A DNA stretch of 64,000 nucleotides from Selaginella moellendorffii (taxonomy: Eukaryota > Plantae > Lycopodiophyta): positions 373,036 through 437,035 of the forward strand of contig NW_003314337.1 in NCBI RefSeq assembly GCF_000143415.4, read 5' to 3'. Shown here piece by piece: positions 1-64,000 of the stretch; positions within the stretch are counted from its first letter, which is position 1, and every line of letters starts with the position of its first letter. The notes beneath the pieces were generated by a model. The model did no database searches. It was not told the DNA's origin and saw only the letters and a program-made list of their open reading frames with translations. The position numbers and the translations under genes were made by a program.

Positions 1-933
1 ATGGAGGTTGATGCTACTATTACTCAATTCAAAGACAAGGGTGAAGATATGGTCATAGCCATGATGTTTGCTGCTAAGTGTATGATGAAGTTGGTTATAC
101 TTATCAGTGTTGTCGGCGTTTTCTGGATTGACGGCCTCTATTTCCTAGGTGGAGACCTTGGTGTCAACATTTTATTGGTTCTGCTACAATGGAAGGTCTG
201 GACACTATAGCATATGTGATCATAGAATGAGATTTTGATATACTATCACTATGGATCCTTGAAACCTTGGGGGATAAATGGGGATAAAATAGCCATTAAA
301 ACTTCTTTCATCAAGCAATTTCCTCTTTTCTAGTTGGCTTAAGGGGAGAAAAATAGGGTGCACTATATGTAATATTAGAGAAAATAGCACAGGTTTGATT
401 CCCATTAATTAGTGACTACTTAAAAATATAATATACCCTTGAACAAGGTATATTTCTACCCCTAAATTTGAAACTGTACATATTGGGCATCTATGCGTAC
501 GTCCTTCCTCTTGTGTGTAGTACCCATGGACAGAAAATATATCGAATCATTGGAAAATATAGGATTCACTAGCTAACAAAATTCAATAGCAAGTGGATCA
601 CCAAGAAAACTCAATGATAACACATAACAATCAAACAATTTAGATAGCATGCTAAATAACTTATAAAAGACAACATCCAAACACTCATGTATTTTAAATA
701 TCACAATAGCCAATTTTAATAGATCTCAGTCAACAACACTAAGGAACGAGAGTTGCATAAGTAAGCGCCAACAACATCCTACTCAAACAATAAACCAATT
801 CAGAGCAAACCACAAATAATATGTGGTAATATGAAAAACCAAAAGCCATTAAAGAGAATAACTAACTATCATGAAAGATTATTAATCATCCCATTAATGA
901 AGAGATGCACAATCATTGTCGAAGAAAGAATCT

Positions 934-1073
934 ACCTGTAAGCTCCTAAATTTGGACTTCCTAGGAGGTCACCCAACCCAGTACTATTCAAACCCAAGTC
1001 TTTCTTCGACTTGTAAGCTCCTAAATTCGGACTTCTTAGGAGGTCATCCAACCCAGTACTATTCAAACCCAAG
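934..1073. repeat. Two-copy tandem duplication, 75-bp period (TGTAAGCTCCTAAATT...TATTCAAACCCAAG)
   Basis: Near-identical ~65-bp copies start at 934 and 1009; ORF 916..1110 repeats TCKLLNxDFLGGHPTQYYSNP. Confidence 0.9.
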
Positions 1074-2332
1074 GACATTTAACCCCAAGTATCCCAAGAC
1101 CCTTAACTGATTGAAAAAGGGGGTGCACTCTTATTCATGGGCCCTTTCCTTCTATATTTGAACCCTATAGACCATCTCTCAAGTTGTTTTCTTTGGTTGC
1201 TTATAATTCACCATGTTTCCCTACAAGTTCACGCCCTCGTGAACAGAAGCTAAGAGCCATAACTCTCTCGAGAGCCATAGCTCTCCCGAGAGCCATGCTC
1301 TCTTGACACCCTACCCCTTGGGTCGAGCCTAGTAGAAGCAAACTAGACCAGCCAAATGTCAATGAACATGTGGTGTGATTCCCCTAGCCAACTAACAAAG
1401 TCAGAGGAAGTTTACCTTTTATTCTATGATGATTTACCATAGGATAACCACGAAATGGAACCTAAACCTTCTATGTGCCACATGTCATATGCTATGTGCC
1501 ATATGCCATATGTCTAAAGGACAGTGGTGTGGAACCCGAGTTTCAAAGCCTTGGGCCACTAAACGAAAAAATGGTGCCAAACTTTTAAACATGGAGCCAA
1601 GGAGCAATAGCACTAGAGCATGGAACAACTCCCGAACATACAATCCAAAGAGCGAAGGAATAGGAGCGTGGAGTAATTTGGAAGTATCTAACATCCCAAT
1701 GCCAGGACTAGCACACAAAACAGAGCCAAACAGAGTCTAGCACTATTTCAACATATAGGTACTCCACTAGCTAGCATGGTGTGGGATTTGGGTTTAGACC
1801 CAAGCTAGATGTAGAACAAAAATAGACACACAAGCAGGAGGTAGAATATGCCTCAAGTTGGTTGGCTATGCCCAACCTACCCACTATCCTTACTACATAT
1901 TTGAAACCCCCACAGCCCCCCCTCCCAATTCCATTTGCCGTCCCTATTTGTGTCATGTGGCAGTGCTAGTTTTCATTTTTTATGGCAATAGTTGTACACA
2001 TGCATGTGCACGGGATAAGGCAAACTTAGTTGTATGTGTGGGCAATCTTGAGCTTGGGTTGCAATCATTGCGGGTGGTGCCAAGGCAAGCTTTTGACTTC
2101 ATCCTTGGTATAGATTGATTGTAACGCAATCATGCAAAGTGTGATTTTAAGACTTTGCCCTTTTATCTTATACTTCTTTATATTTTATCCATTCCTCTCA
2201 CTTTTATACCTCTTCATCCTTTTATTTTTACCTTTGCTTTCATTACTTTTATCTCCCTATTACTTCTTCTTATGTTTTTTGTCTTGTTCCATCCTTCCCT
2301 TTTTTAATCCCTCTGATAATTTTTATGTTACA
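1012..2332. mobile_element. Possible solo/degenerate LTR (TGTAA...TTACA) with internal 18-bp repeats at ~1253-1302
   Basis: TG..CA-type termini, non-coding, next to an integrase relic; no clean TSD found. Confidence 0.3.
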
Positions 2333-2439
2333 ATATTTGACTGACTCATAAAAGAGTATGCCGATCTCTTTGAATTTGATCTATTGTTTAAGGCCAAAAT
2401 TGCCACACGTCATCCAATTCCAAATAGAGATGCTCGTCC

Positions 2440-2730
2440 AATCAAGAGTGGATTCTTTCGGATAATGATCTCACATTTATGGTTGAGGCATTTCATGTTT
2501 TGATATATCGATTGGGGATACACCACACTTTCACGAGTGATTATCATCTATAGTCAAACAGTTTGGTGAAATGGTTTATTCGGAAATTCAAAGGGATAAT
2601 CACAAAGTATATAAAATTTTAGCATTCGGATTGGGATAGTTATTTGCCGTCTCCTCGGTATGTATATATCATAAGGGTGTAGAGTTCTATTGGTGCTTCA
2701 CTATATAAACTCTTATATAGTCATGATCCA
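2440..2730 (+). mobile_element. Degenerate Ty3/Gypsy integrase core relic
   Basis: Reads WILSDNDLTFMVEAF..GIHHTFTSDYHL*SNSLVKWFIRKFKGII..DWDSYLP..SSIGASLYKLLYSHDP, matching the rve motifs SDNG, TSxYHPQSNGxVER, DWDxxLP and GxSPYxLLYG, with stops. Confidence 0.75.
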
Positions 2731-4165
2731 ATATTACCAACAGAGTTAGGATTACCACAAGCTACCAATGTTAGGTCGTGGGATTAGTATTTGATATGCA
2801 TTCTTCCACTTATCCGAGCAAAGTCTACCAAACACCTAAACTATATACAAGTGGGACAACAATGGCACTATAACTTCTATTATCATCCACATGCGGAATA
2901 CAAAATGGATGACTTGGTGTTAATTTGTTTTCCCCATCTTACAGTATATGGTTTATCTAAGAGGCTTCTTGCTCAGTGAAAAAGACTATGTCAATTGGTA
3001 CAACAAGTTGAACCACAAGTTTATGAGGTTTGGCATGACGTCTAACAAACCAATCCTCTAGAAATTGTGCATATGCAATAGTTGAAATGTTTTGTACAAA
3101 GGGATCAAAAATAATTATTACCACTTACAAATCTACTGATGCCTCCTTTTGATATTCTTTTAGATCCCGGCCCATTTACAAGAGAACTTTGATGGCCTTC
3201 TATTATTCCAAGAGGAGGGGATGATATGAGGTTCAAGTGTACGACTACAATGTCATTTACTAATATTAGCATAGTGGGATTTTAATAGCCATTGGATTGA
3301 TTTCAATTTGGACCATAAATTAAGGTTTTTGGGCGAATTGATATGCATATTTTCTTTATTTCCTTTCTATATTCCATGCACTTATAATATTAAGTAAATT
3401 TACTTTCTATTATGTGCTACTTTTTTATATTAAATATTTTATAGATACTACTTTAGTAGTAGTTAGATTCTAATCTTTTTTCTATCTTTACATTTTTAAG
3501 TTTTTGGAAGAAAAGAAAGTTTCAATTTAAACTTCTCTTCAAAAAGAAAAGAGAAAGTTAAATTTTTCTAAGTTTAAAGATAAAAAGGAACACACATTAT
3601 CCAAATAAAAAGCTTTTTGTCAAAAAATTCATTAATTAAAATTTTTTTTTCTTGAGAATCTTAAGGATGGAAGAATAGATAAATCAAACATAAATCAAAC
3701 ATAATATCACAAACATAAATCAAGGAGGAAATTAAAAAATGGCAATCCCATACAAGTAGAAAGCATTAACTTCTCTCTTTGTCCCCAGAGCTTCTTATTT
3801 TGATTGCTCTTCTTGTTGTCTCATCGCTTTCCTTTAGATACTTCACCAAATCTTGGAGAAACTTCTCTGGAACCCTATCTCCTTATCTTCTATCCAATCA
3901 TATGACAAGTAGAGTGCTAGCATGAAAGCTTGAGCAGCTCAAAAACAGGCAAATTTCCTGATCACTCCCATTCTATCCTTGCTTCACAGCTTTCATCATC
4001 TCCTGCTTCAGCCCGGATCCTAGATCTTCCTTCACGCCTTTCAGATCTACTACAATCCAGAAAGGACCATGGCTTTCCAAATGAATAAGCAAAATCGGCC
4101 AGCTGGAAAAATCAATATTTCGTGTTTAATAGCCCCCGGCAGAAACGCAGGTGGAACTTTTTAAC

Positions 4166-6802
4166 TCACTCGAGAACAGCGTTGTACCAAAAAGCCTGGG
4201 CATGAAGCGACAGAGAATCTTTGTATTTCTTCGAGGAACCCACGCGTAGGCCGCCGTCAATCCAGTCACTGCGCTGAATCCAAGACTCCCGAGAGAAGTC
4301 CAAAACTCCCAGCACCTATAGCACAAACCATTGAGGCTCAGACAAACATTTGCCAAATTCTTTTACCACTCCTCCTTTCCAAGAAAGTATGGAAGGATCA
4401 GCTCGATTTGATAGCACCTACACGAAATTTTTTATAGTGTGAGGACCTGAATTGGTTTCGATTCTGGTTACCTCAACTTTATCAATCCCTTCCTGGTGAG
4501 AAACTGTGTGGACAATTCTGCGTGCTACAAACGTAAGGGATTGATAAAACGAATCGAAATACGCACTTATCTTCAATAAATTCGGCAATGCCTGGTGTAG
4601 AGGCTACTCCTCCAACCTGTAAGGCGACTGACTCATGCTCGATTAGAAAAAAAAACGGAAGGCTTACCAGGAGGATACTTGAGAAAAACTTCATCTTTAA
4701 GTCCAAGCGACCTGTAAAATACCGGCAATGCTTAATGCGACTGAAGACTATAGTTACCCATTGATAGGACACTGCTGACAATGGCTTCATGTAGTCCTAG
4801 AAGAGAATTGCCAGATGGAGAAAGTGCAGAGCTATGACCGTTCGTAAATTGTTCATTGCTGAAGGCCGTCATTCCTGCCTCCACCGGGTCCACTAGCATG
4901 TCTTCGTGATCAGAATAGTACCTACATTATTTCTCTAGCTTTGGTTGATGGTCTCCCTTAAAGCTTACCAAGACCTCGGTGGAAACATACGTTCCTCGGG
5001 TGTAAGGAGTGACGGATAAAACAGGCCAGCAGGTGGCACCTGTTCGTAGACCATCAGAGACGAAAAACTTGAAGCAAATTCTTACATTGAGTGCGACTAA
5101 AGTAACTTTGTAAAGATCGGACTCGCCAGGGGTGCAAGAAAACACATCTGCCGTTGCAGTGAGATCACCGCCAACCTGCGCATACAGTCAGTGCGAGACA
5201 GTCGGGGAAAGACTTACACTTAAAGCACAGTGAGCTTGCTTTAGACGATCAAGCATTGTCATGTCCAAAGAATTAGTCAATGGATCGGTTTTTAGAAGGG
5301 GCCAGTTCCCGTGCCTTTGTTGGACCCATAAAAGACATCTTGATATGTCCTACAGTTCACATGAAGTTAGAAAAGCATGTGAACTCACATGATGTACCTC
5401 TCCACCATATGGAAGAATTTTCTGAGAGACTGATATAGACACACCGTCCTAACGGTAGAAAACAATTGAAGTTAAAACAGCGACAAAACATTTACGCAGC
5501 CTTGCCTCAACACAGATTATAGAAGTAACTTGAGCCCCCATTTGAACTACGCATGCAGATGAAACGCCATTTCCAAATGTAGCTGAAACGCATTCCTACA
5601 CTTAACGACATCAAACTAAAGCGTAAGGAAGCTGAAGAAGAGGTACCTGATGGACAACTACAGAGTGGAACTCTAAATCCCTCAGTAGAACCGAGACTAC
5701 CTCCTTAACTTCTGCAAGTAAGTTAGTAAGCATTTGGCGCTCCTTCTGATTAGACAAACCTCTATTGTCAAAAGTATCAGGAACAACGAGAACCGCAGAT
5801 AAGTTCCGTCGTCCCGCCTTGCTAATTAACATCTTTTCTGCCAGTACCCAGTTCCAAATAGCATACATATCGTCGCAAACCTATAAATATTTTAAGTAAA
5901 GCACAGAGATCGTAGTTGTAAATTTACCTGTTGCATGGGATACTGTGGCGAAACATTCAAGCGACCCCTGCACATTGGCCTTCTCAGCACATAAGGTTGA
6001 GAAGCTGGGATCCTTAAGGCCTCCTCTCCACATATACAGCGGCGATAAACAGGAGCGCATTCATCGTTAGCTACAGAGACAGATGAAGCACACTTCAAAC
6101 AGAGACGTCAAATTTCTCGTGAATACTACCCCTTTGCATACCTCGTTCCATTACTTGTGTCCATGGCAGCTCCAACTTCTTTTCTTGCTCACATTTTACA
6201 TACCCTCCTCGAACAACCTCTTCCTAAAGTAAAGCACAAATCTTAGTTGTCAAACCATGAAAAAGAGTAAACTACCTTCGAGACGTCCATGCCATTTGTG
6301 TCATTGCCAGGAACTCCTAACAAGGCTTCAACCTGGAGAGAGGATTCCATTTTGTTTAGAAGTCGAACGGCTTCAAACGAGTCACCTTAAGGCACATCTC
6401 TTCTCGATCTCTTCGTAAAACTGGTAGAGTGGCCTGTTATCAGCAATTAGCATGAAACCAAGAAAATGCGAAGGTAAAATAGTGCGGCTACATACCACTT
6501 GTTCACCTATAGCCCCATTTCTAGTCCCAGAATCCTCACATTTTCCGTTTCCCGCGGAATGCCAGGCAACACAATGCGGCACTACGACCGGATCTTGCCA
6601 CGATCCCAGCCCGACGCGAAGATTGGACGATCCTACAGCGCAGAATCCAGATTCCGGTCAATGCTGCAAATGAATCTGGAAATTTTTCCACACCTGGATT
6701 GATCACGACGAGCTCCAGGCCTCGCTCCGCGATAAGCTGGGTCGGCTGGAGTGATTTGTAGTAATCCATCGCCTTGGCGCCTCCTCCTCCGCCCTCGGCC
6801 AT
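4166..6802 (-). CDS. ARP9: Actin-related protein 9 (ARP8-like, INO80 complex), multi-exon
   Basis: N-term MDYYKSLQPTQLIAERGLELVVINPG; PMCRGRLNVSPQYPMQQV; C-term SWKGGV|VLGVLDFSRESWIQRSDWIDGG..KKYKDS; GT-AG introns. Confidence 0.92.
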
Positions 6803-6997
6803 GGCCAAGAAATTCGAAGCCCTTGTAAAACCCTAGAAATAGGACAACTGCCCAAATGCCAGAAGCCCATAGGTTAAATGCCCCAATAGGCATTAAGGCA
6901 GAGATCTCTCTGTTTTGTTCTCTCTCCCTCACGCTCTTCCTCTTAGGTCTGTAAATACACGATCTTTTCTTCTCTGGCCGCCACCGCGATCGCGATT

Positions 6998-8303
6998 ATG
7001 GCGCTGCCCCTTCTCTCCCTCGCGATCCTGTCCTCCTTCGTCTTCGCAGCTTCCGCAAGCAATCACACATGGAGCGGCGGCGGCGGCGGCGGCGGCAGCA
7101 TCGACCAAGCCCGGCTGCGATTGTTCTTGGAGGAGACGGCCTGGTACAATCATCTGGTGCTGCGACCGCTGGCTCTCCACTTCGATTCCATGCCGCATGC
7201 TCTCCGGACATGGCTTCGCAACTACATCGCGGGGCTCATCGTCTACTTCCTCTCGGGCGGCCTCTGGTGCCTCTACATTTACTGGTGGAAGCCCCGGATC
7301 TATTTCCCAAACGGTATGATTTGTTCCTGGTAAGGCCCTGATCTAGGCTGCTCATCCTAGGATCTTTCTTGAAATTCATGCGTCCTAGATCCAAGAATTC
7401 CTGGAAATTTCCAAGACTCTTAAGCTTCCTTGAGCTAGAGGCAGGATTTTGGGCTTGCTAGTCCGTGATTCATAGAAATCGAGTCTTAGAACCCTCTCTC
7501 TATCATTCTAGATCGGGATTTTTTTTGTTTCTAACATTGAGCATTGTTCTTGCAGGAGGGATTCCAAAGCCGGAGCCAATATGGCTCCAGATCAAAGTGT
7601 CGATGAAGGCGATGCCACTCTACACGCTGCTCCCGACGGTGTCCGAGTACATGGTGGAGAGAGGCTGGACCAAATGCTTCCCTCGAATTAGCGACGTGGG
7701 CTTCCCCACCTACATTGTCCTGTCGCTCACGTACTTGGTGGTGGTGGAGTTTGGCATCTACTGGATGCACCGTGGTCTTCACGACATCAAGCCTCTCTAC
7801 AAGCTACTCCACGCGACGCATCACATTTACAACAAGCAGGACACACTGTCGCCATTCGCGGGTAAGAAAAACTTTCTTCTTTGCAAAGTTAGCTAGCAAT
7901 CTCTTGAGTATCTAGATGCAAAGCTAGCTAGCAGTATCTCGAGTATAGATGCAGAGTTAGCTAGCAATCTCTCGAGTATAGATGTCTGATGAGTATGTGA
8001 TTACTACTCCAAACAGGGCTGGCGTTCCACCCGATCGACGGGATTTTGCAAGCGCTACCGCACGTCCTGGCGCTGTTCGTGGTGCCGATGCATTTCTTCA
8101 CTCACGAGTTTTTCTTGTTCCTCGAAGGCATCTGGACGACCAACATCCACGATTGCATCGATGGGGAAGTGTGGCCGATAATGGGAGCCGCATACCACAC
8201 CATCCATCACACGACTTACAAGCACAACTACGGCCACTATACGGTGTGGATGGACTGGATGTGCGGGACACTGAACGAACCAGCTCGGCCAAAGGAGGCG
8301 TAG
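6998..8303 (+). CDS. STE1: Delta7-sterol C5-desaturase; exons 6998-7313, 7556-7861, 8017-8303
   Basis: His boxes HRGLH, HATHH and HTIHH; SPFAG|LAFHP; [11 protein letters not shown]. Confidence 0.95.
7882..7984. repeat. ~3 imperfect ~33-bp palindrome-rich tandem units in STE1 intron 2
   Basis: (GTT)AGCTAGCAATCTC..GAGTAT(CT)AGATGCA repeated. Confidence 0.8.
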
Positions 8304-8642
8304 AAAGCTCGAAGCTTCGTTTGTGAGATATCTCCTTTACTTTTTTCACTTTCTAAGCCTTTTGTTCGTTATTTCTTTGTTCTCTTCTTTTCCTGCAGCT
8401 GGGCAATTCGCTCATAAATTATCAAGCTCGTCCCCTGTTGAGATACGTTTTGTTCATTAGTTTGGAGGCTGCATATTTTTCTAAGCCAGCATACGACGGC
8501 TTTCAAAGAAACTAAAATAAAAGGAAAGGGACATCATGATTCAATCAAGGATGATAAAAAATATTCAAACAATGGAATGACAGCAGGCTTGCAAAGATTC
8601 CATCGAGGAATAAATTATTCGTTGACGGCCACCTCGATTTGG

Positions 8643-10074
8643 CTACGCGGCCTCGGCAGCACTGTCCTGTTGTGCAAAACAGTGCTTCCCAATTGACAAG
8701 CTTTGGTGAATTCCTTACCTTGCGCAAGAGAGGCTTTTGCAAAGAGTTATCTTTCTTTTCCTTGGACTGTCCCCATATCAATAAATACAAGCCCGAGACG
8801 ACGAGTGCAGCTCCCACCATGCTGCGAAAACGAACAAAATGTAATTATCAGGCTTGGATTGCATGTATCCAACACCGTCTTACCTTCCTAGTCGAAATCC
8901 TTCTCTCAAGAAGAGAAAACTCAGCACTGCAACAGCCACTGTCTCGAGGGGCTGATACGCCGCTACTGTCACTGGGCCGCATCGTTTAATTCCCCACGAC
9001 TGTATCGCAGAGACCAACCCCGAGGCGACTACACCCTTCAAAGAAAACAAACAAAGAGAGCTCAAACCGCGGAGAGAAGAGGAAATCCAAACGACTTACA
9101 GCATATACAACTGTAATGGTGGCCGACGTTGAATTTAGCTTCCACCTCGAGAAGTTGCGATCGATCATAAGAGCCAGGATGGCGAGCTCAATGCAACCGA
9201 TTCCAATCGATATAGAAGCGATGGATAGCGGAGCAGGAAATGTCTTCATGAGTTGCGCCTGTTGTGGACATGAACCGTCGGCTTTAAGATCACCAAAGAT
9301 CTACAATTAAATACCTGTAAGATCAGGAAGATGGCAAAAGACAGGAACGCTGCCGTCAGGATCACAACGCCTAGATTCCATGAGCTGAAGTGAAACCCAT
9401 GGAGCAAGCGATTGCCTGGAGAAGGCGGCCGTATGATCTCTGCTCCTCTGTAGAGGGACATTATCAGTGCACCAGTAACTCCGAAAGTAGTCCCAAGAAT
9501 CTTAGCTTGTCCTTCTCGAGTTCTAAGCTTTACTCGCTCTATTCTGCAAAAAGGAAGAATTATAAGCAACATCATAGTGTGGTGCATACCCGATAAAGTA
9601 AGATATTAGGAAAGTGAAGACAGGCATCGAGTTCCTGTAGGCTGAAGTGAAGGAAGCCGATGTGTATCTCAGGCCCAATATATAGCTCATCTGGTTGCCA
9701 AGGATCCTGCATCAGTCAATACACAAGCTTGAATATCACTAGAAAGCAAAGAAGTACTGTGTACCCGATCGTCCCGAGACACAGAAACATCGGAAGTTGT
9801 GCCCACTCTAGCTTTGGTCGCTCGTTTCTGCAGGAAATGCAACTTCTTTGACGCTTGCACCACCAAATCTGTGAGCTATATACCTCTCCAACCAGTAAGC
9901 AAGCGGTGCCAGCACCAGGAAAGCAATCGCGTTCCTGTATACTGGGAAAACAAAAGGACTGAAGCCATCGATGAGAAGATTCCGGGTCAGTATCTCAAAC
10001 CCGGCAAACCCAAGCTGCAAGACCACAAGAGCCGCGTGAACCTTGAGCTTCTCAAAGAGATCGATTGGTTGCAT
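8643..10074 (-). CDS. WAT1-related/UMAMIT (EamA, MtN21) transporter, multi-exon
   Basis: VHAALVVLQLGFAGFEILTR..FPVYRNAIAFLVLAPLAYWLE; GQAKILGT; GPVTVAAYQPL; GAALVVSGLYLLIWG. Confidence 0.92.
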
Positions 10075-10189
10075 GGCTTTGAAAACAAGTAATTCCCACC
10101 GTCTACCCCTGGAGCTCGTTTCGAAGAACCGGCCCCCACCCAAATATTATCATCCCTGTTCTTGTCTGCGACCTCGTTCCTATCCTCTC

Positions 10190-11215
10190 CTACCTTTGCC
10201 ACCATGAGGAACAAGTGACAGCTGGTCTTGATGGACAGACATGTGTTCCGCTGGAAGATTTGTTGGTAAAAGCAGTTATGACTCGCAGCCCGATCCACTG
10301 TAGAGCCAAAATACCAGCAATCGCTAGAGTCTGCCATTTGGACACTGTCGCCGAAGGCTGCTGCTGCTGCTGCATGTCCTGCGGCGGCTCGAAGGCGTTG
10401 GAAGAATTTGTCAGTGCTAGGCCCAGGCTGCCCACTGATATGACTCCACTTGGAGCCTCATCCATTGCCTGGAACTCGATAGCGTGAGGCTCGGCCTGGC
10501 ACACTGCAAAAGTTCCCGATGAGAATTTGAAACTAGATAGCAATATCAAGAATGCACCGCTGGATGATGCAGGCATTGAAGCACGAAGTTAGGAGATCAT
10601 GATTCAAGAGATTGCAATCCCACCATCTTTGTAGAATGAAACTACCAACGATGCAGACAGCGAAAATGGCAGAGAGACTGCCGAAGCTACTGTTAATCAT
10701 CGATGCTATCAACAAAGAGAAAAAGCTTGCTAGAAACTAAGAAAGCACCACCTTCAATGAATAGGATGACAGGCATTTGGAATGCATGGAAAAGAAGAGA
10801 ACTTTACCTCCGAGAGGACTATCAGCGGAAGAGCAATTGACATCGAGGCAGTAGGGACCCGGCTTGAGGCCTGTGAAGACGAGCGTCGCGCTAGGTTGGA
10901 ATTCCCGGACAACGTTTTCGAAATCGCTGGCATTGTAGAAAAGAAACACACGGCACGATGCCTTGCACTCGTCATCCGCGATCGCGATCGAGACCGTGTA
11001 CACTGCCTGCGGGAACTCCAACTCTACGGGCAACACGAAATATTTCAGCGTTACAAGCAAAAGATGCGAAGAAAGAGCGCTTCACTCTCGTAATCTTGCG
11101 CGCGGCCGGAGCGCCACACCTGATCACAAGCTACATTCTCAAGACATCATCCGATCTTCCCGCTGCGTACCAGAGAAACAACGAGAAAGGCCGCCATCGC
11201 CATCGTCATGGCCAT
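10190..11215 (-). CDS. Orphan putative secreted/single-pass protein with an Ig-like beta-sandwich motif; 3' structure uncertain
   Basis: Spliced model MAMTMAMAAFLVVSL|VWRSGRAQDYE|LEFPQAVYTVSI..TLVFTGLKPGPYCLDVNC; downstream hydrophobic WQTLAIAGILALQWIGL; TTAGGGTT upstream of the ATG. Confidence 0.55.
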
Positions 11216-11293
11216 CGAAGAAAGCAAGATTAGGGTTCTTGAGTAAACAAAGAACTTCTTTCTATTTAGCGAAGAGCAAAGTGCGCTCGATTG

Positions 11294-12040
11294 TCAATCA
11301 TCGTCGGAATCATACTTACCATACTTGTTCCTCATCCGCATGAAATCCTTGGGGTAGCCGCTGCGCTCCGCCTCCTCCTCCGCTAGCCTCTTCGTGCTCT
11401 TGAGCACCGCCTTCATGTCCACCACCGCGTACACCTTCTTGGGATCCAACTCCGCGAGCTCGCGGGTGATGTTCCCCGGCTCGTCCGGAAGCATCACTCC
11501 AAACGCACTTGCCTTGTCAAGCATGCTCTCGAACTCCTTCTGGTTCTGGAATTTGAGCTGCATCGCGCGACCCAAGCTTACCAGCGTGATGGGCACATTC
11601 TTGTTGTCAAATCTGGGCTTGGGCGGTGGCGGCGGTGGCGGCGGCGGAGGAACGTAGTACTCTTGCTGCTGCTGCTCCTGCTGGGATTGATAGGGAGGAG
11701 GAGACGAGTACTCGGCGTCGTAGATCGGTCCTCCGGGAGAGTAATCTTCGTAGGAATTGTTGCTTGGATCGGTGAAGTCCTCCGCTTCGGCGTAATCCTC
11801 TCCTCCCTGGGGCGCAAAGCCCTGGCCGCCTTGATCGGAACCCTGTCCCTGAGAAGAAAAATTCCCCTGGCCTTGAAATCCCTGGCCCTGGGGAGATGGA
11901 GCGCCTTCAGGAGGAGGAGGGGCCGTAAATCCTTGGCCCTGAGCAGCCGCATTGCAATATCCTGCCTGGAATCGCTTGGCCACCGCCAATCCCGTCGCCC
12001 GCCGCCGCAACAGCGCCCTCGCCAAGCCCCCAATCGCCAT
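11294..12040 (-). CDS. Intronless, probably mitochondrion-targeted protein of unknown function (paralogue A): presequence, Q/G/P low-complexity linker, ~105-aa C-terminal domain
   Basis: 248-aa ATG ORF; Arg/Ala/Leu-rich, acid-free N-terminus; C-terminal domain homologous to 12142..12573. Confidence 0.85.
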   Translation of the reverse strand: MAIGGLARALLRRRATGLAVAKRFQAGYCNAAAQGQGFTAPPPPEGAPSPQGQGFQGQGNFSSQGQGSDQGGQGFAPQGGEDYAEAEDFTDPSNNSYEDYSPGGPIYDAEYSSPPPYQSQQEQQQQEYYVPPPPPPPPPPKPRFDNKNVPITLVSLGRAMQLKFQNQKEFESMLDKASAFGVMLPDEPGNITRELAELDPKKVYAVVDMKAVLKSTKRLAEEEAERSGYPKDFMRMRNKYGKYDSDDD

Positions 12041-12141
12041 AGCTCGGTAGAACCCTAAACCCTGAACCCCACCATTTTACGCCGAATTTGGGTTCGAATC
12101 CACCGCCGTGATGGATTGGATTAGGGCATTCGTGATCGGCG
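12041..12141. promoter_or_regulatory. 101-bp bidirectional spacer with telo-box motifs, a CCAAT box on the minus strand and a B-box-like GGTTCGAATCC
   Basis: AACCCTAAACCCT at 12051-12063; TTAGGG at 12121; ATTGG at ~12115; GGTTCGAATCC at 12091-12101. Confidence 0.7.
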
Positions 12142-12573
12142 ATGGCGCTCCTGCTGAAGAATCTATGGCGGCACAGAGATCTGGGTCGCTCCTCGCTCGA
12201 CTCCAGGTGCCTGCTGCTCGCGGCAGCTAAGAATTTCGCGACGGATTCCTCGTGGCCAGTGTTTGACAACAAGAATGTAGTGCTCTCGTTTCTAGACAGG
12301 GGAAGGATGCTCAAGCTGCGGTTCCAGGATCAAGAGGAGTTCCAGATGTTCTTGGAGAGGGCGAATGCGGTGGGCGCGACTCCGCCGGACGAGCCGAATT
12401 GCATCACCAGCAAGCTGTGCGAGTTGGATCCGCGGCGAATCCATGTGTTGGTGGACAGTAAGATTGTGAGCAAATACGCAAAGAAGCTCGCGAGGGAGAA
12501 GGCCGAGAAGCAAGGCTGCCCTTCGGACTTTGTTACATTCCTGGACAAGGACTACAAGGTCGACGATGATTGA
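12142..12573 (+). CDS. Intronless, probably organelle (mitochondrion)-targeted protein of unknown function (paralogue B)
   Basis: 143-aa ATG ORF; FDNKNV..GR..L.FQ.Q.EF..PDEP..IT..L.ELDP domain shared with paralogue A. Confidence 0.85.
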   Translation: MALLLKNLWRHRDLGRSSLDSRCLLLAAAKNFATDSSWPVFDNKNVVLSFLDRGRMLKLRFQDQEEFQMFLERANAVGATPPDEPNCITSKLCELDPRRIHVLVDSKIVSKYAKKLAREKAEKQGCPSDFVTFLDKDYKVDDD

Positions 12574-13268
12574 AAGGTTTGTTCTCAAGGTTTTTGGATA
12601 TAATGAGGAGTTGTGTACTACATTTTAACCAATGATCAAAGCAATGCAACCCCTTTGGTTGCATTAGGGCATAACATCCGTACCAAATGGTCCAAATTCG
12701 TGTACGGCAAACTGGGGCTACTTAGTTGTGTGCTTCTTTAGTTCTTATTTTCCAAACGTTGGCGTGACTTTGGCGCAGCGCCTTGGCTTCGTCGCGGCGC
12801 AATCCCTAGGAGGATGGGGAGGAGGAGCAACGCGATGTCGATCGAGCGACAACGTCGCAAACTTTAGTTTGATGCCCAGGTATTCCTGTAGAGTAACTAG
12901 GGATAGGTTGCTGGAAGCATCGCTCGCTAGATCAGGGCGCCCCGACTTAATCCTGGTAAGTTTTTTCCAAATTTTCAATGCCAGGGAATTCTTGCTTGCG
13001 TGCCTTGGGTTGTGTGTGTGATCGTAAGTCCTGCCTGAGACGGAATTTGCAGTGCTGCAAAACTTAAGAAATTCTGGATTTTGTTTTCTTCTTTCTTTTT
13101 CTCGCTTGCTTTTTAGGTTTGTGAGTTCTTCCGAGACGCATGCAAGTGCTTTTGCTTTGTCAGTTTTTGTTCCTTGGTTTTCTTCTTTCGTTCGTTCTTT
13201 TCTTTTTTTCGTCCGAGAAAAGCTGTTTATCTTCCCTTTGTTTTTTTTTTCTTTCTCAGAGTGGTTTT

Positions 13269-13368
13269 NNNNNNNNNNNNNNNNNNNNNNNNNNNNNNNN
13301 NNNNNNNNNNNNNNNNNNNNNNNNNNNNNNNNNNNNNNNNNNNNNNNNNNNNNNNNNNNNNNNNNNNN
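13269..13368. other. Assembly gap (100 N)
   Basis: Run of N. Confidence 1.
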
Positions 13369-15166
13369 CGTTCAACTGGATGCTTCCAGGCCCGAGAAAA
13401 GGGCCCGCTGTGACGAGTGGTCGTTTGCCGAGACCTCCAACCCAAGCAGAGATGGAGAGGCAGCACCTCAAGGAGCCCTTCCTTCGTCGCCTCGGTTGGA
13501 ACAGCAGCCGCTAGACACGGATCGTCCCGAAGACAAAAGCTTCGAGAAGGAAAAGTCCTGTGAACAAGATGGAGACGAGTGCCGGACGTCCAAAGAGAAA
13601 GAAACTCCGGCGGAAGCGGCTGCGGACCAGAAGAGCTTGCGACACTTTTCGAGGGCGAGGCAACCAAAAGCTCGGGTATCAGCCGCCGAGGCTTCTGCTC
13701 CTCAACAGGGTGCAGAGAACCCTTCGGATGCGTCGTCAACTTCTCTAGAAAACAACAACGTCCACAAGGAAGCGAAGAACAGGAGATACGATTTGAGACA
13801 CTCTTACGTTGATATTTACCAGATCCCGGAAGAGTTACGCTGCTTCGTGGATGAGGAGGAGGAGGAGGAGGAACTTCCGGATAAAAAGGCCAAGATCCGG
13901 AGGAGGAGCAGGCAGGAGAAATCATCGAAAACTCGGTTGAACAAGGATAAGGTGGAAATGATCGAGGAGTGCCTGAATTTCATGGAACAGATGGGACTTT
14001 TCAAGAGCAGTGTTTTGGTGGAAGAGAGCTCCGTAGTGGCTGTCCATCCGGGGAGCGTTGGCGATGGAAGTGCTACCGCCGAGAACTGTAGAGTTTGTGG
14101 ACGGCCCGGGAATGCAAACTCAACACTGGTATGTGATACGTGCGAGGAGACGTATCATCTCTCCTGCTGCTACCCGAGGATCAGAAGCGTGCCAAGAGAT
14201 GATCGCTGGCTCTGCAGCTTTTGCACGAGGAAACGCAAGAAGAAGACAGCCGAGCTGAAGATATTCCCGGCGGGACATTTTGAAGAGAAGCTTCCTGCAG
14301 CTTGGAAGATCGACAAGACTAAAGTTCGTGGCTGGGACTTGCAGCGCATGGAGAGAACTCAAGTTCGTGTTGGAGATGAGTTTCAGGCAGTTGTTCCGGA
14401 ATGGTGTGGCAAAGTTTCGTACGAGGATGTGTAAGTTCTCTCCGGTTTCCTTTTTTTTCCGGTCTTTAACGTATGGTTTTTCTTGTGCAGTCGACCAGAT
14501 TATCCAGGTCTTGAGGCTCCTCGCAGTCTGGCGGAGAAATTAAAAGAGAAAGACCAGGCCGAGCAAACTGTTGCTGCTGTAAGCTACTACTCTTTTTTTT
14601 TATTCTTTGCTGATGTTCTTTCTATCACCAGAATATTTGGCCCATGGGATGGATACCAGCTAGGAGCTTGCCTGAAAACGAACGAGAAAACTGGGTGCAA
14701 TGCCAAAACATCATCTATGAAGAGGGCGATTATCTTCCAAGCGGAGAAGTGGCAAACAAGGACATAGTTTGCGGCAAATGGCGAAGGTATTCTCTCATGC
14801 AAAAAGCTCTGTAAGTTACGTGAGATATCTTTTTTTCCTTTCCAGGGCTCCTTTACACATTGTCGCCGATGATGGATGGGAATGTTCGTGCGCTGTTGCA
14901 TGGGATCCTCGTCACGCTGATTGTGCGGTACCACAGGTCTGAAAGCTCATTCTAAGACATTCCAGAGTTTTGTGTTGATAGTTCTCTCTCGTGTAGGAAA
15001 TCCCCACTGAAGAGATCAGAAAGAGACCGAAAGCTCGAATGCAATCTCCTGGCGAGGTAAAAATTCCCGGAAAAATGTAGCGATTGTTCTTAGTTGCTTC
15101 TGGCAGGAATGGAAAAACTCGGGAAGACGAGGCAGAGCAAACCAAAACATGACAGAGTTGTATTGA
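13369..15166 (+). CDS. PHD finger + ELM2 + CW-like zinc-finger chromatin protein; 5' end hidden by the gap
   Basis: CRVC..CDTC..YHLSC..WLCSFC (PHD); QVRVGDEFQAVVPEW (ELM2); NWVQC..CGKWRR|AP..WECSCAVAWDP.HADC. Confidence 0.85.
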
Positions 15167-15673
15167 TTTTCGCACGTAAGTGTCGTTCACCATCGTGCTT
15201 GATCGATCTCGATTATTTTCTCTTAAGTTTGTAAAGGAAGAGGATTTTTGTTTGTCTTCTTCCCTTCACGATGGTTTGGGAAGGAAGAAAAGAATGGACA
15301 AAGATACATCATCTGGAATCCAACGGCTAGGATTGGGCTATTTTTTGGACTATGCTGCTATAACAAGGAGCTGAGCGACCTAATGTGAATGGAAGAGGAG
15401 GCGAGCGCCGGGACGACACTGCCGCCGCGGCCGCCGCTCCTCGAGGTAATCGCCAAGACCGTCCTCCCCAGCGCCGGCATTTGGAAATCTCTCCTGGAAT
15501 CGGCAAGAAAGTGGAGCTGAGAGATCCGTTGCGGCGGGGCGGATTTTTGAGCTCCCGGGGATGCTTCTCTTGGAATTCACGGTTTCTCGGGGCCGGGAAG
15601 CGAGATTCTAGGGCTGGGGCGAGCTAGGAATGCGGATCAGCTCCTCCCGGTGATTGCTCTCTCGTCGCTAGCA

Positions 15674-17317
15674 ATGAGGCGACCACCGTACAGTGTCCGG
15701 AGGCGGAGGAGGCTCTCGCTCGTCTCGATTTGCCTCTCGATTGGCCTGCTGGGACTGCTCATTGTGGCGCTCTTTGGATTATCCAAACATCCAGCTCCAA
15801 TAGCTCCGGTGAGTGCCTGGAATTCCCTTTTTTTTCTTGGCTGTTCTTACTTTTTCGTCTGTGCTTTCCAGCCAACGAATCAACCTCTTGACGTGGTCAT
15901 AGCCGATTCATTTAATCTCACGGAAGAGCTCCTGGATGTTCGCTCATACGCTCGGCAGCTTGGAGATCAGATGGTTCTAGCAAAGGCTTACTTGGTCATC
16001 GCCAAAGAGAACAGCAACTTGCAGCTAGCCTGGGAGTTGAGCGCACAGATCAGGGCCTGCCAGCTTCTCTTCTCACAGGTAGCAACGAGAGCGTCGCCAA
16101 TCACCGCCGCCGAGGCCGAGCCGATCATGAAGCAGCTGGCGTCGCTCATTTACCAATCGAGAGAGCTTCACTACGACATCGCCACGGTGATCATGAAGTT
16201 CAAGGCGCAGATCCAAGCGCTCGAGGAGCGTGCCAGCGCCGCCACCGTCCAAAGCACCACCTTTGGTCAGCTCGCTGCCGAGGCCGTCCCAAAGAGCCTC
16301 TACTGCCTGGGGATGCAGCTGACGCTCGAGTGGGCCGAGACGCGAGGGGAGCTCTCCAAGCAGCAGCACTCCCCGGCCTTGACGGACCAGGACCTCTATC
16401 ACTTCGTGGTCTTCTCGGACAACATCCTGGGGACCTCGGTGGTGATCAACTCCACGGTTTGCAACGCCAAGCGGCCGACGCAGCTGGTTTTCCACCTCGT
16501 GACGGACAGCGTCAACTTTGGCGCCATGAGAGTCTGGTTTGCTCAGAACGACTTCAAGGGGGCGACGATCGAGGTCCAGAACATCGACACGTTTACGTGG
16601 TTGAACGCGTCCTACGTGCCGGTGCTCAAGCAGCTCCAGGACGTCGAGACGCAGAGCTACTACTTCAAATCCGGGCAGGAGAGCAAGAACGCGGTCAAGT
16701 TCCGGAACCCGAAGTACCTCTCCATGCTCAACCACCTGCGCTTCTACATCCCGGAGATTTACCCGGAGCTCAAGAAGGTGGTGTTCCTGGACGACGACAT
16801 CGTGGTGCAAAAGGACCTCACCCCGCTCTTCTCCATCGATCTCCACGGCAACGTCAACGGCGCCGTGGAGACGTGCCTGGAGAGCTTCCACCGCTACCAC
16901 AAGTACCTCAACTTCTCGCACCCCAAGATCAAGGCCAACTTCGACCCGGACGCGTGCGGCTGGGCGTTTGGCATGAACGTCTTCGACCTGGTGGCGTGGA
17001 AGAGAGCCAACGTTACAGCCCGGTACCACTACTGGCAGGAGCAAAACGTGGACAGGACGCTGTGGAAGCTGGGGACGCTGCCGCCGGGATTGCTCACTTT
17101 CTACGGCCTCACGGAGCCGCTGGATCGCAAGCTGCACGTCCTGGGACTGGGATACGATCCAAACATCGATGCCCAGCTGATCGAGAGCGCCGGGGTGGTG
17201 CATTTCAACGGGAACATGAAGCCGTGGCTCAAGCTGGCCATGAGTCGCTACAAGCCGCTGTGGGAGAGGTATGTAAATTACTCGCACGCCTACGTCCAGC
17301 AGTGCAACATCCATTGA
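15674..17317 (+). CDS. Galacturonosyltransferase (GT8), GAUT10/11-like; probable 63-bp intron at 15809-15871
   Basis: N-terminal TM anchor; LAKAYLVIAKENSNLQLAWELSAQIR; HFVVFSDN; FLDDDIVVQKDL; LWKLGTLPPGL; HFNGNMKPW. Confidence 0.95.
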   Translation: MRRPPYSVRRRRRLSLVSICLSIGLLGLLIVALFGLSKHPAPIAPVSAWNSLFFLGCSYFFVCAFQPTNQPLDVVIADSFNLTEELLDVRSYARQLGDQMVLAKAYLVIAKENSNLQLAWELSAQIRACQLLFSQVATRASPITAAEAEPIMKQLASLIYQSRELHYDIATVIMKFKAQIQALEERASAATVQSTTFGQLAAEAVPKSLYCLGMQLTLEWAETRGELSKQQHSPALTDQDLYHFVVFSDNILGTSVVINSTVCNAKRPTQLVFHLVTDSVNFGAMRVWFAQNDFKGATIEVQNIDTFTWLNASYVPVLKQLQDVETQSYYFKSGQESKNAVKFRNPKYLSMLNHLRFYIPEIYPELKKVVFLDDDIVVQKDLTPLFSIDLHGNVNGAVETCLESFHRYHKYLNFSHPKIKANFDPDACGWAFGMNVFDLVAWKRANVTARYHYWQEQNVDRTLWKLGTLPPGLLTFYGLTEPLDRKLHVLGLGYDPNIDAQLIESAGVVHFNGNMKPWLKLAMSRYKPLWERYVNYSHAYVQQCNIH

Positions 17318-17563
17318 TTTGAGGGAGAGAGCGAGAGCGAGAGCTTCTTATATTTTTTTGGTTGACGACTCGGGTTCCTTCCTCTTTCTTCTTTTTTTCG
17401 TTGAGAGAGAGAGAGCCACTGTGCTGGCTGCTTAGAAGGGAGGAACCAAGGAGAAAACTTCTCGCAGGAGATTCTTTTGATTCACGGTCGTCGCTTTGAT
17501 TGATTGCTCGTAGATCGATCACAGCGTCGCTAGTTTTGATTTTGTTTTGCGTCCTTTTATTCT

Positions 17564-19929
17564 TTACGTGCTTTTCATCGCTTCGATTGCTACTGCTTTG
17601 CTTTTCTTCTTCTCTGCCGCTGCCTGGATAGCCGTAGTGGCGATTGTGGCGATTATGTCTTTGACAGTGCAGCCCCGGCTTAGATCATTGACGGGCTTCC
17701 GGAGGCCTTGGAGGATAGGACCAATGACAGTAGCTCCAGTGTGCTACAAGAAAAAAAAAAACAAAAACAAAAAGAGAAAAAAAAATTCCGCGATTAAAAC
17801 AGAGTTTTTGCTTACCTGCTGTACAACTTTGCATGCAATGTTGCTGGAATTCAAATCTGGAAAGATGAATACGTTTGCCTGTGACACACGATTCACACTA
17901 AGAGAAAAAAAACAGAAGTTTCGAATCCTATAGCTTACTTTTCCAGCAACTTCGCTATTCTTTCCTTTAAGCTTGATCTTTGCGGCCGCCGCATTGACCG
18001 CTGCATCATACTGCACACATGCAGCAAAGAGATAAGATCATCCTTGGGATCGTGGCAAACAAATACTGGCAGCACCTGGAATGGTCCCTCGAGTAATAAA
18101 TCCGGGCGTCTGGATCTTGCGATGCTGGCAGCGTCCGCGACCTTTTGTACAAGTGGGCCTAGTTTCACAAGTAGAAAATATGTCAAGGCCAGATTTCCAT
18201 TCTCAGTACCTGCATTGGAGTCTCCAGTTGCGTAAGAGAGCAATGCAACGCGAGGTTCCAATCCAAAAGCCGTGACCGTGTCAGCAGATGCGATTGCTAT
18301 CGTCGCGAGCTCGTCAGCAGACGGGCTTGCGTTGATGGCAACGTCGGCATAGGCCACGACTGCGTCTTCGAGACATATGAACATTACGCTGCTGACGATT
18401 GGCGTCGCTGGATCCGTCTAGACGTCGCTGCTTGTTTAGATCTTTTGCGTCTGAGACTGTCTTTACCTTGATAATTTGCAGAGCGGGACGAACGGTGTTG
18501 GCGGTGGTGTGGACTGCTCCGCAGACCATCCCGTCTGCGTCTCCGGCAGACACCATGCAAGTTCCCAGAGTGATCGGATCGTTGCCAAGAATTTCTCTTG
18601 CTTTTTCCAACGTCATTCCCTGAGCAATGAAGATCGTAAGACGCTGCTCGTAAAATGAGAAACTTTACCTTGTGTTTGCGTGTTTGATAGTACACTGTCG
18701 CGTACTTCTCCAGCTCTTGCGGGTCGGACGGATCTTTGATAATGGCCGAGCGTAAATCGACATTGGACACCTTGGCAGCCTCAAGAAGTTTTTCTCGCTC
18801 TCCCAAAAGGATTAAACTGCACAACCCGTGTTGGAGAATAAATCCTGCAGCTTGAACCGTTCGCGGCTCATCACCCTGCACTATTTTTCAGCAAGTAAAT
18901 ATTTTGGAAACGAAAAAGCAAAAACGTATGAAGCTTACCTCTGGCAGCAGTATGACTTGATTGTTTTCTTTCGCTCTAGAAAACAAAGAGTTTCTGAACA
19001 GCAGTGGACTCACTCGAGCTGCATTTTCCTTTAAACACAAGTGTAGTTGTGAAATCGAGAATGAAATTTCAAGCTACATACCTCTGGCATGTTTCGTTTT
19101 AAAGCCTCCATCTCAATGTTATTGGCAAACGCTTTCTGGAGAACAAAGTAGATAGTTATATCAAGCTTTAGCCAATGCGAAGAATTTACCACCGGGTTTT
19201 CACGTTCATCGAAGCCTGGAAGTGCTCCCACGAACTGAAGTTTCCACTTTGAAAAGACTTTTCTCATATCTGGAGCGTCAGAAGATCCATATACAAAACC
19301 TCCCACAACTCTGACCTTCAGCTTTTCAAAAGCAAGAGCGCTGCATCGAGTGTAAGTTGCTATTTCTGTGGCCCAGTCCTGCAAATTCCCTGCGTGATCC
19401 TTACTGCTCCATAGTTGACGAAGAGCGTCTACATTGGTCGCAAGGAGCACTGGCGATCCAAGAGCACTGGCAATGTGAGCGTCCAAAGCACTCGCATCTC
19501 TACAAAACTGTGTTCCTTCGATCAGCACACACTCGTGCCTTCTCTTGAGCTCTTCGTAAGCTGGACAGGAAAGATCATAAACGAGGAAAGGAAGAAAAGA
19601 GACACATGGACAAAAAGAAGTAACTTACCGACGTAAATTTGCTCCAGCATCTCGTCCAGATCGCCATTCGCGAGAAATTCTAGCGCTTTTCTTCGATCGA
19701 TCCCCCACATTGTATCGAAACCCTTCACCGCGTCAGCGTTTGCCGCCCCGACAGGTCTAAAATACCCCACATCGCGTTCGAGCACTCGGAGAACGCCCAA
19801 CAATCCCACCCTGACCGCTCTAGCAGCACGATCGTCGGCCTCGGTGACTGTCCGGTGCAGATAGAGCGTGTGGAAATCTCGATTCCTCCTCCAGCAGTAG
19901 CCGGAAGCTCGCGCAATTTGCCTCAACAT
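17564..19929 (-). CDS. pta: Phosphate acetyltransferase (phosphotransacetylase) with N-terminal extension, multi-exon, likely mitochondrial presequence
   Basis: [10 protein letters not shown]; [25 protein letters not shown]; VALLSYATG; EGPFQ|YDAA; FIFPDLN; [23 protein letters not shown]; N-term VGYFRPV, LIEGT. Confidence 0.93.
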
Positions 19930-19968
19930 CGAGGAACCCTAAAATCCTAGAGAAGTGAAATTAGGGCG
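19930..19968. promoter_or_regulatory. 39-bp ATG-to-ATG divergent spacer with opposed telo-box-like motifs
   Basis: AACCCTAA at 19935 and TTAGGG at 19961. Confidence 0.65.
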
Positions 19969-20932
19969 ATGGCGAGTAGCGAGGGCGCCCCGGCTCCATC
20001 GTTTCTGGTAAGTTCTCTTCCTTTTCCGGTCGATCCCACGGCTCCATTGATTGCAGCCTCTAGAGGCCGGCGCCGCCGGGAGCTCCAAGAAGAGGAAGCA
20101 GCGGAGCTCTTCTTCCCGGATTCTCACAGAATTCGATGAGCAAGGCAAGAGAAGATCTTCTGTGGTCTACATTGGAAGGATTCCACACGGTTTTTATGAA
20201 GATCAAATGCGAGGTTGTGTTTTTTTTTTCGGCTTTGCTGGATGGATCACTGACTTGTTCATGTAGGATACTTCTCTCAATTTGGGGCTGTGACACGACT
20301 ACGCCTTTCTCGCAATAAGAAGGTTCTCGTGAATGTTTGTCCCGTGAAACCTTCCTTTACACTTTTCTTCTCTCTTTGCAGACTGGAAAGTCTAAGCACT
20401 ACGCTTTTGTAGAGTTTGAAACGCCAGAGGTAAGAGCTAAACGTTTTCTCACATTGTGATAGCCTTTAAATTATCCCCAGATTGCTCAAATCGTCGCCGA
20501 GAGCATGAACAACTATCTCATGTTTGGAAGGATGCTTCAAGTAAAGATTGTTCCGACTGATCAAATCCATCCATCTTTGTACGTTTTCTTTTTCTCTCGA
20601 TGTGCCTGCTGACGTATTTTTGTGCAGATGGAATGGAGCAAACAAGAAGTTCTACTTACCTTCCAAAACTAAGACCAACGAGGTGAGTATCTATAGATGT
20701 GATGCTCATATACCAGGAAGCTTTTTTTTAGGAGATGAGTTTAGAACGAAGGCAGCGCTTGGTGGAAAAATTCGCGCGCAAGGATAAAGCACGGCGGACA
20801 AAACTACAGGCTCTTGGCTACGATTACCCAGAAATTGTGAGTATCATAGTAGGGATCGATTATAGAAAATGCTGACACTCGAACTTCCAGGAAATATCAA
20901 ATCTAGCGCCTACGAAGACGAGGTTTGATTAA
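19969..20932 (+). CDS. Nucleolar RRM protein, NIFK/Nop15-like, multi-exon
   Basis: VVYIGRIPHGFYEDQMRG|YFSQFGAVTRLRLSRNKK|TGKSKHYAFVEFE..AESMNNYLMFGRMLQV; C-term ALGYDYPEI. Confidence 0.92.
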
Positions 20933-21110
20933 AACACGAGAAACATTTGAAGCATAGAGTTTTTCTTTTTATGAGGATGAATGCTTAGAAATTCTTCATT
21001 TTTAGTATGAAAAAATATCTTTTAATGATCCCTTTTTTAAAATTAAAGTAGTGGTTCTTAAAACTATTTATTTAATTTTACATTAACATAAGCTCCACTT
21101 AAAAGCTGCA

Positions 21111-21640
21111 CAGACCACCTGATTATGTTTCAAATCCTGTTAGATCTCTCCAGTGCAAAAAGTGGTAGGCTCCTCTACTGCTTTGTGGATTTTAAGAAAG
21201 CCTTTGACATTGTACTGAGACACTTGTTATTCTAACAATTAAAGGAACTCAGTGCACCAGCCAATATTGTCAATGTCATAAAGCACTTTTACACCTGCAT
21301 TCAAATTGAGCTCACTGGACAATCAGCAGTCCCTTGTGACGCCAGATTCAAGCAAGGGTGCCCACTCTCCCTGACATTGTCTAGCATTTACATTGATGTG
21401 TTAACTGGCCAAGCATGAGCTTTCCACCACCTAGATTGCTGGTCTTCATCTCAACCCAGGTCACTAGTCTTCATCTCATGCACAATATATGCTAACAATT
21501 TTGTTACTCTTTACTATAACAGAAAAGAAGATCCAATGGCAGTTAGAGGCCCTCAAGGAATTCTGCTAGGACATAAGACTCAAGAGCAACCTGATCAAAA
21601 CACAAATGTAATCTTCAGCTTGAAAACAAGCCACACACCG
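21111..21640 (+). mobile_element. Degenerate non-LTR (LINE) reverse transcriptase fragment
   Basis: TDHL..YCFVDFKKAFDIV..*..KQGCPLSLTL..; YADD decayed to YANN; stops present. Confidence 0.85.
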
Positions 21641-21908
21641 CTTTGCAAGTTACCACTTACAAGTAATTCAGTTATCACCTTCACCATTAGTGAACATGGA
21701 CCACTGGAGTAGTACAACACAAAGCCGCAGCTGGACAGGCATATTACAACCTATTGAACTCGCTCTACCAAGCAGCCATGTACCAGTGGGATGCATGAAA
21801 GGAAACACTATCAAGCTAGGGTTAACACCACCCTGTTACATGGTTGCACCCCCCAGCCATGGGCTGAAGGACTGCAGCTCCATTGTTTCGAACAACGTGG
21901 ACAAGTCA

Positions 21909-23317
21909 TCACTGTTGCTGTGCAATGCTTGCCGCAGCCTGCAGCAGGCATCGAAGTCGTCTTTCTCTACAGTGGCGTTCCAAGGCAAGCCCCGCAAAGT
22001 AGAGGCAAACATAGGACACCGACGCCAGCTCCGTCATCAGCCCCAGACGAGCACCGATGAGGCCGTTCAAGGAGCTGAAACGCAGATCATACGTCGCAAG
22101 CTCACATACATGCTGCTGCTGCTTGAGCTCCAGAGCAGCGCCAAAGTCGAAGAGGTAGAAACGCCTGCCATCTTTGCGCGGTGTGTAACTCCAACGTTGC
22201 GGGGATTTATATCCGCGTGAAGCACACCGTTCCTTTGCATTCACCCACGCATCAAGATGGATCAAAATGCCTAGAACCGAACTTACGTGCAAGACGATCA
22301 CTATTCTCGTAAGGTCCCGGCAGAGGTCGTGCACTGTTTCTGCGACAAGCAGTCGTGGCTGAACCAAGTCAAGGAAAGGAACACCCTCCAGCTCCGTGAG
22401 CACAACAGGACAGCCCTACCAGTGGCCGGAGAAAACAAGAGGTGGGATCAGGCTGCAGCGTCTGAGCCTAGTCAAGATTTTGGCCTCCGTCTCCACCTAC
22501 AGAAATCTTAGTGTCTTTTTGTCTCCAGATGAATTCATACCTCGTCCCACATCGGGGTTTCAATGCACAAATCCTCTGCACTTCCTTCATCGCACGAGGA
22601 TAGCCGACTTTCATAATCAGCTACCGGCGGAAGGCAGCGCCTTCCACTTTGTACACGGACGTCCAGGGGCAGCTCAATTCTGCCAGCACCTGGACCGATA
22701 GCTTCCCCTCCCCAAGCTCGACCGTCTGTCCGGCTTTCAGGCAGCGAACACTGCCTTTCACTTCCAGGATCTGGCTCGGAAGCCAAGCTCCTGTTGATAT
22801 AAGAAAACAAAGTCGTCCAACTGTTGAAGGAGCAGCATACCAGGGTGGCTTTCTCCAGCGCGGAACGGATGACGTCAGAACCCTGGATAATACGAGATGC
22901 TCGCTCAGCAGAGTTATAAGAGAGAAACAAAAAAGCAGACACCTCCTACTTTCCAGCGTTCTGGAAGTGAACTGAGATGCCGAATGAAGTCCGGAAAGCC
23001 GCACAAGACTGCTTCCTAGTGTCACTTGTGGCAGCTCCGTAGATTTTCTTCAGCTGCTGGAGCATCCCGTTCCGCAACTGGCCGCTTTCGGGCCGCGACT
23101 TGAAACGGGTCCAGGCAACCTCGTCAATGTTCTCAAGCAACAGGAGTGGCTTGACGGCATTGAAGTGCTCGTGCAGAAACCCAAACTGCCTTGTTGTCTT
23201 GCGCACCTTCTTTCCCTGGATCCGATCGGGAAGCACCCTATCAGCTCTTTCGTCTGGCGCATGCTCTTGAACCTGCCGCTTCAACTCAGCTGATCTATCT
23301 GCCGGGATGTGTGGCAT
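21909..23317 (-). pseudogene. Degenerate atypical protein kinase gene (CK1-like C-lobe) with an unrecognised N-terminal region
   Basis: SVYKV..*LIMKV..EVETEAKILTRL..IPPLVFSGHW*..VLTELEG; NGVLHADINPRNVG in a shifted frame; FYLFDFGAA; LRFSSLNGLIG..TELASVSYVCLY. Confidence 0.7.
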
Positions 23318-24147
23318 GCAGAATTTGTTAGAATCAAGCCACTAAAGCCAAACCCCAAGAACCAGGGCGCCAGCGAATTTCTTAGAATGTGGCTTGATCG
23401 GCATTCTGGACAACCGGAGATTCACGATCATGGATTTTCTCATCTGACTGGAAGCTCACCACCACCAAGCCTGAGGGACGTGCTGGTGATCATAACTTAG
23501 GCTCATGACGATTTTTCATGACTGGAAGTCGTGATCGATAACACAAGATGTCCGCTGACTTTTTGCAATCAAGTATGACTGCCGATAGAAATTTATCTTG
23601 GGTATGTTTCTTCCCAAGTTCCATGGGAAGAAAGAAAATCTGTGTTCTATTTCTTAAAAGAATAAGAATTGCATCTTTTTTAAGAGTTATTATTATAATA
23701 TTATAATAAAATGACAATAAAATTCTATGATAAAACTAAAATAATTTCAAAATCGAAAGTAAAGTTAAAAACACAGATAATATCTTAAAAAATGTATTTT
23801 CTTTTTGTGGTCTTGTATGGCGGTCTTTATTGCACAAAAACTTGTCTTTGCTATATCATTATTATTCATATAGTTATTTATCTTCAAAAAAACTTTATTT
23901 CAAACCACCTTTATTTTTACCTTTTATTAAATATTTTATTATATACCGTTCAAGAATGTTAATTAACAAATACAACAGTAAATTTGGAGTACGGTAATTG
24001 CGTAAAGTTATAATCAAATAATATTTCTAAGTTACTTTATATGTTTTCTTAATATATTTATGCAAATTTAAAATATTTATGCAAGATTACTGCACTCATT
24101 TCTTCAATCCATCTTAACCTTTTAAAACTCTTTTACAATGCGGATGA

Positions 24148-27100
24148 TCAAACTGTTTTGAAAAGCTCTTTCATTTCTGTTGACGAGGGGCTCAATGTCT
24201 CAGATGGGTAGCACTTTTGTAGCAACGCTTCCAGGCTTTCGTATTTGTCAATAAAATCAACCTGGAAAGACCAAGATTTAATCCTCGAGACAAGAAAGCA
24301 AGATCATACCTTGCATTTATCCCAAAGATTTGGCAACAACTCCTCTGACACTAAAGTCTTTTGCATCTTTTTATACATGGCCTGGAGCGACCTTTCCACC
24401 TGCATGAGAAAGAATTTGAAGGCCTTCCAACAGTAAACGAATTAAACGTACGCCAGACAAGCTAGCCTTCACCACTTTGCGTAGTTCGTTTTTGGAAACT
24501 CCCAGTTGGAAGGGAACCTGGAAAAGGTTTAGAGTCTTTGACATTACACAACAGACTTTCCTACTTACCTCTTCTGGAGTGATTGTATACAGCAGGTTTT
24601 CCACTCGTTGGCCGAACTGGAACAGCTTCTCAAATTGCTGAGAAACGAGAAGTGAAAAGAAAATAAGAAACGCTGGAGTGATTATAATCCTACCATGTTG
24701 ATGATAGAGTTCACGTATCGAGTGCACGCTTGCTCATATGCTTCACTAGCTTGCTGGTAAAATCGAGCTAGTGTGGGTACCATATTTGCCAAGTCAAACA
24801 TGCTATAAAATGAAAGTAAGTTCGATAGTCGAATTGTTAACCTTTGTGCACCTGTTCTGAAAAGAAGCATAATTTTCCAGCAGTAAAACGTCTGCGTACT
24901 TTGGATCATTTTGTGCAATACGTTCCAATACAGTGAACATTGTTCCCACCTACACATAAACAAACACACTTTGGTTCCTATATGAAAATGTTTGAACGTA
25001 CCAGCCTCGTGTAAGCTAGATCCACCATGTCTCTCGACATACCCTGCACCAATCCTTCCATTCGTGAGGCTAGACTTGCGAACCTAGAACCAATGAATCA
25101 GTACGTGATCGATGTTTGATTACAGAAATAACAGTCCACCTCGGAACGTATGAGAGTACGCCCGTCTGCCTGACGTTACGGTCGTGCTTTTCTATTTGAT
25201 GGCAAACCTCATCCAGGAACTAAAGAGGCATGCTGAGTTAGAAGAGCATGCGGGATAGAAACACTTACCTTAGAAAATTGGTTACTGATCCTGGCTTGCA
25301 AATCAGCCAATAGGCGCCTAACAAAACCAGCGGCATCAGCTTTGTGACTTGAGAGATATCGTTCTGTTGTCCCTTGCATTGAGATGCACCTCAAAGGATC
25401 AACTTTGTAAGCCCAATCCACAACAGCATAGAAATCCTCCTGAAACAGATTGTGTTAGACGTCAACGAAATCACATAGACGCTACCTGAATGCCATCAAG
25501 AAGCTCTTGAAGAGCCTGATTCAAGGCTTCCATCTCCGCAGCGTTTTGTTCCGCTGGAAAGTCCAAAGTCGTGTAAAATCTTTCATCTCAACTAAACTTA
25601 CTCGGCTTTGCATCTGCTCCATCGAAATCTAATGGAGTATCATCCTCATCGTCTCCACTTTTCTCATCACCGGCTCTGGGAGGGGCCAAAGGTAAAACTT
25701 CATAGCACATAAATGACGCAAAAAATGCACTCTGCATCAAATCGCCATCACCATAAACTTAATAAATAGTGGAAACTGCAACTTACCTCGTCGACAAGTA
25801 GGGGTACAAATATTCGCAACATCTTGGCGTATGCATCAGAAACTGTGGATGTGTCACCCATAGAACCAGCCGTTCCTCCACCAGCAACAGCATTGTCCAT
25901 CCAAACAGCTGAACTCCTTAAGACCTTCGTGCTTGCACGAAGCTCATTTGCGAATTCACGAGCCTGTAAATTTCCACAAAACATCGAAAACCTTAATCAG
26001 AAAGTCAGAAAAATCACACAAACTGAACATACCTCTCGCCGTAGCAGTAGGTTCAAGGACTGGCAATAAGCCTTTCTCAAAGGTCCCAATGAATTTTTGT
26101 CTAGCCCCTGGAGTATCAAATGGCTAGTGTGAGACAAAGACAAGGTAGAAATGGTAGCACCTTTAAGTGCTGCAGCAAACGAGCATATGTTCTACATTTG
26201 AATCGTAAATCTGCGTGGTCGGGCCTTTTCAGCTGACCCCTCTGCAAGAAGAAAATCAGCAAGCGAACAACAAAACGAAAAGGCTACCTGTGAAAAATAT
26301 GTTTTGTCGCTTATCATAAAATCGACAAGATTGGAAAAGTAACTTCTCAGAAATTCAGAAGCACGACGAACAAATGTCGACTTCAATTTTTCGAGTTCCC
26401 CTCGCTTGTCTTTTACCTGTAAGACTAGCTTTCATGTCAAAATGCATGTAAGTATGGTAAAAATGTTTACCGCACGCATATTAGCATAGGCTGGATCCAT
26501 AAGTGGAGGTTCCATTCCACGAATTGCTCCTGCTAGCCAGTCGCAAGCGTCAACATTTTGTGGCATTCTCGATTCATCAAACGCTCCGCTTGTCAGCAGT
26601 GTTGCATACTGATGTATCAGCAATGAGAAAATATAAACAAGAAAGAAACAAGTACCTGAGGAGGAACATGTAGTCTTTCCAGAAGTTTATTAAGCTCCGC
26701 AACAAGGGCTGCGTTGTTCTGAACTTGCATCTCCAGCATGTTGTTTCTAGATTCTATCTGCAAGACAGTTAAGATAAAACATCCAGAATGAAGATTTCGG
26801 ATACCGATTCGATGTCTTCCCGCATGTGCCTAAGCTTGACGTTAAATATTCCTAGCCATTCATCCATGTCTTCGACCGCTTCTGACGCATTATTCAAACG
26901 TCTAAGAACCTATACCATATAACGATTGTTGTAAACACAGCCAGCACTATATTGTTCTTTGAAGATTTACCTCCTCAACCAAAGGATCGCTTTCCAATAT
27001 TGCATGGACGTTAGCGGCTTCCAATGCTAAAAGCTCTCGTTTTAAACGTTCCGAGAATGCCTCAGCTTCGTCAAGTCCCATAACGTATCTGAGCCGAATG

Positions 27101-27315
27101 AGGTTTCACAAACGCACATTAAGAAAATTGGAAATTTTACGTACGTGCCAAGTAGAGCCTCCATATCGTCCTCTTCGGCCTTGGAAACGAGCTCCCTTTC
27201 TACAGTGACCTTAAGGTCTGTTTGATCAACTCCATCCGTGGTCACAGTTCCGGATGGCGTTGCCGCTGTATCAGAATGCGCCTATTCCACACCAAATCTC
27301 AATCAAAAGCTGATT

Positions 27316-27347
<32 letters not shown>

Positions 27348-28067
27348 TACCTGTTCCCATAACGCCATTTCTACCACGTCCATGCCCACAATCTTCGGTA
27401 TACGACCGAGGTTTTCCTTACAAAGTCGTATAACGGTTGTGAGGAAGCGATTCCTGTACGCCACGCCATGCAATAACTAAAAGAAGTGTTTTTCAAAAGC
27501 GATGCCTACCTCTCGTCTACGTTTCGCATCGTCCATTGAGGAGGAGCTACATTCTGGATCTTCAAGTTGTCAAAACCCTGGAGAACAGTATCTATCAGTA
27601 ACGAAAGAAAAAAATGAAAACACGTACCAGAACAAATGTGCAACCGGTGCTGTCGCTGGGAACAACTTCCACCCTGGACAGATGCTTCATTTTGTATAGC
27701 TTAGCCCTCTTCAGAAGAGAAAAACCAAAGAAAAAGTGAGACCAAACATTGCTATCACCACCACAATTCTTGCCTGAAACCCAGAGGAGCTATACTTGAG
27801 AACATGAAGAGTGACCTTGAACTTCTGGGTCGTGGGTGAGCGCTTGCCTGCATTGATACAAGAGGAGTTACCAACTTGAGAAGACAAACACCATTACTTA
27901 CAAGCGATCGCAAGCACTCGAGGCTTGCTAGTGGAACGCGAGAGAGCTCCCCAGGCCGACTGGCTCTTTGTGACCTTGAATGCCACAGTGACATCGTTGT
28001 CCGAATCCTGGAACACTGCTTCCACCAATTTGTGGAGCTTCTCCTCCTCTGTGAGTGCCTTCACCAT
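24148..28067 (-). CDS. SEC3: Exocyst subunit SEC3, many exons
   Basis: [29 protein letters not shown]; [16 protein letters not shown]; [15 protein letters not shown]; [13 protein letters not shown]; [19 protein letters not shown]. Confidence 0.95.
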
Positions 28068-28143
28068 TGTGCCTGGATGGAGCTTCTCCTCGATCTACAT
28101 CAATGCCGCAGCGCCCAGCGATGGGAGTCCCATTCTATAAACC

Positions 28144-29931
28144 CTAGTCACACATTCCTCCCTTTTCCCTGTAGTTGTTCGCCAGAATCACATAGGGCGA
28201 CACCTGATCTGGATCCAGCGCCAGCGCCGCCTCCCCGGATTGCTTGCCCCGCTCGATTTCCCGGTGGATCTTGCACGCATTGGCCAAAATCTTCCACGCC
28301 ACGGCGTCCGGCTGGAATGGCATGCTCTGGATCAGCTCCTCCGCCTTCGCTAGCTCCCCCGCGCGCCCCAGAATATCGATCATACACAAGTAATGCTCCA
28401 TTCCAGCCCTCAATCGGTGATCCGACACCATCACCAGGAACCACCACCGGCCCTCCTCGACCGATCCACAAACCCTAAAGCAAGAGAGAATGCTGCTAAA
28501 CGTGGCATCGTCGGCTATCATCCCTTCCAAGCTCGCGCAATTGGAGAGCTCGACCACCTGAGACAAATGCCCTTTCAAGGCATATGCTGCTATCAAAGCA
28601 TTCCAGGCGGGCATATCCACCTCAGGGATGTCATCAAACACCATCCTAGCCGTCGATAGCTCATCGACAGACGCGTGAGCGACCATCACACCCGTCCATG
28701 CCACCATGTTCCAACAAGGCATCCGTGTAAATAGGAACTTTACCTTCTCTAAATGCCTGGAATAGGCAAATGCCGCTAGTAAAGCCGTCCACACCACTGC
28801 ATTTCTCACACACGTAGCCAGAAACAAACCCTCAGCCTTCAACGGTAAATTTACCTGTCCGTAGAGATTTACCATGATGCTAGTGGAAAAAACATCTGGA
28901 AAAGGAATCTTTCTGTACAATATTTCCGCGTTTTGAATTTGCCCAATCTCGGCATATGCCACAAGCATAGAATTCCACGATACATTGTCCCATTGAGGCA
29001 TCTTTTGAAACATGGCGTAGGCATATTCTATTTCTTGCTGTCGAGCTAGCTCACCCAAGAGCACTGTCCACAAAATGTGATCGCGTGAAGAAATTTGATC
29101 GAACAACTCTTTCGCGTGATCGAGATTTCCCGTCCGCGCCGCGACTCTGATCATGGCAGTCGATGCGATGACGTCGGTGTAGGGGAGATTTTCGTAGATT
29201 GACTTGGAGCCTCGAAAGTCCCCAGTTTGTTCGTAGAGATGGAGAAGAACCGTCCACGATTCGATGCTCCTTTGCGGCATCTTTTCCAGGAGCTCACCCG
29301 CGGCGATCGATTGCTTGCTCGCGGTGAGCGCGTGGAGCATCGCATTCCATGTCGAGGAGTCGCGAGCAGGGGAGCATTCGAAGATGTTCTTGGCGGCTTT
29401 CACATCCGCGACCGCGATTCGAGTGTAAGCAGCGATCATTGTGTTGAGCGAGATTTCATCCCTGCAAGGCATCGAATCGTAGAATTTCGTCGCGGCCTCG
29501 AAATCCTGTCGATCTAGCAAAGCTTTCAACCGGAGATTACAAGAGAAAGAATCCCACTGTGGCATTCTATCGAGAATCCCTTCGAAAGCCCCGAAATCCC
29601 TGACGGCGGCAAAAGCTCCGAGGAGAGAATTCCACGACACGGCATCTCTCGTCGGCATTTTCTCGAAGAAATCTGCCGCCTCGCGGGCGCTGGAGTTCTT
29701 GGCAATCGCGGCCAGGAGATTGTTCCAAGAGAATAGATTGGGGCTGGCGATTCCATCAAACACCAACCTCGCATCATCCAAACTCCCACAGCTCCCAAAC
29801 ATCTGAATCATCTGATTGCACAGGCGAGTCTCGTGCCGCAGACCGATCGGCGAAACACTCGCGTGGATTTCTCTCGCGAGTGCTAGATCCTTGGTCCTCC
29901 CACACCGCCTGATAACATCGCCAAGGCTCAT
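28144..29931 (-). CDS. Intronless PLS-class PPR protein with E extension and no DYW domain (organellar RNA-editing specificity factor type)
   Basis: ~31-aa repeats (F..MP.RD.VSWN); MEHYLCMIDILGRAG..MPFQPDAVAWKILANACKIH..SPYVILANNY; first ATG at 29931 (the ORF track starts at GTG 30009). Confidence 0.92.
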   Translation of the reverse strand: MSLGDVIRRCGRTKDLALAREIHASVSPIGLRHETRLCNQMIQMFGSCGSLDDARLVFDGIASPNLFSWNNLLAAIAKNSSAREAADFFEKMPTRDAVSWNSLLGAFAAVRDFGAFEGILDRMPQWDSFSCNLRLKALLDRQDFEAATKFYDSMPCRDEISLNTMIAAYTRIAVADVKAAKNIFECSPARDSSTWNAMLHALTASKQSIAAGELLEKMPQRSIESWTVLLHLYEQTGDFRGSKSIYENLPYTDVIASTAMIRVAARTGNLDHAKELFDQISSRDHILWTVLLGELARQQEIEYAYAMFQKMPQWDNVSWNSMLVAYAEIGQIQNAEILYRKIPFPDVFSTSIMVNLYGQVNLPLKAEGLFLATCVRNAVVWTALLAAFAYSRHLEKVKFLFTRMPCWNMVAWTGVMVAHASVDELSTARMVFDDIPEVDMPAWNALIAAYALKGHLSQVVELSNCASLEGMIADDATFSSILSCFRVCGSVEEGRWWFLVMVSDHRLRAGMEHYLCMIDILGRAGELAKAEELIQSMPFQPDAVAWKILANACKIHREIERGKQSGEAALALDPDQVSPYVILANNYREKGGMCD

Positions 29932-30066
29932 TCCGAGAGAACCAGTCCCTCCGGCATTCCGTCCCAGAATGTACGGGCGACGCTGCCTATTCCATCCCGG
30001 AATGTCCACCTCTTTAACGGCCTATTGTTTTGAAGTGTGCGAAGGAGAGAGCGAGAGCGCAGAGCA

Positions 30067-31557
30067 ATGCTGGGCAAGGGTTTCAAATCTTCGAAATGGT
30101 AAGCGCCTCGCCGGCCCTCTTCGATCGATCGATCGCTGTCCTGCTTCTCACTTTTTTTTTTATTTTCTCATCCCTATTGATCGATCCATGGCAGCAAAAC
30201 GCTCCTCAAGCTTGCGACGTCTCGGATCAAGCTCTTGAGGAACAAGAGGGACATCCAGGTGAAGCAAATGCGCCGCGACATTGCACAGATGTTGGGGACT
30301 GGCCAGGAACCTAGCGCTCGCATCCGGGTGGGTATTCTCCAATATATTCCCATCTTCTAAGCTTTGTTTCCACCAGGTAGAGCATGTTATCAGAGAGCAA
30401 AACATCATGGACGCGTATGATATGGTGGAGCTTTTCGCTGAGCTCATTGTAGTGCGTTTGCCAGTGATCGATGGCCAGAAGTAAGTAGTTTGATCAAAAG
30501 AGTGAAGAACAAAGGAAAAGAAGTTCTATCTTTTAGTCTCGAATGAAAAACTGAGATCAACTATTTTGATGCAGGACATGTCCGGCCGACTTGAAGGAAT
30601 CCATCGCAAGTTTGATCTTTGCAGCAGCAAGGTGTGCTGATCTACCCGAGCTCGCTGATATAAAATCGTGTTTTGCTCTCAAGTACGGGAAGGAGTTTGT
30701 TGCTGCTGCTGCTGAGCTGAGGCCGACTTGTGGTGTTAGCCGGAGGGTCTGGATCAATTTCCTTTGTTCTTTCTGTTTAGGATTTCTGACAACAATTTAG
30801 TTTTTCTGCTCCAGATAATCGAGAAAATGTCCGTCCGAGCTCCGTCCGGAGAGACGAAACTAAAGGTGCTCAAAGAAATAGCTACGGAATATGGTGTGGT
30901 CTGGGACCCCAGGGACACTGAGGCCGAGCTTCTAAGCCAGCCCGAGGACCTTCTCGTAAGTTTTTCATTCACCTCTTAACACTGAAACAACGTTTCTCTC
31001 CACAGGATGGTCCTCACAAGTTCCAGTCGGCCACCGAGATGCCTCGGCCTCGGTCCGATCCTCCTCCAAAGCCTGTCATGAACACCAAAGCTTCGACATT
31101 CACCAATCCTTCCATGTTTGTCAACTCAAGAGCGTCGATAACTCCGCGCAGTTCGTTTCCACAAGAGAACCACGCTCACTCCACCATGAACGGTCCGGGC
31201 ACTCCAGCTTACAAGGACGTCGCTGCCGCGGCTCAAGCGGCGGCGGACTCGGCCGAGCAAGCTGCCGCTGCTGCCCGAGCCGTGGCAAATCTGGCAACGA
31301 GACAGGTGCTACAGGGACTCTCGGAGCAAATCCTGAACGCGGTGCCGTGTGACGAAGAAACTAGCCCAAGATCATACAAGCTCCGCGACTACTTGTCTGG
31401 TGCCGCCAACGAGCTCGATGACTCGCCAGTTTCCATCTTCAATGGTCGCACCAGGCATTCCACCAGCGAGCTTTTCCGTGATCACGGCGGCTCCAGCCCG
31501 GACGATCACGACGATCTGACTGCTCGCTTCCAAGCGCTCAAATCTAGACGCTGCTGA
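30067..31557 (+). CDS. IST1-like ESCRT-III/Vps4 regulator, multi-exon
   Basis: MLGKGFKSSKC|KTLLKLATSRIKLLRNKR..ARIR|VEHVIREQN; SLIFAAARCADLPEL; MIM-like C-term DDLTARFQALK. Confidence 0.93.
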
Positions 31558-31661
31558 TCAGTTGGTTTTAAGCTAAAGGTGATAGATGTTTAATCTAAAA
31601 GGTAATATGAAGATATTTGCTTATATGAAGGAAGAAAAGGAAGAAACTGATTAGGGTTTAG

Positions 31662-32651
31662 ATGGGTGCTCTCATTCCAGGATTGATAGATGATATAGTT
31701 GTTCAGCATATCATTTGCAAACTCTCTTATGCTGATAAAGTGATTGCAAGTCGTTTAAATTTAGCATGGAGAGAAGCAATTAGGATCCAGCATCGTCTCA
31801 TACTACTTGATCACAATACAGCAAAGGTTTCTTTCATCCCTGGTGGTGGACTTTTCGAGTTCAAAGACCTTATGCTTTGCGATGAAATAAGCACGATAGA
31901 CAGGTGTGAGATCACGGGACATAATGTGAGGGTGGTAGCGGCAGTACAAAACCAAAATATTTTGATGTCAAAGTGTAATTGGAGCGAAGATAAATGGCAT
32001 ATAGTATTATGTAGCTCATTGGGCACTATTTCATCGATTTTTCCACCACTATATTTGGAGACGTATAGTGTTAAAACGCCTGACTTTGCTGTGTGGAAAG
32101 GCGAGAACGAGATGAAGGTGTTGGTTTTTTGGTATTATGTTAAGCAATATTCTTCCAAAGATCCAGAGAAGTGGGTTGAGATTGACGAGGGTGATCCTAT
32201 TGCATGTCCAGTTGTGAAAGGGAATGTTTGCTTTGCCGTGAATCTCTTCAAGATGGCATTAGTATGTTATAGACTTAAGGAGGGTGGCCGGTTTCAAACA
32301 CTAAAGACTGATTTGGGAAAACCAGGAACAATGATGTGGTTGGAAGAGAAAGGGGAGAATTTGGTGTTGGTTAGAACGAAGTCTACGGATGACAAACAAG
32401 TTGCAGAAATCTTTGAGATTGTGTTGTCTGAGGACTATGAAATGAGACTCTTAGGACAGGTTTCATACGAGCACAACACGGAACTATTGGAGGTGAAATC
32501 AGTGGAGGGCAAGATTTACTTGAGCTTATATGAGAGAAGATCGACTACAGGGTCATGTTGCCGTGTGATTGAATACTCTAATGGTGAGGAGTTTGAAGTT
32601 CTTAAAGATTTAAACAGATCCTTCACTTTGAATACAGCAAAAGTTGTTTGA
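31662..32651 (+). CDS. Intronless F-box protein with a divergent beta-rich C-terminus
   Basis: LIPGLIDDIVVQHIICKLS..SRLNLAWREAI; TTAGGGTTT just before the ATG. Confidence 0.8.
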   Translation: MGALIPGLIDDIVVQHIICKLSYADKVIASRLNLAWREAIRIQHRLILLDHNTAKVSFIPGGGLFEFKDLMLCDEISTIDRCEITGHNVRVVAAVQNQNILMSKCNWSEDKWHIVLCSSLGTISSIFPPLYLETYSVKTPDFAVWKGENEMKVLVFWYYVKQYSSKDPEKWVEIDEGDPIACPVVKGNVCFAVNLFKMALVCYRLKEGGRFQTLKTDLGKPGTMMWLEEKGENLVLVRTKSTDDKQVAEIFEIVLSEDYEMRLLGQVSYEHNTELLEVKSVEGKIYLSLYERRSTTGSCCRVIEYSNGEEFEVLKDLNRSFTLNTAKVV

Positions 32652-32908
32652 GAATTTCATTTTGTGTTTTTACAAAACGAGATTAAATATATAATGTCAG
32701 ATTTTTCCTAACCTAAATTCACTCGGGCCCCTCGATCCAGAGCAGGTTATAAGAAGACCTGTTTCTCGTTCGTTTATCATCGTTTCATGTTCTCGAATGA
32801 GTGATTTTTTTGTTTGAAGGACATTCGCACGCATTTGGACGTGACCAACGTGGAAGTAACGAAAAGTGAACACTCGCAGGATAGAGAGATTGATAGTAGA
32901 AGACGTGG

Positions 32909-33268
32909 ATGAAGACTGAGAGAAAGGCCGGAGGAAAGGTGGCAAAGACACCTGGGAGAGAGAAGAAGCCACCAAAGCTAAAGACGAGCAAGGTTCCAAG
33001 AGAAATCAAATTGTGTAGTCAGCACCTTTGGAGAAAGGTGCCAGTAAGGAGTTGATCACTTATGGAGCATGGAGTATAGAGCAAGTCTTGTGGTTATTGC
33101 AACAAGCCTAACCATGAAGAATCTGAATGTAAGTTGAAGATAAAACACTTTCAACAGCTGGAGGATTTCAAATGTTCAAAACCTGAGGCTCACTATGGAC
33201 GATTGCCGGACAAAATTTGTGTTGCCCAGCTCAAAACCAAGCTTGAAAACAATGCCATGATGATATAG
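32909..33268 (+). pseudogene. Broken ORF containing a CCHC zinc knuckle
   Basis: CGYCNKPNHEESEC at 33089-33130, in frame with ATG 32909 but separated from it by two stops. Confidence 0.45.
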
Positions 33269-33323
33269 GGACTTTTACTTAGAATCTTTCTTTCTTTAAA
33301 TTTTATTTGCAACTTTATGTAAC

Positions 33324-34121
33324 TTAAAGGCAGAAGAAGGTTTTCTGCATCCATAAAAGTATACAATAAAACACTATAGCTTTACAAATTTCTCCAGGAG
33401 TTAGATAATGGATTTTAAGCCTCTTGAATGTAAGGTAAATAAAATCTTTCCACTGTGATAACATACTTTCCTTTTCCACGTACTTTAGCACCCATGGATG
33501 ATTCTTCACTTGTGCTGCTGTTAAATGACGATCATCTAACATGCTTTGGATCAGTTTTGCTGCCCCTGGTGGAACCATAATCCGCCAGTTAAAAGAACGT
33601 GGCTGGTCCTCTAACCAGATGTTCGTCAATAGAAGAATTAAAACATACCCCAACCATCTAATATCTACAGTAATTTCTTCTCGATAATTACGCCTTAACA
33701 CAATGCTATCATCAAAACCAGAGAATCTCACATCATCCAAGTCTTCTCCCTTGACAAGAATCTCATTGTACCTAAAAATCCCAAGGAAGTGCATACGGTG
33801 TAATACCCCCGCCATTCTGTGAACTAAAAGGGCAGCTTCTCTCTCGCCCATTTTTCCCTGGGATTTAAGACGCTCATACAAATGATCCTCACAAGGTTCC
33901 ATTATCAAGTGCCAGCGTGTGGGTTCTCTTACAACTTCCATCAATTCCATCACCCCAGGAGTGCCCTTGAGAAGTGTCAAGATCCGAATCTCATTCCTCA
34001 GTTCCCAGAATTCTTGATTATCACCTGTCACACTGACTGTCCTACAACAGAAGATCTTGTTGTTGTTCAAAGCTCTTACCAAAGGCAATCCAGAGCTGGG
34101 CACAACCTCATACTTCTCCAT
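33324..34121 (-). CDS. Intronless CAMK/CDPK-derived pseudokinase with a hydrophobic C-terminal tail
   Basis: RNEIRIL..HLIMEPC..EREAA..VLHRMH..HPWV; beta3 Lys replaced by Arg; no HRD and no DFG. Confidence 0.75.
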   Translation of the reverse strand: MEKYEVVPSSGLPLVRALNNNKIFCCRTVSVTGDNQEFWELRNEIRILTLLKGTPGVMELMEVVREPTRWHLIMEPCEDHLYERLKSQGKMGEREAALLVHRMAGVLHRMHFLGIFRYNEILVKGEDLDDVRFSGFDDSIVLRRNYREEITVDIRWLGYVLILLLTNIWLEDQPRSFNWRIMVPPGAAKLIQSMLDDRHLTAAQVKNHPWVLKYVEKESMLSQWKDFIYLTFKRLKIHYLTPGEICKAIVFYCILLWMQKTFFCL

Positions 34122-34312
34122 TTGATTTAGGGTTGCCAAAGTGTTGAGCCGCCCTTTTATAGTTACTCTAATGCCTTTTCCTTATTTAAGAGATTCTTTT
34201 ATGCGTGGCAAAACCTAAGCCGTCGGATCTCCCCGTTTTGCCAAACGACTATCGCGAGAATCGACCTCTAGAGTTTTTGATCTAGGGCAAGGGTTTGCGA
34301 GAGAAGAGCGAC

Positions 34313-34624
34313 ATGGGGGGCGGTGGAAAGGCGCTGGGAGCGAATCCAGGGGTCGTGGCAGTGCGACTGCGAGAGGTGGTCTACACGCTGTCCCCGAATC
34401 ACCTCAAGATAATGCCGGGGCTGTGGAAGGATCTCCCGGAGAAGATCAAGCACAAGCTTGAGAACTGGCACTATGGCGTGCTCGTCGCCGTGGGATTCTA
34501 CGGCCCCGTGTGGTAAACTTTGCCTGATTTTGGGGATTTCTTCTCTTGGTTGAGCTTCTTATTTCTTGAGTGTAGGTTTTGCAAGCACTCCGTGCATCAG
34601 AGGGAGCTCTCTCACCGCGACTAG
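34313..34624 (+). CDS. QCR8: Cytochrome bc1 complex subunit 8 (2 exons)
   Basis: VRLREVVYTLSPNHLKIMPGLWKDLPEKIKHKLENW; exon 2 FCKHSVHQRELSHRD*. Confidence 0.9.
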
Positions 34625-35266
34625 GATTTGAATTTGGCTGGAAAATTTGGAAGAAGGTACTCTTTCTTTTGGCAATAAAAGGAGAGCTTTTGGACAATAG
34701 AACAATTTGGAACTTCGCCAAACTTCATAGCTTGTCTGTGTCTTTTCTCAAACTTGAAAGGTGGCTTATAACAGCTCTGGAGATCTCCAGAGCCACCATG
34801 GAAGATCTCAACGCAAACTCTTCGTACTCTTTGGAGAAAAGTATCGTTTGGTAATCGTCGATCACTGTCTTCACTGCCGATTCTTTGAGAGCCTCGGCAG
34901 AACTTGCGAGCTCGAGCATCTCCAGCGCATTGGAAGAAGTTACACTGCTCGTAAGATACTCCTTGCAAGTTCTGAGTTCTGGTCAGAGCTGGGATATCAT
35001 ACTTGTCTGCCGCGACAAGAAGAGACGCGGAGTTTTTGTCGTCGCTGATTCGAGCGCTGTAGAGAAACTCGTTGAAGTTCTCGAGTTGGCTGTGGTTGAG
35101 GAGCTCCGGGATCATCACGGCTCCACTGTGCTCGGATTTGCAAGCGTCAACTTCGAACAAGACCTTGGAAACGATGATTTGTGGCCTGGATCACGACGAA
35201 GTTTGAGAGGGAGCAAGTTCTACAAGTTTCTACAGGACAATGCGGTGTGCTCGATGGAGTGACCAT
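34451..35266. repeat. Copy 1 of a ~810-bp direct duplication (copy 2 at 41397-42201)
   Basis: Both copies run from CACAAGCTTGAGAACTGG to GGAGTGACCAT. Confidence 0.95.
34725..35266 (-). pseudogene. 5'-truncated, indel-damaged copy of the BTB gene at 41648-42566
   Basis: FEVDACKSEHSGAV..AADKYDIPAL with deletions/frameshift; no 5' exons. Confidence 0.9.
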
Positions 35267-35386
35267 AATTAAACTCGTTGTCTTAACAAAGCAACTACTG
35301 ATGAAAATGTAAAGATTTTATTCGACTATTACCTTCACTTTTGACAATAATAACTTTGAAAAGTGTGAGGCAAGAAAGGTACATGT

Positions 35387-36510
35387 TTAAAGTTGAACGA
35401 ATATGATTCCCTCAATAACAATCCCATTATTCCTCGCACTTTTCAGCTGTTCCAGCCATTCCTTCTTCTGAAATGCCTGCTTCTGCAGCTTGTTGATATC
35501 CATCTCATGGATTCTTCCTGCCTCTATGCCGCCGTCGTTTGTCAAGCCAAGACAAGTTTAATTCTCAAACAAACCTTGTAAGCAGTGCTGCATTTTTTCT
35601 TTTCCAAAACTGCAAGAAGTGCACTGAACAAACCGCAGTCATTACAGAAAGGGCTACATGGAGAGCAGTTCCTCATGGTCTGCAGCAAAAATTTAAGTGA
35701 AACTCAACAATGCGAAAGGAAACGAGACTCCTTGTAATAAAAGAAAAGCGCCACTACCGACGGAATGACAAGCCACTTATATATACATTCCAAGAAACGC
35801 AAAATATATAGCCATCTGAAATTCTAAACATCATAAGACACTCGTTTTTCAAAATTGCCAATCACCTTGGCACCGAAATACGCGTGGATGGCATCTACAG
35901 GTTGCGACGTAAGCCCTTTTCAAACCTTTCAACAATTCATTACGCGAAGTTTCACCTGAGGAAAAGAAAATGGAAGAAAATAAGCCTTGAGCACTGCAAG
36001 CATGTTGTCTCCCGGGTTTAGCTCTAGCTCCGATGAGTCACCCACCGTGAACTTCACAGGACGTGGAGAGAAGTGTCAGTCAAACCGCAACAGAAAGCAT
36101 TAAACGATGCCATACCACACTATACAACAGGTACTCCATGCAACTGTATTTTTCTGTCCAACGAGTTGCTGATTGCTTGTCGCACAAATGCATCTCGCTT
36201 CTCCCAATCTAATCCTGTAGGAAGAATGAAAGTGAGAAAAGTTTTAGGCTCTGTTCGATCGGCAAACAAACCAAGGTAAGTCAATTTCTTGATGTTGAGC
36301 TTCTCTGCTGTGCGACCAACAACCTGCCGCGATCTGAAAAGCCACAAGCAAACGTATAAGAAAACTTACCTTGATGAATCTGATCGAATCCAAGCCCTCT
36401 TCGAGGCCACTATTCTTCAACCCCTTGATATAGCTCGCCACAGCATCGTTCAGACCCGGGGCTGTGCTTGCTTGCGACCGCGATGCAAATCTCGAAGCAC
36501 GGTGCTGCAT
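35387..36510 (-). pseudogene. Anoctamin/TMEM16-like gene fragment (N-terminal part), degenerate, introns retained
   Basis: GRTAEKLNIKKLTYLG; DWEKRDAFVRQ; QPVDAIHAYFGAK|MAIYFAFLGMY; FLQFWKRKNAALL; QKQAFQKKEW; frameshifts and early stop. Confidence 0.8.
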
Positions 36511-36867
36511 TCGATGACTTCATAGTGAAAGTGATCCACTGAGGGCTCGTGCAAGAACAAATGAGCAGGACGTGGACGATCACGATTTCACTGCCAATAA
36601 AGAGCTTTTTTATCGAAAGATCGCAAAAAAGGAGAAGTCAAATCCATACCTTGGGCCTAAGATGGATCCGAAATCACAAAGAAACATGAGCTTCGGACTT
36701 TCACACTGGTGGAAACGTCCTGCGGTTGACGGCTTTCCTGCAACCATCTCTAAGCTCCCAGATTTTCTCCTTTGTCCGCAAAGGAACAAGAACTTCCAAT
36801 GGATGAAAGCTTACCTTATTATCAATGCGAAGAACAATTTTTTCTTTGCTGTGGCTGCGAGCTTACC

Positions 36868-38228
36868 TCAATCGACGGGGATCTTTCCAGCGGCCAAGAG
36901 CAAAGGAATGCCTTGCTCCGATAGAAACGTCGCGACTGGCAGTGGATAGAATGCGATCCACGGCACGCTGAATCTCCTAGCCACCTCCACCCATCCGAGG
37001 ATAGAATCCGAGACAATGAAGCTCACTGGGCAAAATGACAATTGGCAAATGTTAGGCACCAGGTCAGGATAATAGGATAAAAGAAAGGGCCCTACAATCA
37101 CCTTTTAGCCAGTTGGCTTAGGGTGTAAGGGATAGGATCTTAACATTGGTATTGGAGCCTAGTTCGATTCTTGTGGCTGACGAGTGGGGCAAGAATATTT
37201 TGAAGGAATATTCAACATGGTGGATTTAGAGGGAGAACCAAGGTTTGGTAGACCCTAAGAGAAGGACCATGGTGACCGGATGGTGGCCTAAGTATGATCG
37301 ATTGGTATCGGAGCCTAGTTCGATTCTCATGGCTGACGAGTGGGGTAGGAATATTTTGAAGGAATATTCAACATGGTGGATCTAGAGGGAGAACCAAGGT
37401 TTGGTAGACCCTAAGAGAAGGACCATGGTGACCGGATGGTGGCCTAAGTATGATCGATTGGTATTGGAGCCTAGTTCGATTCTCATGGCTGACGAGTGGG
37501 GCAGGAATATTCTGAAGGAATATTCAACATGGTGGATCTAGAGGGAGAACCAAGGTTTGGTAGACCCTAAGAGAAGGACCATGGTGACCGGATGGTGGCC
37601 TAAGTATGATCAATTGGTATGGGGCAGGAATATTCTGAAGGAATATTCAACATGGTGGATCTAGAGGGAGAACCAAGGTTTGGTAGACCCTAAGAGAAGG
37701 ACCATGGTGACCGGATGGTGGCCTAAGTATGATCAATTGGTATCGGAGCCTAGTTCGATTCTCATGGCTGACGAGTGGGGCAGGAATATTCTGAAGGAAT
37801 ATTCAACATGGTGGATCAAGAGAAGGACCATGGTGAGAAGAGAAGTATCGGAGCCTAGTTCGATTCTCATGGCTGACGAGTGGGGCAGGAATATTCTGAA
37901 GGAATATTCAACATGGTGGATCAAGAGAAGAACCATGGTGAAAAGAGAAGAGAAGAATAATTATCAAGAGAAGAATTATCAAGAGAAGGATAATAGGATA
38001 AAGAAAGGGCCCTGCAATCAAGTGATCACCCCTTTAGCCAGTTGGCTTAGGGTGTAAGGGATAGGATCCTAACAGCAAACGATCCCCTCCAGCAGTTCCA
38101 CGAACGGCTCCTGGTAGCAGCGATGAATTTCGGGATGTCCTGTATGCTTCGCTCCAGCAGCATCTCATCTGGAATTGTGGCGAGGATGCCGATGCCGCGA
38201 TCCTCTGGCGATAGCACACCGCGCATCT
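36868..38228 (-). pseudogene. UDP-glycosyltransferase fragment interrupted by the 37050-38074 element
   Basis: Removing the element and one TSD gives QEPFVELLEGIVC|QLSFCPVSFIVSDSILGWVEVARRFSVPWIAFYP. Confidence 0.75.
37050..38074 (+). mobile_element. TRIM-like non-autonomous LTR element with internal tandem 156-bp units
   Basis: TGTTAGG...CCTAACA termini; TSD GCAAA at 37045-37049 and 38075-38079; ~80-bp terminal direct repeats; PBS-like TGGTAT(C/T)GGAGCC at 37147, 37303, 37459 and 37738 (partial at 37615 and ~37845); PPT-like AGAGGGAGA. Confidence 0.9.
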
Positions 38229-38293
38229 TCCGGGTTTTTTTTCAAAGGCTACTCGGTTTTGTGATCGTCGGTGCCGCTCTTGGTGGATCGATC

Positions 38294-39010
38294 ATGGATT
38301 CCAGTGGAAACGAGCTCCTCCAGCTCAAGAGATACGTCGCAACTCCCACCGGGAAGAACGTCGCGCAGTACTATGCTCTCATCGACGTTCTCAAGTCGGC
38401 TCAGTCCATAGGAGCTTTCTTACACGGACTCTCTGGTGGTTCTTCTTTTCTTTCACCAACTTTCCTGATCCTAGATCAAGGGATATTGGAGGGTCTCTAC
38501 GAAGGCTATGAAGGCCGAGTAATCGGGCTCATCGATAGTTTCGAGTCGTTTGATATCAGAACTACCAGAACTGGAAAACCCATGTTTCACTGCGTCATTT
38601 GCCTCGAGGACGTCCAGGATGCGGACATGTACACTCTCACCGAGTGCTCTCGCAAGTTTTGCTCATCGTGCGTGAAGCAGCACGTCGAAGCTACAGTAAC
38701 AACCGGGCGGACTTTCCCGGTGGCTTGCCCGCAAGTCGAGTGCACGAAGAAGTTCACCGAGAGCGAGTGCAAGAAGCTGCTGTCCGAGGCGGCTCTCAAA
38801 GTTTTCATGAAGAAGATAGAGGAGGAGCGCATCCCTGAGAGTCTACTGCCCGTGTCCAAACTGCTCGGACTTGATGGATAGAAGGACTTTCCTCGACCCC
38901 AACCCCCGAGCTTGCCACAGATACTTCTGCCTCGACTGCCGAGTTCCCTGGCATACATTCTCGACTTGTGCTGGATACCAGCGGCTGCCTCTACTGGATT
39001 TTCCAGCGTT
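38294..39010 (+). pseudogene. RBR (RING1-IBR) E3 ligase fragment, frameshifted
   Basis: CVICLED..ECSRKFCSSCVKQHV..CPQVEC; IBR VYCPCPNCS..CHRYFCLDCRVPWH..C in another frame after ~38838. Confidence 0.8.
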
Positions 39011-39172
39011 CTTGAGAACATTCTTTTTACGCTGGTGGTAGAACCCTAGAAAGGTATGAATGCTGTTTTCTTTTGGCTTTTGTACCGAATTCAAGGTGTC
39101 CGCTTTCCGCCTCGCGGTTTACTAGGGAAAGATTAGGGTTGTTTCACTAAAAAGGATCTTTAGCTCTAAGGG

Positions 39173-41023
39173 ATGGAGCACGCCAACGCTAGCCCCGCGA
39201 AGCGCAAGCGAGGAGAAGGCGACAGTAAGCAGGCTCTACTTTACTGGCTTTACGGCAGCAGCTGCGCGGCTTGCAAAGCTGCGAGGTATTCTGCAAACGT
39301 CGAAGCTCTGGCGTCCGTCAAGAAAGCTCACCTTGACGGTCACCACGGATGGGCTCTCGGTGCATCGGGCGACACAGTAGGGGATACTGCTGCATCACCG
39401 GCAGATATGGGATGTGCGACGTCTGCCACATCACCAACGAGGGTGCCTGCCGGTGACCCGTCTACTCCTCCTCTCCGGGCTCCAGTTCCCTTGTTGTCCC
39501 TAACGGAAGAAGCATGCAAGCTTCTTCGTGCAAGCCCCTGTTCTGCAGACCGGGATGTTTTCATCTTCCAGCAGCCGCTGATCCGAGTGATCACCCACAA
39601 GATGCCTGCCAATGACAAGTTTGATTTCGAGCAGCAGATCAAACCGTGGATGAAGCGAGCAGTCACAAGGATGATTCAGCCCGTGCGGCTGAGCAAGGAT
39701 GCGTACCAAGCGGAGCCCTGTGGTGACGAGTACGGGGAATTGCAAGACAGGACCCATATGTCTGCTGTTTTCACGGGGATCAGATCCATCATGCCAACGA
39801 GTGAACAAGTAAGGAAGACTTCTTTCCTTTGTTATTGTACTGAACTAGCCTTAGATTGCTGCCCGAGAGTCTTCCACGAAGTATATGGAAGAGGTAAGGA
39901 AGGCGGACGGGAGCTTCGAATACGTCGAGAAAGGTGTGACACCTCCGCCTCAGGATAGCAATGCAGCACACGAATCGTCCTCCGAAAAACAGAATCTGGT
40001 AAGCTAACTGTATGCATGAGTCTTCTGTTAACTAATAAGTGTTTGCCGGATGCACGCAGAGATGGGTCATGGACATCCTGATGTTTGCATTGGTGGGCGG
40101 AGCATGGTGCGTTGATGGTGTTGCAACCTGGGTTCCTCGCGTCATTGCTGAATGTAAATGGAGGTAAGCGTTCCATGAACCTGATCTCTGCAACTCTGTT
40201 TGTGTTTTAGTCTCAAGCCAGAGGATGTATATCAAGTTGCTTTGGGGGGTGCAAGGCTCTTTGTGGATAGGTTGCAGAAGAGGCTGCCGATTGACCGCTT
40301 GTACTTGAAGGTGTGATATTTATACATATTTTTAATTTGTTTATTTCCTCTTTAAGTCTGCATTGGCTTGAAACATTTCAGGTGTGGTCTGCAAAAAAAT
40401 ATCGGTACTCTATTTTGGATGTGTTTGGCTACGTGAGGTTGAAAAATGGAAGAGTTACTCCAGAGTCATTCAGTATATTTGAAAAGCAGGTAAATATTCG
40501 TTTTTTTTTGTGTGTTCTGACTCTGAGCTTGAGATTTCAAGGTTTCCGAGCTGCGAAGACGGTGTGGAGATTCTTTTCAAGAAGAGGCATTCAAGGATGC
40601 CTCCACATCTGTTCAAGACATGGAACGGTTGTTCCAGGAGCGTGAGATGGAGTTTCAAGCACGCTTTTGTGGAATCAGATTACCCACTGAAATTGTCGCC
40701 CCTGTTGGAGTCCTTTACATAAGTCAGGTGTGTTGACAAGTTGTTTTATTCTCCTGGTTCACAGAATTTGGTGTACAGGATAGTCGCCCGTTTCCCACAG
40801 GATCAGAAGTTGTTGAAGAAAAGGATGCCTATGTGTTTTATCAAGGAATGTTACGGGCGCTTGGCAGCAATGCAATTCTTGGCTGGGAAGAGGAACAATT
40901 GGAGGTATTAACAAGTTTTTTGTGTTTACTTGCTGCTCAAATTTGTGCAGGCAAATATTAGAGAAAGGTTGGGCGAGAGCGTTAACAAGTATCCCTTTGT
41001 CAACTGGCATGAAAATGATGTAA
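39173..41023 (+). CDS. Orphan multi-exon putative nuclear protein (~490 aa)
   Basis: Stop-free spliced model with GT-AG introns; NLS-like PAKRKR; CAAC-x18-HLDGHH; TTAGGGTT upstream. Confidence 0.6.
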
Positions 41024-41325
41024 ATGTGAGTATTTTAATTACAGACTAGTAAGTGCATTAGTTTTGGTTGCTGCAGCCTCCAAGTTTTGTATAGCTTGTA
41101 GGTAACTCGGAGATGAGGATCAAAAAGGAGGAAAGCTCTGGATCTGGCTGACTATTAGCATAATGTAAATGTTCCAACATAGCGGCGCTGTTTTGGATCA
41201 CCTTGTTAGATTTTAATAAAATGCGGAGTAATATTTTTAAAAGAACTATGTTTATCATTAAATAACTATAGCAGAAAACTCTTGAATTCTATGCCGGAGA
41301 GGGACACTATCTTGGAATGTGATGC

Positions 41326-41543
41326 TTGCGAATCAACGAGGCCTCTCAACTCTTCGGAGCAATGGCGTTAATACACAACCCGGATGAGATCACACTCACA
41401 AGCTTGAGAACTGGCACTATGGCGTGCTCGTCGCCGTGGGATTCTACGGCCCCGTGTGGTAAACTTTTGCCTGATTTTTGGGGCTTTCCTTCTTCTCTTG
41501 TTCTTGGTTGAGCTTCTTTTTGTTTTGAGCTCTCCGCTACTAG
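41326..41543 (+). pseudogene. Chimeric relic: PPR motif fragment joined to a 3' QCR8 fragment
   Basis: RINEASQLFGAMALIHNPDEITLTS joins QCR8 sequence at CACAAGC (41397); QCR8 exon 2 mostly deleted. Confidence 0.7.
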
Positions 41544-41647
41544 GATTTGAATTTGGCTGGAAAATTTGGAAGAAGGTACTCTTTCGTTTGGCGAGCAATA
41601 AAGGGAGAGCCTTTGGACAATAGAACAAATGCCAAACTTTTCTCTTT

Positions 41648-42566
41648 TCATAGCTTGTCTATTTCTTCTCTCAAACTTGAAAGGTGGCTTATAACAGCTC
41701 TGGAGATCTCCAGAGCCACCATGGAAGATCTCAACGCAAACTCTTCGTACTCTTTGGAGAAAAGTATCGTTTGGTAATCGTCGATCACTGTCTTCACTGC
41801 CGATTCTTTGAGAGCCTCGGCAGAACAGAGAGTTGCGAGCTCGAGCATCTCCAGCACATTGGAAGAAGTTACACTGCTCGTAAGATACTCCTCGCAAGTT
41901 CTGGCCAGAGCTGGGATATCATACTTGTCCGCCGCGACGAGAAGAGACGCCGAGTTTTTGGATAGATCGTCGTCGCTGATTCGAGCGCTGTAGAGAAACT
42001 CGATGAAGTTCTCGAGTTGGCTGTGGTTGAGGAGCTCCGGGACCATCACGGCTCCACTGTGCTCGGATTTGCAAGCGTCAACTTCGAACAAGACCTTGAA
42101 AAACGATGATTTTGTGGCCTAGATCACGAAGAAGTTTGAGAGGGAGCAAGTTCTACAAGTTTCTACCAGGACAATGCGGTGTGCTCGAATGGAGTGACCA
42201 TCGTTGGCAACGAGCTCCACGTCGGTGTGAATCCCTTCTCGAAATCCCACCGCCAGCGATTCGAGAAATCTAAGCTTGCGCGATGCCTCTCTTTCCATGA
42301 GCTCCAGATGCTCGATCCTTTTCGAGGCGTGAAGTAGCATGATCTAAATGCGAAAACGATTCACTTTGTTACTCTCGATCGTTCGAAAACCTTACCTTGG
42401 AAGATAGTTGCCGATCATCTTCTCCCAGCTTCCAATTTTGCTCGATCCGGCTGCTCACGCTCAGGATCGATTGCGCTCCCTCGAGGCATCCAGCACAGAT
42501 TGTGTTTCGTGGAGGCCTGTAAGCGATCGTTCCCACCACCACGCTGCTACAAACGCAGCAATCCAT
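41648..42566 (-). CDS. BTB/POZ protein with an N-terminal Cys motif (At3g56230-like), 3 exons
   Basis: MDCCVC..RPPRNTICAGCLEGA; GIHTDVEL..IRAHRIVL|ATKS; LLVAADKYDIPAL. Confidence 0.9.
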
Positions 42567-42886
42567 CAAAGGCCACCCCTCCAATTCCAAAAGAATTGGA
42601 AGCTATGGAGCATTGCGATCGTGCCAGCAGACTTCATGGCACGAAGAGAAAAAAAAAATCGCGAGAATTTCCTGCAAGCTTTTCTTTTCTATCGTTTAGT
42701 TGCTTCCATGATTCCCACAAGCAAGCGCCTGGCATTACCTCATCATACACACTTCTCACGCAAGCGATGTATGTCAAGAGCACCGCGCATATTCCAATAC
42801 CACCCAAAAATTATGCTGACCGGCGTTGACTGGGCTAGTCATCGACGCGCATTATTTTCGCTGTTAGTGTTGCTAAGCCGCCGCGT

Positions 42887-44703
42887 TTAGGACGTCTTGG
42901 ATGACATTCGTTGCAACTTTCTCTTCATCCGTGACTTGACTTTCACCTTGGTCGCAACAGTGGCCATGGTGTTCGCGAAGTTGCCAACAGCCATCACGAT
43001 TAGCAGCACTCCACACGCCACCATCTGCAAGAGCGAGCACAATCTTAGAGAACAACATCACGGCCGGATAGAAGACTTGCCTGCCAATCGTAATCTTTGT
43101 CCACCATTGGAGTTTTAAGCAGTTTGAAACCAATGAAGAACTGGAACGCCTGTAACGAAAAGCCAAACCAGCGAATTGTTTTCCTTGGAGACTAATCGTG
43201 ATCTCTTTACCTGGAGAATGAAGAGCAGGGGATACAGCACCCAGATCTGTCCCTTCATCCCCGCGGTCTCTCCCCACACCACGTCCATTCTTCCAGCCTG
43301 AAACAACAGGTAATATCACCCAGTTAGAACCACAGAAGAGATGTTTTAGCCTGTTGTTAGTCCATAGCAAAAAAGAATATACATTCAAGATATCGCGCTC
43401 AAGGCCTTGCCTTTCCAAGAGCGATTCGTGTGTACAAGCGCTGTCGCTGGTATCGATTCTGCAGTAGCATCGAGACTCCCTGCATGGCTGCCCAAGACAA
43501 AAAGTGTCTCACAGCTTCCTACAAAGAGCCATGAGAAGGACGAACAAAGGAAGAATTATCAAAAGATTACCTGTTTACGAACGCACGACGGGTGCCCTTG
43601 AATGCCCCATGTCAAACTCACAAGAGCTGTAACCATGGCAAAATAATGATGATATACCCACCTGAGCGACAAAGAGACAATTCAAGACGGACAAAAAACG
43701 CAAAACAGGATAAAACACATACCATGGACGTATGTCACTTCCGTTCACTCGAAGAATGTTTTCTCGCAGTGCCAAGCTGGTGTAGAAGAACAGCAGCCAT
43801 GCCTGACACAGACAGAAGGATTTTAATGGAGCGAATACAAAACCAAAGTTACTTACTTGGTAGGCTTGCACAGGTACAGCTGGGAAGCAGCCACTCCATA
43901 AAAAGTTCTTGAGTAACAGGAGGACACAAGGAAACGCCAAGAACAACACTGCTGTTCTGTCCTGAAAGGATGCGGCCAAACAGGACATTAATTTCAAAAC
44001 CAGAAAAAAAAAAATCCTTTGCAAACGAACCCTGTAAGTGTTGTACTCTTCCTTCACTTTAAATCGCGCGTCATTCCGGGTAGCTCGGACGTTCACTGGC
44101 CCCAGGAGGAGGCGTAGAAACAGTCCTGGAAAACTCACCGATCAATCCAGATCCAAAACGCTGGAAAGAGCGAAGAAGAAAAGCTTTACCATTCGACTTG
44201 TGAGGAAGAAGAGCTGCGACATCACCCTCGTAGATCATGCTACGGGCCCTGTAGAGATCATCGTCCAGCTGACATGCATGCGAGTGTAAAGTTAGAAAGA
44301 AAGAGCGAAGAGAGAACGCATAGAGCAAAACCTTTTCCACCAGATGATTTCCAATCATGTCCTTCTCTAGCAGCGCAGCAATCTCGCCCTTCAAGCTCTT
44401 AATCTCGGCATCGTAAGCCAGCGCATGCTGGCTCAACACTTGCGCTTCCGCCCTTATCCTGGAGCTGTGAACCGATGCTTCGTCCTGTAGCTTCTTACAC
44501 CTCTCCACGAAGCTCCCAATTCTCGCGACGATCTCTTTCTCGGCCGGGAGCTCGCATCGGTAGCTCCGATTCGCCGCGCAGCCAGTATTGGAATTGGAAT
44601 CGGAATCGGGCAGAGAATTGGAATTCGAGTGTGGAGGCGCCATACCATCTTGCGTGAGCTCATCGACCGGCGCTCCCCCGGCGGCGATGCCCGCTTCTCC
44701 CAT
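42887..44703 (-). CDS. TMEM120/TMPIT-family membrane protein, multi-exon
   Basis: GLFLRLLLGPVNVRA..KVKEEYN; AWLLFFYTSLALRENILRVNGSDIRPW; VVWGETAG; MAVGNFANT (true last-exon frame ends at TAA 42887). Confidence 0.93.
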
Positions 44704-44862
44704 CGCCCGGAGAAAATGCCAAAACCCTAATCCACGCGTGGCATATAATTCAGGTAGCTGGGAGCATGTCCGCCATAGCCAGAGAAGGCAAACCTAGTTA
44801 CACGAAAGGCCACGCGTCACGAAGTTACAGCGCCACGCGGTTAGAAAAATATTGTTGCTAGA

Positions 44863-46845
44863 ATGCGGGCTATGGTCTCCTCTTCTCGGGTATGGTGTCG
44901 CCTCCATTGAGCTGAAAATTAGGTTTCCCGTTCCAGGTGTGCATTGTGAGCAGCGATTTTGGCGCCCGGAGGAGCGCGCTGAGACGCTGCTGCGTTGTTT
45001 GCCGCGATGGAGCGCGCGGTTTTGATTCCAAGGTGAGCATGCAAGCATGGAAATTCTTTTGATACATTGCGTGAATGCGGTCGCAGAAGAGCGATAGGAA
45101 GGAGCGGGCGAGACCAAAGCCAGTGTAAGGATGTGTGTTCTTTCGTGAAAGAGTGTTTATTTTCCTTTGATCCATAGGACCAAGCCTTTGGAAAGCAAGA
45201 GTGCTCGTAAGTTTCTTAGACGCTGGAGTTTGTGCTCTCTTAGTTTCTTCGTTTTTCCTCCAGAATTTCCACCAGGCGAACAAGCTTTCGAGAAAGATGA
45301 CAATACTGACTTTGAGGAGCGTCTTAAAGCAATCAAAAGGTACATGGAGTGAGCTACAAGTGGTACTAGTTTATGTTTTCCAGTTCTGGCGAAGAGCAGC
45401 TACGAATCCAGAAGGAGAGAAAGTTTGGTCCTCTCGACTATTCCAGTCCCCCAAAAGAAGAAAACAAGAACAACCTGCTTCTCAAGGTATTTTTTGGTCA
45501 GTGCTTTTGTTTTTTACGAGCCATGAGGTGTTCAGGATTTTTTATAGGCTGGTGCTGGGCTCGCTGTCTTGGGACTCATTGTATCATTTGCAATCGGCGA
45601 CTTTCTTCCGACAGCAAGGTTTGTTCTACGGCCGCACGAGTTTTTTTTTAACACTAGCACTCACTTCGTTTCCTGTAGTACAAATCTAGACAACGGTGTG
45701 GTTGCCAGCAAGAGGCTTAGGCCCCAAGAGGAGGAGAAATTCAAGGTAAAGCATTACTGTTTTTGCTCCTAAACACTTGTGACGCGTATTTAAACAGGCA
45801 GAACTTCAAAAGTTCGAGGAAGCTTTGAAAAATTCTCCAGATGATTTGTCTGCGCTTGAGGTATACGGTTTCGAACAAGCTTTGAAGTTCCCATTGATCG
45901 ATCTCTGTTTGGCAGGGGGCTGCTGTTTCTTATGCCGAGCTTGGTGAATACGCTAAAGCTCAAACCAATCTAGAGAAGCTTATTCGGGTATGCATTGTCG
46001 GCATGGATATGACTAGCTTGACTTGTTTGAAATGCAGATGTCTCCAAGCAATGTGGAAGCGCTAAGGCTCTTAGCAGAGGTGAAAAGTTCGTTGAATGAT
46101 TTTGAGGGAAGTTCCAATGCATATCGCCAGGCGATCAAAGTAATTCATGTCGCTTTTAAACATTTTCTGTAAACGGTTTTTGTCTTCAGGCTTCTGGTTC
46201 GACCTCCATGGAACTATTGCTGGGACTCACTGAAGCTTTAATAGATGCCAATAAACCTGGAGAGGTAACGAACGATATTTGCTGTGTCTGACGTTTCTTA
46301 CTGAAACATTTTAGGCAGTGGACGAGCTTCTTAGAGCAAAGGAGACAACAAAAACGGCACCTGGTGTCCAACTCTTAAAGGCAGATAATGTTGAAGACAG
46401 AACTTCTAGTCCCGCGGAAGACGGAACCTCCTCCTCATCATTGGATCCCGTGCAGGCAAGTGCGCTTGACGTAATTTTTGGCCTCACCAGATTGTTTCAC
46501 AGATTGATCTCCTGCTTGGAAAAGCATACTCTGCATGGAATCGTCCCACGGATGCATTAACCGTTTATGATGCTTTGATAAAAGGCCGTCCGGATGACTT
46601 TAGAGGATACTTGGCCAAGGTTTGCGAGTTCCTAAGTTTTTCATGTGTAGTTCTTTTACACCAAATGCCTATCAGGGAGTTCTATTGAAGGAGCAAGGTC
46701 AGGCAAGCGATGCTGAACGAATGTTTATCCAAGTAAGAGCTCTTCTATCTAGTTTTCTCACTCTAATTAACTCGCAACATGGTAGGCACGCTACTTCGCT
46801 CCTGCAAAGGCTAAGTATCTCGTGGACAAGTACACGAGACAGTAA
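44863..46845 (+). CDS. TPR-containing, probably plastid-targeted protein (At1g78915-like), multi-exon
   Basis: MRAMVSSSR|VCIV transit-like start; DFEERLKAI; GAAVSYAELGEY; DPVQ|IDLLLGKAYSAW; DFRGYLAK|GVLLKEQG; ARYFAPAKAKYLVDKY. Confidence 0.85.
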
Positions 46846-46861
46846 AAGCGCTCGAGCTGAT

Positions 46862-47180
46862 CTATACAGAGATAACGTTGGCCAGCAGTAGCCACGAGAT
46901 TCCACTCGGGCATAGCGTCAAACACCGACTTTGCGTCTTCCAGGAGGCCCTTTTGCGATACAAGGGTCTGCTCCGGGGAGGCCCCAGAAACGAGGCTCCG
47001 CTCTGGGGACTTGTGAAACAGCTCGCTAGCTCTCTCAAGATGCCCATTCAAGGTATTAGCCCAGAGCAGCTCTACGAGACAATGCCCCTCTCTCTCTGGA
47101 ATATCATTGAACGTATGATCGATACTGAATCTCTCAGGCATTGTTTGGAAGAGTTCTTGCGCCCAAGCGAGCGATCTCTC
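46862..47180 (-). pseudogene. Internally deleted 3' copy of the PPR gene at 56025-57629; continues at ~55528-55557
   Basis: QKGLLEDAKSVFDAMPEWNLVA and LLANVISV match the intact copy. Confidence 0.9.
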
Positions 47181-50100
47181 CTAGATTCCAGATTTAATTT
47201 ACTAACCATAATTGACCATTAAACATCATTAGTGTTTTTAATACATCAATGGTGTTTTTAGCTCGTCCTTAGTAGTCTTCATAACACTCTTTCCTTGTGT
47301 TGAAGGCTTGCAACAACTCTCGAGAGCTTATGTGATGGTAAGCCAACTTGATTTAATTGATGGTGCCAAACAAGCTGGTCAAACTACAACCTTCACTAGT
47401 AATCAGTCTTTCGTGCAAGTTGTTAAATGCTTTATGTTGGTATACTATGGGTGATACAGAAGCTCCCAATTTAAACAAATGCAATAAGTTCTTGAACCAT
47501 TGAGTGTGTCAAGCACAATAATCACCCTTAAAGTTCAGATTACATATCCCTAGCTTAAGCGTCTAACACTTCAAATCAATCAACATATAGCATCATATTA
47601 TTATTGTAAAAGAGCGATATAGATTAAATCAGAAAACCACACTATTATGCAAAACTCAGTAATTTTGTAAAACTTAGGATGAAACTATTATGCTAAGGAT
47701 ATAACAACAAAAATTCCAAAGCTCCACTATTTAATAGCTATAACTTGATCATAGCAAACATTTCTCAAGGAGTAAAGGGATAATCATTTAAATAGTGTCA
47801 GAAAACAAAGACACACAAAATAATATATTAGACTATAAAAGATTCTGGATGATGCATTGCAATGAGTTTAAATGAATATGGCTAACCATTTTTAGCCTTA
47901 TAGTTAAAAATCTAGTACAAAATAACCATGAAACAAAATAAATAGCTTAACAAAGTTAATGGGGATTTTAATTAGTGTTTTGTTTGTCTTATATTCAACC
48001 AATGTGTTAACAAAAACTACAAAGTGAATTTAATGAATTGTAAAAATATGGATTGATTGCTTATTATAAATCTTTATAAAATAAATGCTCCCTTAGTTTA
48101 TAAAATATTTAAGCATTGTTATTCAATATTTGGTGATGAAAGATTTCATCAGCCATTTTTCTCTAGCTTATAATGACTATTATATATAATTAGCTATGTA
48201 AGGGTATAGATAAATGACTATAAGATCTGTGAGGTAGTGAAAGTAATTGTAAAAAACCATTAATTCATTAAATATTTAGTTGTTCTTGAATTTTCATAAT
48301 TGTTTTTCTTTTAAGTTTAAGTCTCTCATCAAAAGATATTAAACACTTGGCAAGTACAATTACAACTATTTATAAGATTCCAATTGAAGATTATATGAAG
48401 CTAATTGGATATATAATAATAAGTTTTTTCTTGTATTTTATCATTTAATCCCTTTTCTTCCTAAGTATAATCACTTTGAAAAATCAAGGTCTATATAACC
48501 CATATGACAAATGGTTATTTAAAATTTATCAAGACAAATTTAAAAAAAACAAATTAGAGTATATTGCTTGTTCTTATGAGGGAATTGAATTTTTAAGATT
48601 GTTAATTTATTACTTTTGGTAAGTAAAAACACTTTATTCTGTACATATTTAACTTTCTTTAAAATTCAAATAGAAAAGATGATTAATAGGCTCATATTCA
48701 TGAGTAGTAGCAATAAAATTTTAATAAAAAAACCAAAAGCTTTACAATGAAACAAAAATATAAAACTTATTATTTTTTTTAAGTACAAAAAAGTTAATAG
48801 TTATTTAGGAGAAAAGATTTAAGAATTTTATTTAACAAAAGTGTTATACTATATAAATCTCAAGAATGTATAATATGAAATTGTACTAAAGTAATAGATT
48901 ACTTTCAAGTAGCAATAATTAGTCATTTTTAGAGAAAAATGTAATACTCTTTTTTTTTAGTTTCTAACTTTTGATGTTATTTTATAAATTTTAACGATAT
49001 ATAATTACTTTTAACTTTATCCAAAGATTTAAAAATTATAAAAGCTTTAGTGCTACCAACTAACATCACTATATTTTAACATTGTATTGTAAGTAATTGT
49101 GTCATTATATTTAATGAACTTTAATTTTTCAAGCTTACTTTGGTGAAATACATGTTATATAATTGAAAAGGTAGCTAAGTTCTTTAAAATTAGGCAGTTA
49201 GTATTCACATTTTGAAAAAACATAGCTAATAACAACAAAATTTTTATAAAGCAATTATTTCAATGGAATTGTTAAATCAAATTAATAGATGAGCCACATC
49301 TTATTAAGGGTTAAAAATTAACTCAAGTCATCACTTGTGACATTTTAGCATTAATCCTTTCTCACTCTCGCAATCCTAAATGTGATAAAATATTTTAGAA
49401 TTAAAATATTCCTAGGATTTACTCAATACTTAATCTAAATTTAATCTCATCAAGTAAGATATAAACACTTTATAAAGTTTGGAGTAAAAGTTTTTCATTT
49501 AAGCACCTAATTAAATAAAATTTTCTAATCTAAACTATATAGAAAATATGTAATTTCATAAGTTCCTTCATATTGCATAGACAATAAAAAAATGATGGTG
49601 AAAGGTGTATATAAATTTTGGATAGTTTTACTTACATATTTTTGTAAAGTTAAAGTTGAAATAACTTTTTTATTTAATTGATCCCATATTAGTTCTTGGT
49701 TCTTATACTAGAATTTGCTTCAAAATTACAAGAATATGTCAAAGTCTAATAGTTAATAAAAATTTTATTTATTTTTGAAAATTCCTTTTTGTTTGGTATT
49801 TAATTTTAATACTCCTATTTTTACAAGCCAATGTAAGGCTAGTGATATAAAAATTCTTATCAGCAAGAGCAATGCCATTAAGTCTTATGGGAATATTTCT
49901 TTTCTAAGATGAGTGGATTTTTAAATTTAACTTCAGTAATTTTTTTCTTATTTAAAATGTTTAACTCTAATAGTTGTGTGTAGACATATTGATAAGTGAC
50001 ACCATATATAAAAGAGGTATGATTTTTGTTAACTACTACCTTCTTTATCTTGATATCACACTTGAATGTAAGTTGGCTATAGTCCTATTCATGAGCATTT

Positions 50101-51324
50101 CAATATAGTTTAAACTAAGTAACTTCACATAAGCCAATGCCAATATCCATACAATATATTAAGACATTAGTACTAAGCATAATCATAACTCAAAATTTCT
50201 TACCTATAATGTATGCCTCTCAAAAATAGAAGTACTAGCATAATATAGATTAAAGCTTAGTTTATCAATATAGCCCATCAATAGTTTCATAACCTAAGCT
50301 AAACTATTCTTCCTTTTGTTTTGTTGCTTTCTTTTTTTTTTTTACCAATGACACAACATGACAAACTTTAAAGCAGTTGATAATGCACTATATATATGAT
50401 GATTTTCCCTCTTTGTTTACATGGTATATGTAGAGTATCTAGATCTACAAATCAAGGACATTTTCTCTTATATTCACTTTTGAAGTAAGAAATATAATAG
50501 AGAGAGAGATGTATGAACTAATATAACCTAGTGAGGGGTACTATGCCCAAAAACATATAACAATGTTACAAAAGTAGTTTATTCTTGAGCTTTTCATCTA
50601 CTTATAAGTGATTAAGTTTTCCATTCTACTTTAGTCATTTAACCATACCTTTAACCACTTGGAAGAGTCTCATTAACAACCTCCATAAGTATTATTCTCA
50701 ACTTGGGAATATGCTAGCCCCATGAATAACATCTATGCCACTTGGTCCAAGTGCTTTATGTGTTTGATCCCATGACAAACACCCCAAAGATACCACTAAC
50801 ATATTAACTTATTATATTGAAGCCATGTCCATTTACTTTTATCTTATTGGTAGTTAAAGACCACTCCTACCATAATCGGCCATCCATTCATAAGTGGTCA
50901 TCGTAAGACTATACCTTAACATCTTTAGGATGCTAAAGACATGAGGAACACCCTTCTTTAATATCCCTTCTTTGATATTCACCAAATCCCGCTCTATCCA
51001 CAACTGTACTCACCAATATTGCCATTGGGTCAAGGCTTGAAGGCTTGACCATTAAGTCCCATTAACTTTTAAGACTTCCTCACCATATAACTGTATTTTT
51101 AGTCATTACACAAAAGGATTATTCCTCTTTCTTTCCATAATTTGGGATTTTGGGGAATGCTAAGTATCCAAGTAAATAGTGCCACCCACACTTGAATTGG
51201 GAGTATCAACCATTCAATCTCTTGAAAGAGCTAAAGCTAGCTCTTTGTAAGGAACCGACTCCCTGAGATGTTGTAGGCTAAAGGATCCCCAAAAGCTTGA
51301 CCGAAATGACAAAGAGTTCATCGG

Positions 51325-51620
51325 ATGGGACCAAGTCGAGGATCGAGTCCAAGACCGACTCTAGGGCCGAGTTCGAGATAGAGTCCGGAATCGAGTCCGA
51401 GACCGACTCGGGGACCGAGTTCGAGTCCGAGTTCGAGTCCGAGTTCGAGACCGAGTTCGAGACGGAGTCCGAGATCCGAAATCGGGTCCGAGACCGAGTC
51501 TGAGGTCGAGTCCAAGGTCGGGTTCGAGATCGGGTCCGAGATCGAGTCCGAGATCGAGTCCGAGACCGAATCCGAAATCAGATCTGAAATTGGGTCCGAG
51601 ATCGAGCCAGAGACTAAGTC
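51325..51620. repeat. Degenerate hexamer minisatellite (CGAGTC/CGAGAT/CGAGAC/CGAGTT)
   Basis: GAGTCCGAGTTCGAGTCCGAGTTCGAGACC... Confidence 0.9.
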
Positions 51621-52569
51621 CAAATACTAATACGGGTCAAAGGGTGAAAGCCCAAAGCTCCCAGGGGGGGGGGGGGCTGCAGGGGGTTCCAAAAGTATAG
51701 TAGGGATAGTGAGGTCCAGGAACCAGTCTTGAATGAACTCTCCAGTGGTGCTTCCAAACTGACTTGAGGTTGAGACTGGGGCCGAGGGGCCTTGGGTGGG
51801 AGTGAGCATGGGCCTGAGTGGTGCCGGAGGGGCCACCCAGGGAAGTGCTCAAGAGCAGCTCCCACTCCCGAAAGGGAAACCGACTGCGGTGCTCCCGGCT
51901 CAGGTGGAATGGTGCCCCACTTGAGTACCTTGTGGCTCATTGGTCTTCGCCCTTCCTAGGGGCTTGGGCCTTCCCTTCGGGATGGAAGTGGGGGGGTAGA
52001 GGTACCCATACCGGGCCGTTAGGCCACGGTGTTTCGCCCCGACGTCCCGAAGCAAGTGTTGCACCCAAGACTTGGGATTTAGAGGGTCCCATGATCAAGT
52101 CTTGTGGTACCAAGGGGTGTTAGGAATCTGGAGGCTTGGTGTGCTTGGCTGTTTATGCCTGCGGGGAGTGTAGCCAAACCTTAAGTCCAGTCTAACCCGG
52201 GGAGGGGGATTGGGAGAGATTTGGGAATCCGTAGATGGATGGCTAACACTCCGTTGCTCATGTAGTAAGTAGCTGAAACCAAGTAGGACCAAGTAGGAGC
52301 TGGTACCATAGGCGGGAACCTTGGCGAGGGAACTTAGCACAAGCCAAGGCAGAGTTGGTCGGATAGACGAGGTAAGCTGGCAAATTGGAAAGGAAAAATT
52401 TGTGGCTTACACTCTTGAACACTTTACAAAGTTACCCCACTTATCTATCTGTGTTTATTCTACCCTTAGACTTTTCAATGATTATATCATCACTTATTAC
52501 GTAAGCTTTCTTAAGTTACACTAGCCTTTTTTGGCTAAATTGATTCCACTAGAGTCTAACCCCCACACT

Positions 52570-52875
52570 CTCCTTACTATACTTTTTGAACCCCCCATAG
52601 CCCTTTGCCCCCACCCCCAAGGGATGATCACTTTGGGTTTTCACCCCACAACCTGCATTAGTATTTGGACTTAATCTTGGACTCAGACTCAAACTCAAAC
52701 TTGGATTTAAACTCATACTCGATTTTGGACTCGGTCTTCCACCTTGAACTCCATCTCAAATCCATCTTGAACTCTATTTCAGATCCATCTCAAAGTCCAT
52801 CTTAGACTCTATCTTAGATCCATCTTAAATTCCATCTCGGGAGCAATCTCAAACTCTTTCTCAGACTTGGTCTTG
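52570..52875. repeat. Inverted, CpG-decayed copy of 51330-51710
   Basis: TACTATACTTTT(T/G)GAACCCCC, TTTGGG.TTTCACCC and ATTAGTATTTGGACTTA match the reverse complement of 51615-51705, followed by a decayed hexamer array. Confidence 0.8.
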
Positions 52876-53599
52876 ACACTTCCATGTCATAACATTTGCT
52901 ATATATCAGTCTTTTTTGTGTCCTTTTTTAGAGATTCATTCATTGATCGCTTTATACTTGTTCTTTAAGCACTTTGTTGAGAGTTCCACTCCCGCTTTCA
53001 ACTTTTCAAGTTAAAACTTTTAGTCCAAATGTGTTACATTCATTAGATTCTTGCTTTGACCACTACCATATGGCATGGGCTCCACTTTGGGGTTCAGGGA
53101 TTTGTGTTCATACTACTTCTGAACATTTCAATTTACTTACAACTTAATGATGAAGCAATATGTTGTTTCAAGTCAAATCATTTTGAAAAGCTTATGGTAA
53201 CAAATTACAACCATATATCAATAATATGACAATGATGGTAGTATACTTTACTCATATAGCCTTCTATAGTCATGTTCTAGATGCTTCACTTAAATAGTTG
53301 AATCATATCCTCCAAACTCCCTTTAACATCAAAAAAGTTTTACAAACTCCTATACTTGGCTACAAATAAGCCAATATCCTATGAGAAAATCTTCAATGAA
53401 TCATACTCTATAATAGTGGCACAAATACTCACACTATAATAGTATATACCAAAGCTCCTAAAAAGGCTAAAAAGTAAAGAATTAAAAATCTAACTATTGG
53501 AGCTTGCTACAGTTTGAAAAAATTGGTCAGAATCTACTATTATTGTAAATGCCTAGAAAATATATGATTAAACATAATTACACATGTTACAACAATGAA

Positions 53600-54900
53600 C
53601 ACAATGGCCATTTCTCCCAAGACAAAAGCCTCTAGTGGCCTTTAAGTAACCAACTAAAGTTTAAATAAACAAACTTACTCTATAAAAAAGCAACATCCTA
53701 GATTAAAGAGATGCCTAAATTAGGTAACTCTTGCAATAGAGGTAAGATACTCTCTACTTCTTATTAGATGGAGAAGTGGCTTATAAAAGTTTGGATGAGT
53801 AAATTGGCTTTGTGGAAGAACAAGCCTTCTAGACACACTACCACTTTGGCATATGTTAGTGATATATTTGGAGGTTAAAGTTAGTGGTAAAGACCTCAAA
53901 GTTGCTCTAAGAGCATGTTGAGCATTATCACATGCCCCCACTAGTTGCAAACCACCATTTGTATAGAAAAAGAGGGCATTTACAACCATGTCTCTTGTTT
54001 TGCTCCTAATTAGGAGCAAAAATTGTGAAAAAACAAGTGGGAAATATCTTTTGGTCATCATAATAGTGCAACAGGCTCTTAATGCCCAAGTGAAGAAGGG
54101 GGGCTAGGCCTTAAAAGTTGTAACTCTCAAGACATGCCCCACAAAGGCATCTATTGTCACCATATAAATTGTAAAGATTTGTTTCCATCCTTCATATTGG
54201 CTTGTGGGATAGGCACTTGGCCTTCATATCAAGAGTGACATTAAGATGCTCTCTAGGTGAATTTGGCATCACTGGCTGGTAAATTGGTATTGCATTTGTT
54301 ACTCTCAGGTGAGGCACTTGATAGACTATGATTTCTTAGAGTAGCACAACACCTCATCATTGTATATTCACCACCTTTTAATTACCTAAGCACTCTTCAT
54401 TAAAGCATCCTCACAAATTGAGGTGGCGCTAGCACATATTTACATTGATAGTGGCTATAAAGAAGGTTCTTCAGCCAGCAACCTAAATGATGTGCAAAAG
54501 CCATAAAAAAACTCTTTATTGGCATGGGAAGAAGGTGGAGGCATGGCATTATGACTTCAATATAACCTTCTACTCAATCCAATTTTCCCTACCACAATTT
54601 CCTCATTGGGCAAATATAGTGATTGTGAAGATTCTAACCCAATAGTAAAGAATGAGGGTGTTTGGACCCTAGAAACAAGATAGGGGGCATTTAGCAGTGG
54701 CATATTAGCACTAAAGAAGTGGCATGAGAGGCTAAAGTGTTAGTTGAGACATGACAATGTAACAAACTAGAGATAAGTTTGCTAAAGTGTATAAAGCCAC
54801 TATAGACAGAGTTAAATATTGTTATAGCTCCCTCCAATCTTGAAAAGAAGAATTTCTTGTCTAATTTACTTAAGAAGTAATAACCTAGTAAAAGGAATTA
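53600..54900 (+). mobile_element. Possible L1-type LINE ORF2 3' relic
   Basis: PSEEGGLGL (PKxxGGLG-like) at ~54085-54111; otherwise heavily decayed. Confidence 0.4.
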
Positions 54901-55650
54901 AATGATTATTGTTTGTCCGCTATACTCACCCTCTCTTTAGAGATGTTAATGTCTTCATTAACCATTTATTAACAGTTCGTAGTCCCACAGTAGATCCCTT
55001 TATCCATATATGCTCAATGTGTATGATTTCAATTTTAGGGGTGGGAATATACTTTACTTAAAACTAATAAATAAGAATCAAACTTGTGTGATACTTATAC
55101 AAAATAATTTATTTCTCTTTTAGAAAAAAGGTAATTGTTTGGTAAAACAACCTTTAGTGCGTATTTTATCTTTATATATCCCCCAAAGTTTCAAATATCT
55201 ATAGTCTAAATCTTATCCTATGATTATATATATTACAAGAACATTGGTGATGAGAAAAGTATATTAGACATCAATATGACAATCAATCACATTAACAGTG
55301 TCTCTATCAAATTTCATGATCACCAATATACTATCTACAATTAATATCCTTTTAAATTTCATGATGCCAATATACTACCTACAGATGGACAATATGATAG
55401 CATAAGAAAGTAGTAATGATAGGGTGGCTTAAATATTTTGTGTTTAGCTCCCAATGTAGTGTTTGTCAATGGAATACTATTTCTTATCATGAAATCATAG
55501 TAATTGTGTGTTTTTAATTTTTTTTTAACCATGGCATTCCAAGTGATAACATCCCGCATGGTTAATTTTAAAGGCAGAATGATGTTCAAGGCAATGTGCT
55601 TCAGTTGAAGACTGAATGCTTGATATAATATTTGAACTCATGAGATTTTT

Positions 55651-56008
55651 TTCACAGGTTGATCTCCTGCTTGGAAAAACGTAGTCTGTGTGGAATTGTC
55701 CGATGGATGCATGACCATTTATGATGCTTTGATAAAAAGTCGTCTGGATGATACTTGGTCAAGGTTTGTAAGTCCCTATTGAGGTGTATTTTTCTTACAC
55801 CAAATACATCGATCTTATGCTGGCATAATAATAATAATATTTATCAGGGAGTTCTATTGGAGGAGCACGGTCAAGCTAGTGATGCTGAAAGAACGTTTAT
55901 CCAAGGAATAGGTCTTCTATCTAGTTGTTTTCACGCTGCCTTTTATTTTAGGCACGCTACTCTCCTGCAAAGCCTAAGCATCTCGTGGAAAAGTTCACGA
56001 AACAGTAA
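55651..56008 (+). pseudogene. 3' fragment (last exons) of the TPR gene at 44863-46845, degenerate
   Basis: GVLLEEHGQASDAERTFIQ; stop and deletions relative to 46494-46845. Confidence 0.9.
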
Positions 56009-56024
56009 AAGCGCTCGAGCAATT

Positions 56025-57629
56025 CTATACAGAGACAACGTTGGCCAGCAGTACGCAAGAAGATGGATCTTCGGGACTCGCCACAAGAGCTTGCATTGCA
56101 GCCTGTGCTCCACTTTGAGTATCTTCTTGGCGTTTACACGCACCAAGAAGACATCTCCAGTCGACAACGTCCGGGGTGAAAGGCATACCAGACAAAATCT
56201 CCTCGGCTTCTCGCAAGTATCCAGCCCTGCTCAACAGGTCAGTGATGGAGCAGTATAGCTGCTTGGTGAGCCGGACACTATGATCGAGGATGAGGGACCG
56301 GACTTTTGACCAGCCATCGTGGAGATCTCCCTTGTGGCTGCAACCGAGAATGATGCAAGCGAAGGACGCTTCGTCGGCTGGAATTCCTTCGAGTTCCATC
56401 TCGTGAAGATGCTCCAGCGCCGCATCGAAGTGACCATTTCGAGCCAACGAAGCTAAAATCGCGTTCCACGGCGGAGCTTCGTACTTTTGTGGTATCACTT
56501 CTAACAAATCCTTGGCTTTCCATAGATGGCCATGGTGAGCATAAGCATTGAGCAAAGCAGTCCAGGAGATATCATCTCTCTCCGGGAAAGAATCAAACGT
56601 GTTCTTGGCTTGCTGAAGATCGCCATGTTGAGCGTAAGCGTCCAACAACGTGTTAAAAGCCACGAGATTCCACTCGGGCATAACATCAAACACCGCCTTC
56701 GCGTCTTCCAGGAGACCCTTTTGCGAGAAAGCGTCGAGCATACAAGCCCACGAAACGATGCTCCACTCTGGAGACCTGTGAAAAAGCTCGCTGGCTTTCT
56801 CAATATGCCCATTCAAGGTATAAGCCGAGAGCATACAGCTCCACGAGACAATGTCCCTCTCTGGCATATCATCGAACGTTTTCTTAGCGGCTTCTAGATG
56901 CCCTTGAACGGCATATGCTGATAAGAGCGCGTTCCATGACACGGAATCTCTCTCAGGCATGGTTTGGAAGATTTCTAACGCCCGACCGAGCGATCTCTCC
57001 CGTGCATACGCAGCGACCATGGCATTCCAAGCGATAACGTCCCGCTCGGGCATTTGGTTGAATACCTTTTCCGCCTTGAAAAGATACCCAAGCCGGGCAT
57101 ATGCTGTTATCATTGCAGTCCAAACTACCAGATTCCTCTCTGGCATTGCTTCGTAGAGTTGCTCTGCATCGGCAATTCTCTCATCCGCAAGAAAAGCGCA
57201 GATCATTGCTGTGTAAGCGACAACATCACGCTCGCTCATCGAATCAAAGAGCTTCTTAGCTCGGTCTAGATGCCCGAATTGGGTATAGGCAGTAAGCATG
57301 GCAGTCCACGACACCAGATTCCACCACGGCATTGCCTCAAAGATCTGCCTCGCCGCCGAGACCTCGCCATTTTGGGCGTGTGCCGAGAGCATCATCGCCC
57401 AAGAGAAGGTGTTCTTGGAGCAAATGCCGCGGAAGACGCGCCTGGCCTGGGCCGTGGCGCCGCATTTCCCAAACATCTCGATGAGGAGATTGGAGAGGAA
57501 GCGGCGATCGCTGCTCAGGAATGGGCTGGCGAGGATCCGGGCGTGCGCTCGCTCGGCGTCGGCAAGATTCCGGCAGGATTTGATGAGGGCGACGCAGCCG
57601 GCGAGGCTGGATTCGTCAGGGACTGCCAT
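56025..57629 (-). CDS. Intronless PLS-class PPR protein with E extension and no DYW domain
   Basis: Tandem MPER(D/N)..(S/A)W repeats; LYCSITDLLSRAG..MPFTPDVVDWRCLLGACK..SCVLLANV; first ATG at 57629. Confidence 0.92.
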   Translation of the reverse strand: MAVPDESSLAGCVALIKSCRNLADAERAHARILASPFLSSDRRFLSNLLIEMFGKCGATAQARRVFRGICSKNTFSWAMMLSAHAQNGEVSAARQIFEAMPWWNLVSWTAMLTAYTQFGHLDRAKKLFDSMSERDVVAYTAMICAFLADERIADAEQLYEAMPERNLVVWTAMITAYARLGYLFKAEKVFNQMPERDVIAWNAMVAAYARERSLGRALEIFQTMPERDSVSWNALLSAYAVQGHLEAAKKTFDDMPERDIVSWSCMLSAYTLNGHIEKASELFHRSPEWSIVSWACMLDAFSQKGLLEDAKAVFDVMPEWNLVAFNTLLDAYAQHGDLQQAKNTFDSFPERDDISWTALLNAYAHHGHLWKAKDLLEVIPQKYEAPPWNAILASLARNGHFDAALEHLHEMELEGIPADEASFACIILGCSHKGDLHDGWSKVRSLILDHSVRLTKQLYCSITDLLSRAGYLREAEEILSGMPFTPDVVDWRCLLGACKRQEDTQSGAQAAMQALVASPEDPSSCVLLANVVSV

Positions 57630-58372
57630 GCTAGCTGCATAGATCCAAGGCACGCATCGTTCCTACTAGAACCCTAGATTTTGGTTTTAGAAACACAAAG
57701 CAAAGATTGACAGCTGGTCGACCCTCTTTGGCTACCGTTCTGACGTATGGAGTCCTGGCTAAGTGTCTTCACAGTTTGTCACAACATAAGGTTCTTTGCC
57801 TTCTACCTTTTAGTATAAATGAGGTTTGTCTATTCTACTGACACAGAAAGTGACTGTGTGATACTGTGTGACACTGGGATGTCTTTGCAGGCAGTTCTCT
57901 CCATTTCTCACGATGCCCTTGCTCTGGCTCTGGACAAATTCGATCTTTTAACGCAGGTTTGTTTTTGTTGAAACTAGTTCTTGCATCTAACTTGTCTCTT
58001 GGTTTGCAGAAACCAAAGCAGTCCCTAATTCTGTACAACTTGTTGGATCTATTGCAGTCGCCCTCTTCCCAAGCAGCTACAATTCATACTGGTATATATC
58101 TCTTTTCGCAAAGAAACTCTTTTTCCTGCCAATCAACTCAAGTGAGATCTCGCTTTCGTAAGACATGATCCTTTTGCTTCCTCCTTCCAGTGAAGAGATC
58201 ACCAGGCAAGCTTTCCTTTTCATCAATTCCTCGTCAGATTTCTAGAAACGGTGCTAGTTATTCCAGTTTCGTGGTCCCCACAAGGGATCCAACTGCAACT
58301 CTCGATGTTTTCCTGGAACGTTGGTTATTTATTTTCTGCAGAAGCTTAAACGACTGGAGAACTTACGAGTCT

Positions 58373-60395
58373 TCACGCGCTAGCTCCCACTGGTTGTCGC
58401 CGGATACGCTTCTGGTTCCTTTTGCGAATCTTGGGCAAGGAAAGCATCCACTCGGGCACATCACAGCCAGAAGCTTTCATGACGTTGGCGATAGACCGCA
58501 GCAATGGAACGTCTTCCTCGGCATACAGTGTCAAAGCATTTCCTGGCCGGCCAGCTCGACCACTGCGTCCTGCAATACAAAAGCTGGTTTTATGAAGTGA
58601 ACTTGAAAAGTGGAAACTTTTGGTTTTATAGTTACCTATGCGATGAATGTACACTGTTGTATCCTGGGGAACATCGTAGTTTATGACCCAGTTCACGCCC
58701 TTGAAATCCATTCCTCGTGCCATTAGATCTGTTGCTATGAGAATCCATGTCTTGCCAGTTCGAAAGTTAAGAACAGCAATCTCACGCTAAAAAAAAAAAC
58801 GTTACTTCCAAAAGAAAGAAGAGAAGAAGACAATAACTAAACCTGTGTTTGCGTGCGATCCGCATGAATACTGTCCACTCTAAGCTTCTCTGACAACAAA
58901 GCTTTATGAAGCTGTTTTGCCCGTTCCTTGCATTGCACGAAGAGTATGATCGGTGGTGAAAGCCCCTATGTAAACAGGGATGTATAAAAGAGCAAAAGGG
59001 AGAACTTCGTCACAGAAATTACCTCCTTGAAGAATTGTTTCAAGGCTAACAATTTGCCTTCCTCGTTACCAGCATACATGAGCTTCTGCTGGACTGTCTC
59101 AGAAGCTGAATTCCTGCATCGCTTACTGTTAAACCCCCTGACATTTGAAGTAAACTAGGTGGTTTTCCAAATGTCACCTATCTCCGATCACGATACGAAT
59201 GGCATCGTGCATAATGGTTCTTGCAAGTTCCTCCACTGTCTCAGGCAGTGTTGCACTGAATAATGCTCTCACAATGTTTGTCCGGGTGCAGGCGCTCACG
59301 ATAGAATCGATTTGCTGCATAAATCCAAGCTCAAAAAGCTTGTCGGATTCATCCAGGATAAAATACTCGACACTGGGGGAAACAAGTAAACACCATTTAA
59401 ACTAAAAGAGAAACGCATACCGTTTTAAATCGATTTTTTCCGACTTGACAAGCTTATCCAGGCGTAGAGGCGTTGATACTAGAATATCACAGCGAAGGCT
59501 AGCAAAATCCGGGTTCTTAAAAAGCCTTTTTGTCAGCAATCTCGCACGGATCTTACTGCCATTTGCTAGCCTCCTACATTCCGTGATAAGCTGTGCCGCC
59601 AACTCACGTGTAGGACACAGGATCACTGCTCTGATACCATCTGGGCTCGACTTCTACAAAGTGAACAAGATTTAGCACTTCATCTAGTATCAAGTAAGAA
59701 CCTGGTACCTTCAGTTTCATTAAGATCGGCAGAATGAATGCCAAAGATTTGCCAGAACCAGTGGGAGCACAGACAAAACATTCGCGTTCCTAAAAAGAGA
59801 AAACCTTGTAAACAGGATAGAAATAATCAGATTTGTTTTCGTACCTGAAGGAGAACCGGAATAACTTGCCTTTGCACTGGTGTTGGCTCCTTGTAGCCGG
59901 CTTCCACCAAGTTTTTTATCAAATTTGGCTCACAGTCGTATCTACAATTCATAAGAAATCCAAATTCTAACAGTCTGGATTGAAGGATACTCCGAGCTAA
60001 GCTGCTGGAAACTCCTGAGAGGCTGAGGAACATTATCACCGGCAGCACGAATCTTAAGTTTTTTCTTCAGCGACGGAATGTCCTGTAGCAATTCTCTATG
60101 AGTGAGATATGAGTGAGAGTGTTAGCGAAATGGATGAATGTATCACCTTTAGCTCTAGATCCTCTCCAGCATTCTCTAAAGAAAAGAAGTAAACAACATG
60201 TACTTTCATATTATAGAAACTAACCTCCATTTGCGTTTGAGAAGTCGGATTTTCTCTTCTTCTGTGGAACATTGTGATTTATTTACCGCCCCTACAGAAG
60301 GACTGGAAGAAGCTTACCTCGAATCGGGCGATGTCGGCTGAGAATCGCCTCTTGTCGATTCGCACTCCAGAGAAGAGCAGCGACTGAGGATCCAT
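58373..60395 (-). CDS. RH57: DEAD-box RNA helicase RH57 (DDX52/Rok1)
   Basis: GYKEPTPVQRQ; APTGSGKS; PTRELAAQ; STPLRL; LDESDKLF (DESD); FSATL; ARGMDFKGVN; HRIG|RSGRAGR. Confidence 0.92.
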
Positions 60396-60477
60396 CACAA
60401 ACCCATAAACCCTAAAACTAAAACCCTAAAACGTATCTTTCATTTGAATTTCTCCAAGGAGGAGCGAGGGTTTTGTG
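60396..60477. promoter_or_regulatory. 82-bp divergent spacer with tandem telo-boxes
   Basis: AAACCCTAA twice (60407-60429) plus AGGGTTTT before the FLIP ATG. Confidence 0.7.
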
Positions 60478-63429
60478 ATGGATCTGCTCGAGGCGCTGGA
60501 GCGATCCGAGGTATGATCCACATTTCTTCCAGCTCGCGTTTTGATCTGGCGCCACAGATCGTGGAGGAGCGGATTGCGCTGTTCAAGCTGCTTGAAACAA
60601 GCGGCATTTCTTCCGATTATGCTCGATCCGTCGCCATCGCTCTTTTTGTAAGTTATTTATTCGCTTAGTTTGCAGTCTAATTCTTTTCAATATTCTCCAG
60701 AAATCTTGGAAGATGTCTCGAAGTCAAGAACTCGAGTATCGTCTAGAAATCCTTGCTACTGCTTCGTCACAGATTTCTGCAAATGAGAACAATGGAGCAC
60801 TGCTCGTGAAGTATGGTGAAATCGCCAGTGAGGTAAGCATCCCAGTTCATTTTTCTTCTTGTTCCTATTTTTCTTGTCAGGCTTGCGCATGGTTTGCTGA
60901 TGATTCATGTGCCGAAACGGTGAGACTAGATTTCTACCTAGCTTGGACGTCTCGTCTCGCTTATTCTATTTTACTTTTTCCTTGCAGGCGCAGTTGCCGC
61001 TTCTAAGGTTGATCTCGGCTCTTTTCTCCCAGTCCGATCTTCTATTGTGCGAACCCGATATCACGTTTAAGGCGCTCTTAGAAAACTACTTGCGCTTCGT
61101 CAAAGCGGCGTCTTTATCCGAGGTAATGTTTTTCATGCTCTCGGGTTTTGAGTTCCTTTCTTTTTATCACCTAGGCGTTCCGAGATGCTTCAAAGGAGAT
61201 TCAATTGGCACACTCTACGTCTCTGAAGCTGATGACAGATACTGTGCTGAAGAAGCTTACGACCGCTCGCTTCAGCAGTGGCATGCACGAGATTTATGCT
61301 TGCGTGCTGCAAGCTTTGGTTGAGATTGGGGCGAAAGCGGCAGCCCCCGGCTTGGTGAGCGTATCATGGAGGGTTGCAGCACGACTTCTCGAAATGGAAG
61401 CGTTTCACGATGTTGCAGCCAGAAGCGTTAGTATTTCCAACATTATATCCACACTTTTGTCGCTGGCATCAGAATGGCTCACACTGGCTCTCAGGCCTAC
61501 GCAGTCTCTACTTGACGACACCTCTGGCAACCTGAAAAGTCAGCACCTCGTTATGGTGAAGTTTTACGTCGTCCATGCTCTTCGTATTTCTCGTGCTTAT
61601 CTCTCGGAAGCAGTGTTGGTGCAGAAAGCGATTGTGGGGTTCTCCATAAACATCTCAGCGTTACTCCTGGTTCTGGAAAATGGCCAGTTTCTGGAGACCA
61701 TATCGAATGATATCTCTGTGCAAGTTGCTCCGCCATCGCTCGCTTTTCTTCACACGCTTCTCAGCTCCGAGAAAATCCAGGTTCACTCAAAAAGAGAGCT
61801 TATCGAGTATCTCACGAACGGAGACGTTCAGCTGGAAGACATGGTGGTGAATGTCCTTGGCGAAGCTGCTAGTTGCCAGAGATACTCGTCGGCGGCACAG
61901 GTTGTTGTTTTTATCCAACTGTTGCAACTATCCAGGGAATTTCAAGCGGACGTTCTATTTCAACTCTCAAGAAAGCTCGACTGGTTGCTGGAAAGGCTGT
62001 CAGAAATGCCTCTTCATGCAATGCTACTCCAGCAGAGGGCCCTGGTATCGATCGACGCCAAGCCAGGAATGCAACTGCTTTATCTGTCGGTCTTGCAAGC
62101 TTTGGAAGCATTTGTATTAGCTGCTGCTTCAAAAGTGGAGGTATGGGAGGAGGTGGAACGCTTCATTTTCGGGAACGCAATTCACAGGTTTTCGATTTGC
62201 CGAGAGTTGCTGCTAGATCTTTGGAGCTTTATTTTTAAAGTCGGAAACGAGAAGCTCTGTCAGGCTCACCTGGAGGCTCTACTCTCACTATATCGGTATT
62301 TGTCGTCTTCAAGCTACGGAGACATGCATTCCGAAATTCTTCAAGACTTCGCCAGACTCATTTGCCGGTTGGCAAAGTTTGCGCCGGGTTCGGTACGAGC
62401 CAGGCTGACGTCTTCAGTTTTCAAGAGAGATGTCTTCACAGCGAAGTCCTCCGCAGTGATTGCTTCACTCCTTCTACGACGAGGTTTCGCTATTCCGAAA
62501 AATATTGCGCTGGAACAAGTGCGTGCTGCTTTGGACGTCATTTCTTCCAATTCTTTCCCCACAAAAGAGGAGGCTCTTTCAATCCTGCTCGACTTGTCGT
62601 CTGAGAGGTAAAAAGCTCTTACTTTTTCTGATGGCGTACTAACACAAGCTTTCTCAGCCATACTTTCCAACGTGACGTTTCAAACAAAATCTCAAAACTG
62701 TTACTCAGCATCATAGACAAAGCAGCGGTTGGAAGTCCACTCTTGAGCAAAGCAGTACTCGGTTTGGCGAGGTTGAAGGCGGTGTTCAGTGATGCGGATA
62801 TTGAGAAGGCTGTGATTACGTTAAACAACAAGCTATCATCGCATCACGAGCAGCTCGAAGACAGACCGGAGTTGAAGATTCATCTCCCAGAGCTTTTGAC
62901 AAGCTTGGCCGACTTTACCTTCCAGGAAGAGGAGCCGGACTCTCAAATCCAGGCCATCTGGAAGCTTTATCATCTGGCTCTGGCGGAGAAACACTGGGCT
63001 CTGGTTCACGCCGGCCTCACATCATTCAGCGAGTTTGCTGCGACAACCTCATGCAACGATCTCTGGAGGTTTCTTCCAGCCGACGCTGCTCTATCATTCG
63101 ACTCCTCCGGGGACACGGTCATGGAGGACGGCTTCATGGCAGCAGTCCGCTTGTTCCTCGAGAAAGCCACGAACAGAACAACGCTGAGCATGAGTGACGG
63201 CGATCTCGAGCTCCTCAGAGAAGAGTGCGAGTCACAGAGAGCCTCGCAAGACAAGCTTCTTAGACAAACTGGCACAGCCAAACAGGAACAGGGGAACGAA
63301 GCCACTGCTGCCGTGACGAAGATACGAGAAGGAATAGCTTTGCTGCGAGAAGCTCCCCGCCAAAAGGAAATACTACACAAGCTGATCGCGGAGCTTCAAA
63401 GCTTACAGGACGTTCCTGGAACTCTATAA
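60478..63429 (+). CDS. FLIP: FIGL1-interacting protein FLIP/FIRRM (C1orf112/DUF4487-like), helical-repeat recombination regulator
   Basis: C-term IWKLYHLALAEKHWALVHAGLTSFSEFAATTSCNDLWRFLPADAALSFD matches the recalled plant FLIP/MEICA1 motif. Confidence 0.8.
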
Positions 63430-63624
63430 ACTCGAGGTAGAGTATGAGTTTATCGTTCTCGGTCTAACTCCATTCTTCTCACAGGAGAACGCGATGATCT
63501 CGACGATGATCTTAATCTCACTTCGACTACAGAGGAAAGATCTGGAATGTTAGAACAATCGACTACACTGGTAGATTGTCCATTTCATCTTTGAAAACTA
63601 GAGAATTGAGCGTGCTTGTGAACA

Positions 63625-64000
63625 TTACGTAGTGTTGCGGCGGGAGCTAATCCGAGAACTCCGTCTGGGTGGTGGCGACGAGCTCTCACCATTCTTTGGA
63701 CTGCTGGAAGAAGTATTTGCACGAAGATCGCCTTCGCCACTCTCGTTCTCGGGGCTAGAGCTCGGAGGATCCGGGACACCAGCCTCGTCGGCGGCAGCGA
63801 CTTGACTCTTCTTCCTGAGCTTCCTTCTCGACTTTCGACCACTTCCTCGAGCATCATTGGCGGGACTTGGCAAAGGAACTTCTTCTTCTCGACCACCATC
63901 ATCGACTACTCCCTTCCTCTTTTTCTTCTCGTTGCTGGAGCTGGGCGCCGGCGATTTGGCCCCCTCGTCCTCCTCAGATCGAAGCTTGCTAATCCGGCCC
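63625..64000 (-). CDS. 3' end of a gene running off the window; basic/acidic low-complexity tail
   Basis: Open frame ..EKKKRKG..RKSRRKLRKK..PPPRRSSRISSRRNTT*. Confidence 0.55.
   Translation of the reverse strand, partial: GRISKLRSEEDEGAKSPAPSSSNEKKKRKGVVDDGGREEEVPLPSPANDARGSGRKSRRKLRKKSQVAAADEAGVPDPPSSSPENESGEGDLRANTSSSSPKNGESSSPPPRRSSRISSRRNTT

Follow-up and report, generated by a model that had tools for sequence, protein, structure and literature searches.

A divergent pair of transcribed, intronless paralogues in Selaginella moellendorffii belongs to a small and apparently lineage-restricted gene family

In the genome of Selaginella moellendorffii, two small open reading frames (ORFs) diverge from a spacer of 101 bp and encode proteins that resemble each other in their C-terminal parts. 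This arrangement raises the question of what the two ORFs are: real genes or annotation artifacts, branches of a known protein family, or components of a new system, for which a preliminary description of the locus had proposed them as a candidate. The window, meaning the whole stretch of 64,000 nucleotides that was analyzed, belongs to scaffold GL377641.1 (assembly GCA_000143415.2). Gene A lies on the minus strand at 11294-12040 and encodes 248 amino acids plus a stop codon, and gene B lies on the plus strand at 12142-12573 and encodes 143 amino acids plus a stop codon. The spacer between them covers 12041-12141. The exact A protein is on record for scaffold GL377641.1 of GCA_000143415.2, and its public annotation is that of an uncharacterized protein (allele XP_024530226.1, LOC112346171; P0007). 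The head-to-head layout of A and B is likewise present in the second haplotype (GL377577.1).

The two proteins are true paralogues, and each is intact. When residues 142-246 of A were compared with residues 39-143 of B by BLASTP, 49 of 105 positions were identical (47%) and 69% were positive, with no gaps and an E value of 1e-32. The preliminary description had reported a gapless C-terminal alignment with 45 of 92 positions identical by hand count, and a recount of the same stretch gave exactly 45 of 92. It had also noted that both proteins end in DDD, which is the case. The shared region is a C-terminal domain of about 105 amino acids. It occupies residues 138-248 of A (11297-11629, minus strand), as placed by BLASTP against B and by 52% identity to a third paralogue, C, described below, and residues 35-143 of B (12244-12570, plus strand), as supported by BLASTP and by the dN/dS values given below.

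Next, the transcription of the locus was examined with RNA contigs from four runs, each from a different study, on positions 10600-15600 of the window. Contigs over A and B were collinear with the genome in all four runs. Those over A extended from 11285 or 11293 to 12053, and those over B covered 12115-12664 without any joint. Together with the ORFs, this collinearity indicates that both genes are intronless, as had been proposed for a pair diverging from a 101-bp spacer. A tool had skipped a repeat of 77 nt at 11613-11689; these nucleotides are present in the contigs, and so there is no intron at that place. The same contigs have five GT..AG introns of the neighboring PHD-finger gene spliced out, and depth is zero in intergenic bins such as 10600-10766 and 13105-13271. 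The contig signal thus comes from RNA and not from genomic DNA. Contig depth is a poor measure of expression level, and the contigs are used here as evidence of transcription. The preliminary description had staked its reading on the expression of both genes; A and B are each covered by contigs of the four runs, and both are transcribed, real genes.

In one run (X5), A and B were recovered on separate contigs, with A ending at 12053 and B starting at 12115, which leaves 61 nt between the two ends inside the spacer. In the other runs a single contig bridges A and B, which for contigs is no proof of one transcript. The contig ends in X5 fit the bidirectional promoter that had been suggested as shared by the two genes, and the spacer would then hold both 5' leaders and this presumed promoter on its 101 bp. 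An ATG at 12111 opens an out-of-frame upstream ORF of 39 codons (12111-12230, plus strand) that overlaps the start codon of B. Since the B contig in X5 starts at 12115, this ATG may lie outside the mRNA.

Within the spacer lie a telo-box-like AACCCTAA (12051-12058) and, on the opposite strand, CCCTAA (12121-12126). The window has 10 copies of AACCCTAA, compared to 1.9 expected, and none of 100 shuffles reached 10. In addition to the spacer copy, the sites are at 11230-11237 and 19935-19942 and at 28471, 31651, 34127, 39133, 44723, 60408, and 60422. Gene A has a copy on either side, the one in the A/B spacer and another that lies past its stop codon, before the next minus-strand gene model starts. 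For CCCTAA as a plain hexamer, no enrichment was seen in the window. Telo-boxes are a mark of housekeeping-type plant promoters, and AACCCTAA in the spacer may be taken as a weak, non-specific hint of such a promoter. Between the haplotypes, the spacer is the same except for a 1-nt indel, and the surrounding region is 97.4% identical.

Downstream of A follows a spliced gene model on the minus strand (about 10190-11197), with 196 or 204 amino acids depending on the haplotype. RNA contigs for this neighbor were found at low depth in one of the four runs (X2), with a CT..AC joint at 11023/11086 that corresponds to a minus-strand GT..AG intron. Pfam searches with two of its long ORF pieces (10193-10576 and 10740-11060) found no family.

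To establish how far the family extends, an exhaustive HMMER profile search was run against 1.84 billion representative proteins, including bacterial, viral, and metagenome sources. Six proteins were returned: A, paralogue C, and four long repetitive proteins. Paralogue C (P0002; SELMODRAFT_438182, D8QUU1) is also from S. moellendorffii, on scaffold GL377567.1, and its domain is 52% identical to that of A and 41% identical to that of B. The four long proteins were rejected, as local re-scoring showed that their whole-protein E values were inflated by summing over repeats. Three of them are multi-PAS proteins (P0003, P0005, and P0006) with 8-19 near-identical repeats that score from -3 to 15 bits per repeat, and the fourth is a tandem-repeat protein with 4.4 bits per repeat. 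Word-indexed searches of 5.8 billion protein clusters with B, the A domain, and the family profile returned only A itself. A literature search on the public identifiers of the family found no papers.

The public model of C has 310 amino acids, a doubtful intron, and an odd Cys-rich N-terminus. At the locus itself (L002 6283-7179, GL377567.1), one ORF is open throughout. It contains in-frame Met codons, and these are followed by acid-free, presequence-like sequence, an acidic linker rich in Q, Y, D, and E, and the domain. Read from this ORF, C would be intronless like A and B. A and C are thus the long forms of the family as found, and B is its single short form. No B-like partner of C was found within 6 kb, which means that a head-to-head layout is no defining feature of the family and is specific to the A/B locus.

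By these sequence comparisons, the family has three members and is apparently confined to Selaginella. The databases searched contained annotated bryophyte, fern, and seed-plant proteomes and few lycophytes, so that this restriction means that no relative is detectable elsewhere; other lycophytes may have the family. The proposal that the pair was a candidate for a new system found no support. As the family could be traced only within S. moellendorffii, the genes look like a lineage-restricted orphan family and not like a new system.

The three paralogues were then compared with each other and between haplotypes. Among the paralogues, dN/dS in the domain was 0.28-0.37 with dS of 1.1-1.9. The A domain gave 0.36-0.37, and the B domain gave 0.36 against A and 0.28 against C. 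These values indicate old duplicates under purifying selection. The dN/dS test had been put forward in the preliminary description, and its view of an old inverted duplicate that was kept intact is supported by the paralogy (E = 1e-32), the intact ORFs, a domain dS above 1, and the purifying selection. Between the haplotypes, the B protein is 100% identical, with one synonymous difference in the gene, and the A domain is also identical at the protein level. A differs by three substitutions and two indels (one lost proline and one insertion of three residues), all inside the linker. Either A allele is carried by the RNA contigs, depending on the run, as seen for example with a 3-nt indel at 11909.

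The domain had been described as unrecognized, and it remained so in Pfam, PDB sequences, and the ESM Atlas, while the 1.84 billion representatives gave only the family itself and the rejected repeat matches. Membership in a Pfam family is assigned at or above the curated gathering threshold, and A, B, and C all stayed below it. B and C had no Pfam match. The only match of A was Mito_fiss_reg on the proline run, which scored 11.7 bits where the cut-off is 26.3. PDB sequence searches with the single proteins and with a four-sequence profile gave no credible match. The best profile match there was the HPt protein YPD1, with an E value of 0.045 over a stretch of 63 residues (yeast YPD1 85-148); the remainder of the chain was unmatched and the match was treated as chance. 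An HPt assignment was rejected, as it would call for a significant match that takes in the four-helix bundle and its phospho-accepting His.

The ESM Atlas held no structure model for the family, and the neighbors it gave for the three proteins disagree with each other. They were PH domains for B (0.70), small mitochondrial subunits for the A domain (0.58), and phage DUF7841 for C (0.40), all of them below the 0.9 at which a neighbor counts as a lead. PH-domain membership, which calls for a seven-stranded sandwich and C-terminal helix that a PH profile recognizes, was rejected, as only B shows the similarity (0.70, below 0.9), A and C have no PH neighbors, and Pfam found no PH match. The neighbors of the A domain at 0.58 were the plant ATP synthase 24-kDa subunit, subunit h, MRP-63, and mL31. 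The class that came first among these neighbors, small plant-specific accessory subunits of mitochondrial complexes such as the ATP synthase 24-kDa/FAd subunit (PF15704; 0.58), is like the family in several ways: its members are small and nuclear-encoded, their N-termini are basic and presequence-like, and the rest of each protein is hydrophilic and rich in helices. Membership in PF15704 was rejected nevertheless, given an ESM score of 0.58, no Pfam match even at E ≤1, and no match to a chain of a solved structure.

The multi-PAS sensors found by the profile search share some features with the domain, namely P-x-[FY]-D, a hairpin with a G-turn, and an amphipathic helix, which align to profile positions 3-46 in every repeat. 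However, the matching part is the last hairpin and the inter-domain helix and not the PAS fold. A PAS assignment, which requires a significant match of a single domain across the five-stranded PAS core, was rejected on these grounds, with scores per repeat of -3 to 14.7 bits over the last hairpin and linker helix only and no Pfam PAS match.

Outside the domain, the composition of the proteins was examined. Residues 1-33 of A (11942-12040, minus strand) form a basic, presequence-like N-terminus. The first 35 residues of A contain six K+R, no D+E, and 14 A+L, and the maximal helical hydrophobic moment of this N-terminus is 1.83, compared to a shuffle mean of 1.46. Residues 34-137 of A (11630-11941, minus strand) form a low-complexity linker that is acidic, has a high content of Q, G, P, and Y, and closes with a run of prolines. 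This linker of about 104 residues, put at about 110 in the preliminary description and, as stated there, confined to A within the pair, has 18 Q, 16 G, 20 P, and 8 Y, no K or R, and a net charge of -14. In B, residues 1-34 (12142-12243, plus strand) are also basic and presequence-like by composition, and the case is weaker than for A. The first 35 residues of B contain six K+R, three D+E (D13, D20, and D35), and 14 A+L, and the hydrophobic moment does not rise above the level of the shuffles. All three paralogues have an acid-poor, basic leader before an otherwise acidic protein. The putative mature proteins are hydrophilic and show neither a catalytic motif nor a Cys/His pattern.

We favor the following reading of these proteins. 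A and B are separately transcribed, intronless nuclear genes on a presumed common bidirectional promoter region of 101 bp. Their basic N-termini would be targeting presequences, which, read in this way, imply import into an organelle. The mitochondrion is the most likely one, and the composition of the N-termini makes such import plausible. The domain would be a protein-binding module, for example in an accessory subunit or an assembly or adaptor factor, and A, B, and C may pair with one another. Its description as a compact alpha/beta module comes from predicted secondary structure only, with a predicted order of beta-hairpin, helix, short strand or loop, helix, strand, long charged helix, and acidic DDD tail. 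To this module, A and C as the long forms would add a fast-evolving, acidic, disordered arm rich in Q, G, P, and Y, which is absent from the short form B. For the whole chain, from imported small proteins to a domain that acts as a protein-binding module, we estimate a probability of about 0.4.

The alternative that survives best is that A and B are lineage-specific proteins of the cytosol or nucleus, with ordinary N-termini and an arm of Q, G, P, and Y that is generic low-complexity or condensate-type sequence. The targeting is indeed read from N-terminal composition alone, and B in particular, with its acidic residues at positions 13, 20, and 35, an amphipathicity not above the shuffle mean, and cytosolic PH-domain proteins as its ESM neighbors (0.70), would suit such a location. 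However, the PH lead is under the tool's usefulness threshold and no PH domain was found by Pfam. The first 35 residues of A, with six basic and no acidic residues, also have a hydrophobic moment above that of the shuffles, and the acid-poor basic leader has been kept in all three paralogues. We consider a cytosolic or nuclear location unlikely, though it deserves to be taken seriously.

Another alternative concerns the fold. The preliminary description had suggested a small beta-grasp, and the family could, instead of having a new domain, belong to a known small fold from which it has evolved so fast that it is no longer recognizable; a ubiquitin-like or PB1 beta-grasp with an added C-terminal helix would be an example. 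This is compatible with the reading of an imported protein-binding module, and the two do not exclude each other. AlphaFold2 was run with alignments of two and four sequences and gave low-confidence models (mean pLDDT 52 and 44), the better of which had a pTM of 0.33. The order of elements in the better model, at this low confidence, is beta-beta-alpha-(beta)-alpha-beta with two helices after it, one long and charged and one short, and this modeled order is compatible with the beta-grasp suggestion. The predicted order resembles that of ubiquitin-like and PB1 domains over the first 60 or so residues of the domain. In contrast to those folds, the A/B/C family has about 40 extra residues, with C-terminal helices and an acidic tail.

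Foldseek comparisons with the same model (pLDDT 52) gave no significant match; a confident superposition on a beta-grasp domain would call for a TM score of 0.5 or higher with a significant E value. Against the PDB, the best E value was 0.5, with probabilities of at most 0.13 and TM scores of at most 0.36. Among the top 50 of these weak matches, many were SUMO, ubiquitin, NEDD8, ISG15, PB1, FERM-F1, or PI3K-gamma chains, so that ubiquitin-like, PB1, and FERM-F1 domains recur; the best beta-grasp matches had E values of 1.4-4 and TM scores of 0.22-0.36 with this model of pLDDT 52. The PI3K-gamma chains contain a Ras-binding domain, which may or may not be the part that is aligned. Against the AFDB clusters, the matches were different, namely ZapA and uncharacterized proteins, and equally weak. 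At a pLDDT of 52 and a pTM of 0.33, the model is not reliable. We judge a known small fold diverged beyond recognition to be distinctly unlikely.

A more ambitious version of the imported-module reading would have the domain as a new fold that defines a set of lycophyte-specific mitochondrial proteins, with the long forms A and C and the short form B assembling into an undescribed accessory module of a mitochondrial machine, such as an OXPHOS complex, the mitoribosome, or the unusually large PPR-based RNA-editing apparatus of Selaginella. We regard this version as improbable. The earlier proposals of an undescribed complex of long and short subunits and of a link to RNA processing or editing are unsupported.

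The link to RNA editing can be put in a more specific form, in which A and B would be organellar RNA-processing or editing helpers and would take the place of the MORF/RIP cofactors, which lycophytes lack. MORF proteins are small and presequence-bearing, have one conserved box of about 100 amino acids, occur as several paralogues, and form homo- and heteromers. A and B, whose presequences are putative, are like them in size, in the length of the conserved region, and in the presence of several paralogues. All that speaks for this idea is context: S. moellendorffii has the highest PPR gene count among 364 surveyed Archaeplastida genomes (PMC13386178) and MORF has been reported outside the lycophytes. 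The introduction of that survey, citing earlier work, gives MORF genes as present only in seed plants (PMC13386178), and a newer paper adds ferns, or some of them, to this range (PMC12561531). However, there is no sequence similarity between MORF proteins and A, B, or C. Pfam scans of the three proteins did not match the MORF box, which led us to reject MORF/RIP membership, and found no similarity to RRM, OZ, or any other RNA-binding family. The domains of A and B are close to neutral (+1 and -2) and the linker carries a charge of -14, which argues against nucleic-acid binding and is unfavorable for RNA binding in particular. A role as a stand-in for MORF is, in our opinion, very improbable.

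The last alternative concerns whether B is a gene of its own. In the JGI v1 models of both haplotypes, the PHD-finger gene begins at Met56 of B (12307), and the domain of B is fused into it. No entry for B as a 143-amino-acid protein of its own was found in the public protein sets searched, and this fusion is the reason for its absence. The RNA contigs give the PHD-finger gene its own 5' exon (12771/12822-12955), and the joint from this exon to 13369 spans an assembly gap of 100 N (13269-13368). The stretches concerned are 12307-13369 and onward in the window, L001 1-2734, and L003 2873-5735. The B contigs continue unspliced past the stop codon and end at 12577-12664, and no joint leaves B. 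Despite the JGI models and the lack of a separate record, the idea that B is a duplicate in decay, or no more than exon 1 of the PHD-finger gene downstream, is hardly credible, given these unspliced contigs, the separate 5' exon of the PHD-finger gene, an intact ORF with an identical protein in both haplotypes, and dN/dS of 0.28-0.36 against its paralogues. The annotation should be corrected accordingly, with B as a gene by itself and separate from the adjacent PHD-finger gene to which the JGI models join it.

Our verdict is that A, B, and C make up a real but ordinary lineage-restricted orphan family. Such families are common in plant genomes, and the value of this one, as it stands, is therefore modest. 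It is nonetheless a well-documented case of a taxonomically restricted gene family, with three paralogues that are old, constrained, and expressed. Selaginella mitochondria are noted for their extreme RNA editing and their unusual genome, and to our knowledge their proteome has hardly been studied. Should A, B, and C prove to be imported there, they could be regarded as candidate components of these mitochondria that are specific to the lineage.
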